A stretch of DNA of 60,797 nucleotides, the filler included, from Squatina squatina (Eukaryota), in the NCBI GenBank assembly GCA_031763465.1. It is 3 parts of 2 records of this genome, joined end to end, with 100 filler letters (N's around TTAATTAATTAA, not from the genome) between each part and the next. Parts side by side here need not be neighbours in the genome. Positions count along the whole stretch, not along the records: positions 43,645 to 60,797 come from JARFOE010000100.1; 2 more parts are not named here. One strand, given 5' to 3'. The notes under the pieces were generated by a model. That model ran no database searches and was not told where the DNA came from. It saw only the letters and a list, made by a program, of their open reading frames with translations. Positions within the stretch are counted from its first letter, which is position 1. Each line of letters opens with the position of its first letter. Below are positions 1-60,797 of the stretch, piece after piece. The translations under genes and the position numbers were made by a program.

Positions 1-2120
1 CCTAGGTACTGGTAGAGGAGGTGGCGAAGGAACTGACATGCTAAGAGAAGTAAAATGTACTGCTCCCAAGTGCACTCCCATTGGGTTGGGGCTCAACACT
101 TCCACTGATCTTCCGGAAAGCAGACTGCAGAAGATAAGTAACCCCGTGAAAGCCCCCATCTATTTGGTCTACGAATCTGTCCAAGGTGGACGTCTGTCTC
201 TCAAAGGCAGCTCAGAGCCTGCATTGCAGCCATTTGAGCTTCTACCAAAAGTCATTGGCCTCAAAATTGGATAAGGCCCAAAAACAGGCAGTGTCAAGGG
301 CCAGCATTACTTGCCTGCGCTCGTTCAAGTGGTCCAGACAGCACATAGAATTCGTGCTGCCTTCTCATTATAATGATTGCAGTGCTGATCTCAGTGCTAA
401 ACATATTGCTGCTTGGCTTAGCGCTAAATATGTGGGCTAATATCAGGTGCAGTCCAATGGCCACTAAAGTTTGGCCTCGGCTCTCTTCTCTACTTAAAAG
501 GGAGCTGCTTTGTTGCTGCAGCAGCTCATTGTCAGTCAGGCTAAAAACATGGCTCAGCAGCCGAGAGAGCGAACACAAAGGTTTTCGGATGCTGCACTCG
601 TCTTGGTAGTTGCAGTTCAAAGAAGGCGGGATGTACTGTTCCCTTAGGGTGGCAGGAGGCCATCCAAGGATACTAGTAGAAGGCTCTGGCAGGAGATAGC
701 TCACTCCATCACGACCACCAGTGTGGTTCCAAGGACATGGATCTAATACCAGAAGAAATTTAATGGCTTCACTTGGCAGATCAAGGTGAGCGAAGGCTTC
801 AGCAAATGCCATATCCCTCCATCTGCACCACAAGCCTCACACACTACTAAAATGCACAACCAAAGATTTTACAGTTTTGGCATATATCTTTTACAAAATG
901 CTGGTATTTAAAGTGTTACATCACTTGTTCTTCAGAATTTAGGTAACATTACGGCACTCTTAAGAATACTTATTGACATTTGATGCTGTGCTGTGTCACA
1001 AATTAAGATGCTTGATGTGCACCCACATACCCTCCAGTACAAGAGTGGGCTGGTTGTGAGCCAGCGTGTTGTATGACTCATTTTATAGCACAGGTATAAA
1101 GCACATGATCCGTGTTAAAGGAGTTGTTATGCATCCTGCAGTGAAAATAATAATTATAGAAAGAGGTATGTGGTGCTAACTGAATAAATGATTGTTACTC
1201 CATGTCTATTAAATAATATTGCTGCGAAAATGTGTTCCATATTTCAATCTGCTACACCCAGGGCAACTTTACAACTCCTTTCCTCTTCACCCTTGGCTAC
1301 TGAAGATAGTCTGCACCTTTCAACAACAGCCATCCCCATATATATAGCATCATTAACATAATAAAACAAGGGGGAAGGGTAAATATGAGGCTGTCAGACA
1401 GGAANNNNNNNNNNNNNNNNNNNNNNNNNNNNNNNNNNNNNNNNNNNNNNNNNNNNNNNNNNNNNNNNNNNNNNNNNNNNNNNNNNNNNNNNNNNNNNNN
1501 NNNNTAAAGCAGCACTGGCATAGTAGGCTCTGCAGCTTAGTAACTTTAAAAAACACTGTTGTCCTAAGCGAGGGCAGCTCAAGTAGGTAGTGTGCAATAT
1601 AGAGACTGAGGTTCAGAAACATGTGCCGTATTTGCGCGCTACAAATCTATGCAAAATACATGCTAGAACCTTAAAGAGACAGTGATGTGTAAATTATTTT
1701 ACTGTGTGCCTCTAATGAAGTGATACTTTCCCTTTAAAAAGTTGCACATTGATGCAAATAAGCCTGAGCTAAGAATGAAATTAGGTGAAATAATTGAAAT
1801 GCTTACATGCTTCAGTTGGCCTACCAATAGGAATATCCAACAGGCATGTTCTGCATGTAATTTCCATGCAAACACAAAGGCAGATTAATTGTATATCTCC
1901 TGGTGATGATGTCAAAATAAGGATAAGAAATTGAATATTTTCGACTGGCTGAACACTGATGTCGCTGTACAACTGGCTAAAAATAACTTGCTTATCTAAT
2001 TCAGAAGGAATTTATCAAATCTCTTTAGGAGGTGAAGAAGCATTTTTCCCCCTTACCATCGGCTCCTCATCTACAGACTAGAGGAACAAAGGCAGTTCTC
2101 AGCTGACTGGAGTCTCGCTC

Positions 2121-2130
2121 AGCCAATCAG
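2121..2130 (+). promoter_or_regulatory. CCAAT (NF-Y) box upstream of the beta-4a exon
   Basis: AGCCAATCAG fits the extended NF-Y consensus and lies about 320 bp upstream of the exon. Confidence 0.4.
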
Positions 2131-2265
2131 AGCGTCCCCTTCTGGCCATGTCATCAGGACCTGATGAGGAGAGGATGCTTTTTATTCTGTAGTTGAAAGG
2201 CAGAGAAATGCCCGGTCTGAGCAGCCTCTGGGGATAACCTGCTCTTCATGATGTGAATGAACAGC

Positions 2266-2309
<44 letters not shown>
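2266..2309. repeat. (CT)n microsatellite
   Basis: About 21 CT units, directly visible. Confidence 0.95.
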
Positions 2310-2449
2310 GCTTCTTGACTGGGCTACGCATCTCTGTAACAGACATCAGCAGGCACGGGATCCTGGGCTTCCTGGCTTTCCATTTGCAGCTGGACTGACA
2401 TATTTATATTCTGTGGTGTTTATCAGGAGTGCTGGTTTATCAGAGCTAC

Positions 2450-2494
2450 ATTTACTACAATCTGTACCTGCATGGATTCGATGACTCGGAGGCG
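2450..2494 (+). CDS. CACNB4: CACNB4 beta-4a-type alternative first coding exon (start codon position reads ATT)
   Basis: Translates IYYNLYLHGFDDSEA followed by a phase-0 donor GTGAGT at 2495. Matches the beta-4a N-terminus MYDNLYLHGIEDSEA as recalled from mammals. Confidence 0.85.
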
Positions 2495-3276
2495 GTGAGT
2501 ATATGTTGTGCGAGTGAACTGGCAAGAGGGAGGGGACTAAAAAAGTCTATCGAACAGCACACAGAGCATGAACAAAAAAACACTGGTTGCTATTTCTCTC
2601 ACTGGCAGAGATTCCTTTTAATTCAGTGACACCTGCAATAATCCTCCATTAAAGCTTGCATTGCCAGGCAATGATACTGTAAATATATGTGAAGACTGGA
2701 GGCCTGCCTGTGCTGTAGTCACCAGCAATTCTAGTCTCTCGATCTCTCAGCAGCAATAGCAGAAAGCAACAGCAATGGATAGTATCTTCGCTCTGTCAAG
2801 CTTTAACAACCTCAACCCGACAACTGCTAGTCCAGCGTTTGGAGTGAGAGAAAAATAACCGAATAATTAACTTGCACGTACATTGAAAATGTTTTGATTT
2901 CCTTTTTATTATGTGAAGTGCTCACTTATTTTTACCAGTTCAAAATCCAAAGTTAAAATCCATACTGTCCCCTCGAGGAGTGTGTTTGTTTCTCAATGGA
3001 CGACAGAGCACTGCGCTCCAGCAGAATATTGCTTGCAGCACAAGTATGGAGGATGCCTATTGCTTTGCTAACATCATTTTCACACAGCTGGATACTAGTA
3101 TGCTTTAGCCATTTTGAATGGTAAACTGTGACATTTGAATGAGAGCAGGATGAATGGCAATATGGTACCAGTGATANNNNNNNNNNNNNNNNNNNNNNNN
3201 NNNNNNNNNNNNNNNNNNNNNNNNNNNNNNNNNNNNNNNNNNNNNNNNNNNNNNNNNNNNNNNNNNNNNNNNNNNN

Positions 3277-3390
3277 GTTGCATTTGCCGTAAGAACGAAT
3301 GTCACTTATTGCGGCGCTCTGGATGAAGATGTACCAGTCCCAGCAACTGCCATCTCTTTTGATGCCAAAGACTTTCTCCATATTAAAGAA
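3277..3390 (+). CDS. CACNB4: CACNB4 SH3-domain exon (5' end lost in gap)
   Basis: [38 protein letters not shown] then GTAAGC donor. The [11 protein letters not shown] motif is beta-4-type rather than beta-3-type. Confidence 0.95.
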
Positions 3391-4065
3391 GTAAGCTTTA
3401 CTAACACAAAATGGATTCTGCCATCCCTGGGTTTCTAAGCAGCATTATTCCCAATCACAGACAATTTTTATTATCCTAAATCAGTGAAAGTGGGGTTAGG
3501 AGCAGTAACTGAACAATCAAAAATTAATGGGCTTGTACTGCTGTTGTGCTGAAACCCAGTCTGGTTGAACACACCTCAGAGTGGTATGAAGCCAATGTTC
3601 TCGCTCTGGAGTGTGTGAAGTAGAAAGACATGACATCATGGAGCAGAGGCACAAGAAAACAGTGGCATCCTTGCTCCAACATGTACTATACCAGACTTGT
3701 ACCAAGAGGTGAAGAAATAGGTGGTGGGACAATGGACCAGATCTGTGTGAAAAAGTTGAATACTATTTTAAGCCTCATGACTACATGACATAATCAAGCT
3801 TTGTGAATTGAATTACGAGACTTCTGACCACAAAGTTACAGCATACGGTTTGAACATGTTTCTTCATTATGAATATAATTCCTATAGTTTTAATGTTTCC
3901 AAGTTTAAATGCCAAGCAGTGAGTCGAAATCAATTTCCAGCCCAAATTGTGTGCCATATTCTCTNNNNNNNNNNNNNNNNNNNNNNNNNNNNNNNNNNNN
4001 NNNNNNNNNNNNNNNNNNNNNNNNNNNNNNNNNNNNNNNNNNNNNNNNNNNNNNNNNNNNNNNNG

Positions 4066-4658
4066 GTCTTAGTTGACAATTTCCCCAAATGGGTGGAAGC
4101 TTTCCTATCTTAAGCTGCTACAGCCCTGTTCATGGCCAAAACTCTAGTAAATGAAGTTTTCTCCAGATGGGGGCTTCCAGATATCATGGACTCTGATCAG
4201 GGGTCCATTTCATGGGACAGGTTTTGCAAATTGTGTTGACAATGTTGGGGGTAAAGGCCAAGTGGCATGTCACCTATCACCCACAATCCTCTGGAATCTT
4301 GGAAATAATGAATCAAACCCTTAAGGAATGGTTGAGGACGGATCTGGGCGAAGTGGATCAAAAGAAATGGGATGAAATCCTACCGGTAGTACTTATAGGT
4401 ATCAGGGCAGGAACCTCCAGATCCACTGGCTATTCCCCGCATGAGCTGGTAACGGGAAGAGCGATGAAGACAATTATACACCTGTTAGTCCCAGGGTTGA
4501 GTGACAGACAGGAACTAGAAACCAATAAGGATAAATTTGCCACTAACCGAAGAGAGAGCCTGCAAAGAGTTTTGCGAACAGGTGCTGTTAATATTGGAAA
4601 ATGCCACAGGGAAAACAAACTGCGACTAGAATGTGCAAAAACCCAAACTGCATGCTAA
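4066..4658 (+). mobile_element. degenerate Gypsy/retroviral-type integrase (rve) fragment
   Basis: VLVDNFPKWVEAF, FSRWGLPDIMDSDQG, YHPQSSGILE.MNQTLK, W...LP.VL..IR, TGYSPHEL. Contains an in-frame stop (about 4111) and a frameshift near 4205. Confidence 0.85.
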
Positions 4659-4929
4659 TTAATTGTAAAACTGTATAATTCAGGTTATTTGTCCCAGTAA
4701 AATAAACTGAAGAGATTTTTAATTAAACCTTTCGTGTGACTGGCTCATTTTGTCCAAAAAAATTTAGAAACCTGTTCCCAGGACTTAAAAAAAAAAGAGA
4801 TAATTCCTACACTTCCTCCCTTCCCACTTAGGAATACAACTTTGTATGTGTTTTGATTGTTGGGAATTGCCCAGGATTGCTCTTATTTTATTTTGTATAC
4901 CAGGAGAAAACAAGGGAATTAAAATTTTT

Positions 4930-5730
4930 TTTTCAGGATATGGGCATCGCTGGCAAGCCCAGCATTTATTGCCCACCTCGAGTTGCCCTGAAAAGGTGAT
5001 GGTGGACCTTCTTCTTGAACTGCTGCATTTCATGTGGTGAAGGTGCTCCCACCTTGCTGTTAGGTAAGGCCTTCCAGGCGTTTGACCCAGCGATGATGAA
5101 GGGACGGCGATATATTTCCAAGTCATGATGGAGTGCCATCCACCTTCTACCCTTTGCCACCTAGGTGGTAGAGGTCACAGGTTTGCGAGGTGCTGTTGAA
5201 GAAGCCTTGACAAGTTGCTACAGTGCATCTTGTAGATGGTACACACTTCATCCACGGTGCACCAGTGGTGGAGGGAGTGGACATCTAAGATGATGGATGG
5301 GCTGCTGATCAAGCAGACTGCTTTGTCCTGGATGGTATTTAACTTCTTGAGTGTTGTTGCAACTGCACCCATCCAGGTGAGTGGAGAGTATTCATTTAGT
5401 TCGTGGAGAGGCTTTAGGATGCAGGAAGTGAGAAACATGCCACAGAATACCCAGCCTCTTACCTGCTCTAGTAGCCACAGCATTTATGTAGCTGCTCACT
5501 TGGGTTTCCAGTCAATGGAGACTCCCAGTATGTTGATGGTGGGGGATTCAATGATAATAATGCCATTCAAAGTCAAAGTCAAAGGGCTCTCTTATTGGAG
5601 ATGCTTATTGCCTGAAACTTGTGTGGCGCAAATGTTACTTGCCACTTATCAGCTCAAGTCTGGATGTTGTCGAGGTCTTGTTTCATGCGGGTACAGACCA
5701 CTTCATTATCTGAGGGGTTGTGATCTGTGC
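4930..5730 (-). mobile_element. 3' portion of a non-LTR retrotransposon (CR1/L2 superclade)
   Basis: Minus-strand YSPLTWMGAVATTLKKLNTIQDKAVCLI...SLHHW...IYKMHCSN and a 3' tail GGGCAATAAATGCTGGGCTTGCCAGCGATGCCC followed by poly-A. Confidence 0.85.
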
Positions 5731-5766
5731 AATCATCAGCGAAGAGCCCCACTTATTGTGGAAACG

Positions 5767-6182
5767 TTTTTTTTTTAAATCATTGGGTATGGGTGTCGCT
5801 GGCAAGGCCAGCATATATTGTCCATTCCTAATTGTCCTTGAGAAGTTGGTGGTGAACCGCCTTCTTGAATACAATTGAGTGGCACAAGGTAGTTAAGAGT
5901 CAATGACACTGTTGTGGGTCTGGAGTCACATTTAGGCCAGACCAGGTAAGGACAGCAGATTTCCTCCCCTAAAGGACATTAGTGAACCAGATGTGTTTTT
6001 AATAACAATCAAGTAGTTTTATGGTCACCATGACTGATATTAGCTTTTCAATTCCAACTTTATTTAATTAACTGAATCTAAATCCCCAGCTGCCATGGTA
6101 GGATTTGAACTCACGTCTCCAGATTATTAATCTGAGCCTCTGGATTACTAGTCCACTAACATAACCACTATGCTACCGTACC
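5767..6182 (-). mobile_element. tRNA-derived SINE sharing its 3' tail with the adjacent LINE
   Basis: Minus-strand head GGTAGCATAGTGG (A box) ... GAGTTCAAATCC (B box). Tail GGACAATATATGCTGGCCTTGCCAGCGACACCC resembles the LINE tail at about 4940-4975. Confidence 0.8.
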
Positions 6183-6184
6183 CT

Positions 6185-6610
6185 CATTGTTCATTGGGTG
6201 CAGCATTCCTAAGGTACCACATTCAAGAGGTGCCAGATTCAATCAATGCAAGATTCCTGGGGTTCAAAATTATTCTTGTGATACATGAATTATTCATTGG
6301 GCACCATATTCGTAGGGTGCAAGAATTACTCATGGAGTACAGGATTTAAGGAGTACAGGAATTACGTACTCTGTGCAGGATTCATCCATTAGTGATAGGT
6401 TACAGGATTCAAGGAGATGTGGGATTCATGCGATATTTGAGGTGCAGGAACTATTCATGTAGTACAAGAATCATTCATGAAATACATGATTCAGACAGTA
6501 TAGTAATCATTCAAGTGGTACATGAATTATTCATAGATAACAGGGTTCCGGGGGTATGGAATTATCAAAAGCATATGGCACCAACATTTACTAAATATCA
6601 GGTTATACAT
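6185..6610. repeat. decayed ~20-25 bp minisatellite
   Basis: Recurrent ATTCATGGGGTACAGGATTC-like units, strongly diverged. Confidence 0.55.
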
Positions 6611-6879
6611 TTGAACTGACAGCATGAAAACCAAAACCCTTGCTAAATACTGACATTAATTAATTGGACTCATGCAGAGCCACTAGTTAAATCAGAGCCG
6701 CACTTTGTGGAGATCTTAATTACGGGAAAACGAACCTGTTTTTCTGCCTCAGATTTCCAGTAGTTTTCTTTATAACTCTGTGAAACCTCAGGTTGGTGTC
6801 ACTGTTTGGATCACTCATGGTCGTTCAGCTTTACAAAGGTTTTAGCTGAGTTTTTCCAAAGATGAAATTATTGTATAGC

Positions 6880-7185
6880 AAGACATGCGATATGGATTCC
6901 TTATAGAGGAGCCCACAGTACAACTTGAAGGTTCAAAGTGTCCTCGCAAACAGTGCACAATCATCAACCGCCTCAGAACTGGCCATGATCGATGCTCCCA
7001 CCTCTCCATAGATGGAAGATTAACCATCTCCATCAGGCAACTGTGGAGCTCCTAATCAGACCCTGGAGCACATCATCGAGCACTGCCCTCAGGGGAAATT
7101 TGCAGGCAGCCTACAAGATACCCACGTTGTTACACTGGAAGCTTTGGCCTGGATATCTGACTTAGATATTGATATTTGATTTGCT
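6880..7185 (+). mobile_element. 3' end of an Ingi/Vingi- or I-group LINE
   Basis: INRLRTGHDRC...HRWK...CGAPNQTLEHIIEHCP, a degenerate C-terminal CCHC zinc knuckle with frameshifts. Confidence 0.7.
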
Positions 7186-7732
7186 TTGCTTCTACCATAC
7201 AAAAGAAAAAGATTCCCTCTCTGGCTTCTCAAAGTTATTGCAACATGTTGATCTGGAAAGCACCATTTTGGAAATTTATTCAGATAAATTTAGTAATATT
7301 TATTTAATGTGAAAAATAGCTTTTCAAGCAAGATGACCCATGTGGTGTAACATAATAACTCAAAATAACTGAGTTTGTTAATCATAAGACGTTAAAAATG
7401 GCTTTCATTTCTTCAGCTTGCTAAAGTTACAAACTAACTTACCACTGGCTAAACGGGATTTTATAACCCATAGTCACACGATTCACTTTAGTATCAGGAC
7501 CCACGTCACAAGGTGAAAGCTGATGAGTTTTTAACTGTGAAATAATATGGTGCATTGCTTCTTTTCTGCCTTTACATTGTGTGTTGGAACATTCTTGGTG
7601 TTCCTGAAGAGTAGAGTCACTGAAGAATAAATGTAATTGAAGTCATATTATGACTCAGTTTCACTTTACCACAGTCAGTGATGGTTGTTGTTGTGAAGTT
7701 GGCATCTCCAAAATTTTCATCTGTTTCAACAG

Positions 7733-7809
7733 AAGTACAACAATGACTGGTGGATAGGGCGACTGGTGAAAGAGGGCTGTGAAATTGGATTCATCCCAAG
7801 CCCCCTCAA
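7733..7809 (+). CDS. CACNB4: CACNB4 SH3/HOOK exon (3' end lost in gap)
   Basis: Acceptor tttcaacag, then [25 protein letters not shown], running into an N gap. Confidence 0.95.
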
Positions 7810-7909
7810 NNNNNNNNNNNNNNNNNNNNNNNNNNNNNNNNNNNNNNNNNNNNNNNNNNNNNNNNNNNNNNNNNNNNNNNNNNNNNNNNNNNNNNNNNNN
7901 NNNNNNNNN

Positions 7910-8520
7910 TCAGATTACCGCCCCTCAAAAGAAGTGGAGCGCAATCTCACGTGCTCCAATTCCTTTGGGGGCCATTCTCGGGGCACTGTTGGACCCTTAA
8001 TGGGACCAGCTCTGTGCATACAGCTGACGCGTTCCAACACCCCTCCCCTTCGCTTAGAGGGGAGGGCAGCTGCGCACTCCGCAGGGCCTCTGGTGGCTTC
8101 CACTAGGCCACTAGGGCAGCGTTGGGCCTGGCTTGCAGCCCGGCACCCAAAACCGAGGGCCGGGCTGTCCGATGCAGGCCGGACCAGTTCATTGTAAAGC
8201 TGACCCGAGAGTTGGCGGACAAAATAAGATGGCGGCCCAGGGCGCTGGCGCTCTCCCCTTTAACTAGCACCCCGAGAGCAGATGCCAGCCAGACTCGTGA
8301 CTCGTGAAGCTGGCACTGGTATCCGTCTGCTCCAGCCTCGCGGCCCACGGGGCACTTTCCACCGCGGGGCATTAAAGGGTCGGCGCAGGTCGGTGAGGGG
8401 TCACTGCGCACGCCGATGATGTCATCGTTGTTTGCGCGGTGATGTGGCAGCACCTCCGCAGACTCCCAGGCAATTTCCCAGGAGGTGGGAGCCCCACCCC
8501 TCCCCTCCCCCGGGCAAAAA
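7910..8520 (+). mobile_element. GC-rich interspersed repeat, family A (non-autonomous, class uncertain)
   Basis: Colinear with about 53598-54057: TTACCGCCCCTCA...GGAGCGCAATCT...GTGCTCC and GCTGCGCACTC.GC.GGGCCTCTG are shared. Confidence 0.75.
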
Positions 8521-8648
8521 GTCCCTCTTAATTATTGTTGGAGATTTAATAATTTTTTAAACTTTTTCTTTCTATCTCTTTTTCCTCTCTCTTAATCCCA
8601 TCTTTTTTCCCCTCTCTTTATTTCGCTTTCTGTAGCTGATTTGACATT

Positions 8649-9358
8649 GTGACAGAAATTGCGGACTCAGGCCTCCGATCAGAAAACTCCTCCCGACTTT
8701 ACCTGGTGATCCGGGGGCTGCGAAAGCTTGCGCTCCTGGGGTTCCAGAGGAGAGTCGGTGGAGTGGCCCAGGGACCGCTCCATCGGAGGCGGTTCACACA
8801 CCCTGCTGAGATCACGTGGGAGGTCTCAACCAATCAGGTAGGATTATCTCCCATTCATACTTCTGCAGATCTCTGACATTTACGGAGATTTGTCGAAGTA
8901 TGAATGGGAGATCGTAAAACTTCACAAGCACTTAAAAATACATTTTAAAAACTACTGAAACATTGAAATTTAATAAAATTATATAAATAATTAGATAAAT
9001 AACACATTTTTAAAAAAAAAATTTAAGCGATATTTTAAAATGTCTAAAAACATACTTACCTTAGTGGACATGGCTTTTAAATAATGTACCACTAATTTAT
9101 TTTATTTTCACATTTTTAAAAACTCTTACGCTAGTATAAGTAAGCCTGTACACTTGCTTTTACCATGCGTAAAAAATTAAAGAGCTTTCTATGGGCAAAT
9201 AGCGCAACGCTCCACCCAGGAAAGCTCTTTTCCTGTCCAGGCAGACAGGTGGGCATGCGCAGTGCAGCCCTAGATCCAGAACTTGTGGGGTCCCTACAAG
9301 TGCTTGCGAACATCATACGCACCCAGGGGGACCCAATGGGATTGCAAATACAGCCCCA
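8649..9358 (+). mobile_element. MITE-like non-autonomous DNA element, family B
   Basis: Imperfect TIRs (GACAGAAATTGC ... GCAAATACAGCCCC). Internal blocks are shared with 34786-35340 and 54158-54565. Confidence 0.65.
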
Positions 9359-9675
9359 CTAGGAGTGAGATTTATCACAAACCCTTATAAATACAGTGTA
9401 TGTTTATTTTATAATAGCAAGCCACATAAAAGTAGGTTACACTTTTCAACCAAATAGATGAGCCTTAATGTAAATGAGTGAGGCTCAATTGGTCCGTTGT
9501 ATGATCCAGATATTGGCAGTCAATTCCTTTTTTTGATAATTGATTATTTTCATGACATAAGTCATAAAGGAATTGTAAGGACCTCGAATCTGCTCTGAAT
9601 GTGAACTGGATAGCCAATAACATTCTTCAATGTTACTCAGTCTTCCTAAATAATTCTTTTATATTTTTGTATTAG

Positions 9676-9752
9676 GAAGTCCAGTGGGAACTCTTCTTCC
9701 AGCCTCGGTGATATGGTGTCTGGTACGTGGCGTTCTCCCTCCCCTTCTGCAG
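9676..9752 (+). CDS. CACNB4: CACNB4 HOOK exon (77 bp)
   Basis: Acceptor tttgtattag; KSSGNSSSSLGDMVSGTWRSPSPSA; donor GTGAAT. Confidence 0.92.
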
Positions 9753-10005
9753 GTGAATTTGTTCTTTAATCACACCTGGAGTATTCGACTTGCAATTTCT
9801 CAACTGACTTTAACTCTGTGGGTATCACTGTGTGCATTGCATTATAAAGTAAGTAACACATTGAGGAGTTCAGAAACTGTTGTAAACCAGGAGAGTGAAA
9901 CTCAAGTGGTTTATCAGTGTATTCTGAACCATAAGAACTCTTATATGTACATATAATGAATTTCTCACTGTTTTACCAAAATAAGGTTAATGCTCAGTAT
10001 AGGGA

Positions 10006-10562
10006 ATGCAGTTGATATCGCCGCAGGAGTTCCTCAGGTCAGTGTCCAAGGCTCAACCATCTTCAGCTGCTTCATCAATGACCTTCCCTCCAACACAGGG
10101 TCAGAAGTGGGGATGTTCACTGATGTTCAGTTCCATTCGCAACTCCTCAGATAATGAATCAGTCCATGTCCGCATGCAGCAAGACCTGGACAACCTTCAG
10201 GTTTGGTCTGATAAGCGGCAAGTAACATTTGCAGCGCACAATTGCCAGGCTATGACCATTTTCAACAAGTGAGAGTCTGGCCACCACCCCTTGACATTCT
10301 GTAGCATAACCATCGCCAAATCCCCCGCCGTCAACATCCAGTGGGGGGGCGGGGTCACCATTTACCAGAAACTTATCTGGACCAACCACATAAATACTGT
10401 GGCTACAAGAGCAGGTAAGAGGCTGAGTATTATATGATGAGTGTCTCACCTCCTGACTCCCCAAAGCCTTTCCACTATCTACAAAGCACAAGTCAGGAGT
10501 GTGATGGAATACTCTCCACTTGCCTGGATGAGTGCAGCTCCAACAACACTCAAGAAGCTCGA
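10006..10562 (+). mobile_element. LINE reverse-transcriptase fragment (same family as 4930-5730)
   Basis: GVPQ-like, FINDL-like, MQQDLDNLQVWSDKRQVTF and IYKAQVRSVMEYSPLAWMSAAPTTLKKL segments across frameshifts. Confidence 0.85.
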
Positions 10563-11212
10563 NNNNNNNNNNNNNNNNNNNNNNNNNNNNNNNNNNNNNN
10601 NNNNNNNNNNNNNNNNNNNNNNNNNNNNNNNNNNNNNNNNNNNNNNNNNNNNNNNNNNNNNNCTGACAGAGCAAAGAAAAACGACCATTCCCAGCCCATT
10701 GCCAGTCTCTCAGCGGTTTTAACCTTAAATTGACCACATGATCAGTCAGGGGGAAAATTTGTTTTAAAAAGCTGTACAATGAGATCCAAAGAAAGGCTTT
10801 TCCACATAGTTTAAATTGTAGTGTGAGGACAGGACAGTAGCAGGAGCCATGTGTGCTGGTGGTGCCCATAATTTTGCCACCACAGAACCAGTAGTTGGAT
10901 CCCACAAACAGCCACAGTGACAGAAATTCTATACTTAGCCTGTTTGAAATCGATGAAATACACCAAAAAGGTTAATTTAGCTTCATCCATAGAGAGTAAA
11001 AATCATGCTGTTTATAGCTACAGACAGGAATCACTCAAAATATGTTTTACAAATTCAGCTCCTATTTCTACCTGAGTTTCTTTTGTTGCGACCCTGTTAG
11101 TTCTGTTTTAAGACAGGTTGAACAGATCTATATGAAATCTCTACAATTACTTTCATCTTCTGCGATTCTCTCTTTCTCTGCACTTCCCTTTCCATCCTTT
11201 CCTCCTGTACAG

Positions 11213-11271
11213 GTAACAGACATGATGCAGAAAGCTCTCTTTGACTTCCTAAAGCACCGGTTTGATGGAAG
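11213..11271 (+). CDS. CACNB4: CACNB4 GK-domain exon (59 bp)
   Basis: Long polypyrimidine tract and acceptor; [20 protein letters not shown]; donor GTGAGC. Confidence 0.96.
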
Positions 11272-11757
11272 GTGAGCAGAATCCTTTCCCACATTTCTCT
11301 TCCAGCCCTTCGTGACCGGTCTTCTTTTGACCATGTTTGCACCATCAGCAAGCAAGTTTTAAAATCACATTGCACAATGTCTACTGTGCAGNNNNNNNNN
11401 NNNNNNNNNNNNNNNNNNNNNNNNNNNNNNNNNNNNNNNNNNNNNNNNNNNNNNNNNNNNNNNNNNNNNNNNNNNNNNNNNNNNNNNNNNNAGTGAAGTT
11501 GCTGTCAGGGGGCCTATAGACTACTCCCACCAGTGGATATCAACAGGTAAAAGATGAATCAGGTATGTAAACTACTATTACAAAGAGGCAGTTAGTGGAT
11601 TTAACAGCCCTTGAATAGGTTCATTAGATAGCTGGGAAGAAATGCAAGATGATATAAAAGGTTTGATGCCCCAATTTTATTTTTTTATGACCTTGGATAT
11701 GCCAAGTCACCTACACTGAATGATGACCATTCCAGGGATGAGTTCTATAAACTATAA

Positions 11758-11958
<201 letters not shown>

Positions 11959-12049
11959 TAAGCATAGAGAGAGTGAGCTTAAAATATATAGATTTATTTT
12001 ATATATTTTGCTTCCTTCAGGTGCATCAACAAAATGCCAAAGAAAAATT

Positions 12050-12223
12050 GTCAGTTTAGCTCAGTTGGTAGCACCATCGCCTCTAATTCTATGAAGGTTG
12101 TGAGTACAAGTTTCATGCTTAACACTTGACATAGCTTGTTAGTTAGCACTTCAAAGTGGAATTGAGTTAAGTGCAGAATTGTCAGAGGTGCCAGCATTTG
12201 GGTGAGATGTTAAATGAGGCTCT
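12050..12223 (+). mobile_element. DeuSINE/SacSINE1-like SINE, 5' part
   Basis: tRNA-like head TAGCTCAGTTGGTAGCAC, then GTCAGAGGTGCC...GATGTTAAA, similar to the full copy at 58795-59246. Confidence 0.65.
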
Positions 12224-12323
12224 NNNNNNNNNNNNNNNNNNNNNNNNNNNNNNNNNNNNNNNNNNNNNNNNNNNNNNNNNNNNNNNNNNNNNNNNNNNNN
12301 NNNNNNNNNNNNNNNNNNNNNNN

Positions 12324-12502
12324 TTGATGTTATCCTGGATGAAAACCAGTTGGAGGATGCATGTGAGCATTTGGCAGAATACCTTGAAACATACTGGCGT
12401 GCGACACACACCCCCAGCAGCGCACCACTGAATCCATTGCTGGGCCGAAACCTAGGTAGTACTGCACTGTCAACATATCCTTCAGCTATCTCTGGGTTAC
12501 AG
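12324..12502 (+). CDS. CACNB4: CACNB4 penultimate coding exon (5' end lost in gap)
   Basis: [59 protein letters not shown]; donor GTATGA. Confidence 0.96.
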
Positions 12503-14054
12503 GTATGAACACAAACAATGTGGTTACCTGTGGAAGTAACGGGACAAAGAAAGCCATGTCCCATATTTGAACACAAATACTTGAACACTTCAGACTCTTG
12601 TACCAAAGTGTGCAAATGTTAAACTGGTTAACATACCTATGATGTTCTTCATTCTGTGGATGTAGTTCAACTCCACACACATATAAGAAAGACCTTTGCA
12701 TCCAGCTTGTATCAGCTGCTCTTTCCCATCCTTGTATATAAAATCACCTTGTGAATTGCATCTTCAGTTCTGGCCACTAAGAGGCAGTGGAGTATTACAC
12801 TGCTTGAGAGACTAATATCAGCATTGAAATTTCAAAATGCAACCAACCCATCCAATTCACCACATGAAATCTTGGGTATGGCGCAAACATTCTACAGGTG
12901 TCACATTTCCTTCCTGTAGTCTTCAGATCATCGAATCTTACAGCACAAAAGGAGGCCATATGGCACATCTTGCCCATGTTACACTTCAGTTTATCAAAAG
13001 AAAACATACAAAGCAGAGGTGAAGTGCTGGTAACTCCATAGGTACTTACCAATGTTTGTGCCAATTGTACTGTTATGGACTGGGCATCAGTTGATGACTT
13101 TGACACTTTAGATGTTTCTGCATCTCTTGACGTAGGACTGGCTGCAGAGTCTGGGACTGAATGACTTTATGATTGGAGTTAGAGGAGGTTCCAAGATCCC
13201 TGTCGGAGCTTCACACCTTCTCCCCAGTCTTATGTAATAAATGGTAACACAAAATTTTTCTCGACATCTCTTTGGTGTGATCCTAACCTGAACCCGATTT
13301 CCTTTCTGACCGATTGCTGAGCAAGTAGATTTTAGCAGAACCAGCCTCTACAAAACTTTTTGAAAATTCTGAAATTTTAACAGAAGTGTTAATCTGTTTA
13401 TATTAAATGGATTACACCTCTGTTAAACTGCAAAACAAAGGAATTTCACACAAACTTGTGTTTTANNNNNNNNNNGCAAATAACTACGACACTACAAATG
13501 GTGTGAAAATTATATCAACTGTTAACGGGAATGTTTAATATACACAGAGACAAAAGCACATGACAGCAGCAGAAAAAGAACTGAGGATAAGGTCTTATTT
13601 ACATAACATTGGAAAGCATGGAATGCGCAAAGGCTATTTCGCCCATCAAGCTACTCCAACAGGCAGAAGTCCAGAATATTTATCATCTGATAGGATATAT
13701 CATAGACCAATTCCTTCCCTTGACACAACCTTTCTGCGGTCTCAGCGGTTCAGCAACCAACATATTCCATCTAACATTCAATTACCTTTATAACCTTCAG
13801 TGCTGGTCCTAACCAACTATTCATCCAGCTCTTTCTTATATGTGTTTGGCAACAGCTCAGGTAGCGCTGATGTGGAGCTAGCACTGGCACAGACATGATG
13901 GGCTGAATAGCTTCCTTCTATGCTGACATTTCAATGATTCCATGATAATTGCTTTATGTGAGAGTGCAAACCACATATCTACTCTGGCCAACTTAGGAAA
14001 AGCTTTGGTAAATTCCTCTCTGTCTCCCTACAGCAATCAAGCAAGGGGACCAAG

Positions 14055-14142
14055 AAACATAGAAAATATAGAAAATAGGAGCAGGAGTCGGCCATTCGGC
14101 CCTTCGAGCCTGCTCCGCCATTCAATGTGATCGTGGCTGATC
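14055..14142 (-). mobile_element. CR1 LINE 3' tail
   Basis: AGAAACATAGAAAATA...GGAGCAGGAGTCGGCCATTCGGCCCTTCGAGCCTGCTCCGCCATTCAAT. Also seen at about 29985-30050. Confidence 0.8.
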
Positions 14143-14648
14143 NNNNNNNNNNNNNNNNNNNNNNNNNNNNNNNNNNNNNNNNNNNNNNNNNNNNNNNNNN
14201 NNNNNNNNNNNNNNNNNNNNNNNNNNNNNNNNNNNNNNNNNNTACTGGCTGCTTCCACCATGTCCCTGGGGAATCTATACCATAGATTGACAACTCGCTC
14301 ACTGAAATGTTGTTGTGGCAGATTAGTTTTAATACTGCAGCTACCCCTTCAAGCAGAGGCCACGTCCTCTGGTTCTGCTGTTGTGGACAAGGCAAAATAG
14401 CTCATTACTTTATCAATGAAATAGATATCGTCTGCCTTCTAGGCTTCAGAAAGAAACCTTTTAATTTCTCACAAGGTAAAGATGGGAATTCAAAAATAAT
14501 TGCCCAAACTGCATCAGTGGGTAATTACTTTTCCTACATAGTTCTAACCCATGTCCTTTAATTTTGTCTATTAGGAGGTCTATTACACTCTTCTGTGTTT
14601 AATTTACAGCAGTTCTATAAACCTAACCCTACCTCTTTTGTTAACTAG

Positions 14649-14909
14649 GACCAGCGAATGAGCAACAGCAATCACTCTGGTGAACACTTACCCGTTGAAC
14701 GAACACGCTTCGTGCACTCTGATGAAAACGGTCACAGCGAGAGGGCGCGGAAGAACCGTAACCGCTTGTCTTCAGGTTCCCAGCACAGCCGAGGCCAATA
14801 CCCACTGGTGGAGGAGGAGTATTCTGACCCCTATCAGGACACTTACAAATCACGAAGGAGTCACGGATCACCTGGAGGCCACAGCCACGATTCTCAACAA
14901 AGGCTATGA
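14649..14909 (+). CDS. CACNB4: CACNB4 last coding exon
   Basis: Acceptor ttaactag; [10 protein letters not shown]...[56 protein letters not shown], the beta-4-specific C-terminus. Confidence 0.96.
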
Positions 14910-16849
14910 AAAATGTTGCTATTCACTTACAAAAAACAAAGTAGAAAAAGATTTTTTTTTTTAAAAAAGCAAACCCCTGCCTTGCAACATGTAACTCATG
15001 AACAGGGAAGTATCTAGGCAGTTCTTAATATTTTATTTAAACAACTCAATGCGGTTTTCAAAAAGTCGTATTTATTTTTTTCCTTTCAGGCTGGTTTGCT
15101 CATAATGGAGGCAGTCTGGTAAAGTGCTTTCCAAAACACTTTACTAGATTTGTAAATATGAAGAATGTATGGTAGTGTGATCTGTGATACCGTGAGTTAC
15201 CATCACTGTGCCACCGATCGCACCTGCCTCTATATATTTTTAGCATATAAAATGACCATATATATTACCAAAGTTGGCACTAAAGCAGATATTTTCTCCG
15301 CTGCAATGCCAACTTAACCCTCCAGGCGGTGTGGTGGACCTTGAGTACAGGTGGGTTCTTAACACTTAACCTGGCTGAAAACTTCCCAATGCAGTGACAA
15401 AGCTCCTTTAATGCATAAAACTCTTCACCTGATTTCTTGTTAGCAATAAATGGTATTGCAATACAACCCTGCACTACCATTGTTTCAACAAATTTTGCTT
15501 CAGCGTATGATTCCAGAATTTACACAGCTCTCCATTACATGTACAGCACACTTACTTGCATGAGACAAGCAGTAACAAATCACATATTTACAAGCAAGAT
15601 ATTATTTAAATTTAAGAACAATAAATTAAGCTTTTATGCATTTGCTATTTGTGTATGGTTTTTTAGAGGTATTATTTATAAAGAATGACTTCAGGCTGTA
15701 CATTATCTTGCTGATGTTAATTCCTATATTTTTCATGTTTAGAGAATTCAGTGTTATTAGTTAGCAAATGCATCAGTGCACCAAATTCTAGTAAAGTTAC
15801 GGTCTCTCACCAGACAACTTGTATAGTGATATCCATTTATTAAACCCTCGATTATTAAAGAGAACACAGTCTTAGACCAGGAAGCCTTTGTTTCATGTAT
15901 CAATGATAGTAACCCTTCAAAATGGTTTGAATTACAGATTTAGTCGTCTGAAGAAATTTAGCTCCAATTTTAATTTAGAGAAGCTGGGGTTGTTCTCCTT
16001 GGAGCAGAGAGCTTGAGAGGAGATTTGATCGAGGTGTTCAAAATCATGAGGGGTCTGGACAGAGTAGAGANNNNNNNNNNNNNNNNNNNNNNNNNNNNNN
16101 NNNNNNNNNNNNNNNNNNNNNNNNNNNNNNNNNNNNNNNNNNNNNNNNNNNNNNNNNNNNNNNNNNNNNNCGTTGAACGTTTGGAATAACTAAAGCCTGA
16201 TGAAAATATAACATAGTATTTTAATTAAAAATCTCACCTTTTAGAAATTGGGATTATAAACTTAAAAAGTGCTATATAATAGATATTTTTTGTAGTAGAA
16301 ATAATTCAATTATACAGTAGCACTTTACTTACCTTTAGTACTTTCATTAGTTAAAGAAAAGATCTAATGCTGTACGACATTTAGAATACCTCAGTGTGAT
16401 AAGGGTCAAAGTAAGTCATATGAAAATTATTATTGTAAAATGACATAGAAATAGATACACAATGTTACTTTTTTTTATTAGCTTTCGTGTCAAATAGTCT
16501 TTATGAGTAGTGTTTTCGGATATATGGAATTGAATTTGCTAAGACTTGGATTGGAAGATGGGCTACATGCAGTTCCTGTGTATTACTGTTACAGATATTT
16601 TGTCAAATGCCTTGCCTGTTGAATTTTTTTTTAAAGCGTTATCAAGTAAGGCTATTCCTGCCAAACTACTAAAAGGAGGACTTTGCTCCACAATGAGAAG
16701 AGAAGTTTAGCAACATTCCTTCCTTCAACATCTCATTCACCAGGGCAACTGGACACTCTGAGGACTTAATAGCATGTTAAAACTATAAGACCTTTTTTGC
16801 ACATTTCTTATACAAGTTTACAAAAAAATTGAAAAAGCTTGTAAATAAA
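14910..16849 (+). other. CACNB4: probable CACNB4 3'UTR with candidate polyadenylation signals
   Basis: AU-rich region after the stop, with AATAAA at 15445, 15620 and 16844. The true 3' end is unknown and a gap lies at 16071-16170. Confidence 0.45.
15975..16070 (+). mobile_element. CR1 LINE ORF2 fragment
   Basis: LEKLGLFSLEQR..LRGDLIEVFKIMRGLDRV, with one frameshift. Confidence 0.85.
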
Positions 16850-19309
16850 TAGTTGCTGCTTTAATTGGTATGGGAATTATTAATAAGAAATATATTTAAC
16901 ATACTGTACAACAGAGTTACCCTGTGCAGGGTTCTATGAAAGGTATCCTTCTGTGTAAGGTCTATAGCATTCTTTCTTACAGCACACAGTTTATAGTATT
17001 TTCAGTATTCTGAAGAGCATGTCGGGTAACTTCCATTTCCTATGCAAATGTGCACAGTGTTGCATGTTATGCTGACTGTTCCCTCAGCTTCTCAGTGGCA
17101 TTTTGTTTTGGAGATTTCAGAAATTGATTGCTTCGCTATTTTTCGTGTACAGAGAATTGGAAAATCAAATGTAAATGGCGTGCATGGAATTATCAGTATT
17201 TCTGAAAAAAATATGGTTTCTGGAAATTAGATGTTAAAATCAGCTGCATTTTCAATATAGATTAGTATATGGTCACCGTGGAATTAAGTGTCCAACATTC
17301 AAACCTGCTTGAATTTTATCTAATTTTGGTTCTTTTATTGTACCAATTCAAAAAATTAAAAATTTATTTGATTGCTCTGTAACACTACTTTTAATTGCCC
17401 TAATTGAATGTATACATCAGAAATTTAACCAAGTTGAGATGGCTTGTTTTCTAAATAGCTATATCTTTAAAGCTGAGGGGGGTTTTCAGCTTACCTTTCT
17501 TGATCACTACTTAAAGATCTCTTTTCAGTTACTTTGAGAAATGATTCATGGTCTGTATCGATCTGAATTCTGTTCACAAGATTTTCTATTTATTTTGAAG
17601 CGCACGATTAATTAGTGAAAGAATGATTGCTCCAAAAATGAAACTGTATTTTGCTGAAGTCATGTACGTGCCCAGCACCAGTGGCATCCATTGTTTTCAG
17701 GTGGGATCCATTACTAAGATTTGCTCGCAATTAGAAAATTAAATGTTCTTAACCAAGTTTGACTTTTGATTTTCCAATATGGGTAAATATTATACGGTGC
17801 TACAATTAGAGGTTTTGTACATTAAAATTGATTGCTGNNNNNNNNNNNNNNNNNNNNNNNNNNNNNNNNNNNNNNNNNNNNNNNNNNNNNNNNNNNNNNN
17901 NNNNNNNNNNNNNNNNNNNNNNNNNNNNNNNNNNNNNGAGAAAATGTTAAACGTTGAAATTACTAATTGTGATTGAATTGTGCATACATTTACTGCTAAG
18001 TGGTGATCCAGATTATCTGGATCCCAGAATACGCAGTGAGCTCACTGCAGTCCCAAATAAGTGTTGGCATTGAATAAGTCTAATTTTAACATGTATAAAT
18101 AGTGTTAGGATTTAATATGTTCCCCCGAAGGTTCAAAGTTACAAATAAGGTTTGTTCTACACTTTTGCTTTTTTGGGGAGTGACGGAAGGGGAGAAGAAG
18201 AACTAGGGAAGGGAGCAGCCTGATGCTGTTTTTGACTGGTCAAGCCCCATTTGAAATGCTCATAAGTACTGAGCATCGAGTTACTTGTTTTTGTTTAGTC
18301 TCCGAACATTGGAACTTTAATTGTCTTGGTTATAAGTTTTTAACTTTTTATATGTGCACATTTTAGAATGAAACTGCATCTTGGCACAGCAATCTTTTTT
18401 AAAAAATTAATTTGAGTGTTTCATATCTCCGATCTTTTACGGGTTTCATGATGTATTCAAAAATATATTGCATCGAATTGAGTAAACCCTGCAAATACAT
18501 GAGCCTATGCGACATAGGCCGGGAGTTTCCTCATCTGTTCCCTGCTCTGCCACCATAATTTCACTGGAAATGCGGCAGATATTAATTTACGTACGTCAAC
18601 AGGCACTTGTGGTGAAATTATGGGATGGCGTGGGAGTAATTTAGAGGGAATTCCCCACCCATAATTTTGATTTTGCACACATAGAAAATTCTTTAAATAA
18701 TTATAAAGAATTAAACAACAAAGGATCAAAAATGGTCAATTTTGGATTTGAGTAGTTGTAAGTGAAATGGCAAATAAAACGCCAGCCTTCTGAAAACAGC
18801 TTTTCTGGGTCAAAAACCTGAATTTAAAAAATTCATTCTGCAATGGCCTAGGCTGTTCAAAATGGGAGAAGGGTTTGGTTAAAATAGGTAATACTAATTG
18901 TTCCTCAAAAATCTACTGACAGATGAAAATTTGATTTGCTTCAAGAAGGGAAATAAAACCCATTTTATCTCTGAATTTCAAACACATGCCGTTTGTTCTC
19001 CACTTGATCTGATTGTTATTGGCATAGTTGATCTTTGTTGATTGATTCAGATCTTTGTTGATTCAGATCTTTGTTGATCCAGTCAAGCCTGGCTTTATGC
19101 ACTAGAATTATTTGAAAGTCAAAAATCCTAACCAGTGCCTGCAGCTGTTTTCCTAACTTTCATAAAAGAGTCTTTGATGGATTTTACTTCTGTTTGAATT
19201 GAGTGCAGTGCTCAAAGGCTATTTGGTGTCAGCTTGGCTGAGTTGACAGCACTCTTACCTCTGAGNNNNNNNNNNNNNNNNNNNNNNNNNNNNNNNNNNN
19301 NNNNNNNNN

Positions 19310-19321
19310 TTAATTAATTAA
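19310..19321. other. assembly linker TTAATTAATTAA (six-frame stop) inside an N gap
   Basis: Flanked by exactly 44 N on each side, totalling 100 bp. An identical construct is at 43589-43600. Confidence 0.95.
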
Positions 19322-19834
19322 NNNNNNNNNNNNNNNNNNNNNNNNNNNNNNNNNNNNNNNNNNNNAAAGCCTGGTCCAAGTGTGACTTATAGCTGAAGTG
19401 ATGTAAAGGTTCACTTACTTAAGTAATGGGATCCCTCCCCTGGTAATTGGCTCTGTTGGTGTTTTTTATCCATTAAGGATAAGTGTTTACCACTGAAATG
19501 GGTCCATATAGGAAAATATGACAAGGCACCATGAGCGCATGCTATCACGCCAAGCCTATTATTTTCTGCCTGGCATTAATTCATTGTAAAAAATATTGAC
19601 AATTGGAAGATATGGCCCACTGATCCTTAAATTAGTTTTATTTGGAATCTGAGCAAAACTTTATTCATTTCTTAGGAATGCACAGCTGAAAGTCCTCGGT
19701 TAATTTATGTGAATACAATGGGTATAACCAACAAAAAATGTTTGACTCTATTAAAGGTTTTATTCACTTAACTTCCCCATACCAACAATGCTTAACTATA
19801 TCCCTACTAAATATTCTTTCGAGGTTAAGAAAAA

Positions 19835-19921
19835 AAGAAAAGAAGGACTTGCGGTTATTGAGCACCTTCCATGACCACTGGATGTCCCAAAGCGCTTTAC
19901 AGCCAATGAAGTACTTTTGAA
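19835..19921 (-). mobile_element. SacSINE1-like SINE 3' tail
   Basis: AAGAAGGACTTGC...GTCCCAAAGCGCTTTACAGCCAATGAAGTAC matches the tail of the 58795 copy. Confidence 0.75.
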
Positions 19922-20310
19922 NNNNNNNNNNNNNNNNNNNNNNNNNNNNNNNNNNNNNNNNNNNNNNNNNNNNNNNNNNNNNNNNNNNNNNNNNNNNNNN
20001 NNNNNNNNNNNNNNNNNNNNNAGGTTCAATTCCCTACTTGGCCAAGTTCCAGTTGTTTGCCACGTTACCATGGAGAAGCAATGAATGGAAGCCAATGGAA
20101 GGGAAATCAGAATGAAAGTCATTATCACTGTGCACTTTCTAACTGCTAGTCCAACCATGGCATAAACAGAAGGCTTGGAATGGGTCGATTGCCCATTCAC
20201 TCATCCAAGGATGGTACATAGTTAAGGGAGAAAAGTAAACATCTTAAAAATATATAAATTTAAAAAAAGATATCACGAGACAGTTAGGAAATAGAGAGTT
20301 GTGGTGAATG

Positions 20311-20551
20311 GTCTATCACTACCCTCCTCACTGTTTGCTATACCTTCCAAGTTTTGTGTCATCGGCAAATTTTGAAATTATGCCCTGTACACCCAAGTCC
20401 AAGTCATTAATACATGTCAAGAAAGCAGCGGTCTGAGTATATTAATGACTTAGACTTGGGTGTCCTGGGCACAATTGCAAAATATGCAGATGACACAAAA
20501 CTTGGAAGTATAGTGAACAGTGAGGTGGGTAGTGACAGACTTCAAGAAGAC
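20311..20551. mobile_element. two CR1 RT fragments in inverted orientation
   Basis: YINDLDLGVLGTIAKYADDTKLGSIVNSE on + (from 20437) and its diverged reverse complement at 20311-20412. Confidence 0.85.
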
Positions 20552-20814
20552 NNNNNNNNNNNNNNNNNNNNNNNNNNNNNNNNNNNNNNNNNNNNNNNNN
20601 NNNNNNNNNNNNNNNNNNNNNNNNNNNNNNNNNNNNNNNNNNNNNNNNNNNAGGTTCCAACCCAAGCAAGGATCAGCAGAAACTGGCCATGAAGCCTGAG
20701 AGCTGGGTTCTGGGTACTTGGGTCCCAGCCTATTTCCTGAGGCTTTTACTGCAAAGGTGCACTGGAAGCCCCATGGGAATTTGGGGCCATTATTTATCAT
20801 TTATCAAATTTGCT

Positions 20815-20975
20815 GGTGGTAGGACTTGCTGGGCACAAGTTGATTGCTGTGTTTCTCTACATATCAACAGTGACTATACTCGGAAAGAAATTGGTTGGTT
20901 GTGAAGAACTTTGGGACATACAGCGACATGATATGAGCGACATGATATGTGCCACATAAATCCAAGTTTTTTTCT
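20815..20975 (+). mobile_element. SacSINE1-like SINE 3' part
   Basis: CTTGCTGGGCACAAGTTG...CAACAGTGACTATACT...TTGGTTGTGAAGAACTTTGGGAC. Confidence 0.65.
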
Positions 20976-22309
20976 TTTTCTTCAACATCAAAGCGAAACA
21001 TGTTATCCGCATGTCGTCAATGTGCCGTTGTGAATAATGATTCCACTTTGGTGCCACCACTGCAACCTCCCCTTTTATGGTGAGCTGCAGCCTTTTAAGA
21101 GTTGTTTCAACTTCAGGCTTTCTGATCCTAGCCAAGTGTACTTTTGGCCAAGCTCTCCGAGCACACTTTGTCTGCATCCTACTCAAAATAGGTGAAGCGT
21201 TTATATCGCAAAACTACCCCCCCACCACCCCACCATCACCCACGCTATGGCATAACATACTCAACATTGACAATGTCGCTAAGTGCGGGCTATAAAATTT
21301 GTGCTCAATTATAGGAGACATATATCCCCAATTCTCTGGGTGCAAAACCAGACTATTTTACATGGATTTAGATCATATTTTGTGCACTATAAAGCAACAG
21401 GCTTAACTTCTGTTTTCTGTAATGAACAGTGAAGTTTAAGACGTCAGCTATCAATCACAGTCTCTCGAAAAGTATTCTAACTAAAGAATGGCAAAGGATA
21501 AAAATGGCTTTAATTAAGATCTTTATTGGAAATGTAGGAATTTGAACAAAGATTCATGTCTTTTTGCCAAAAACATTAAAATAACGAGAATTTGCAAAGC
21601 GCACACTACATTTTGGCATTCAGAGCATAAGGAATTTACATTGGATTTTCTGACATCAACACTGCAGACTGAAGCTTACCATGTGTTCGAATTGGCAGGA
21701 AAAGTGGAAAAATAAGTAGAAGAATGATTATTTTATAAAGGTTGCATGATTTCTTTTATTCTAAGCAAAATCAGGCAGGTAAAATTCATAACTTTTGTTG
21801 CTAGTGGCTTTTACTTTCCAATTTTAAAATGTAGATTATTACAATTTGATGAATTATAAAAGGGGGCACATTGTACAAAGAAACAAAGAACGGCAAAATT
21901 ACAGGGAGCTGTAGTGTGGTGAGCGTCTCCCTGTGTTAATTACTTCATGTTGTGACCACCCTTGACTAACTGGATACTTTTTGATGTTCATGCCACACAC
22001 AATATTGGCATAAATACTCTTTTTATTGCAAAGATAATGAAATCTGACATTATTTACCCATCTGCCTGAGGAAAAATATTAGTAACATTTCCTGTAAAGT
22101 TAACCCAACTGCAGCAATCGGCTTGCTGTATGTAGAGTTGCCACACACAATTACATCTCCACAAAGGAGCAACTTTTCTGGAATATTTCAGCTTGGCCCC
22201 CATGTCTAAACCCAAGCTGAATAAACATCGGGTGCATGCGCGCCAGCTGGGTTTGCGCTGTCAGCACTTGAAACTCCACAACAGGAGTGCAAATTCATAA
22301 AATCTACCC

Positions 22310-22829
22310 CATGCAAAAGACAGACTTGCAATTATATCGTGTCTTTTTTGACCTCAGGTCATTCCAAAGTGCTTTACAGACAATGTGAAGTACCCTTGAA
22401 GTGTAGTCACTGTTGTAATGTCGGAAATGCAGCAAACCGCAGTGCAGGCAGCTCAACAAGAACAAGAAGAACTGGACATAGCACAGCGATGTGACCGAAG
22501 TGGAGGAGTATCTGGAGAATGTGCGGCTGCAGGAGTGAACTGTGGTTGGTCTTGTGTTTGAAAGACAGATGACAGCCTGTACTTCGTTGACACAGGAGAC
22601 AAAAAGAAAGATCTGCTCCATAATAAAGGAAAATTGAAGCCTCTGTGGATGGACCTAATTCTAAATTCGACAAACAGCCGTGTGATAATGACCAGATGAT
22701 CTGTTTTAGTGACGTATGCTGAATACATTTTTTGGAGTTCTCGGAAACAAAAAATGGTGCAATATAATGCTAGCTTACAAGGTGGTCTGAGAACACAGGT
22801 GCTGTTTCGAGTGCCCAAGCAGTTGTTAN
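22310..22829 (-). mobile_element. diverged SacSINE1-related SINE
   Basis: AGACTTGCAATTATA...CCAAAGTGCTTTACAG...GAAGTGTAGTCACTGTTGTAATG and GTGATAATGACCAGATGATCTGTTTTAGTGA blocks. Confidence 0.65.
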
Positions 22830-25800
22830 NNNNNNNNNNNNNNNNNNNNNNNNNNNNNNNNNNNNNNNNNNNNNNNNNNNNNNNNNNNNNNNNNNNNNNN
22901 NNNNNNNNNNNNNNNNNNNNNNNNNNNNAGCAGTGAAAGATAACAACAGAGCATCATCCCCACAACTTCGCAGAAAAGAGGATGTAAATGTCAAACAAGC
23001 AGAATAATAATCCACATCACCGTAGGAACACAAACACAACAGGCAAAACAATAGATTTCACTTGTTATAAAGCAGCTATGGCTAAGCTCCCAGGTTGCTA
23101 GCTGCAAAATCATTGACAAGAAGAAAAGCAATTCCTGGCCAAATGAACCACAGCAGGATATTGAAACAAAGACTTCTGACAGCACACAAAATGCAGAGCT
23201 GCTCCTTACCCTTTTCAAAAGCAAAAGCAGTGCGAAAATAACCTTAAGGTAAATATTAAAGTTTTTGATCCACCGTTTTGATACAGTATCTTGTCAGGAT
23301 TTGTTAGGGGACGAAGAACTGCTTTAACTCAGATATTCTGTGAGAATGCCTGACAGGCCACTTGCCTTTACATCGATGATGGGTGTTGTAGAACATTATT
23401 ATAGTAGGAAAAGGTCTCACAATTAGAAAACAGAAGGAAGAATGCAATAAGCAGCACATATTTACTCTAAATATTTGCTTACTTCAGTGGCCTCTAAGAC
23501 GGCAATCTCTCTTGCATCGATGTGGTTTGCATATTGGTTGCACATCACCAGGAAATTAGCAAGATAACTCCAGAGCCAAATTCTGAATGCAGAATGAGAG
23601 CTCCTTGGTCAAAGTATTTTACAACATTTGATCTTGACCCCAGTGAGGTCTTTAGTTTGTTTTCAACAGTACACGTATGGTCTGCTGGAATTGTGGGCAG
23701 CTTATAAGCCTATTGCTGAAACTGCTAGATTTTTAAGAAAGTGAGTACTGCTGTCTGTGCTCTTAAAATATTAAAATATCTACTGGCTGGGGAGCAGTGC
23801 TCTGCCTATGTATGTAACTACATATAAGGAGAGCTCGATCCAAGCGTGTGGAATACGATTTGCCATCAGGCGCAGCATTCAGTATAACTGTGGTCTTGCT
23901 GGCTATGCCTGATATTCTGAAGCTAATGCTCTCAGACTAGTAATGCTGCTTAACTGTAGCCTAAAACTATCTTCCAATTTTAACAATTAGCAATTTGTTT
24001 TTATATGGTATAAGCATAGAATGTTTCTTCTCAGNNNNNNNNNNNNNNNNNNNNNNNNNNNNNNNNNNNNNNNNNNNNNNNNNNNNNNNNNNNNNNNNNN
24101 NNNNNNNNNNNNNNNNNNNNNNNNNNNNNNNNNNTCCTTTCTTGTTTGGTGGTGGCTTTGATCAAAGGAGAACACATAGCTATGTGGGTGGAATCTGCGA
24201 TCCCATGAACATGGGTTTTCCATGGGGAAGTCCAGTTGTCAGCCTTGAATCTATTACAGTGTTATAAAAACAAAAATACATTAAAAAAATTAAATTAAAC
24301 CGATAAATATATTTTAAATATTAAAGTTTCAAAGAACCAGAAAATATCATAAACATGCATTTTTTAAAGAGTGTGTTTTTTGATCAAAAAATGAGTATAC
24401 ATAGTAAGAAAGGAAAAACTGAATCTGTTCTAATTTAACCGGGAGTAAAATAGCCAAAGAATTTCATCTTTGGTGCTTATGAGCCATCATCCCTGCTGAT
24501 AATTAATGCAAAATATGCTAGTCTGCTCAGGCATTTATGCATCAACGCTAAATTATGATATTTTATTCTATTCTAAATTTATAATCAGCTTGCCATGTAT
24601 TTTTAACTGATTTGAATGACCTGTGTGATATAATTTATGTTCTCCTTCAGATCTGTGGGTTTGCCAATCTGATGTACAGGACGGGCGGTCCCGAGTTGTT
24701 TTTGAGTTGTGCCGGTTTTGCTTCAGTCTATCATAGTCGTCTATTAACGGAGCATTATGTTTCCATCCACCTCCGTCATCACCATAACATAGTCTGAATT
24801 TGCTAAAACTTCCCTGTAATTTGAAGCGCAGAGACTTTTGCCAAATTCATGATGAAAAAGTTCAAAGTATGTCAAGGTTTTGAAATGTTCTTTCTGCCCA
24901 TAAAGGGTAGAATTATTCACATGGTTTTGTTACCAATCAAAGGACCACATGCCTTGCAAGAGAATTAACATGCAAGTGTTTGTGTTATTCCATTGCTATG
25001 CATTATTCATAGTGGAGACAAAGCTGTTGCCAAGATAAAAGTTAGGTGGTTCCAATAATGAAGATTTACTTGTGCTTCACACCAGGAATTTCTTTCCCTT
25101 CTGTGATTGTACTGCAGTATTGCTCACCAGCACAAGTTTTTGTCCAATTTCCTGGATACAAAATAGATTGTAAAATACGTGATGAGAAATTTAGTTTACA
25201 TGCATCGCTCACTGAATCTCTAATTAGGTTTCACATTGAAATTAGAAGATTGGGATGAGAGGAATGGTGTACAATCTCAACATTTGCATGAGGTTACTGG
25301 AAGCATTTTAAGACCAATAGCTTCTTGTTAGCAGGCTCTAATATACCACAGACATTTAAAACAGCTATAGGGGCTGACAATGTGGTCTGGGTGCAATGTA
25401 TTGAAACTGCTGATGTGAGTCTTCTTGTAAAAGGAAAATTCAGCAGTTTTAAATGTTGAAAAACAAATCATTTTTTTACTCCTTGCTTAAAAAAAATGGA
25501 AGCATTGAATAAATAAAATTGTGTACATGTAGAGGGGTTATGTTATTTCACCCCTTGATTCATTTTGGCCAGTAAAACATTATGAGTTGTTTACCATTAT
25601 GAAACAATCCCAATAATGCCTCTTACATATGAATGGTAATTTCACTGAACAAAACAATCAATACTTCATGCATGTCAACGTGAAAAAATTATATCTAATG
25701 TGAATGAAATAATTCTAAGTGATCAGTAGATCAACCCACCTTCTAAAATTCAGTCCCAAACTCATTGGATATCAGTGTAACAATGACAAAATGTCATCCT

Positions 25801-26049
25801 GTTTCAGGTTTAGTTTCAGATGCTTTCATTTTGATTGTTTTTCCTTTAACATAAATCTTCTGATTTCCGTGTGGCATTTAATTTGTGAAGCCACTTCCCT
25901 CCCCCAAGTGTGTAAGCATAGAACAGATCAAGAGCTGAATTCAAATTTATTAAACTAAAGTTTGTAGGCAATTCATTGGAAAAATAACACTCTAGCGTAA
26001 TGAGTATTATAAATTGTTGAGATAAGCATGCAACATTATAATTTATCAA

Positions 26050-26239
26050 ACAAGACTTCAAGTGATCATAATTCAGTTAAATCTAGAGAAGTTATGAAAA
26101 AGGACAAAGATAGACCAGGAATAAAAATTCTCAATTGGGGAAAAGCTAATTTCACTAAGCTCAGATGTGATTTAGCCAAAGTGGACTGGAAACAGCTACT
26201 TGAAGGTAAATCAGTGTCAGAGCAGTGGGAGGCATTCAA
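26050..26239 (+). mobile_element. CR1 LINE ORF2 fragment (post-endonuclease linker)
   Basis: SDHNSV...ILNWGKANFTKLRCDLAKVDWKQLLEGKSVSEQWEAF. Confidence 0.85.
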
Positions 26240-28074
26240 NNNNNNNNNNNNNNNNNNNNNNNNNNNNNNNNNNNNNNNNNNNNNNNNNNNNNNNNNNNNN
26301 NNNNNNNNNNNNNNNNNNNNNNNNNNNNNNNNNNNNNNNCCATACGCATTGTCTTATTGATTGACAGGAGTCTGCAGGTTTTTCCCCACCTGCCCGTTCA
26401 CAGTCTGCAGTTTAAAATCCTGACTCCTGTCCACCATTTTGTTTCTGGCCTCACCAGTGTCCACCATTTTGGCCCGATTCTTACATTGAGCTGCATATTT
26501 TTAATTTTTGTTTCTTTTTTGCCCTGCTCACCGGAAACCTTCACTGCAAATCAAGTTCCTCCTGGAAAGACTTCTCTGCCTCAAAAATTTAGCAGACAAT
26601 ATAAGAAGGGGTTCCTAATGGGGATACAATTATATATGATATACGTGTTGGAGGAAGAAGAGGAGAAGAACCTGGTGGCTGCACGGGAAGGCTACCTTAT
26701 AAGCTGCACCAACACACAGACCCTCTCGCTGATATGATGCCAACAGAGTGTAGAGACCTTGGCGCACCTTCTTAAACCTCTCTGGAGTTGTCATAAGAAG
26801 TTACAACTCAGTCCAGAAGCCTGGAGTAGATCTGCTTCCTGCTGCAGCCAGAAGTGGGAAGCAGATGTGCAGCTAGGGCTGCACTTACCATTGCAGAGAA
26901 GGTGACCACAGAATTCAGAACTCAGAGGCCAAAATCTACAGTCCTTCTGGCACATTCTTGGTGGAACTCTGGCAGGAGTGTGCCAGAAGGGCTAGAAATT
27001 GGGCCAAAACCCAGCCTTACATGAAGATTTCCATGAGTCTTACAGAGACTCCACCAACTTCTTACAAGCCCAGGAGCACGAGAAGGCATGGGAGGGCACA
27101 GGATCTGGAGGGGGTGGGGCACACTGTGATGGGAGTTTCCACAATTCCAGCCACGATACATCAGGGCAAGATCAGCAGCAGCCGAGGGATATCTGTTCTA
27201 ATCAGCTCCTTTATAACCCAACAAAATCTAGTAGTGGTTTCACTGTGCCTATTAAGGGCAAAATGAGCTAAATTCCTGGGAAAGCCAGGAGCTCCCCCAA
27301 ACACAACCCCTTGGATTTGGANNNNNNNNNNACTGACCCAACCCCGCACCCCACTGACCCAATCCCACAACCCACTGACCCAGCCCCCCCCCCCCCAGAC
27401 CCCACCCTCCCCGGGATCTAAAGTCCCAGAGCAAGTAGGGTGGTAACAGCGTAACCAGATTCTATTCCAAATTTATGCTCATCCCACCTACCTTCTGCCT
27501 TCTTTGGCCCTGGGGATTTGGGGGCTGATGTATATCACCTTAGGGACTTGTTGAGAGGATATTTCCTTGCCACCTATAAAGACGCACACACCAGCCTCCA
27601 GCTTGTCTGTGGTTTTAGCTTCATGAATGCTTCCATTTATAGACTTCAGAAGCAACATCTCCAAAAGCCTGGATAATCATCTGTAGACACATTCTTACAG
27701 AAGTACAATCACTAATATCTACATGTTACAGACACTGTGTGAGACACACCATAAATGGTGTATAAGCCGCAAGGGAGAAAAAGTATCTGACCGATATCTA
27801 TCCCCAACTATCAAGCAAAGTTACCGTGACTGAACCTGCACGTTGCCTGAACTACGAGTCATACAATATACTTAAACATTTCACTGTGCCTCTGCTGATT
27901 GGCAGCACTTTGGCAAACCAAAATTCATCGTATCATCCTTGAAATTGCTGTTAAATTTGTATTGCAACATTGCTTCTGTACTCTTTCATCTCGAATCTCA
28001 CTGAATGTGTCTTTAAACATTTAACTGCTTTCAGATTGTAAATAATTCTTCTGTCATTTCCCAACCTTCTTCCC

Positions 28075-28207
28075 ATAAACCTCCAACCCCACCTTCTCTC
28101 CACATCTCGAAACCCCACCTTCTCCCCATATTCCCCAACCCCACCTTCTCCCCATATCCCTTAACCCACCTTTTCACCATATCCCCCAAAAACACTTTCT
28201 CCCCATA
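28075..28207. repeat. C-rich ~23-25 bp minisatellite
   Basis: Repeated CCAACCCCACCTTCTCCCCATAT, running into a gap. Confidence 0.85.
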
Positions 28208-29082
28208 NNNNNNNNNNNNNNNNNNNNNNNNNNNNNNNNNNNNNNNNNNNNNNNNNNNNNNNNNNNNNNNNNNNNNNNNNNNNNNNNNNNNNNNNNNNNN
28301 NNNNNNNNNNNNNNNNNNNNNNNNTAGATTTAACTTGCTTTTATTTTCACAATGTATTATTTTTAATTAATTTCTACTATACTTTCAGAGCTCTATCATT
28401 TGTTATTCTGTTAGAAACAATGGTACTCAGTTGTCACTCTGAATAAAGTATAAGTGCCACACGAAGAATTTTGCAACACTAGAAAACATTCTTGTTAAAA
28501 AAGCCTTGAAGGTGAAATTGTGCCAAGCAACTACAGTAAATTCATAAAGGCTTCAATCCAGTTGTTGCCCAACTGTTTAACCCAGCACTTCCATATGGTC
28601 AGCTTCAATGTATTTGGAAACAAAAAAACATTCCCTTCCCCCACAGACACACACACACACGCACGCACTTCAAATGTGTTTCATGTAGCATCTGTTAGTT
28701 ATCCACGACTAATTTCTGCTCTCAGTACACTTTAGAAAAGCAGGAAAAAGTTAATTTCAAAGAAAATAAAAACAACTTTGCTATAATATTTTCCATATGC
28801 ATTTGCCAGGTTGATACACCAATACTGCTCTTATCTCGATCCATGTAAGTATTTCTCCGCAATGCTAGCATGAACTAAAGTACAATATGATGGGCATTTG
28901 TCACGTTTTTAATTTGTAAACCAAGATTTACATTTTAGCCATGTTTTATTCAAATTTTCTATTTTGCATTGCAATTTGTCCTTCGTGTAGATTTTTGAAA
29001 GGCACTATATTCAATAATTATATCATGATGTGGTACATATTATGCACTCACTCATACAAATTAGTCATGTCAGTGACTCTGA

Positions 29083-29450
29083 CACTGTTCCAATGAAGCT
29101 CGGCGTAAGCTCGAGGAACAGCACCTCATCTTTCGATTGGGCACTTTACAGCCTTCCGGACTCAACATCGAGTTCAACCATTTCAGACCGTAACCTCTGC
29201 CCTATATTTTTTCCTTCAGTTTTTTTTCCCCTCCCACCCTTTCACAGACCTTCCCGTCTGCTCTTTCTCCCCACCTCCTTTCACCGCCCCTGCAGGTGCT
29301 TAAAAACCTGCTACAATTCTCACTTTTTTCAGTTCTGACGAAGGGTCTTCGACCTGAAACGTTAACTCTGTTTCTCTCTCCACTCAATGCTGCCTGACCT
29401 GCTGAGTTTTTTCCAGCATTTTGTTTAAATTTCAGCTTCCAGCATTTCAC
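29083..29450 (+). mobile_element. Penelope-like element 3' end (GIY-YIG C-terminus plus pseudo-LTR/UTR)
   Basis: CSNEARRKLEEQHLIFRLGTLQPSGLNIEFNHFRP* (29086-29193), then a pyrimidine tract and GCTGCCTGACCTGCTGAGTTTTTTCCAGCA tail. Confidence 0.85.
29330..29370 (+). ncRNA. minimal type I hammerhead ribozyme of the Penelope element
   Basis: AGTT-CTGACGA-A-G-GGTC-TTC-GACC-T-GAAAC-GTT-AACT: core boxes CUGANGA and GAAA, stem II GGUC/GACC, stem I AGUU/AACU, palindromic stem III AACGUU. Confidence 0.7.
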
Positions 29451-29454
29451 TTTT

Positions 29455-29670
29455 GGGTTGGAGTTATCCCAGTGTCGTGGTCAATATTTACCCCTCAACC
29501 AACACCACCAAAAGCAGATTACCTGGTCATTGCTGTTTGCAATGGACCTCGCTGTAGTCAAATTGGTGACTGGGATTGCCTGCATGACGACAGTGACTAC
29601 ACTTCAAACAGTCCTTGATTGGCTGAGACGTGCTGTGGGCGGATGAAGCCTGAAAATGCTGATGCCAATT
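29455..29670 (+). mobile_element. SacSINE1-like SINE central and 3' part
   Basis: CAATATTTACCCCTCAACCAACACCACC...CAGATTACCTGGTCATTGCTG...ACAGTGACTACACTTCAAA. Confidence 0.75.
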
Positions 29671-29984
29671 TCAGTTCTGTTAGGATGCCTGAAGCACACT
29701 CCCTGGTTAACCTTTCTGTAGTGGCAAGCCTATCGCCATAGAACACCTATTCGACCACCTGCGTCACATATAGAGAGCTGAACAAAGTGCCATAGGGGAG
29801 GAAGCACTATAGTTACAGCTAATGATGCAAATCATAAACTCTAATTAACTAATAAACTCTAAGCATTTATTATTTGCTTACAATACTTTGTTTGTTTATT
29901 CCGAAATTGATTTGTTGATTAAACTCAATTTGTGAGTACAAAAAAACTGTTTGATTCTTGGCCTGGTAGCTGATTTCACCTGAC

Positions 29985-30172
29985 AGGAACAGGAGTTGGC
30001 CACCCGGCCCCTTGAGCCTGCTCCGCCATTCAATACGATCATGGCTGATCCAACATTCCTCAAGTCCACTTTCCTGCCCTTTCCCCTTACTGATTCCCTT
30101 ACTGATTAAAAAATCTATCTATCTCAGCCTTAATATACTCAAAGACTCAGCATCCACAGCTCTCTGTGGCAA
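29985..30172 (-). mobile_element. CR1 LINE 3' end
   Basis: CAGGAGTTGGCCACCCGGCCCCTTGAGCCTGCTCCGCCATTCAAT...TCTATCTATCTCAGCCTTAATATACTC...CCACAGCTCTCTGTGGCA. Confidence 0.8.
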
Positions 30173-31674
30173 NNNNNNNNNNNNNNNNNNNNNNNNNNNN
30201 NNNNNNNNNNNNNNNNNNNNNNNNNNNNNNNNNNNNNNNNNNNNNNNNNNNNNNNNNNNNNNNNNNNNNNNNAGCCGACGGCTCTCTGCCCATAACCAAA
30301 GGTACGAGTGTCCGGGCCGCTGTCGATCGCACAGAAAGACTCCAGGTTGTGGAGCAGAGCGTGTGTGTGACTTACATAAAGCAAAGTGATAGACAAAAAC
30401 ATTTTCTTACCAAACAGTAGCTGCAGTATGCTTTTAAGACTCCACTATCGCCTTTATCAGCTGGTCGTGGCAAGCCCATCTGGTTTATACAGGTTCTTAT
30501 TAGAAGGAGTAGGTTCAGGGTTGTAAATGATAGAACTTAGGATGGGTGACATCACCCTATCCCAAAATCCATCAGTGACATGCTTGCAGAGTTTATAGGG
30601 TGAGTTCTTCTTTCTCCTGTCCTCACCTCCAATAAAATTTGGGATGCATTTTAAACAGCACAAAAACCCAACAGACCTGGTTCCTGTCCCAAATTCCTGC
30701 TTCCCCCTCAGGCAAAAAACACCACCATTGCCTTTACGACTCCAGGAATTTCACCTCCACTGCATTTTACATTCTTACGCAAGAAGTTGTAAAAAATGTA
30801 ACTTAGTTTTGCCCCAACTCAATGAAAACATTACCAATGTGTAAACATAAGCCTTAATCGTCACTTTGTACAATTTGAAGAAGTAGTCAAAAATTTGAAA
30901 TACATAATTAATTTCAGATTTTATTTGTCTAAACAAAGAAGTCCTCATTATTGTTACTCTCCTTTATAATATTCAACATTATGACTATACTGAATATTAT
31001 TCTCGTACAAATTAGATAATGAAAAAACAGGTCTGTGCTCATGCCAGGAAAATTCAGTACCTTAAAGGCTTACTTCTAGACATCTGGGTACAGAAATCCT
31101 TTTTCAATTTTCAGTGCATGCCAATCAGATATATTTAGAAATTCTATTCTGTATGTACATCTGAACTTTCAAAAAGTAGTGTTAGTAATAGTCTTTCATG
31201 TATACAGTGAATGGCTATCATCTTACTATGCTACCGCTGAATGTCATTAGTGTACATATGTTCTCAACAGAGGCAAAGCAGAGCTGAAGATGGAATATGG
31301 TTCCACTTTACAACTAATGACAAAAATGAGGTGTTAAGCTTACCCATTTTAACGTACAAATAACAGATTTCAATGATCAAAAGTGGGAATTGAGCCATCA
31401 ATCTGTTGTTTTAGACATTTAGGCATTGGNNNNNNNNNNNNNNNNNNNNNNNNNNNNNNNNNNNNNNNNNNNNNNNNNNNNNNNNNNNNNNNNNNNNNNN
31501 NNNNNNNNNNNNNNNNNNNNNNNNNNNNNCTTCCACTAGACAACCCCCATCGAAATTCCAGCCTGGACTGTTTTTGCTCAACTGTCTCCTGTTCTATGTT
31601 TCTGCGTCATTTTAAATGGAAAAAAATTAAAATGTAAAGCTCTGGGAATGCAGCCATTGTGCAGTTCTGCAAAT

Positions 31675-31940
31675 CCCAGCAAAACAGAGATGACAGGTAA
31701 TCCAGCAAATAATTGGAAAAGCTTTAAAGGAATTTCAGACAATTATGAAATTGTATCACATCTCATTAAGCAATCACAAGATCTCAGCGCTGCTGAAGCA
31801 AATTAACAGTATAAGCAAAGAGGCACTAAACATACTTCAGTTTGAGACAGATGAAGACAAAATTGATGTAAAGGTTCTTCTTAGCAAGATTAAACAATTG
31901 TGTGTTAGAAAAAACAATGAAACCCATGAACATTATTGCC
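31675..31940 (+). mobile_element. degenerate Gypsy gag N-terminal fragment
   Basis: EMTGNPANNWKSFK...KISALL...ISKEALNI..FETDEDK..VKVLLSKIKQLCVRKNNETHEHY resembles the Gypsy gag pattern GN.A.NW..FK...G.EAL...KF..YC....N.T.ERY. Confidence 0.6.
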
Positions 31941-34107
31941 TGCAATTTACTTTGGGGTTCTCTGGAAGTTCTTAGCCATTTCCCACAGGGTTACATCGAT
32001 CTCCCACTGAAGGTAAAGCGGGAGATTGTGAGAACCTCGTGAAAATTCAGGGATTAAAGATTCAACAATTGGGACAAATATTCTGATGAAATAATAGAGT
32101 TGTATATAGCATGGATGCACACTTCATTTGTGACGTATCAAAGAATGGCATTGAATTTAAATAGCATTCTTACTCTGGAACATGTTTGGATGAGGTCAAT
32201 GATACCATCTCTCAAGCACCAGGCACTAATTATTCAAATGAGTTAAACTCCAAAATGTTGCGTGCCGAGCTCATTACACTTTTGGCTAGCATTGTAGTAG
32301 CATCAAGATATTCTAAGGACAAGTTTGCTGGCACTCCAAAATTGAGGCTATTAATGATGTGGGGTTGGCATAAAAATTATCACCAGCCAAAAAATGCCCT
32401 CCCCTACCATCAATGTTTTAGGGAACACATATCATAGCCGGTAAAATTAAAGAACTATTGTGAACAAAGTTTATAATCAAAAAGAGGGAGACCAATCAAA
32501 AATTTAATTTAACTCATGGAGCTGTGTTTATTTTATAAATGGATTATATTTTAAACCAATATAAGTATTACTGAATCCAATTGAATGGGACTCGACAGGT
32601 ATGACAATATAAAAATTGCTTTAGTTTCTTGCTTGATGGTTTAAAAACTCAGTCATTATCAGGTCCAATTAGTTAACAGTTATTGGAAAGGATTTCAGTT
32701 CTTTTTGTTTCAAGAGGGAGACTCAAAAGAGCTTCCATTATTCCTTGTGTAANNNNNNNNNNNNNNNNNNNNNNNNNNNNNNNNNNNNNNNNNNNNNNNN
32801 NNNNNNNNNNNNNNNNNNNNNNNNNNNNNNNNNNNNNNNNNNNNNNNNNNNNAACACATTTTCATCCCTCTGTGTTAATTATTGTGTTATTGTGTTGTAA
32901 GTATTGAACTTTCATTCCCTTCAGATTGTAAGAACGCAATATAATCAGGCTGTTGAAGAAAATTTGCATTTCTGGCAACTAATCTCACTTTGTTTATCCC
33001 CTCCCCTCTTACTGTTACATTTTATTGCCATAACTAATCAAAGTAATGTACCAAGACTCTATATATCAGAATACTAAATTTGAGTATTAAAAAAATTGAT
33101 TGCGTACCTAGCAAAGCTATTTTTCAAGCTGTTACAGAAACCGCAGAGCATATATCATGGCCTCATGGAGTGCTAAATTCCAGGCACCTCAGCACGGCTG
33201 TTTTAAATTGGCATGCCAGCCCCAGTGGCATATCTGGCAGACAGCAGTTCATTATAAGTTGCATGCGCTGCATGTAGGCATTCTGTATATTCTATACTGA
33301 GTGTCTCGCCTCCAGATTTTTTGCTGAGGCATGAATCTGCTCTTTTATATTACTAATCTGTCATCTTGAACTAACCTAATGGCTTGTCAACTAATTCCAT
33401 TGCGCACACTGCTTTCATTTTCATTCCTGAGAGATTAGCCGTTTCCCATGATCAGAACTAAGGAAATGAAGTGAAGGGATGATCATAGAAGGGGAGTAAA
33501 AGGTATAAGCTTAAACAGTTTAAGGTTGAAAGCACAAACAAAGGAATGGGTTTGTTTGTCTCATGGTTATTTCTAATAAATTAAATATGGGCAAGAATAT
33601 TTGACTAGTCAGTCAAATTCAGAAAGAGTTGCCTTTGCTTTCATACTAATTTGTTGTATTTCTATCAAACAAGCGTCTGCGACTGCCTGGTATTCATATC
33701 CTGGAGAGACAGACAACCCAGGCTAAACTGGTGCCGGAAGAGGTGGCCACATGCATTTCCTTTGCCCTGTAGAGACTGGGCCAAAACCCAATTAAACACT
33801 GTCAGTAGGCATTTATATTTATATTTCTTACTAATTCATCAAGGATATAACTTGTGACTCCCAAGTATTCGAGAACATTTGTTTAAAGAAAGGTGAATTG
33901 ATAAAGTCATAAGGTCAAATATAACGATGAGCAAATGACCTCCCTTCTAATTCAGACCAAATCTGAACCACTGCAATCACTACTCCTTCCTCCAACTCTA
34001 AGGCAGAGTGAAAACTTGGCTTTGGTCCAATTCCCATTTCATTATTGACAAAAAAAATAAACCTAAGCTTGTTCAAGTCTGATTTACGAAAGCTCAGTTT
34101 TGTTTCT

Positions 34108-34252
34108 ATAACCAGGGGTCACAGTTTAAGGATAAGGGGGAAGTCATTTAGGACCGAGATGAGGAAAAATTTCTTCACAGAGAGTAGTGAATCTGTGGAA
34201 TTCTCTGCCACAGAAAGTAGTTGAGGCCAGTTCATTGGCTATATTTAAGAGG
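34108..34252 (+). mobile_element. CR1 LINE ORF2 C-terminal fragment
   Basis: TRGHSLRIRGKSFRTEMRKNFFT..VVNLWNSLPQKVVEASSLAIFKR. Confidence 0.88.
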
Positions 34253-34785
34253 NNNNNNNNNNNNNNNNNNNNNNNNNNNNNNNNNNNNNNNNNNNNNNNN
34301 NNNNNNNNNNNNNNNNNNNNNNNNNNNNNNNNNNNNNNNNNNNNNNNNNNNNTAACATTGTGGATGTGCCAGCTGCCTGTTATAGAAACTTCCCAATTTT
34401 CATTTTCTTTTATTGAAGATCTACCCCGCACCATCTCCATGGTCTTCACACTTTTCTGTGCAGAGAACCACCCTGCAAATATTAACACACCACAGGGACT
34501 CGTCCTAACTTTTAAAAGACAGTGCCAACTACCCAATGGAAAATAGTGTTATGATTGCCCAATAAACTTTCCAACTTTGTGTTCCTGGCAAGAACTTCAC
34601 CCACCAAGAGCACATAGCAGAAATTCCAATGCACTACACATGATTTAAATGGCTGGAAAATCATGCATAGTGCAGGGCAGAATTTCTGGTGCTAGCTTTC
34701 GCTATGCACCTAGAGCACTATTGACATATATATCCTTTAATATCACATTTTCATTATATTGTAACAGATCGTGTGAAAAGATATT

Positions 34786-35340
34786 GGCCCTGAAATTGTG
34801 ACCGGAGGCGTCCTGCACGCGGAGGACTCCGAGGGCAAAAATATTTGCGTACTTACCTGACAGTCCTTGATCCACACAACCTTGTGAGATTCAGCCCCCC
34901 GCTGAGTTGGAGATTCGGAGCGGGGCTCTATGGATTCTTGGGGAAGTCCAGCGAAGGGTCTGGAGAGGTCAAATGGGAGGCCCCAACCAATCAGGTTGGA
35001 GTATCTTTCAGTCAAGCTTTTGACAGATATGACAGTTCTGTCAAAGCTTGGATGAAAAATGAAAAATAACAGAAACACATCCCAAAACATTTTAAAAACT
35101 ATTCCAACATTAAAATTTCATAAAAAGTAGATAAATAAGACAAAATTCTTTAAAAATGTTTAAAAACATACTTACCTTAGTGGGAATGGTTTTAAAGTAA
35201 TGAACAATTAATTTTTTTGATTTAAGTTTTTTTTGTAAACTCTTACGTTGGTAAACCAAGCATATACGCTAGGTTTCACCATGCGTAAAAAACTTTAGCA
35301 GATTTCTGTGATGTTTGTTTTCCTCCTGGCCACTGGTGGC
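34786..35340 (+). mobile_element. MITE-like element, family B copy
   Basis: Begins GGCCCTGAAATTG. Shares CAACCAATCAGGT, AAAACATACTTACCTTAGTGG and AACTCTTACG...CCATGCGTAAAAAA with 8649-9358. Confidence 0.65.
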
Positions 35341-36542
35341 GCTGTCCCAGGAAGTCTCAGCCCTGTCACTCCTCCTCCCNNNNNNNNNNNNNNNNNNNNN
35401 NNNNNNNNNNNNNNNNNNNNNNNNNNNNNNNNNNNNNNNNNNNNNNNNNNNNNNNNNNNNNNNNNNNNNNNNNNNNNNNGACAGCACAGACCAATTGGGC
35501 CCCCTAGGTAGTTGAATGTACACTGAAACAAATGTTTCACATTTTCGCAAACAGCATCGAAGGTATTTGGGGTATTTCTGTAACAATTATAGTGCATTTG
35601 TTTGACCCTAACTTCCTTTTTGAGAATTACAATCGAAAAGAGATAGATCTGTATAGTAAAGATACTGGTCACTCAGAAACCATCTGCTTCCTAAACTCAA
35701 CTCTATGTCAACTCATGAGCCCATATGAAAAGTTAGAAGGTGTAATGTAATCTGTAAAATTAAAGTTAAGGCACTCATTCCGTGGTGGAGCCACAGTTCT
35801 GAGTCTAAGTACTGACTGACACTCTATAATCTACCAGTGACATGTATAATGAATATCATCAGTTCCTAATGTTCCCTGCCTCACTGCTAAGCCTGGCAAC
35901 CAGGAGGAAAGTTGTCTGTGCCAATTCCATCTGATCCAGCAGCAAAGCATTTATTTTTTCTGCTTGTTGATTAGGAAATGAATGGCTGCATATATTACAG
36001 TTGGAGACTGGATCCTGATTTAATCATTAGCAAGAATANNNNNNNNNNCAGGACATTTTTACTTTTCTACTTACATAATTATTAAACATAAAGGGGCAAA
36101 TTCACCCCTTAATCCCTGGAGCAAGACTTCCCCCATTCATTCCTTGGCTGCATCCTTGAACCTTTGTGGTTTCCAAAGTCAGGGTCATTAACACACTCTT
36201 GTTGGTGGGATCCTAGTGGAATTTCTGTCACTGCCACGTCACCCATCTGATGTTGGGGGGAGGGGAATGTCTGCAGCACAGCTGATGACACCCATACTTT
36301 TAATCTTTGAAATCTCCCATTTTAACATGGGGCAAGATGGTCCTTTAATATTTAAAACCCCCCCCTGCTGCCTTAGCCAGGAATTTAACAACATTCCTAC
36401 TGCCCATTGTTGTTAATGGTGCAAATGATGAGCATTGCGTTGNNNNNNNNNNNNNNNNNNNNNNNNNNNNNNNNNNNNNNNNNNNNNNNNNNNNNNNNNN
36501 NNNNNNNNNNNNNNNNNNNNNNNNNNNNNNNNNNNNNNNNNN

Positions 36543-36632
36543 TTCTCTCCACAGATGCTGCCTGACCTGCTGAGTTTTTCCAGCATTTTTTGTTTATATT
36601 CTAGATTCCAGCATCTGCAATATTTTGCTTTT
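36543..36632 (+). mobile_element. Penelope-like element 3' tail (second copy; ribozyme part lies in the gap)
   Basis: TTCTCTCCACAGATGCTGCCTGACCTGCTGAGTTTTTCCAGCATTTT matches 29372-29425. Confidence 0.75.
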
Positions 36633-37881
36633 GTCCTTTGCTATCTATTTCTTTTCCCTGAACATTAACCTTCATATATTGCACTCATCTTCAGGTCAAT
36701 ACATTTTAGGAAATAAAAATGGAGATAAAGACAGCTACATTTTTTCTTCTTATGTTTGCTAGTTGTTATACTTAACTTTCACTCCATTATCCTTTGCCTA
36801 TTCATTTAATCAGTTCATTCTTTCTTCACTTCAGAATCCTGCCCTTTTACTTGATGCAAAGTGCTGGAGTTCCATACTGAGCAGTATCAACAATGTAAAA
36901 TTATACTTCTGATGCCTATGTTCAGCACTCCCAAAAATGTAGAAAATCACACTCTTGAGTTATTCAAAATAGATTCACTGCCTTATAATTTACTTACTTG
37001 ATGTTTGCAGCCAATATAAGGCAACCCATTAATGTTGTGTTTAATGCTATGTGGAAAATACAGTCTGGCAATAATTGTGCTAAAAGTAACATGTCTGCCA
37101 AAACTAACATGCTGCTCTCAGCAGTAAGGAACTAGTCTCATGAACAAACACACAATAGGCTCATACACAAGTCTTTACAGGAATAACTCCGGAAAATTGC
37201 AATGGACCAAACCTTGGAAAGGATTTAAAACTAAAATATAATTGTTAAACTAGAACTTGGGTCCAAATTCATGGTGATTACGATGTGAATTCAGTACAAA
37301 ATTCTTACAATAGAACATCTAAGACACACTCTAGCTCAGTTGCTCTGTAACCAGCTTGACAAAGAAATAGCACTGTACTAAATGTAATTCATAGATTGGA
37401 GTCAACACAGTGCTACATACTCCAATCTACATCATGTTGTTCATTGTGAAACAGCTCTATTTACTTACCAGCTTGAGTTTGACTCCAAGCTTGTTCGATC
37501 ACTTCAGTAAGCAGGCTTAAGCATGTCTGGATGGTTTAAACAGGCTGCATATAGTAAGCCGTCCAGTTTTCTCTAAATCTCAGAGAGCCATGCCACATGG
37601 TCAAGCATATGCCTGCAGTATAATACAGCATATTTATGTGCTTTAGCAACCACAGTGGTGCACTAAAACTTGAAGGAAACCATAGTACCACTGACTACTG
37701 GCCAGATTAATACTTTCACTATGAGTTATAAGAGCGTCATTAAATGTTTCCTACCTATACTACCACCTTCAATATAAACAGNNNNNNNNNNNNNNNNNNN
37801 NNNNNNNNNNNNNNNNNNNNNNNNNNNNNNNNNNNNNNNNNNNNNNNNNNNNNNNNNNNNNNNNNNNNNNNNNNNNNNNNN

Positions 37882-38485
37882 CCGGTACCTCTCCTGTATC
37901 TAGTGAAGATTGGAAAATGATCCTCAGAGCATCCGCTATTTCCTCCCTGCTTCCTTCAATAGCCTAGGAAACAATCCATCTTATCAACTTTCAAGGATTC
38001 CAGTCCCTCTAGTACTTCCTTTCTCGTTATATTTATCTTATCCAATATTTCACACTCCTCCTCTTTAACTACGACATCTGCATCATCCCTTTCCTTTGTG
38101 AATACGGAGACAAAATACTAACTTAAAACCCTGCCCACATCCTCTGCATCTACACACAAGTTACCTTTATCCTCTCTGATAGGTCCCACCTTTTCCTTAG
38201 CAATTCTCCTAATGTACTGATAAAACATCTTCAGGTTTTCGTTAATCTTACTTGCTAATATTTTTTCACATCCTCTCTTTGCTTTCTTTATTTCCTGTTT
38301 TACTTCATCCGTGTACTTTCTATACTGCTTGAGGCTTTCTGCAGTATTAAGTTTTCTGTGACTGTTATAAGCTTTCTTTTTCTGCTTTTTCTTGCCCCGT
38401 TCACTTCTAGACAACCAGGGGGCTCTGGATTTGGTAGTGCCACCCTTTTCCTTTGTGAGGACATGTCTACATTCCCGACCAAAAT
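37882..38485 (-). mobile_element. CR1 LINE ORF2 fragment
   Basis: KQEIKKAKRGCEKILASKINENLKMFYQYIRR..KEKVGPIREDKGNLCVDAEDVGRVL. Confidence 0.88.
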
Positions 38486-38487
38486 AA

Positions 38488-39196
38488 ATCTTCTTGGGCA
38501 GTCCCTCGAGGTCGAGGAGGACTCGCTTCCACTCCGGAGTTGTGGGGTCTGAGGTGACTAAATAGTCCTATACGGGATCCACAAACTCTACCACAGGCGG
38601 GGCAGGTGGTATTTGATGGGGCGAGTGGATGGGATGCTCGGGTTTCCGTGCGCTGCTTCCGCTGCCTGTGTTTGGCCTCCACGTGCTCCCGCCGGAGAAA
38701 CTCCAAGTGGTTGGCACCTTCGCGGATGCTTCTTCTGCAGTTCGGGCGGTCTTGAATCAGAGATTCCCATGAGTCAGTGGGGATGTTACATTTTTTCAGG
38801 GATGCTTTAGGGACGTCCTTGAAGCCCTTCCTCTGCCCTCCTGGAAGTCGCTTGCTATGACGAAGCTCAGAATAGAGTGCTTGTTTTGGGAGTCTTGAGT
38901 CAGCCGTGTGGACGATGTGGCCCGCCCAACACACCTGGTTGAGCGTGACCAGTGCCTCGATGTTGGGAATGTTGGCCTGAGGGAGGACGCTGACATCCTG
39001 CCAGTAGATTGGCAGGATTTTGCGGAGGTAGTGTTGGTCATATTTCTCCAGTGCTTTGAGGTACCTAATGTAAATTGACCATGTCTCCGACACATACAGG
39101 AGGGTGGGTATCACTGCTGCCCTGTAGATAATGAGCTTGGTGTCAGGTATGAGGTATTTACCTTCAAACACTCTTTTCCTCAAGCGGCCGAAGGCT
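38488..39196 (-). mobile_element. RTE-clade (BovB-like) LINE, 3' portion
   Basis: AFGRLRKRVF...TLLYVSETW...WAGHIV...RLPKQALYSEL...GGQRKGFKD...CPACGRVCGSRIGLFSHLRPH, ending in a short AAGAAGA tail. Confidence 0.9.
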
Positions 39197-42100
39197 NNNN
39201 NNNNNNNNNNNNNNNNNNNNNNNNNNNNNNNNNNNNNNNNNNNNNNNNNNNNNNNNNNNNNNNNNNNNNNNNNNNNNNNNNNNNNNNNNNNNNNNNCAGA
39301 GCAAATACTTTTAACTTGGACCCAAAGTGGTAAAAACTCAAGCCCAACCAAGAGATTAGTTTTAGAGCTTATTGCAGCCATTCCCCTAACTGTTAGTTTC
39401 AGTATGTTATTTCAAGGCCGATCAATCAGCAGTGAATACATATGGTCCGGTAATGTGATACCATACATCTTCTAACCAGCTTCACATTCGTGGTATTACT
39501 TACATCAGCAAGTAATAGCAAAGCGACAATGCTGCATTTCATTCTTTATGATGTCTTCCTCCTATGTCCATTGAACCACGCATGTATTGCAGGAGCACTG
39601 TTTTAAGTAAACACCTTTATTCTCATCAGTTGCACATTCCGCACGTCGCAGCTAAGTGCTCTGCAGCCTGCCAAAGCAGCCAAATAAGAAGACAACTCTT
39701 ACTTTGAGCAAAACATTAACAACGTGTGTCAGAGAATGAGCAGAAAATCTTTTTATCCCCTTAACTGTGTACATGGGAGTGGATCCAGGCCACAGAGGAA
39801 GGAAAAATCAATGCAATGTTTCTGTTCAGTCATTTCCATTATAGGGAAAAAATAACACATAGACATGGCCTCAAGCCAGTTCAGCTACTGTAGCATGTAA
39901 AAAATCACCTTCGCCTCTTTCAGACATATTGCCACTTACAATGAGCATGATTGTTGCCAAAATAGTTATTTGTAATGACCAGTATCTCTGAGAAACATAC
40001 TTCACATCATAAATTTTTATCAGCTGTTTCCTGTAACTGTAATAATTTTAACATAGTTTTATCTTCTATGGAGCACTATTTAATAAAGCCATACATCTAT
40101 AAAGGCTTACCATAATTGTAGTTTGCTGCTGTTTCTTTGCCAACATTTTTCACAAAGCTAAATGTTCTCAGCATGCATGATGTATGTTCATTCTTTATTA
40201 AGCAATTTACCCAGTTGTAAAATCAGAAAAAGAAGGGTAATGGAGTTTGTCTCTGCCTGTCTATTTAACTGCTCAGGAGGTTATTCCTTTAACCACGTGA
40301 GCACAGACANNNNNNNNNNNNNNNNNNNNNNNNNNNNNNNNNNNNNNNNNNNNNNNNNNNNNNNNNNNNNNNNNNNNNNNNNNNNNNNNNNNNNNNNNNN
40401 NNNNNNNNNGCTCTTGGCTCAGAGGCTGTGAGTTCAAGCTACGAGCCAGGAGACTGAGCTCACAATCCAATCTGGTGGTGCAGAATAAAACAGGTGAATA
40501 TTAAGAAAATAAGAAGAAATGCATTTCACAGTTTTGAATTCCAGCCTCATCTGCCATTCAGGCAATGCTGCTGCCTCTTTTAAATGTTTAAAATATGATC
40601 ACCTTAGATATAAAATGCTGGATATTTCACAATGTTATTCCATATGTTAGAAACTGAATTTCCCAAGTATCCTGCACTGACTGGGAGATTCAGGGAAAAT
40701 GTTTTTCCCAATTCTCAATTTTTTCTGAAGCTTTTTGAATGGCCACAATTCCATGGAAATTAAAGAATGTAGGAACAGCAATTAATCCTTCTCATCAAGA
40801 GATCAAAGCTATATGGACAACTGGAATTTGCAGAGCAGTTGACCAAATGGGTGTGACATTATTGGTACAAAAATAAACTTAACCACATCATGATGTGCTG
40901 AAAGGATCTAGTGCAAGAGGAAAACATCAGGGAGGGAGCATCTTACTATCTGGGATCCATGAAATGCCTTCTTGGTGGCAAAGTTGCAACACACTCCTTA
41001 ATGTGTGCAGGCAAACAAATCAGCCCAATGTGTCTTTTTAATTATCGAATGGCTTTGCTGCATTGTTTCTACATAATAGCTACCTCCCAAATTATACCGC
41101 TTTGGCACCCTTTTCCACAAACTGGAAACTTTGGGAACTATCTTAATGAACCCTCCCCTTAACATGTCAGATTGTTGTGTTGTTATACTCAATTACTGAT
41201 TTGGTAGCCTACTGCTTCCGACAAAGAGACCGAATAAGCAAATATTTTCTGGTTTATGGATAATCAGTCTGCTGACCATCTCTTTTTTGAGTTTAGCAAT
41301 TTTGTATTTACTGTTTTATATTGATTTACACAGTAAAAGAAAAGATAATTTACCAATCAATCTCTACTCAATTCCCAAGGAAAATCTCACTTTTAGACAG
41401 AAAGTACTGTGGCTGCTCGAATCTTGTGGTACCAGAGTTTGTTCCTTTACTTTGAATCTGAGCAACACTTGAACTTTCAGAACAACCTCTTGCCAAATTC
41501 TGTTCAGACCAAATACATAACACAGCAGTGTTGCATCAAGGCTTAGACACACGCACAGAAGTGTCTACACGTGTTGGAAAATCTAAATGAAGAAATCCTA
41601 TTTGATTGGAGCAACTGGAAAGTGCGTCATTCACAGGAAGGAAATAATTGAAATCTCAACTGTGTTTCAGTGAGGAGAAAACCTGCAACATAACCACTGG
41701 ATGCCTGTGAAATAGTGTGTGTGTGTCTTTGTACAGCATTATGAANNNNNNNNNNNNNNNNNNNNNNNNNNNNNNNNNNNNNNNNNNNNNNNNNNNNNNN
41801 NNNNNNNNNNNNNNNNNNNNNNNNNNNNNNNNNNNNNNNNNNNNNTGAAATATAAATGGTTTATGTTCTTAGAATGAATAACATAGCAAAATATTTGCAT
41901 ATAATTAAGTGACGCATCAGTAAGAGGGTTGAAAGTAGGATTGCAGAGTGTGTGGATGTAATGTGCTGCCTTGTTAAACTTTATACCATTATGATGTGTT
42001 TCGTTCAGCGTACACTAAATATTCACTGACAAATATCAGCCCCACATGGTAATTAGATGGTATGCACATGTCATAAAACAAATGGAATGTACGGACAGCA

Positions 42101-43588
42101 TGGAAAAATGAAAGGTGCCATTTTGAGCCAATGCATATGTTAATTGTTTTACTGTATCACTGTATGCACAAATCTAAAAGTATTGCAGATATGTAACTCC
42201 TAAGTGTTACACTGTCTAAGTAAGTAGAGTGCACTCTAAGCACCACAACAGACAAAAGTGCTTGCCTCTTTTATCATTTTTACTTTACCAGCAACTAAAG
42301 CAGTTCCACTTTTAAAACACTGACCATCTGTTGATTCTATCATCTAATTTGTTGCACAAGTTTTCAAAGTCACATCTACATTTTATCAAAAGTGTATAAT
42401 TATCGAGAACATTGTCTTCTAGTAACAGTCCGCAAATGGAACCAATTCTTCTGTTTCTTTCCAGCTCGAATGCGGTGCCAATTTATGAGCAGCAGGTCAA
42501 AGGCATGAAAGTCAACCTGGTCAGAATCAGTGACACATTGTGCAATGTTTTAGATACAGTGCAGTACTGCTTGCAAATGTTTCTCAGATTTTTCAAGTTT
42601 TATATACATTAGAGGCCTGCAATGTACTGCAGAACCTCTGGTACCCCGAATTAACACTTGAAAAGATGAGGGGCACCCAATTACATTGCCCANNNNNNNN
42701 NNNNNNNNNNNNNNNNNNNNNNNNNNNNNNNNNNNNNNNNNNNNNNNNNNNNNNNNNNNNNNNNNNNNNNNNNNNNNNNNNNNNNNNNNNNNCGTTTCCC
42801 CCCCCCCCCCCCCCAAGAAATGCTTACAAGTAGCACAGTGACTCTTTCTAGCTTGCCCTGTGGAGATGCGCCTGATAACAGAAACAGGTATCAGACAACA
42901 ACTTTACCCTATGGCATTCTGAGCTCAAATTAATGAGGTTTCTCAGTTATTATAGAACGGTCACACAATGAGGACTTTCTAACAATTACTTTTGAAAATA
43001 AATGCAATTGAAAATGGAACCATCTGTGGATCAGAATTTTTTTTTTTTACACAATTTGGATGAGTTATTGAAAGGAGACATGAATCTTTTGCTTCAAAAT
43101 AAATTAGTTACATGCACACTACTTGACAACTTGTAAAACCTTTCAGCATCATTGTGCATTCTAAGCAAATATAACATTTCAGTGCAAACGCCATTATAGC
43201 TAAAGTAGCAATCAAAACCTGGATGCATGAGGACCAAGTCAAACCTTAGAACTGTAGTTCTAGAACTGCTTATGTGACACTATGGATAAGCTATTTAAAA
43301 GATCCAAATAACAGAGTTTGGTGAACGTGGATATTTGTGGTGCTACATTGGCGAATACCTTTATTACTTGTTGACTAAATATTAGTCCAGCACTAAGCAC
43401 ATTGACTATAGGTTTCTCATACTACTGATAACTTCACATAAAAAGTACTAAAACAGTACTACAACCTCTATCACAGCAATGATTAAATACTTTTAAATTG
43501 TCATTCACACCAAGGATAAAGTTACTATTGCTGAGCACAAAATANNNNNNNNNNNNNNNNNNNNNNNNNNNNNNNNNNNNNNNNNNNN

Positions 43589-43600
43589 TTAATTAATTAA
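43589..43600. other. assembly linker TTAATTAATTAA inside an N gap
   Basis: 44 N + TTAATTAATTAA + 44 N. Confidence 0.95.
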
Positions 43601-44957
43601 NNNNNNNNNNNNNNNNNNNNNNNNNNNNNNNNNNNNNNNNNNNNAAACTGAAAATCATGCAAAATGACAGATGCTAATAATAATATGCCTTTAACTAGCA
43701 TGTGCTGTGTATTAATATGTACAGTGTAAGTAACTGGAAAATATACATATTCAGATCTACAGGTAATGCAATTGTGGCAGTCATTTAAAAATCTGGCTTT
43801 TAAGTTTGTGATGCGACGTTTAGTGGTTCACTGCACCTTTTTAAAATTCAACAAATGTGTTAATTTCTTGAAATTGTATAATTTCTTGCACTTTGCACTG
43901 TATTAAATCTATACTAGGTAGGATTTTCAACAATTACATTGAATTTTATTCAAAAGTGCATGCAGCACCTGGCTCCTTCGCACCCAGATGTAACATACTG
44001 CCCGAATATTATCAAGTTAAGGAATTTATGCTATCTTTATGAAGCTAGATGGAAGTAAAATGTATCGTATTTCAATCAGTGTGCTTCTTGGTCTCCACAC
44101 TGACATTTTTCTGATATGATGCCTCCCGAGCACAGTGATAAACATGCTCAGTCCTGACACCAGTTGGAAGCCATTGCAGATAAGTAACCAGCTCCAGATA
44201 GGTCTGTAGGAGTATACCCCTCACTGACTGTCTGCATTGCAATTCATATTTCCGGCAGCAGTCCTGATGTGTTGGTGTATAAGAGCTCTCAGAATGATGG
44301 AGATCGCTGGAACAGCAATTCTCAGAATTCCAGACGTGTGTGCAATATAACAGCTGTATTGGTGCTATGCTTCTTGTCTTCAGGCAGTATGAGCTCCCGC
44401 AAAGGTAATGGAGCACAATGATGCTAATTAAATGTTATTGTGATTCTCTGAAGTATTTTCACTAAATGGTGTTACATTTTGTCATCCAAGTTATACTGTA
44501 TTAGAAGCAGCTCTGCCTTGTGAAATCTATATTTTACAGTAACGTGATGAGCATGAAGTTAATTTATGTTTCAGAAAAGGCACTTCACAGTCATTTGGCT
44601 GTCAGAAATTATTATTTTCTGGTATCATATCTATATTCGTTAAATGCAGAAATAGCTTTACTTACTGTGTGCAGTTCATCCCATGGTGCATAAATAAAGC
44701 TGTTCCTTTTCTGAATTTATGTGGCTTAGATTGTAATTTTATGTGTGGCTTTGCTGCATACACTGCTGCAGAATACTTGCAAACTAACCAAAAAAAAATC
44801 TGAATTTTTGTTGTGTGCTTCATGTTGGTCTTTTGTGCTGGTGCATATTCAGAGATCNNNNNNNNNNNNNNNNNNNNNNNNNNNNNNNNNNNNNNNNNNN
44901 NNNNNNNNNNNNNNNNNNNNNNNNNNNNNNNNNNNNNNNNNNNNNNNNNNNNNNNNN

Positions 44958-46080
44958 CAAATATACACACAAATACTCACTCAAATACACTCACATACCC
45001 TCACTCAAATATACCCCTCGACCCTCACTCAAATGTACTCACAAACGTTCACTCAGATATACCCCTAGACTCTCACTCAAATATACTCACTGATCCTCAC
45101 TCAACTATACTCACAGACCCTCATTCAAATGTACCCACTGATCCTCAATCAAATATACTCAAAGATCCTCACTCAATATGCTCACAGACACCCACGCACA
45201 TATACTCACAGACCATCACTCAAATGTACTCATGGACACTCACTGAAATATATCCCTTAGACCCTCACTCAAATATACTCAAAGACGTTCACTGATATAT
45301 ACTCTAAGACTCTCACTCAGATATCCACTAGACCTCACTGAAATATACCCTAAGACCTCACTCAAATATACTCACACAACCTCACTCAAATATACCCCTC
45401 AAGCCACAATTAAATATACTCACAGACCCTCACTAAAATATACTCACAGACCCTTTCTCAAATATACTCACGGACCCTCACTCAAAGATACACACAAACC
45501 CTCACTCAAATATACTCACACACCCTCACTCAAATATGTCCCTCAGCCCTCAGTCAAATATACCCCTAGACTACTGACACAAATATACTCACAGACCCTC
45601 ACTCAAAAATACGCACAGACGCTTATTGCAATATACCCTGAGACACGCACTCAAATATACTCATAGAACCTCACTGAAATATACCCCTTGACCCTCACTC
45701 AAACATACTCAGAGACCCTCATGCAAATATACACAAAAACCCTCAATCAAATATCCCCACTCACCCAAACTCAAATATACTCACAGACACTCACTCCAAT
45801 TTTCTCATAGACACTCACGCACAAATACTCACAGCCGCTCACTCAAATATACCCCTTAGACCCTCACTCGAATATACTCACAGACCCTCAATGAAATATA
45901 CCCCTATACCATGACTCAAATATATTCACAGACCCTCACTCATATACCCTCACAGATCCTCACTCAAATATACTCCCAGACCCTCTCTCAACCAGACTCC
46001 TAGATCCTCACTCAAGTATACTCACAGACCCTAACTCAAATATACTCATGCCTCTCACAGACACTCATCCCCACATATAC
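44958..46080. repeat. ~24 bp minisatellite array (about 1.1 kb visible)
   Basis: Tandem CCCTCACTCAAATATACTCACAGA units with a recurring ...ATATACCCC(T)TAGA variant. The left end is in a gap. Confidence 0.95.
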
Positions 46081-49000
46081 TTGCAACCTCTTACATAAGA
46101 GTGAGTATGGATGTACAGTCTTAGACGCCTTCATATGCACTCATACACGCTCTCACATGTATACTCAAACTCACTCACATTCTCCTTCCCGGTGACTTCA
46201 AATCATGCAGGCCATAAAACGAGGCTGTCGATTTTGATATCGCCTGTTTTGCGTGATCACCAAAGACTCCCCTTCTCCCCCACACTCGCTCTCACTCTAT
46301 GCCTTCCCGTCACCCATTCCCCTGCACGACTTAGCTGTAATCTGTGCGACTGATGATTCTGACCTGCCTTGCACTAACAGAACAAAATTCATCAGATCAG
46401 TTCCATATATCCTCCATTTGCTGTCAGAAACATATTTATTTGAGTATTATGGTGTCTGAAAAATAAAACATTAGCCCAATGAAAGGTTTTCATTATGTTT
46501 TTCTTCGTACTCTGATTCCAATTAAGTGAAATGTAGTCTACAGCTATTGAGATATTAAGTACACTTCTGATGGTGATTTCACAGTAGATTCATTATGAAT
46601 CCCGCTACAACACAGAAGCCAAAGGACGTACATTATGGTGCTGTCAGGCTACTTTCTGTTCTCCTGTGCATGTATCATCCCTCCATTCTTGGACAATTGA
46701 TTACCGCTTAAATACCACAGAATGTATAAGTAGCATTTTGACATTTCTCTCTGTTTTCTATATCACAAGGAAACAATTTATGTACTGGTACATTTTTTAT
46801 TTGTTAAAACAAAGTAGAATCCATAGAATTAGATTTAGATTTGTAAAATAAACTCAACTTACAATTTCAAGTTCAAAGCAAGGCAACAACTATACAATGG
46901 CCTAGCATCAAATTTGATAAAATGGTTTCCTTTTCAAAATAGAATTATTCCGGTGACATTATAGACTCCTGTCCCTCCTGCTTTCGTTGTCATTGTCACT
47001 ATGGAAACTTAAATGTTCAGGGGATTTGCATAAAATTTAGTAAGACATGTAGTGGATACATGACATGTTTCACACATTGGTGACTACATCCAACTAATAT
47101 GCAACAATTCCATAATCAATTAAAATGATATTAAATCTGCTTGGTGTCAAGTGAAATTTTGCTGGAACCATAGCAGTAATTTAATATATAACCTGGGCTA
47201 ATCTAGTGAATTTAAGGTGCCTATTCTTGTCACTTTGGTTTTCAGCCNNNNNNNNNNNNNNNNNNNNNNNNNNNNNNNNNNNNNNNNNNNNNNNNNNNNN
47301 NNNNNNNNNNNNNNNNNNNNNNNNNNNNNNNNNNNNNNNNNNNNNNNAGGTTTCGCGCCCCATTAATGCCTTAAGTAGGCGTTTGATCTATTGCAGAGAC
47401 ATTTAAGGTGAAACCAAATTTCCAATTTTTCTTTTCTCAAGATGTTATTTGCTGTGCAGGTCCTCATGAGGACAAACAAAAAAATGCTTGCAATAATCTG
47501 TGCAGTTGCTGTTATTACAGGCATATTTTTGTTTGTACTCACAAGGGCTTGTCCAGCAAATCACAGTGAAATTTGATTTCATTTTAATGATCTTGCTGAG
47601 CAGTAGAAATGTTTTCCATTCCGTGACAAGTGTGCTTTAAACACAGATTTATTTATGCACATTTCTGAGTGCAACAGATCAAAATTAATATACTTTTGTG
47701 ATTTTGTGAATACAGTTTGGCAAATAATTTGGCAGTACAGTTTCCAGTAAGGTGGGATACAAGAGCTTTCTTCTCATCTCATGTTATATGAATACATTTT
47801 GAATGTCTGTGTTCAGGATGTCTTATCCAAGGGCATTGCAAACCAGCTAAGTTAACCACAGACTTTCCAGACTGCTTAGTAATGTCTGAATGTGATGTCA
47901 ATTAGCTTTCCATGCTATTTTAAACTCAAGTATCTTTTTCCAGCAGCCTGTTTGACAACTTCAGTCGTTCATTTTTTAAAAAAGCATCAATTTATTTCCC
48001 TTTTTCCATTTCATAGCCAAGAGTACAAACAGGAAATCTACTGCCAGATGTCTGCCAGAACTGCTTAGTAACCATCGACTTAGGTACACTAGATGAGTGT
48101 GGGTAAAATGCCTTGTGATTTTGTCCTAGTCAGCAAGCAAAGGCTCCATTTCTTGTCACTGATGGCCCGAGAGAAATTGGTAACATACTGTATGGGGAAT
48201 TATGGGTGTAAGCCCATGTCCTATCACTTCGTGACATAATGCATTCATATACCAATGTTCTGTATGACTGGGTTGCTAGCTTCCTACTTTTAAAATCAGC
48301 TAGTTTGTATATCTGTGTGATCAGCGACTGATTAATGGAACGCTGTTTGCTGCAACNNNNNNNNNNNNNNNNNNNNNNNNNNNNNNNNNNNNNNNNNNNN
48401 NNNNNNNNNNNNNNNNNNNNNNNNNNNNNNNNNNNNNNNNNNNNNNNNNNNNNNNNCTTGTCTGTGAAAGTTGTAAAAAAGAAAGCTGTTTGGGCCGCTT
48501 CTGGCCCTGATTCTCTTCCTGCCACAACGGCTTCCAAGCTCAGGCTACAGTTAAAATTGATGTCAGGCTCCGATGACATCCTTGCCACCCACTCAGAAGA
48601 GCAGTTTAATATAGAAGACAGTGAAATTGGTGTGGATTGTCAACAGGTAATTCATCCAGCCGATTTTAATTGTCTGCTCGCCTGCTTTCCACTGAGTGGA
48701 AATCACCCCGAATATTTCAAGACAATTGCTTGAAATGGAAAAATAGAAATTGTGTTTAAGTTCACATTCCTTATTTGATATTGTTTGATTTGTTTTTAAA
48801 GGAGGCATTGTTGCTAAGGGCCTTTTTTTGCTGTTGAAATCACAAAGCAAGCTGTGGCTCACTTGCCTACCCTTTGACCTGAAAGATTGCTGAAGCGAAT
48901 CTGGTGGTGGCAGGGGGAGAGGGTGGTTGAGAAAAGCATAAAGAAAACACACCTTGTAAGTAGTAAATCAAAGCAAGGTTTTCAAAATGCTATAAAAACA

Positions 49001-50479
49001 TTTTCAGACATCAAATAAATTTAAAAATTCTTTACAGACAAATTTACAAAATGTTGGAATACATTTTTACAAATGAAAATAACTGAGTATTTATTTTGTC
49101 CAAATCCATTTATTTATTCTGGTTAAATTGATTTTAATGAGATTTAAATGAAAACTATGCTCCGAGTCCAGCTGTCTCTCAGGAAATGCCTTAGTGCCTT
49201 CCATGCAGTGATTCTTGAAAACCTCAATGTATTTCAAAGCAGTAAAAAGGCCATAAAACACACTGAATAATTTATAGCAAGCTTTCTGTCAAACAGCAGG
49301 TGGAGAGAGATTTTGCAGAAGAGGGTGCTCAGCTTTTCATAACATTCTGTTTTTACAATAGTTACAATGAAATAAGTCAATAACCATACCACAAGAATAC
49401 AAATCGCAACTGCATTTACAGAGAAGCAATAGACAAATAGATGAAGCTCCAAATTAATAATTTGGCGAACTCAAGATGAATGACTTACATGTTTTATAAC
49501 ATTGGGATAGCCAATGACAGCAATCCCATAATGTTACCAGCAACCTGTTAGAATTTAAGTCTGCTCAAAAGCATCAACCGCATTCGTATCAAACATCATG
49601 GCATTAACTCCATTTCGTAGTGCAGATAAAAGTTTAATTCAATTAAATTAAAGTTGTGCCCTCTGTAAATAAAGGAGGAAGGGGAGTATTAAAATATGCC
49701 ACATTGTTTATAAAGGCAATCAAAAGAAATGTATTGCTTTGGCTATACGAAAGGATTGACCCATATTTACAATTCCAAGAATAGCAAATTAGTCCTCTGC
49801 TATCTCACCTGAGCAGCCAATCGAAAGGGAGGAAGGGAGTGGTTCATTACTGAGGTTGACCCTGTCCTATATATGCTAATCTAGAGAAGTAGCAAAACCT
49901 GACCAGCAAGGAAGCTAACAGCTCAAAAACTGCACTAAATATAGACTTTTTGGCACACAAGGGGGAATTTTGTGATGAATGATCTTTTCATGCCAGATTA
50001 TTTTAAGGTAGATATTAACCTGTTTAAAATGGTGCAAGTAGGCATTTGATGCCAAAAATTCAGTCATGAGAAAATCACTCCTCTGAACAAAATGACCTAG
50101 AAGTTTTTTCGCATCAGTCTGCTGGCGTAGACTCAGCGCAGGTCAAAATCTCGGCACCTGAAGGGATAGCACAAGGCAGACCCAAAGTTGGACTGCAGGC
50201 GTCACTTAAATTAGACCGTCAAACTGCAGACACCTGCTGGATGTCCCCAGGCAGCAAACCGATGAAGAGGCTTTAAATTTTGGGCCACTTTATCAGCGGT
50301 AATGGNNNNNNNNNNNNNNNNNNNNNNNNNNNNNNNNNNNNNNNNNNNNNNNNNNNNNNNNNNNNNNNNNNNNNNNNNNNNNNNNNNNNNNNNNNNNNNN
50401 NNNNNTACAGTCGGAAACCTCGAGCACAATTTTAGGGACAATGATTTACTCTAAAGTGAAGTCCCTGTTGTCATCTAGG

Positions 50480-50750
50480 GAAATTTGCCAGCCATTTTGC
50501 ACAGAGTCAAGTCCCACAAGTAGCAATGACATGAATGAATATTTAACTCTTTGATGGGATTTTGATTGAGGGCGGATTATTGGGAGAATTCCCTGCTCTT
50601 TAATAAGTGCCAACCTGAACCATCTGAAAACTAGCACCTCCGAAAAATGGAGCCAGCTCCCTCAATACTACACTGAACTGTCACCTTAGATTACTTGGTT
50701 ATGACTTGGACTGGGGCTTGAACCTACACCTTCTGATTTACAGGCAAGAG
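50480..50750 (-). mobile_element. diverged SacSINE1-like SINE
   Basis: CAGCCATTTTGCACAGAG..AAGTCCCACAA...CTCCCTCAATACTACACTG...GACTGGGGCTTGAACC. Confidence 0.6.
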
Positions 50751-51639
50751 TCAAGGGATAGGTTACCCTCAGGAACTGTAGGACAGCGAGGGTTTATTTG
50801 GTATAATAAATTGTCGGGGAGTGCCAGAACTTCCAATCGGCACCACTGGTGCACAATGCTCTCTGCTAGGGGTGTCAGGTCAGTAAATTACCCCTCATAT
50901 CCCCACTTTAAATCATTCCATTGTTTTGAAGATGCCACAATAAGCTTTATTTGCTGTTAAGTCTCTGGACTCTCAAACTTTCTCCTCAGCCTCCCTGCCT
51001 TGTCACCTCTCGCCCTGCCTTCAATTACCTTTTTGGAACCCTCCTCCGTGATCATATTTTTGGCCCCTCCTCGTCCTCCTGTACCCCAACATCCCAGCTC
51101 AATATCCACCCACTGTCCTCTGCCCTGTAAAGCACTCTGAGATTTCCCGCTGTATATAATAAATACTATTGAAATGCGTGTGCGTTGTTGAAACTGTACG
51201 TGCATCTTAGCGGCGGATGAGTGAACAAGGCCAAGTTTTAACTCATTTTTGCACTTGAGCTATCAGTCCCTCTCGTGTCAGGATTGTCAGTGCCAATACT
51301 ACCTGTGCGGACTGACAATGGGAGGCAAAGAGAGTTAGGTTGAGAGGCGTCTAACTATCTCGAAAAGTGCACATGAAATTAAACTAAAAATTCGAAGCAT
51401 GTAGCCGGAAATTTAAAAAAAAAAACAGCCATTGCAGAATCTCCACCCTTGGTCCTTATCAGCTAGTTTCAGAGAAGGTGGCAGGAGGAGCGCTATAATT
51501 AGCCTCAAAGCTTACTCGACCTGATGGGCAAAGTAAGTCTGCCAGCTTCCTGCTGCTGATCATTATCCAAGCGTGGAAATCGAGTGGGAAAAGGATCAGG
51601 CTCAGTTTTAGTCCCAACCCCATGACAGGGTGTCGAAAG

Positions 51640-51900
51640 AAAAGGAGTGAATGTGCATTTACACAGCACCTTTCTTGGTCTCAGCACATCCCAAAGCGCT
51701 TCACAGCCAATTAAATATTTTTCAAGTGTAGTCACCGTCGTAACACAGGGAAACATGGCAGCCTGTTTGTGCACAGCAAGGTCCTAAAAACAACAATGAG
51801 ATAAATAGCCAGCGAATCTGTTTTAGTGATTTGGTTGAGTCATAAATGTTAGTCAAGATACTGGGAGAACTCTCTGCTCCTCTTCAAATAGTGTCATGGG
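51640..51900 (-). mobile_element. SacSINE1-like SINE 3' half
   Basis: CATCCCAAAGCGCTTCACAGCCAAT...AAGTGTAGTCACC...GCACAGCAAGGTCC...CTCTTCAAATAGTGTCATGGG. Confidence 0.8.
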
Positions 51901-53299
51901 GGGCGCCCAATTCGTAATTTTATTTAGGCGTTAAAATGGCGTTAAATGGGCACAAAGTGCTTATAGCGTTAAGCTTTTTGGCGTGAAATTCGTCTACCCG
52001 TAAATGCAGGCATTAAACGTGCGTTAACAGGTTATGCCATAATCTCGAGATTCAGCGTTAGAGAGTCCCGATGTCATCAGTGGGCGCAACGCCCAAATAA
52101 GAGTAACACCTTAGAATTGAACAAGGCTACAATGATTTAATTTTAGTGGTATCAACGGCCTGTTTTTTGGGCGTTGACACACCTCTACTCTCAACTTTTA
52201 GCTTTATAGAAAGCTCTGGAACTGGGCTTCTTTATAACTTTGTCTCCCAGCTCCATTTCAATCAAATCATGTGACTTTTCACTTTAAAGCCTCACTCTGA
52301 CTTACTGCTGACTTCTCTTTGGTTTCATCTGAGCTTTCACTATCTTGAAGGTTTCTGCCCCAGATGCCCTGGGTGATGCACTCACGGTCGAATAGATACT
52401 CATACAACATCAGGTGCGGAACCAGATGAACAGAGGAGACCTTCAAGACAGGCAGATAGATATGGGGGCAGAGGTAAATGAGCCCAGGACTGAGGAAGAA
52501 GCAGCTTCTCAACCAGATCACCCACAACAACCACCTGATCCCCCCAGAGCCACCTGCACCACTGGTGGCACAGCCCAGGCCTCTTTCAGACGAGCCACAC
52601 TGCACCTTTGCTAATGTCAAAGTATTTTTGAAAATACTGACAAAACTCAATCATTTTTGGCCAGATTTGGCATGGTATTGACTCCTTTAATTCTGTCACA
52701 ATATTAAAGATTTATAAAGCAGCTTAACGCAGTATAATGTTGCAACAAGTTTTGGTCTCAGGACAGTTTGTTTGATGGAGCCAAGCCACTTCATTCAAAA
52801 CTAAATATGTGAATTGTTTATATGTGTCCTACCCTGCCCTGGACCTCTGACGTGGATCCTACAACCTCCATTCATGAGACTGGTGTACCTTATCCCACAA
52901 GGTGTACCAGCATCTGAAGATGCACTGGCCTTCTGGGAGACTGAGGTCTTGGGGGCTTCTAACGTAGGGAGGCTTCATCCTGGCCCCGGCCCATCAGTGA
53001 CACTGTCCTTGTAAGGGGTGAGTGGAAGTTCCGCTCCTTATGAAGCTCTACTGGAACTCCCAGTGCAGCCTGGGATCAGTATCCAGGTCCTGATCTATAG
53101 AAACTATTTTCAACTCTTAGGAGATAATAGTGTTTAAAAGAACTGCTGTAACTATATATTTTAAGACTGATAAATGTAATGTAGAGCAAGTAACAGTTTA
53201 AAAAAAAGCACAATGCTCACATCAAATGATTAGTAAATAGTGTGTATTTCTTCTTAAAGGGAGTCTGCCTGAAATCCTGTGAATCATGGACATATTTGA

Positions 53300-54057
53300 C
53301 CTGATTTTTAGCACCGAACAGGATGTGTTGCTACGGGTTACCGTCAATGGTTGATCACTGATTTTCCCAAGGGTTGCTTATGTAGCAGCTTGCACACCTC
53401 ACCCAGGAGGCTGGGAGATTGATAGGCTGTGGTTCGCCTTGCAAAATCTCATTATAGTTGCTTTTTCTTCTATAGTGAGAAGCCACCAACTGCTCTACTA
53501 GAAGATATAAAGGGGGTGAAATTCTCCAGCTCCCCGATTGGGGACAGTAATCGACACTGGGTGGGACTTCCTGTGCCCGGTGAGAAAGTTCCGCCTGGTT
53601 ACCGCCCCTCACAGGAACTGGAGCGCAATCTAATGTGCTCCACTTCCTGTTTGGGTGTTGATCAGCACTACACGGCTGCTCCGCATAGCGCTGATGCGTT
53701 TCAATGCCCCTCCACTTCGGTTAAAGGGGCGGGCCGCTGCGCACTCTGCCGGGCCTCTGATGGCCTCCACTGGGCCACCAGGACGGCGTGGTGCCGAGAC
53801 CGCAGCTCGGCAGCAAGAGAGAGTGCTGGGCTGCACGATGGCGGCCCAGACCACGCACAAGAAGTAAAGAAGCGTCCGGCCGGTGAATTAGCTGAACAAA
53901 TAACGGCGGCATGCGGTGCTCCCCATCTCCCCTTTAACTTACTTCTGCCCCGCGAGCGGAGGTCAGCCCAGTTCGCGACCTGCGAGGCGGGCGCTGACAC
54001 CGCTCATGGCAGCCTCGTGGGGTGCTGGCTAATTTCCGTTGTGGGGCGGAAAGGGTT
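53300..54057 (+). mobile_element. GC-rich interspersed repeat, family A copy
   Basis: Homologous to 7910-8520. The 5' boundary is approximate. Confidence 0.7.
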
Positions 54058-54157
54058 NNNNNNNNNNNNNNNNNNNNNNNNNNNNNNNNNNNNNNNNNNN
54101 NNNNNNNNNNNNNNNNNNNNNNNNNNNNNNNNNNNNNNNNNNNNNNNNNNNNNNNNN

Positions 54158-54565
54158 TCTCCCATTCATGCTTTTACAGATCTGTTCCATATATGGCAGA
54201 TTTGTAAAAGTATGAATGGGAGATACTAAACTGCACAAGCACATCAAAAAACATTTTAAAATTACTGCAACATTAAAATTTAATAAAATGAGATAAATAA
54301 TACAAAAACAATTTTTTTGAAATTAAAAAAAAATCTTTTAAATTGTTTTAAAACATACCTTAATGGGAATGGTTTTTAAGTAATGTACCTTTTTTATTTT
54401 TACATTTTAAAAAACTCTTACGCTGGTAAAACCAAGCATGCATGCTTTTCCAGCAGAAGCAGAAATCTTGACAGATCGCAAGTTCCGTATCTGTGGGTAT
54501 GCGCAGTGCAGCCCTAGACATTGTACGCACCCGGGGGGACCCAGAGAGATCGCAAATTCTGTCCC
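54158..54565 (+). mobile_element. MITE-like element, family B, 3' half
   Basis: Colinear with 8846-9358. Ends CGCAAATTCTGTCCC, a near-perfect reverse complement of GACAGAAATTGCG at the start of the 8649 copy. Confidence 0.7.
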
Positions 54566-55752
54566 AATGTGTCTCGCTGCAGTGTCTGAGGCTGCTGCTT
54601 CATCCAGGCACTGAGCCCGTAAATGTAAACACTCTACAACTGAGGTAGTTCTATCTATAATTTGGCAACTGTTTTTGAGAGAAGGTGGCCCACGAAGAGC
54701 AGTAAGTGTCATCTCCAACAAACCCACACATGGCTACTCAGTGCCGGAAGAAGTTCACTGACCTCTCCAGAGCAGCCAAAGTCAAAAGAGGCAGTCAGTC
54801 CTTGCAATAGTGCACTGAAATAAGAATGTTTTCCAGTCATAACCACCTTTCCCTCTCTATATCAAACACCATGTACAACTTATCACTTACGTACAAGAAG
54901 TACCACCATACCCTTCACAGGCCTTTCTATCTCCTGCAAGTGTACTTTTAGTCATAACTGGACACGTAGGGAAGCGGTGGATAACTTGCATAATAGATGT
55001 TTCATTGCCAGCCCAGTTCTTATCCCCATTAAGGAATGCCCTCTGAAATCTAGGCTGTATCCCATATGCTGGCATACAGAGTACCTTCACACTCCCTACT
55101 CTCTCTTAAAGAGGAAACAATGCACAATCACCTCAGTCGCCCAAGACTTCCACTGCAAAACATTAGCCAGCAATGTCAGAGCTTCCTGGCATTGTAGCAG
55201 GTGCTAGGGTTTAAAGGGTACACAGTAACAGGCACAAAGCAGAGGCATGGTACTCTTAAACAGTAGATAAGTTGTCAGATTTGTTTTGACTGAAATTATA
55301 TTGTCACTAATGGGTTTGCTGTCAAAGGAGAACCAAGGTGGCAGGACTCATTTTAAATGATCTTGAACCTTAGTTAGCTGAATGTCTTCCTTACGAACTG
55401 TGCCTGCAGCTGTCTGGCAACTGATACAACTCAGCTATTGTTTCATGAGGTAATAGCATTTCTGAGGATGTAGGATGAAATATCCCTCCTTGGATCTGCA
55501 GACAGGGAGGCATAGGTGCCATCTGGCAGGAGACAGAGGACACTTGCAGCATCTGTTCAGTCTGGCATCTTTGCAGCAGTCCTCCTGGTCCTTGGAGCAG
55601 ACGAACAGGGGAGGCCTATGGGAGACCCCATTGTTTCTGAAGTCCAATCCACAAAATTAAACTTTAAAAAAATTACATGAATTCTTATTCAACTGTAAAA
55701 CTGTATTGAGTTACTCAGTGCTTGCATATTGAAAAATATAATTTCATTGCAG

Positions 55753-55867
55753 GTGGACGTGATAAAAGAGGTGGTCCAATCCTAACTTTCCCAGCTCGCA
55801 GTAATCATGATAGAATAAAACAAGACGACCTCCGACAACTTGTCACATATTTAGCAAGCGTACCCAG
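55753..55867 (+). CDS. KALRN: Kalirin exon 3 (Sec14/CRAL-TRIO domain, 115 bp)
   Basis: Acceptor ttcattgcag; GGRDKRGGPILTFPARSNHDRIKQDDLRQLVTYLASVP; donor GTAGAG. LVTYLASVP is kalirin-type rather than TRIO-type (LISYLACIP). Confidence 0.93.
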
Positions 55868-56832
55868 GTAGAGTACCAACATTGTGTTTGATGCATTTCA
55901 GCGACAAACCTATTGGTGGAATTTGTTCTTAAAAATACAATAATCACCCTGCATTTTATGCAGAAAATACTATTCGAATACGTTTGGAATTCAATACATA
56001 TTTCCCAATTTGTATAGAACTAGCGGCACAACTTGTATGTTTTTATAGGCCATTTTTACAGTGTTCATGTGCACAAACCTATTTTTGAATGAATTACTCA
56101 CATGTAAATTATGTCAGTTTTGTCTCCTGTGTATTGCTATTATGCATATAGTATATCATTCACAAGTGCAAGGGGGAAGTGTGGCCCTTGCATTTACCCT
56201 CAGCTAATTTTCATTTGCTATTGTTTTTAAATTGTGTGCCCATGTCCAAGCTCATTCAAATCTTATCTCTGTGGAACAGGGAAAAGAAAACTTTCTGAGG
56301 AATGAGGATTCATACAAATAGGAATGGGAGGAGTCGGGGGAATTACTTCATTGAACTTCTCACAACAGAAGAAAAGGCAATTTAATGAGCTGCCTCTATT
56401 TCTCCATTCACACTGCTGCTAAACTTGCTCCAATGTATGCGCATCTCATTTACATTCGCCACAATCACTTGTCATTCCCAGCTGGCTTCCTGAAAATTAT
56501 ATTCTTGCACATGGATTGAGTTAGGCCTATCTGCTTGTAATTTTGCACCCATATTTTCTCTGAAATCCACAGAAACAAAACTTTGGCCCGAGTGATCCTG
56601 ACAGTACAGATTCAAATGCTGTCCGTGGTAACAGATCAATTTTAGTTTAGACTGATGGTTGACAAAGGACACAAGTGAGCCACGACACTCTCCTACTGTT
56701 GCAAATCCTTACCTGACCTACAGTTTACAATANNNNNNNNNNNNNNNNNNNNNNNNNNNNNNNNNNNNNNNNNNNNNNNNNNNNNNNNNNNNNNNNNNNN
56801 NNNNNNNNNNNNNNNNNNNNNNNNNNNNNNNN

Positions 56833-57210
56833 AAGCTGGGCACTTTCTCTAGAAAAGAGGAGACTGAGAGGTGAGTTGATAGAGGTCTTTATGATTATGG
56901 AAGAGTTAGATAGGGTAGCTATAGAGATGATGTTTCCACTTGTGGGGGGTGGGGGGGGTGCAGAACTAGGGGCTATAAATATAATAGTCACTGATAAATC
57001 CAATAGGGGGTTCAGGTCAAACTTCTTTACCAAGAGTGTGGAACTCGCTACAACAAGGAGTACTTGAGGCAAATAGTACAGATGCATTTAAGGGGAAGCT
57101 CGATGAGCACATGAGAGAGAAAGGAATAGAAGGAGAGGTTGATTGGGTTCGATGAAAAAGGGTGGGAGGAGGCTCATGTGGAGCATAAACACTGGCCTGT
57201 TTCTGTGTCA
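56833..57210 (+). mobile_element. CR1 LINE 3' end
   Basis: KLGTFS..KRRLRGELIEVFMIMEELDRV...MFPLV and tail GATGCATTTAAGGGGAAGCT...GGAGGAGGCTCATGTGGAGCATAAACAC. Confidence 0.85.
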
Positions 57211-57453
57211 TAAGTACTAAGAAGAAGGAGAAGAAGGCTATGTAATACACTGTAATAGTCCCAATTTAACACTTGACAGTATTATCACAATTAGACGAGG
57301 AGACAATTTCTTCACAGAAATCCCATTTATATAACTTTTTAATTATTTACAATTTTAAAATATTTCATAATTGTAACAAATTCAATTCACAAGTAACTTC
57401 TGTAAAAATGCAATATTTCAACTTCACGCTGAAGGAATCAATGACAATGCTGG

Positions 57454-57621
57454 CTGGTACAAGCAGGACGCAGTATTGTCTAGGAAATATCTACTGGTTA
57501 AAGCAATGGGTATTATCAGTGCCACTCACTGGTACAAACAGGACGCAGTATTGTCTAGGAAATGTTTATTGGCTAAAGCAGCTTCCCTACCTTGGGTATT
57601 ATCAGTGCCACTCACTGGTAC
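57454..57621. repeat. imperfect tandem duplication (75/86 bp units)
   Basis: CTGGTACAA.CAGGACGCAGTATTGTCTAGGAAAT...TGGGTATTATCAGTGCCACTCA occurs twice (starting at 57454 and 57529), with a third CTGGTAC at 57615. Confidence 0.9.
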
Positions 57622-57697
57622 GTCTCATGTCTATATTAGGATCACTAGTCCTTTGCTACCACATCACCTAAATACACGTTGTCCTGAACAAGTTCAG

Positions 57698-57703
57698 TTT
57701 ATT
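57698..57703 (-). promoter_or_regulatory. candidate polyA signal of the DDO-like gene
   Basis: TTTATT on + equals AATAAA on -, about 250 nt after the stop codon. Confidence 0.4.
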
Positions 57704-57950
57704 CTAATATTGCTTTTCCAGAAATAAGGAAACAGGGTTTTAATGTTTTTTTTAGATGATAATAATAGCATCAATAGTAAACGGGAAGGAGACAGATACA
57801 GTAATTGTATCAATTAAATATTTGATTAAAAACCAGATGAACTGAGACTAAAAATTTTAACGAGATTAATTTTTTTGTAAATCGCTTGGCGGCCTTAATA
57901 CTAACCATTTAGTATTGTTTCTGCAACTAATCAATGGGTCCCATGATGAT

Positions 57951-58497
57951 TTAGATGTCTATTTCTGTTGTGCACTCCTTCACCAGTTGTGCAGCTTCCA
58001 TGGCAGTTCCCCAGTGGTGAGAAACACCAGCCACACCATGGCCGTAATTGTGCACCAAGCACATCTGGCGCCCGTCATGTTCCAGCTTCTCCTTTTCCAG
58101 TCTCAATGCTGCTCTAACAGGCCTCAGACCGACCGCTTCAGATAGCTTACGAGAGAGCTTGAGACTTGGTTCGTAAGCACAACACGCCTCAAAAATTGCC
58201 TTGCTGTCAGATGGGTCGACTGACAGCCGCCAATCGTCTTTCTGCCTTGTTCCGCCCAAAGTAACACTGGAGAGTCCTGGGTAGATATAAGAGGTACCAT
58301 CGCCTACATGGACAAAGTGTTTCAGCCAAGGAGCATGAACTTTATGGACTTGGCCCCTTATTGGATATATTTTCATATCCCCAGTAAGTGCCCTGGCTCC
58401 AATGCCTGAACAGTTCACAATAACGTCATACTTTCCATCAAGCTCCCAGAAATCTGTGATCTTCCCAGCCTGCAACTGGCCTCCAGCATTCTTTAAC
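57951..58497 (-). CDS. D-aspartate oxidase-like (DAO/DDO family flavoenzyme), terminal coding exon, antisense inside KALRN
   Basis: Acceptor aattgcag at 58498-58500, then an uninterrupted frame LKNAGGQLQAGKITDFWEL...DVIVNCSGIGA...PIRGQV...YIYPG...VTLGGTRQ...GLRPVR...HNYGHG...HWGTAMEAA...EIDI*. It is colinear with the single large last exon of vertebrate DDO. Orthology to DDO itself is not established. Confidence 0.92.
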
Positions 58498-58794
58498 CTG
58501 CAATTAATAATTCAATCTTCACCAAAACGTTGTGCTTACAAAGAAAATTATAAAGTCAGTATTATTCAATCAATAAGTTTGTTGGGGAAAGAAAAGCATC
58601 GGGTTCCCCTCCCTACACCGCTAACGAGCTTCAGGCAGCCTGCTACAGCTTGCCAGCAGTGGGCTGACGCAATTTTGGCAGCAAGGTAGGTCCTGGTAAA
58701 ACTCGGTGGACCGAACATGGAACACGCTCTGCCCAATTGTCAGTCAAAATTGCAATTGCGGTCCTATGTATATCATACCGCATGAAACGGTTAA

Positions 58795-59246
58795 AGAAAG
58801 ACTTGCATTTATAAAGTGCTTTTCATGACCACCAGACGTTCCAAAGCACTTTACAGCCAATTAAGTACTTTTGGAGTGTAGTCACCATTATAACGTGGGA
58901 AACACGGCAACCAGTTTGCACACAGCAAGCTCCCACAACAGCAATGTGATAATAACCATATAATCCGTTTTTTAGTGATGTTGATTGAGGGATAAATTTT
59001 GGCTCGGACACTGTGGCTAACAACCCTGCTCTTCTTCAAAATAGTGCCATAGGAGAGGGCCTCTGTTTAACGTCTCACCTGAAAGACGGCAGCTCCAACA
59101 GTGCAGCATCTCTGGCAGTGCAGCACTCCCTCAGTATTGCACTGGAGTGTCAGCCTAGATTGTCTGCTCAAGTCCCTGGCGTGGGGCCTGAACCATTAAC
59201 CTTCAGACTCGGAGATGCGAGTACTACGACTCAGCCAATGCTGACA
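58795..59246 (-). mobile_element. near full-length DeuSINE/SacSINE1-like SINE
   Basis: tRNA-like head (TTGGCTGAGTCGTAGTACTC...GGTTCAGGCCCCAC), central CCAGTGCAATACTGAGGGAGTGCTGCACTG...TTTATCCCTCAATCAACATCACT block, and tail ATAAATGCAAGTCTTTCTT on the - strand. Confidence 0.85.
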
Positions 59247-59498
59247 CTTTGGGAATAAGAAAAAAAACTAATCAAAACAAAGTAAAAAGGAGAAGTAGTA
59301 GCAGGTGAACATTAGAAAGTTTATGTTTCTTGCAATTACTGTATCAGAACTAACATCTTTGAATTTCGGATTTGTAGATTGCTGCATCTACTGGTCATGC
59401 GTCAGTAATCTAGGAAATATCTATTCCAAGTCATGTAAATGTAAGATTTTTCAATATCAGTGCTGAAATGCTGATTCTGTTGAAATATCTTTTTTCAG

Positions 59499-60011
59499 AC
59501 AAGTATGGTATCCGTGGAAGGGCTTTCAAAGTTGGTGGATCCTTCCCAATTGACTGAAGAATTTGATGGCACACTGGACTATAATCATGATGAATGGATT
59601 GAGCTTCGACTGGCGCTGGAAGAGTTCATCAGCAGTGCTGTGCATCTGTTATCCAGACTAGAAGACCTGCAGGAGATGTTGGCCCGGAAGGAATTTCCCC
59701 TGGATGTTGAAGGTTCTCGAAAATTAATTGATGAGCATACACAACTGAAGAAAAAGGTCATCAAAGCCCCTGTGGAGGAACTGGACCACGAGGGGCAAAG
59801 GTTGCTGCAGTGTATAAGGTGCAGTGATGGTTTTTCTGGAAAGAACTGCATATCTGGCAGTGCAGATTTTCAAAGCGTTGTGCCAAAGATTACCAGTCTA
59901 CTGGATAAACTACACTCAACTAGACAGCACTTACATCAGATGTGGCATGTTAGGAAACTGAAGTTAGATCAATGCTTCCAACTTCGGCTCTTTGAGCAAG
60001 ATGCAGAAAAG
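59499..60011 (+). CDS. KALRN: Kalirin exon 5 (end of Sec14 domain and first spectrin repeat, 513 bp)
   Basis: Acceptor ttttttcag; TSMVSVEGLSKLVDPSQLTEEFDGTLDYNHDEWIELR...QCFQLRLFEQDAEK; donor GTAAAG. Confidence 0.96.
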
Positions 60012-60797
60012 GTAAAGTTCCATCTGCATAGTTTTTAACGCGATGTGTTCGCTATATGTTTATAACAAATTTACTTAATCCTCCCTCTCTCTCTCTTTTA
60101 TATAACATCTAACACAGTTCACCATCTTTCTTCAAACATGGCAGCAAAGGACTCCCAGGAATCACATGCATTTGATTTTCAAATCTGAATAAACAGAAAA
60201 TGATATTTTATATTGGGTGTTAACGCTTAATAAAATCGGATTAATTTTTCATTCCCCCTCCCAACTCTTATTTTTAATTTATTCAATACTGATTGGAATT
60301 TTCATTAACCCATGAATGGCCACTTGGTAATTGAGTAGGCATTTCCCAGGAATGCTTCATTTATTAAAAAAGATTGTGGTGAAGCTCAGTTAGGCAGCAC
60401 TGACAAGAGGCTTGATTTGAGCCCTGCACCTTTGCTGCACAGTGTATAGTTTCAGACTTCATTTAATTTCATGACTACTGCATTTTCACCATTTGCTTAT
60501 ATTCATGTGCGTGAAAAATATCACCATTTACTACATGCCTTTGACATTACATATGTAATATTCTGGGCCTGTGTGACAGTGTGGCATATAATATTGGCCT
60601 GGAATTTGCAGTGGGTAATAACAGCGAGCGAACAGTGTGCGCTGTTATTACCCCTTTAAAACTGATTGCAACCTCAGGATTTAGTGCATGTGCATCTAAA
60701 CGCGGAAATCCTGAAGTTGCAGTCAGTCATTCATTGCTCCGCCGCTGGCTCTGCTGTGCCCCCCACTCCCCATAACTGGCAATCAGTGTAATCGGGA

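Follow-up and report, generated by a model that had tools for sequence, protein, structure and literature searches.

What is an exon of D-aspartate oxidase (DDO) doing about 1.0 kb from an exon of KALRN, and to what kind of gene does it belong? The question arises from a stretch of the Squatina squatina genome (60,797 nucleotides, filler included; hereafter the window), a draft that is broken by 40 N-gaps into contigs with a median length of 1,213 bases, so that unknown lengths lie hidden in the gaps. Both exons are carried by one gap-free stretch, 56833-60797. The original prediction, made from the window alone, had taken the two genes to be interleaved antisense. We lean, by a small margin of confidence, to a different account: an intact variant DDO last exon that is likely an alternative ending of the DDO gene, with a substrate pocket predicted to be changed, and a neighborhood with KALRN that is likely an assembly join.

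Identity and Boundaries of the DDO Exon

The features of the locus are as follows, X10 being one of several sequencing runs from other organisms that are described below.

57951..58497, minus strand: variant DDO last exon ("5a"), coding part to the stop; 547 bp, 181 codons
58498..58499, minus strand: splice acceptor AG of the DDO exon; contigs of relatives diverge here into the ...YLPWLEK exon
57927..57959, minus strand: tail of the variant exon when translation is continued beyond the early TAA as far as a second stop; its codons align one to one with those of the bamboo-shark variant tail
57343..57950, minus strand: likely 3′ untranslated flank; AATAAA occurs at 57703 and 57570, and low-depth X10 contigs match parts of it
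58500..58612, minus strand: end of the DDO intron before the acceptor; X10 has two versions, ~95% and ~84% alike to the window
58793..59237, no strand given: high-copy repeat between the DDO exon and KALRN exon 5
59089..59122, no strand given: 17-base internal duplication within the repeat, its units 76% alike; candidate join
59499..60011, plus strand: KALRN exon 5, AG/GT, 171 codons
55753..55867, plus strand: KALRN exon 3, carried by the preceding contig; an unsized 100-N gap lies between

The 547-bp minus-strand terminal exon was found as originally described, with an AG at 58499-58498, one base completing an Arg codon, and then 181 open codons to a TAA at 57953-57951. Its product belongs to the Pfam DAO family, and among solved structures the closest relative is human DDO (6RKF; E 1e-64, vs. 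2e-38 for DAO). The exon is closer to DDO than to DAO also in its short 217-221 loop, which is without the six-residue insertion of DAO, and an ESM Atlas search with it returned a DDO-like cluster only. By protein identity it is closest to squalomorph DDOs, matching those of Heptranchias and Pristiophorus at 157 of 179 residues each.

The reported lack of an upstream DDO exon was borne out: a TBLASTN search with 18 full-length DDOs (13 chondrichthyan) detected none of exons 2-4 in 58500-60797, nor in the rest of the window, and an 18-base pattern for the end of the preceding exon gave no matches at three mismatches. The N-terminal exon with the FAD-binding GxGxxG motif is also absent from the window and is present in bamboo-shark models that end in the same variant exon. 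No canonical copy of the last exon occurs in the 1.1 kb downstream on the same contig. The retained acceptor had been held to argue against a retrocopy, and we agree that the exon is a DNA-level copy, as homology to it ends at the acceptor in spliced contigs and enters the intron in X10. A retrocopy, which needs fused upstream exons and a lost intron, was rejected, since X10 records match on into the intron.

The plus-strand exon at 59499-60011 belongs to KALRN rather than to TRIO, its identity being 99.4% with Heterodontus kalirin and 92% with human kalirin, against 71% with TRIO. KALRN exons 2 and 4 were not found in the window. An Rfam search of 56833-60797 gave nothing at gathering level.

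Several other features of the window were recorded. Further high-copy repeats lie at the start (56833-57196) and end (60590-60760) of the contig, and the flank downstream of the DDO exon contains a tandem duplication of ~80-90 bases (57454-57621; 82% alike) that is apparently single in an X10 contig. An odd gap pattern of 44 N, 12 bases, and 44 N, a scaffolding signature, occurs twice (19266-19365 and 43545-43644). Voltage-gated calcium channel beta subunit exons are found on the plus strand at 11794-11940, which best matches beta-4, and at 14649-14906, which we take to resemble the CACNB4 C-terminal exon; the beta-4 exon stands 44 kb upstream of KALRN, a nearness probably compressed by unsized gaps. 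A 153-codon open frame at 4197-4655 (plus strand) presumably resembles a retroelement integrase fragment, and it had no Pfam match at E 0.001.

Pocket Residues and Tail of the Window's Copy

The DDO last exon encodes ~190 of 343 residues and with them Arg216, Tyr223, Arg237, Arg278, position 308, and the C-terminal targeting tripeptide. Residue roles were taken from alignment to 6RKF and from a review that covers human DDO (PMC8260693), according to which the specificity of DDO is set by Arg216 and the R216Q form acquires activity on D-Ala. Departures were scored at 103 columns that hardly vary among 18 canonical chondrichthyan exons. The window's copy departs at six of the 103, and in human numbering it has H216, A283, V308, H313, and M319 at nearly invariant columns. 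Arg216, the binder of the acidic side chain, is His (codon 63), and Gly308 is Val. Tyr223 and Arg278, which hold the α-carboxylate, and the gate residue Arg237 are kept (codons Y70, R125, and R84), as is S312. The frame ends in ...EIDI without a C-terminal peroxisomal tripeptide, where canonical shark copies end in ..KL or ..RL. A canonical DDO exon was therefore rejected as the identity of this copy, which fails on both R216 and the peroxisomal targeting signal.

K319M and F313H are private to the window's copy, and so is the stop that ends its tail early. Its tail needs at least 9 base changes in 33 to encode the bamboo-shark variant tail, vs. 19-22 for 10 canonical tails; the likeness has a shuffle p of 0.006, and the final stop is at the same place. 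The end branch of the window's copy (0.053) falls between those of canonical copies (0.048 and 0.058).

One N-Terminus, Several Last Exons in Shark Gene Models

The same variant is annotated in bamboo sharks. All four full-length DDO accessions of Chiloscyllium plagiosum (XP_043543064-67) have as their last exon one that encodes H216, V308, and L313 and whose tail lacks KL, and the canonical exon of this species is annotated separately on the same record, as a "DDO-like" gene with an unrelated N-terminus. The Hemiscyllium model passes through the variant exon and then the canonical exon, and in an older C. punctatum model the canonical exon follows the same N-terminus. A tandem order of the copies would fit the fused Hemiscyllium model and the shared C. 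plagiosum record; the window has one copy. The C. plagiosum variant departs at 3 of the 103 columns, all among the window's six (P 1e-4), and the Hemiscyllium variant at five, four of which are among the window's six (P 2e-5). To judge from these columns and the tail, the window and bamboo-shark variant copies are very likely orthologous, and if so the duplication would therefore predate the split of galeomorph and squalomorph sharks, roughly 250-300 million years ago. A lone decaying duplicate with a replaced tail had also been considered and was dropped because the same variant is present in bamboo sharks.

Catsharks have further forms. Isoforms of S. canicula end in three last exons (R216/R237/G308, C216/W237/K308, and C216/W237/G308), and S. 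torazame has two last exons and a separate partial copy. Across the annotated isoforms X1, X2, and X3 of S. canicula and X1 and X2 of S. torazame, all automatic models, the N-termini are identical at 148 of 148 positions and the last exons differ; shark gene models attach different copies of the last exon to the same residues 1-152. Models holding variant exons are XP_043543064-67, XP_043531280, XP_060710523, XP_038655096-102, XP_072356110-117, and XP_072356684 (RefSeq/GenBank, automatic). R216 is missing from all seven variant exons, a count that is partly circular for this one site because "canonical" was assigned by R216 in multicopy species, and the frames of all seven are open. Among 103 bony-vertebrate DDOs, of which 8 did not match the scoring motifs, R216 is present in 95/95 scorable proteins and S, G, or A stands at 308 in 95/95. 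No variant isoform is annotated in the DDO clusters of Rhincodon, Stegostoma, Heptranchias, or Pristiophorus, or for Carcharodon, Cetorhinus, Mustelus, Heterodontus, rays, or chimaera.

The original prediction had suggested a second DDO paralogue or a relocated gene. A second, noncanonical copy does exist, but an alternative last exon belonging to one DDO gene is the better reading of it. The "D-aspartate oxidase-like" models of three bamboo sharks (P0002, P0001, and P0284), which consist of a canonical last exon with an unrelated N-terminus or of both copies fused, are best seen as probable artefacts caused by the duplicated exon. Rhinoraja (P0179/P0540), Microcaecilia (P0184/P0543), and Lissotriton (P0260/P0548) each have a pair of whole-gene DDO copies on one record, all with the canonical R216, so DDO duplicates locally in other lineages too. 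Single substitutions at the same positions were also seen: Pro occupies 308 in Narcine DDO (P0177), and the one listed form of Amblyraja DDO carries Trp at 237 (P0181).

Likeness of Copies within Lineages

In a tree built from codons 1-150 (29 rows, after removal of a duplicate C. punctatum row), each variant stands beside the canonical copy of its own lineage, and the three variants were joined in 0% of 200 bootstrap trees. The two C. plagiosum copies are identical at 148 of 150 residues, one of the two differences being at 216, and differ at 8 of the last 29 residues; H216 persists in otherwise homogenized sequence in three species. This pattern would fit gene conversion that spared active-site differences. 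R216H, R216C, and R237W are CpG-type changes, able to recur without selection, and G308V, V283A, F313L/H, and the tail are non-CpG changes common to both lineages.

Contigs from Other Organisms

Six of the 12 sequencing runs share only 5-8% of the window's words, all six being from other organisms, and five were compared. Runs X1, X3, X9, and X10, which we guess to be RNA, each have one contig whose match to the window is exactly 57960-58499 (540 bases, 48-61 of them different); X6 does not cover the DDO exon. Past the acceptor, the X1, X3, and X9 contigs pass into the preceding ...YLPWLEK exon (loose contig ends were translated by hand) and are therefore spliced. At the other end, the contigs of all four runs enter a tail leading to a ...SK(L) ending, unlike the window's tail.

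Low-depth X10 contigs match the window's own tail and flank. The two X10 versions of the intron end are similar in depth, as DNA carry-over would also give. A contig with the canonical tail, the window-type tail and flank, and two intron versions together mean that X10 has two copies of the exon's surroundings; as judged by tail and flank, the window holds the noncanonical one. The compared runs yielded no separate contig for the body of the variant exon, and their contigs report presence, not expression. The canonical ending is spliced in run contigs; the variant ending comes from RefSeq models only.

Fourteen sites, counted by hand from 40 of 122 rows, differ from the window in all four runs, 10 changing a residue and 4 not, where 211 nonsynonymous and 65 synonymous sites are available. 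Roughly half of the 10 residue changes fall at old variant-type sites, and the 10:4 count, which mixes these with recent changes, is compatible with decay or with none and neither shows nor excludes it.

The Link with KALRN

Interleaving had rested only on the lack of upstream exons in the window's last 2.3 kb. In both testable sharks, DDO and KALRN are assigned to separate chromosome-scale records, of 138,146,672 vs. 118,100,771 bases in Chiloscyllium plagiosum and of 214,641,634 vs. 141,968,375 bases in Heterodontus. The supposed interleaving was thus not supported, and neither was the transcriptional coupling of DDO to KALRN that had been offered as speculation. The best 120 of 1,028 KALRN matches include two shark species, neither of them squalomorph, and these records are compatible with a lineage-specific move of a DDO piece in squalomorphs.

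Between the two exons lies the repeat at 58793-59237, presumably SINE-like. Its 17-base unit is doubled here and is read once in other copies of the repeat (loose ends), and no target-site duplication is evident around it. The doubling fits two repeat copies fused by the assembler or in vivo, and fits an old natural duplication as well. We favor, if only slightly, a chimeric assembly as the origin of this contig: the end of a contig from the DDO locus would have been fused through the repeat with the end of a contig from KALRN intron 4. The intact frame and ordinary branch length lead us to expect that the exon has upstream exons.

If the contig is instead correct, KALRN intron 4 received, in this lineage, a copied or relocated piece of the DDO locus (the variant exon, some intron, and the 3′ flank), an orphan that lacks its upstream exons. 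We regard this main rival as unlikely, though of weight: the stretch is one gap-free contig, the synonymous distance to the X1 and X10 DDO contigs is large (~19 of 65 sites; codons 75-166, by hand) next to that of KALRN exon 5 in X1 (only ~13 of 109), and the tree gives no sign of late conversion with squalomorph canonical copies, as would be expected outside an array. The annotation of Heptranchias and Pristiophorus without the variant and the private K319M, F313H, and early stop point the same way. An orphan would, however, have passed 181 codons without stop or frameshift while its flanks gathered several indels relative to X10, its end branch is no longer than canonical ones, and the repeat with its candidate join falls exactly between DDO and KALRN sequence. 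A whole DDO gene interleaved with KALRN, DDO intron 4 spanning KALRN exon 5, is in our view highly improbable. It could draw on the intact exon and acceptor with no upstream exons before the window's end, and on the fact that the window ends 786 bases past KALRN exon 5, so that such exons could lie beyond. Against this stand the separate records in C. plagiosum and Heterodontus, and a KALRN exon cannot come to be flanked by DDO exons on both sides through a single insertion; no run contig joins DDO and KALRN sequence.

A further explanation concerns function and can be combined with either location: variant exons may be nonfunctional by-products of repeated local duplication, their transcripts giving dead or truncated enzyme, with shared changes due to CpG hot spots and passive inheritance. 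The CpG nature of R216H/C and R237W, the patchy annotation among sharks, the lost targeting tail, and the bulky V or K at a position that holds a small residue in every scorable bony-vertebrate DDO all speak for it. Passive decay sits poorly, however, with the non-CpG changes common to both lineages, with open frames in each variant exon, with the use of the variant exon by every full-length C. plagiosum accession, and with the retention of H216 amid homogenized sequence. We consider it doubtful.

A Proposed Alternative Ending of DDO

The account we prefer, an alternative last exon, would work as follows. A tandem duplication of the last exon would have preceded the divergence of galeomorph from squalomorph sharks; gene conversion would then have homogenized most of the exon in each lineage while selection held the active-site differences; and the choice of acceptor and poly(A) site would select one ending per mRNA. 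Since the pocket residues and the targeting tripeptide are all encoded in the last exon, its choice would swap the pocket and the cellular address together. The H216/V308 form is predicted to be still an oxidase because Y223, R237, R278, and S312 are kept, with a weaker preference for acidic substrates; it would lose its preference for D-Asp, take neutral D-amino acids, and not enter the peroxisome. In the catshark C216/W237 forms, which mostly keep a ..PKL end, the pocket would be more hydrophobic. The broader proposal, to which we give an even chance, is that one shark DDO gene yields several enzymes by exchanging its last exon, the His216/Val308 form, which lacks the peroxisomal signal, having persisted from before the divergence of the two main shark lineages and been shielded from conversion at its substrate pocket only, and the catshark Cys216/Trp237 forms serving neutral or hydrophobic D-amino acids.

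Discussion

Vertebrate DDO is regarded as a single peroxisomal enzyme, strictly for acidic D-amino acids. Sharks appear to have natural variants at 216, 237, and 308, residues tied to specificity by mutagenesis, which would make them a natural experiment on the divergence of DDO and DAO specificity, with a possible nonperoxisomal D-amino-acid oxidase, and shark DDO a vertebrate case of an enzyme diversified through duplicated last exons. It is also the duplicated exon that explains why shark annotations contain split and fused "DDO-like" models. The variant exons are already in public annotations, as "isoforms" or "D-aspartate oxidase-like" proteins, unlabeled, split, or fused; the literature searched gave no description of the last-exon arrangement or of a DDO-KALRN pairing, and subscription journals or supplements may mention them. 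The variant last exon and its small array are the finding of value, and the adjacency to KALRN probably matters only as a caution about this assembly.

Compared with human DDO/DASPO (6RKF; PMC8260693), the window's exon is the same last exon with the same intron position and phase, and keeps Y223, R237, R278, and S312, but it has R216H, G/S308V, and no C-terminal peroxisomal tripeptide. Of the four human DDO isoforms listed in that review, none has an alternative last exon; they differ in an extension at the N-terminus or in the skipping of exon 4. Other parallels are Drosophila pipe (pip) and PGRP-LC, which have tandem duplicated, mutually exclusive terminal exons on common upstream exons, and UGT1A, one gene whose duplicated first exons carry the substrate-binding part and have separate promoters (PMC9013439). 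Like pipe and PGRP-LC, shark DDO joins homologous last exons to identical upstream exons, an arrangement known here from gene models; unlike them, it is a vertebrate flavoenzyme with a single exon in two or three copies, whose differences are concentrated on a few active-site residues amid signs of gene conversion. Like UGT1A, shark DDO is one gene with several duplicated exons bearing the substrate-binding part, but where UGT1A varies its first exon, shark DDO varies the last, which also bears the targeting signal.

Follow-up and report, generated by a model that had tools for sequence, protein, structure and literature searches.

Vertebrates are described as having a single DAO and a single, narrowly acidic DDO, which share the breakdown of D-amino acids. 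In the structure of human D-aspartate oxidase (hDASPO, 6RKF), Arg216 makes a salt bridge to the side-chain carboxyl of the substrate, Tyr225 and Arg237 also contact the substrate, and Ser308 contacts the flavin ring through its backbone and sterically limits inhibitor binding (PMC8260693). The human variant R216Q has lowered efficiency with D-Asp and gains activity on D-Ala (Katane 2017, as cited in PMC8260693). Homologous exon copies that are swapped by splicing are known from human tandem duplicated exon substitutions such as those of ACOX1 and KHK; in PMC9741552, 77 of 236 such events are C-terminal swaps, the residues that bind ligands are for the most part conserved, and the text contains no mention of DDO. 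Several DDO forms per animal, some without a peroxisomal signal, are known from C. elegans as DDO-1 to DDO-3, which are separate nematode genes (PMC10851380).

The shark exon analysed here resembles hDASPO in its fold, in Tyr223, Arg237 and Arg278, and in its short 217-221 loop, but differs from it in having His at 216, Val at 308 and no C-terminal peroxisomal signal. Whereas the four isoforms of hDASPO arise through exon skipping and an upstream start, several sharks have a duplicated last exon. The charge of Arg216 is lost as in R216Q, which is a rare variant of a single gene; in contrast, the shark case is that of a separate exon copy in which His is paired with Val308, beside an intact ordinary exon that is seen in relatives. 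The arrangement is like that of ACOX1 and KHK, but the shark differences centre on substrate-binding residues and the swap spans over half the enzyme, unlike the events in PMC9741552. The multiple forms recall those of C. elegans, except that they are exon copies of one vertebrate gene. Among the literature matches listed, from a search that lay outside most subscription journals, there was no prior report of duplicated DDO exons in sharks. The duplicated shark DDO last exon, with its conserved altered pocket and without a peroxisomal tag, is real and previously unremarked. Our main reading, at a probability of roughly 0.5, is that in several sharks this exon serves as an alternative ending, predicted from its sequence to yield a minor, non-peroxisomal form with weaker D-aspartate preference.

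The window is the whole stretch of 60,797 nucleotides (filler included) from Squatina squatina that was analysed. Its features that concern DDO are as follows.

57951..58497, minus strand: last coding exon of DDO, variant copy of the His216/Val308 type, corresponding to human residues about 153-334, open frame
58498..58499, minus strand: splice acceptor AG, in the same phase as in other DDO last exons
58308..58310, minus strand: CAT, a His codon, in place of Arg216 (sequence and alignment to human DDO)
58287..58289, minus strand: Tyr223, which with Arg278 serves the alpha-carboxylate, kept (alignment)
58245..58247, minus strand: Arg237, the gate residue, kept (alignment)
58122..58124, minus strand: Arg278, kept (alignment), which binds the alpha-carboxylate (role from PMC8260693)
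58032..58034, minus strand: GTG (Val) at position 308, where most sharks have Gly and human has Ser; the window-like copy of relatives A and B has Val too
58017..58019, minus strand: His at position 313, where ordinary shark exons have Phe; shared with the window-like copies of A and B
57927..57959, minus strand: variant tail, 11 codons homologous by base-change count to the His/Val tail of Chiloscyllium and Hemiscyllium; it stops early, at 57951-57953, and a second in-frame stop is at 57927-57929
57698..57703, minus strand: AATAAA some 250 nt past the stop, a candidate polyadenylation signal (consensus match only)

The open frame extends for 181 codons on the minus strand, from the acceptor AG (58499-58498) to TAA (57953-57951), and alignment with other DDO last exons begins at the same Arg-Leu-Lys junction. 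A DAO or DAO-like paralogue was ruled out: the alignment to human DDO 6RKF has no gap (E 1e-64), whereas that to DAO chains is weaker (E 2e-38) and opens a gap of six residues at the lid loop of DAO; the short 217-221 loop is present as in DDO, and the long lid loop (about six extra residues) and DAO-clade sequence are absent. The nearest named proteins are the shark DDOs of Heptranchias (88% identity) and Pristiophorus (87%), next to which the exon is also placed, with weak support, by the tree, a position that makes a squalomorph shark the likely source. Within the window, neither the upstream DDO exons, including the N-terminal GxGxxG FAD-binding part, nor a second copy of the DDO exon was found; only the last coding exon is present. 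In the predicted models of C. plagiosum and Hemiscyllium, the FAD-binding part is joined to the corresponding exon. A search of 56833-60797 against Rfam gave no match. On the 3' side of the exon there is a short tandem duplication (57454-57621; units of 52 nt and 29 nt, spacing 75-86), and a high-copy repeat lies at 57800-57870, where many contigs of relatives stack to a depth of 175-445.

The first-pass annotation had claimed that Arg216 is changed to His and Ser308 to Val, while the equivalents of Tyr223, Arg237 and Arg278 are kept. The minus strand does read CAT at 58310-58308, and the gapless alignment puts this His on Arg216; all three of the kept residues are confirmed by the alignment as well, and no other catalytic residue is changed. 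The Val codon GTG at 58034-58032 is also as described, but Ser is not the appropriate starting point: the baseline in sharks is Gly, so the change is from Gly to Val. The rarity of these residues was assessed in 94 rows of ordinary vertebrate DDOs (96 chosen, of which P0069 and P0085 were dropped for motif mismatch). Position 216 is occupied by Arg in 92 rows, Lys in one and a gap in one; His, whose commonness in ordinary orthologues would by the first-pass annotation's own criterion have refuted its claim, occurs in none. Among 88 vertebrate-type cluster representatives, the same position is Arg in 86, Lys in one and a gap in one. Position 308 is Gly in 67 of the 94 rows, Ser in 18, Ala in eight and Pro in one, and never Val. 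Over 175 positions, the window exon has just three residues that occur in none of the 94 ordinary DDOs, namely His216, Val308 and His313; in the His/Val exons of C. plagiosum and Hemiscyllium, only His216 and Val308 are of this kind. By this comparison of sequences, the changes at 216 and 308 are not due to chance. Sequencing error was rejected as their source because both recur in other species, and a general occurrence of His216 in sharks was rejected because ordinary DDO rows keep Arg216. Isolated substitutions in other DDOs include Lys216 in lumpfish (P0082), Pro308 in Narcine (P0011), Thr237 in lungfish (P0023), Lys237 in Phrynocephalus (P0021), and Trp237 in Amblyraja (P0015; Arg in Leucoraja).

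Ordinary shark DDO exons terminate in SKL-type tripeptides. The product of the window exon ends after Glu-Ile-Asp-Ile, without a C-terminal peroxisomal tripeptide, and this loss, as read from the translated end of the exon, is a point that the first-pass annotation missed when it described an intact enzyme. That description goes further than the sequence does: the peroxisomal tag is missing, the upstream exons lie outside the window, and the His-bearing contig of relative A is frameshifted. The tail itself is related to that of other variant exons: starting from the 11 codons after Glu-Ile in the window, nine base changes lead to the Chiloscyllium His/Val tail, compared with 18-22 to each of 11 ordinary tails, and a score of nine changes or better is reached at 39 of 112,002 window positions. 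The final stop is at the same offset in the window tail and the Chiloscyllium His/Val tail, and the His/Val tail of Chiloscyllium plagiosum and Hemiscyllium ocellatum likewise lacks a peroxisomal signal.

Two copies of the DDO last exon are seen in relatives A, B and C, in Hemiscyllium, in C. plagiosum and in catsharks; we infer two in the window species also, and the exon in the window is very probably the second of them. In C. plagiosum, the full-length predicted isoform models P0136 and P0138 have His216 and Val308, and the Arg/Gly exon belongs to a separate model, P0105, whose contig is equally long. It is the variant exon that sits in the database entry titled 'D-aspartate oxidase', and the ordinary exon is labelled 'DDO-like'. 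The two exons of this species differ at six of 170 residues, only two of which, one being 216, precede position 308. In Hemiscyllium ocellatum, a single predicted gene model (P0137, 566 aa) contains the His/Val exon followed by the Arg/Gly exon. The predicted isoform models of C. plagiosum and the catsharks have upstream sequence in common, and those of Scyliorhinus canicula join common upstream sequence to three different last exons, with similar variants in S. torazame. Catshark variant exons have Cys216 and Phe225 in four of four examined, Trp237 in three of the four, and an altered residue at 308 (Lys or Ala) in two. Such natural pairs in a near-identical background (His/Val or Cys/Trp versus Arg/Gly) are suited to testing the basis of D-aspartate specificity.

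According to the annotated models of 13 named shark species, His/Val exons are present in two, Cys exons in two, and ordinary exons only in nine, a tally of protein annotations rather than of the DNA of each species. No variant DDO model was found among the protein annotations of 10 ray, skate and chimaera species. Clustering had hidden the variants behind representatives, and they were found when the clusters were opened. The Scyliorhinus models P0008, P0140 and P0142-P0148 comprise at least three DDO last exons, with altered 217-221 loops and most of them ending in PKL. Two near-identical DDO-like models on one contig were observed in each of Microcaecilia (P0018/P0176) and Rhinoraja (P0022/P0159), and are either recent duplicates or assembly doubles.

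Contigs of closer relatives (organisms A to D) over the window exon were taken from seven of 14 listed sequencing runs. Among the runs listed, none came from the window's own species (best share 0.12) and none was an RNA run of it. In each of relatives A, B and C, the 3' part of the exon is covered by two contigs, which have two different tails, and in C the two copies were seen in run X7. In A (X2) and B (X6), Val308, His313 and Met319 of the window are kept in the nearer contig, and Gly308, Phe313, Lys319 and the ordinary tail occur in the more distant contig alone. Codon 216 is covered by a single contig per run, with His in A (X1) and Arg in B, C and D; in B and C, this contig may represent two collapsed copies. 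The His-bearing contig of A has a 1-nt deletion at 58314, 4 nt from His216, a loose end in X2 of A fits the same deletion, and the RNA-type contigs of A have no gap there; thus the variant copy of A appears to be frameshifted and, judging from these contigs, appears dead. The short distance between His216 and this site makes it unlikely that the open frame in the window is an artefact of a mosaic assembly. The ordinary exon, presumably with Arg216, is the dominant copy in both RNA-type runs of A, at a depth of 428 and 229. The window-like tail is found in one of the two RNA-type runs, on a 607-nt contig that starts in the tail and has a depth of 9.7, where the ordinary tail reaches 186. This hint of expression is weak and could come from pre-mRNA or DNA.

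The first-pass annotation had also raised the idea that His216/Val308 marks a set of paralogues. Separate copies do exist, but the duplicated unit is the last exon and not the whole gene. A tree of the exon bodies rejects a single His/Val clade (p-AU 0.0006), and copies group by their own lineage. The tails give a different picture, the window tail being nearer to the Chiloscyllium His/Val tail than to any of the 11 ordinary tails. The rejection by the tree, at the level of sequence, fits gene conversion, and it also fits independent origins. Nineteen displayed differences were common to all contigs of A, B and C that were compared, 14 synonymous and five non-synonymous against 124:419 sites (p 4e-6), which indicates that the exon is not drifting freely; all five replaced residues are found in other DDOs. 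This synonymous excess, calculated from 19 displayed sites, might have arrived through conversion, with the ordinary exon as donor. The simplest joint reading would be an old duplication after which most of the exon underwent gene conversion, with 216, 308 and the tail spared. Separate duplications with changes in parallel may have occurred instead, helped by the mutability of CpG at 216 (the two CpG transitions of the Arg codon lead to His and to Cys), although this accounts less well for Val308 and the tail.

Conversion from a working exon might also maintain the intact look of a relic with little or no function, in which His216 would be a recurring CpG mutation. Such decay is compatible with the frameshift in the variant copy of A, with the early stop and missing peroxisomal tag in the window, with the low share of this copy in RNA-type contigs, with the presence of Arg only at 216 in B, C and D, with the origin of both His and Cys as CpG products, and with the lack of a variant model in nine of the 13 shark species. 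However, decay should scatter damage, yet in distant sharks the residues that ordinary DDOs lack fall on the same two sites of the pocket, and Val308 is a transversion rather than a CpG change. His216 persists amid near-identical flanks in C. plagiosum, and Arg codons 243, 269 and 296, which contain CpG, are undamaged. A relic is regarded as unlikely. CpG is not depleted in the exon, its observed/expected ratio being 0.43 versus 0.36 in the window.

As an alternative ending, the exon would have originated by duplication of the DDO last exon before the split between squalomorphs and galeomorphs. Gene conversion would keep the exon bodies alike within each species as selection held 216 and 308 apart, and common upstream exons encoding the FAD-binding half would splice to either ending. 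Loss of the Arg216 salt bridge is predicted to lower efficiency with D-Asp and D-Glu and to admit small neutral or amide D-amino acids (D-Ala, D-Ser, D-Asn), and Val308 is predicted to narrow the space above the flavin and tighten the pocket, expectations that follow from the roles of Arg216 and Ser308 in the human enzyme. Without the peroxisomal tripeptide, the product would stay in the cytosol. The odds that the window exon itself encodes a working isoform with shifted specificity, as predicted, are about even. A full-length model of the C. plagiosum variant matches 6RKF (pLDDT 91.9, TM 0.95, rmsd 1.2; no ligand), a result that applies to the C. plagiosum isoform and not to the window's own protein. 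The model shows only that the C. plagiosum variant sequence is compatible with the DDO fold, and is silent on a clash at Val308.

In mouse work, larger residues at 308 reportedly reduced activity, which would favour either a relic or an off-switch, an exon to which splicing diverts DDO transcripts so that an inactive or mislocalised protein is made and local D-aspartate rises. A bulky residue by the flavin, the loss of Arg216 and the absence of a peroxisomal tag would jointly disable normal function, and a frameshift such as that in A would do no harm to a diverting exon. On the other hand, such an exon has no need to keep the same two residues, or Tyr223, Arg237 and Arg278, and the several different variant exons of catsharks look more like diversification; an off-switch seems quite improbable. 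If the exon is instead an alternative ending that yields an active enzyme, DDO in sharks may, as a tentative proposal at somewhat below even odds, be a switchable cassette that provides a peroxisomal D-aspartate oxidase and a cytosolic neutral D-amino-acid oxidase, with the exon held apart at 216 and 308 against conversion and expanded in catsharks. A natural exon cassette that swaps both the DDO pocket and the cellular address would, if true, constitute a third route of D-amino-acid breakdown. One speculative use of the cytosolic form would be on dietary D-alanine from invertebrate prey.

The DDO exon is surrounded by parts of another gene, kalirin.

59499..60011, plus strand: kalirin (KALRN) exon (91-92% identity with named kalirins), 1 kb away from the DDO exon and antisense to it
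55753..55867, plus strand: earlier kalirin exon (exon search)
58793..59053, no strand assigned: dispersed repeat that separates the DDO exon from the kalirin exon, matching three other places in the window; candidate false-join site

Lying antisense between the two kalirin exons, the DDO exon is placed within a kalirin intron. Its copy might truly be alone there in this species, away from DDO, in which case it could not be spliced to the upstream DDO exons; the location of the DDO exon and kalirin exon 59499..60011 on one gap-free 3,965-nt segment and the lack of any other DDO exon in the window are in keeping with this. However, DDO and the 5' part of kalirin are on different scaffolds in C. 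punctatum (3.38 versus 3.00 Mb), the only shark linkage test, and both exon copies are in one gene model in Hemiscyllium. The window lacks the kalirin exon for residues 86-146, which belongs between the two that were found, and also the one preceding it, as would fit a scaffold with gaps; the sequence is broken into 41 pieces with a median of 1.2 kb. Because of this fragmentation, the missing kalirin exon, the intervening repeat (presumably SINE-like) and the separate scaffolds of C. punctatum, a false join is probably the cause of the kalirin placement, and a truly solitary copy in the intron is very improbable. The kalirin search returned no named shark proteins. Elsewhere in the window, a low-complexity tandem repeat array with repetitive reading frames occupies 45247-45911, and a 153-codon open frame at 4197-4655 on the plus strand resembles what we take to be a fragment of a retroelement integrase.
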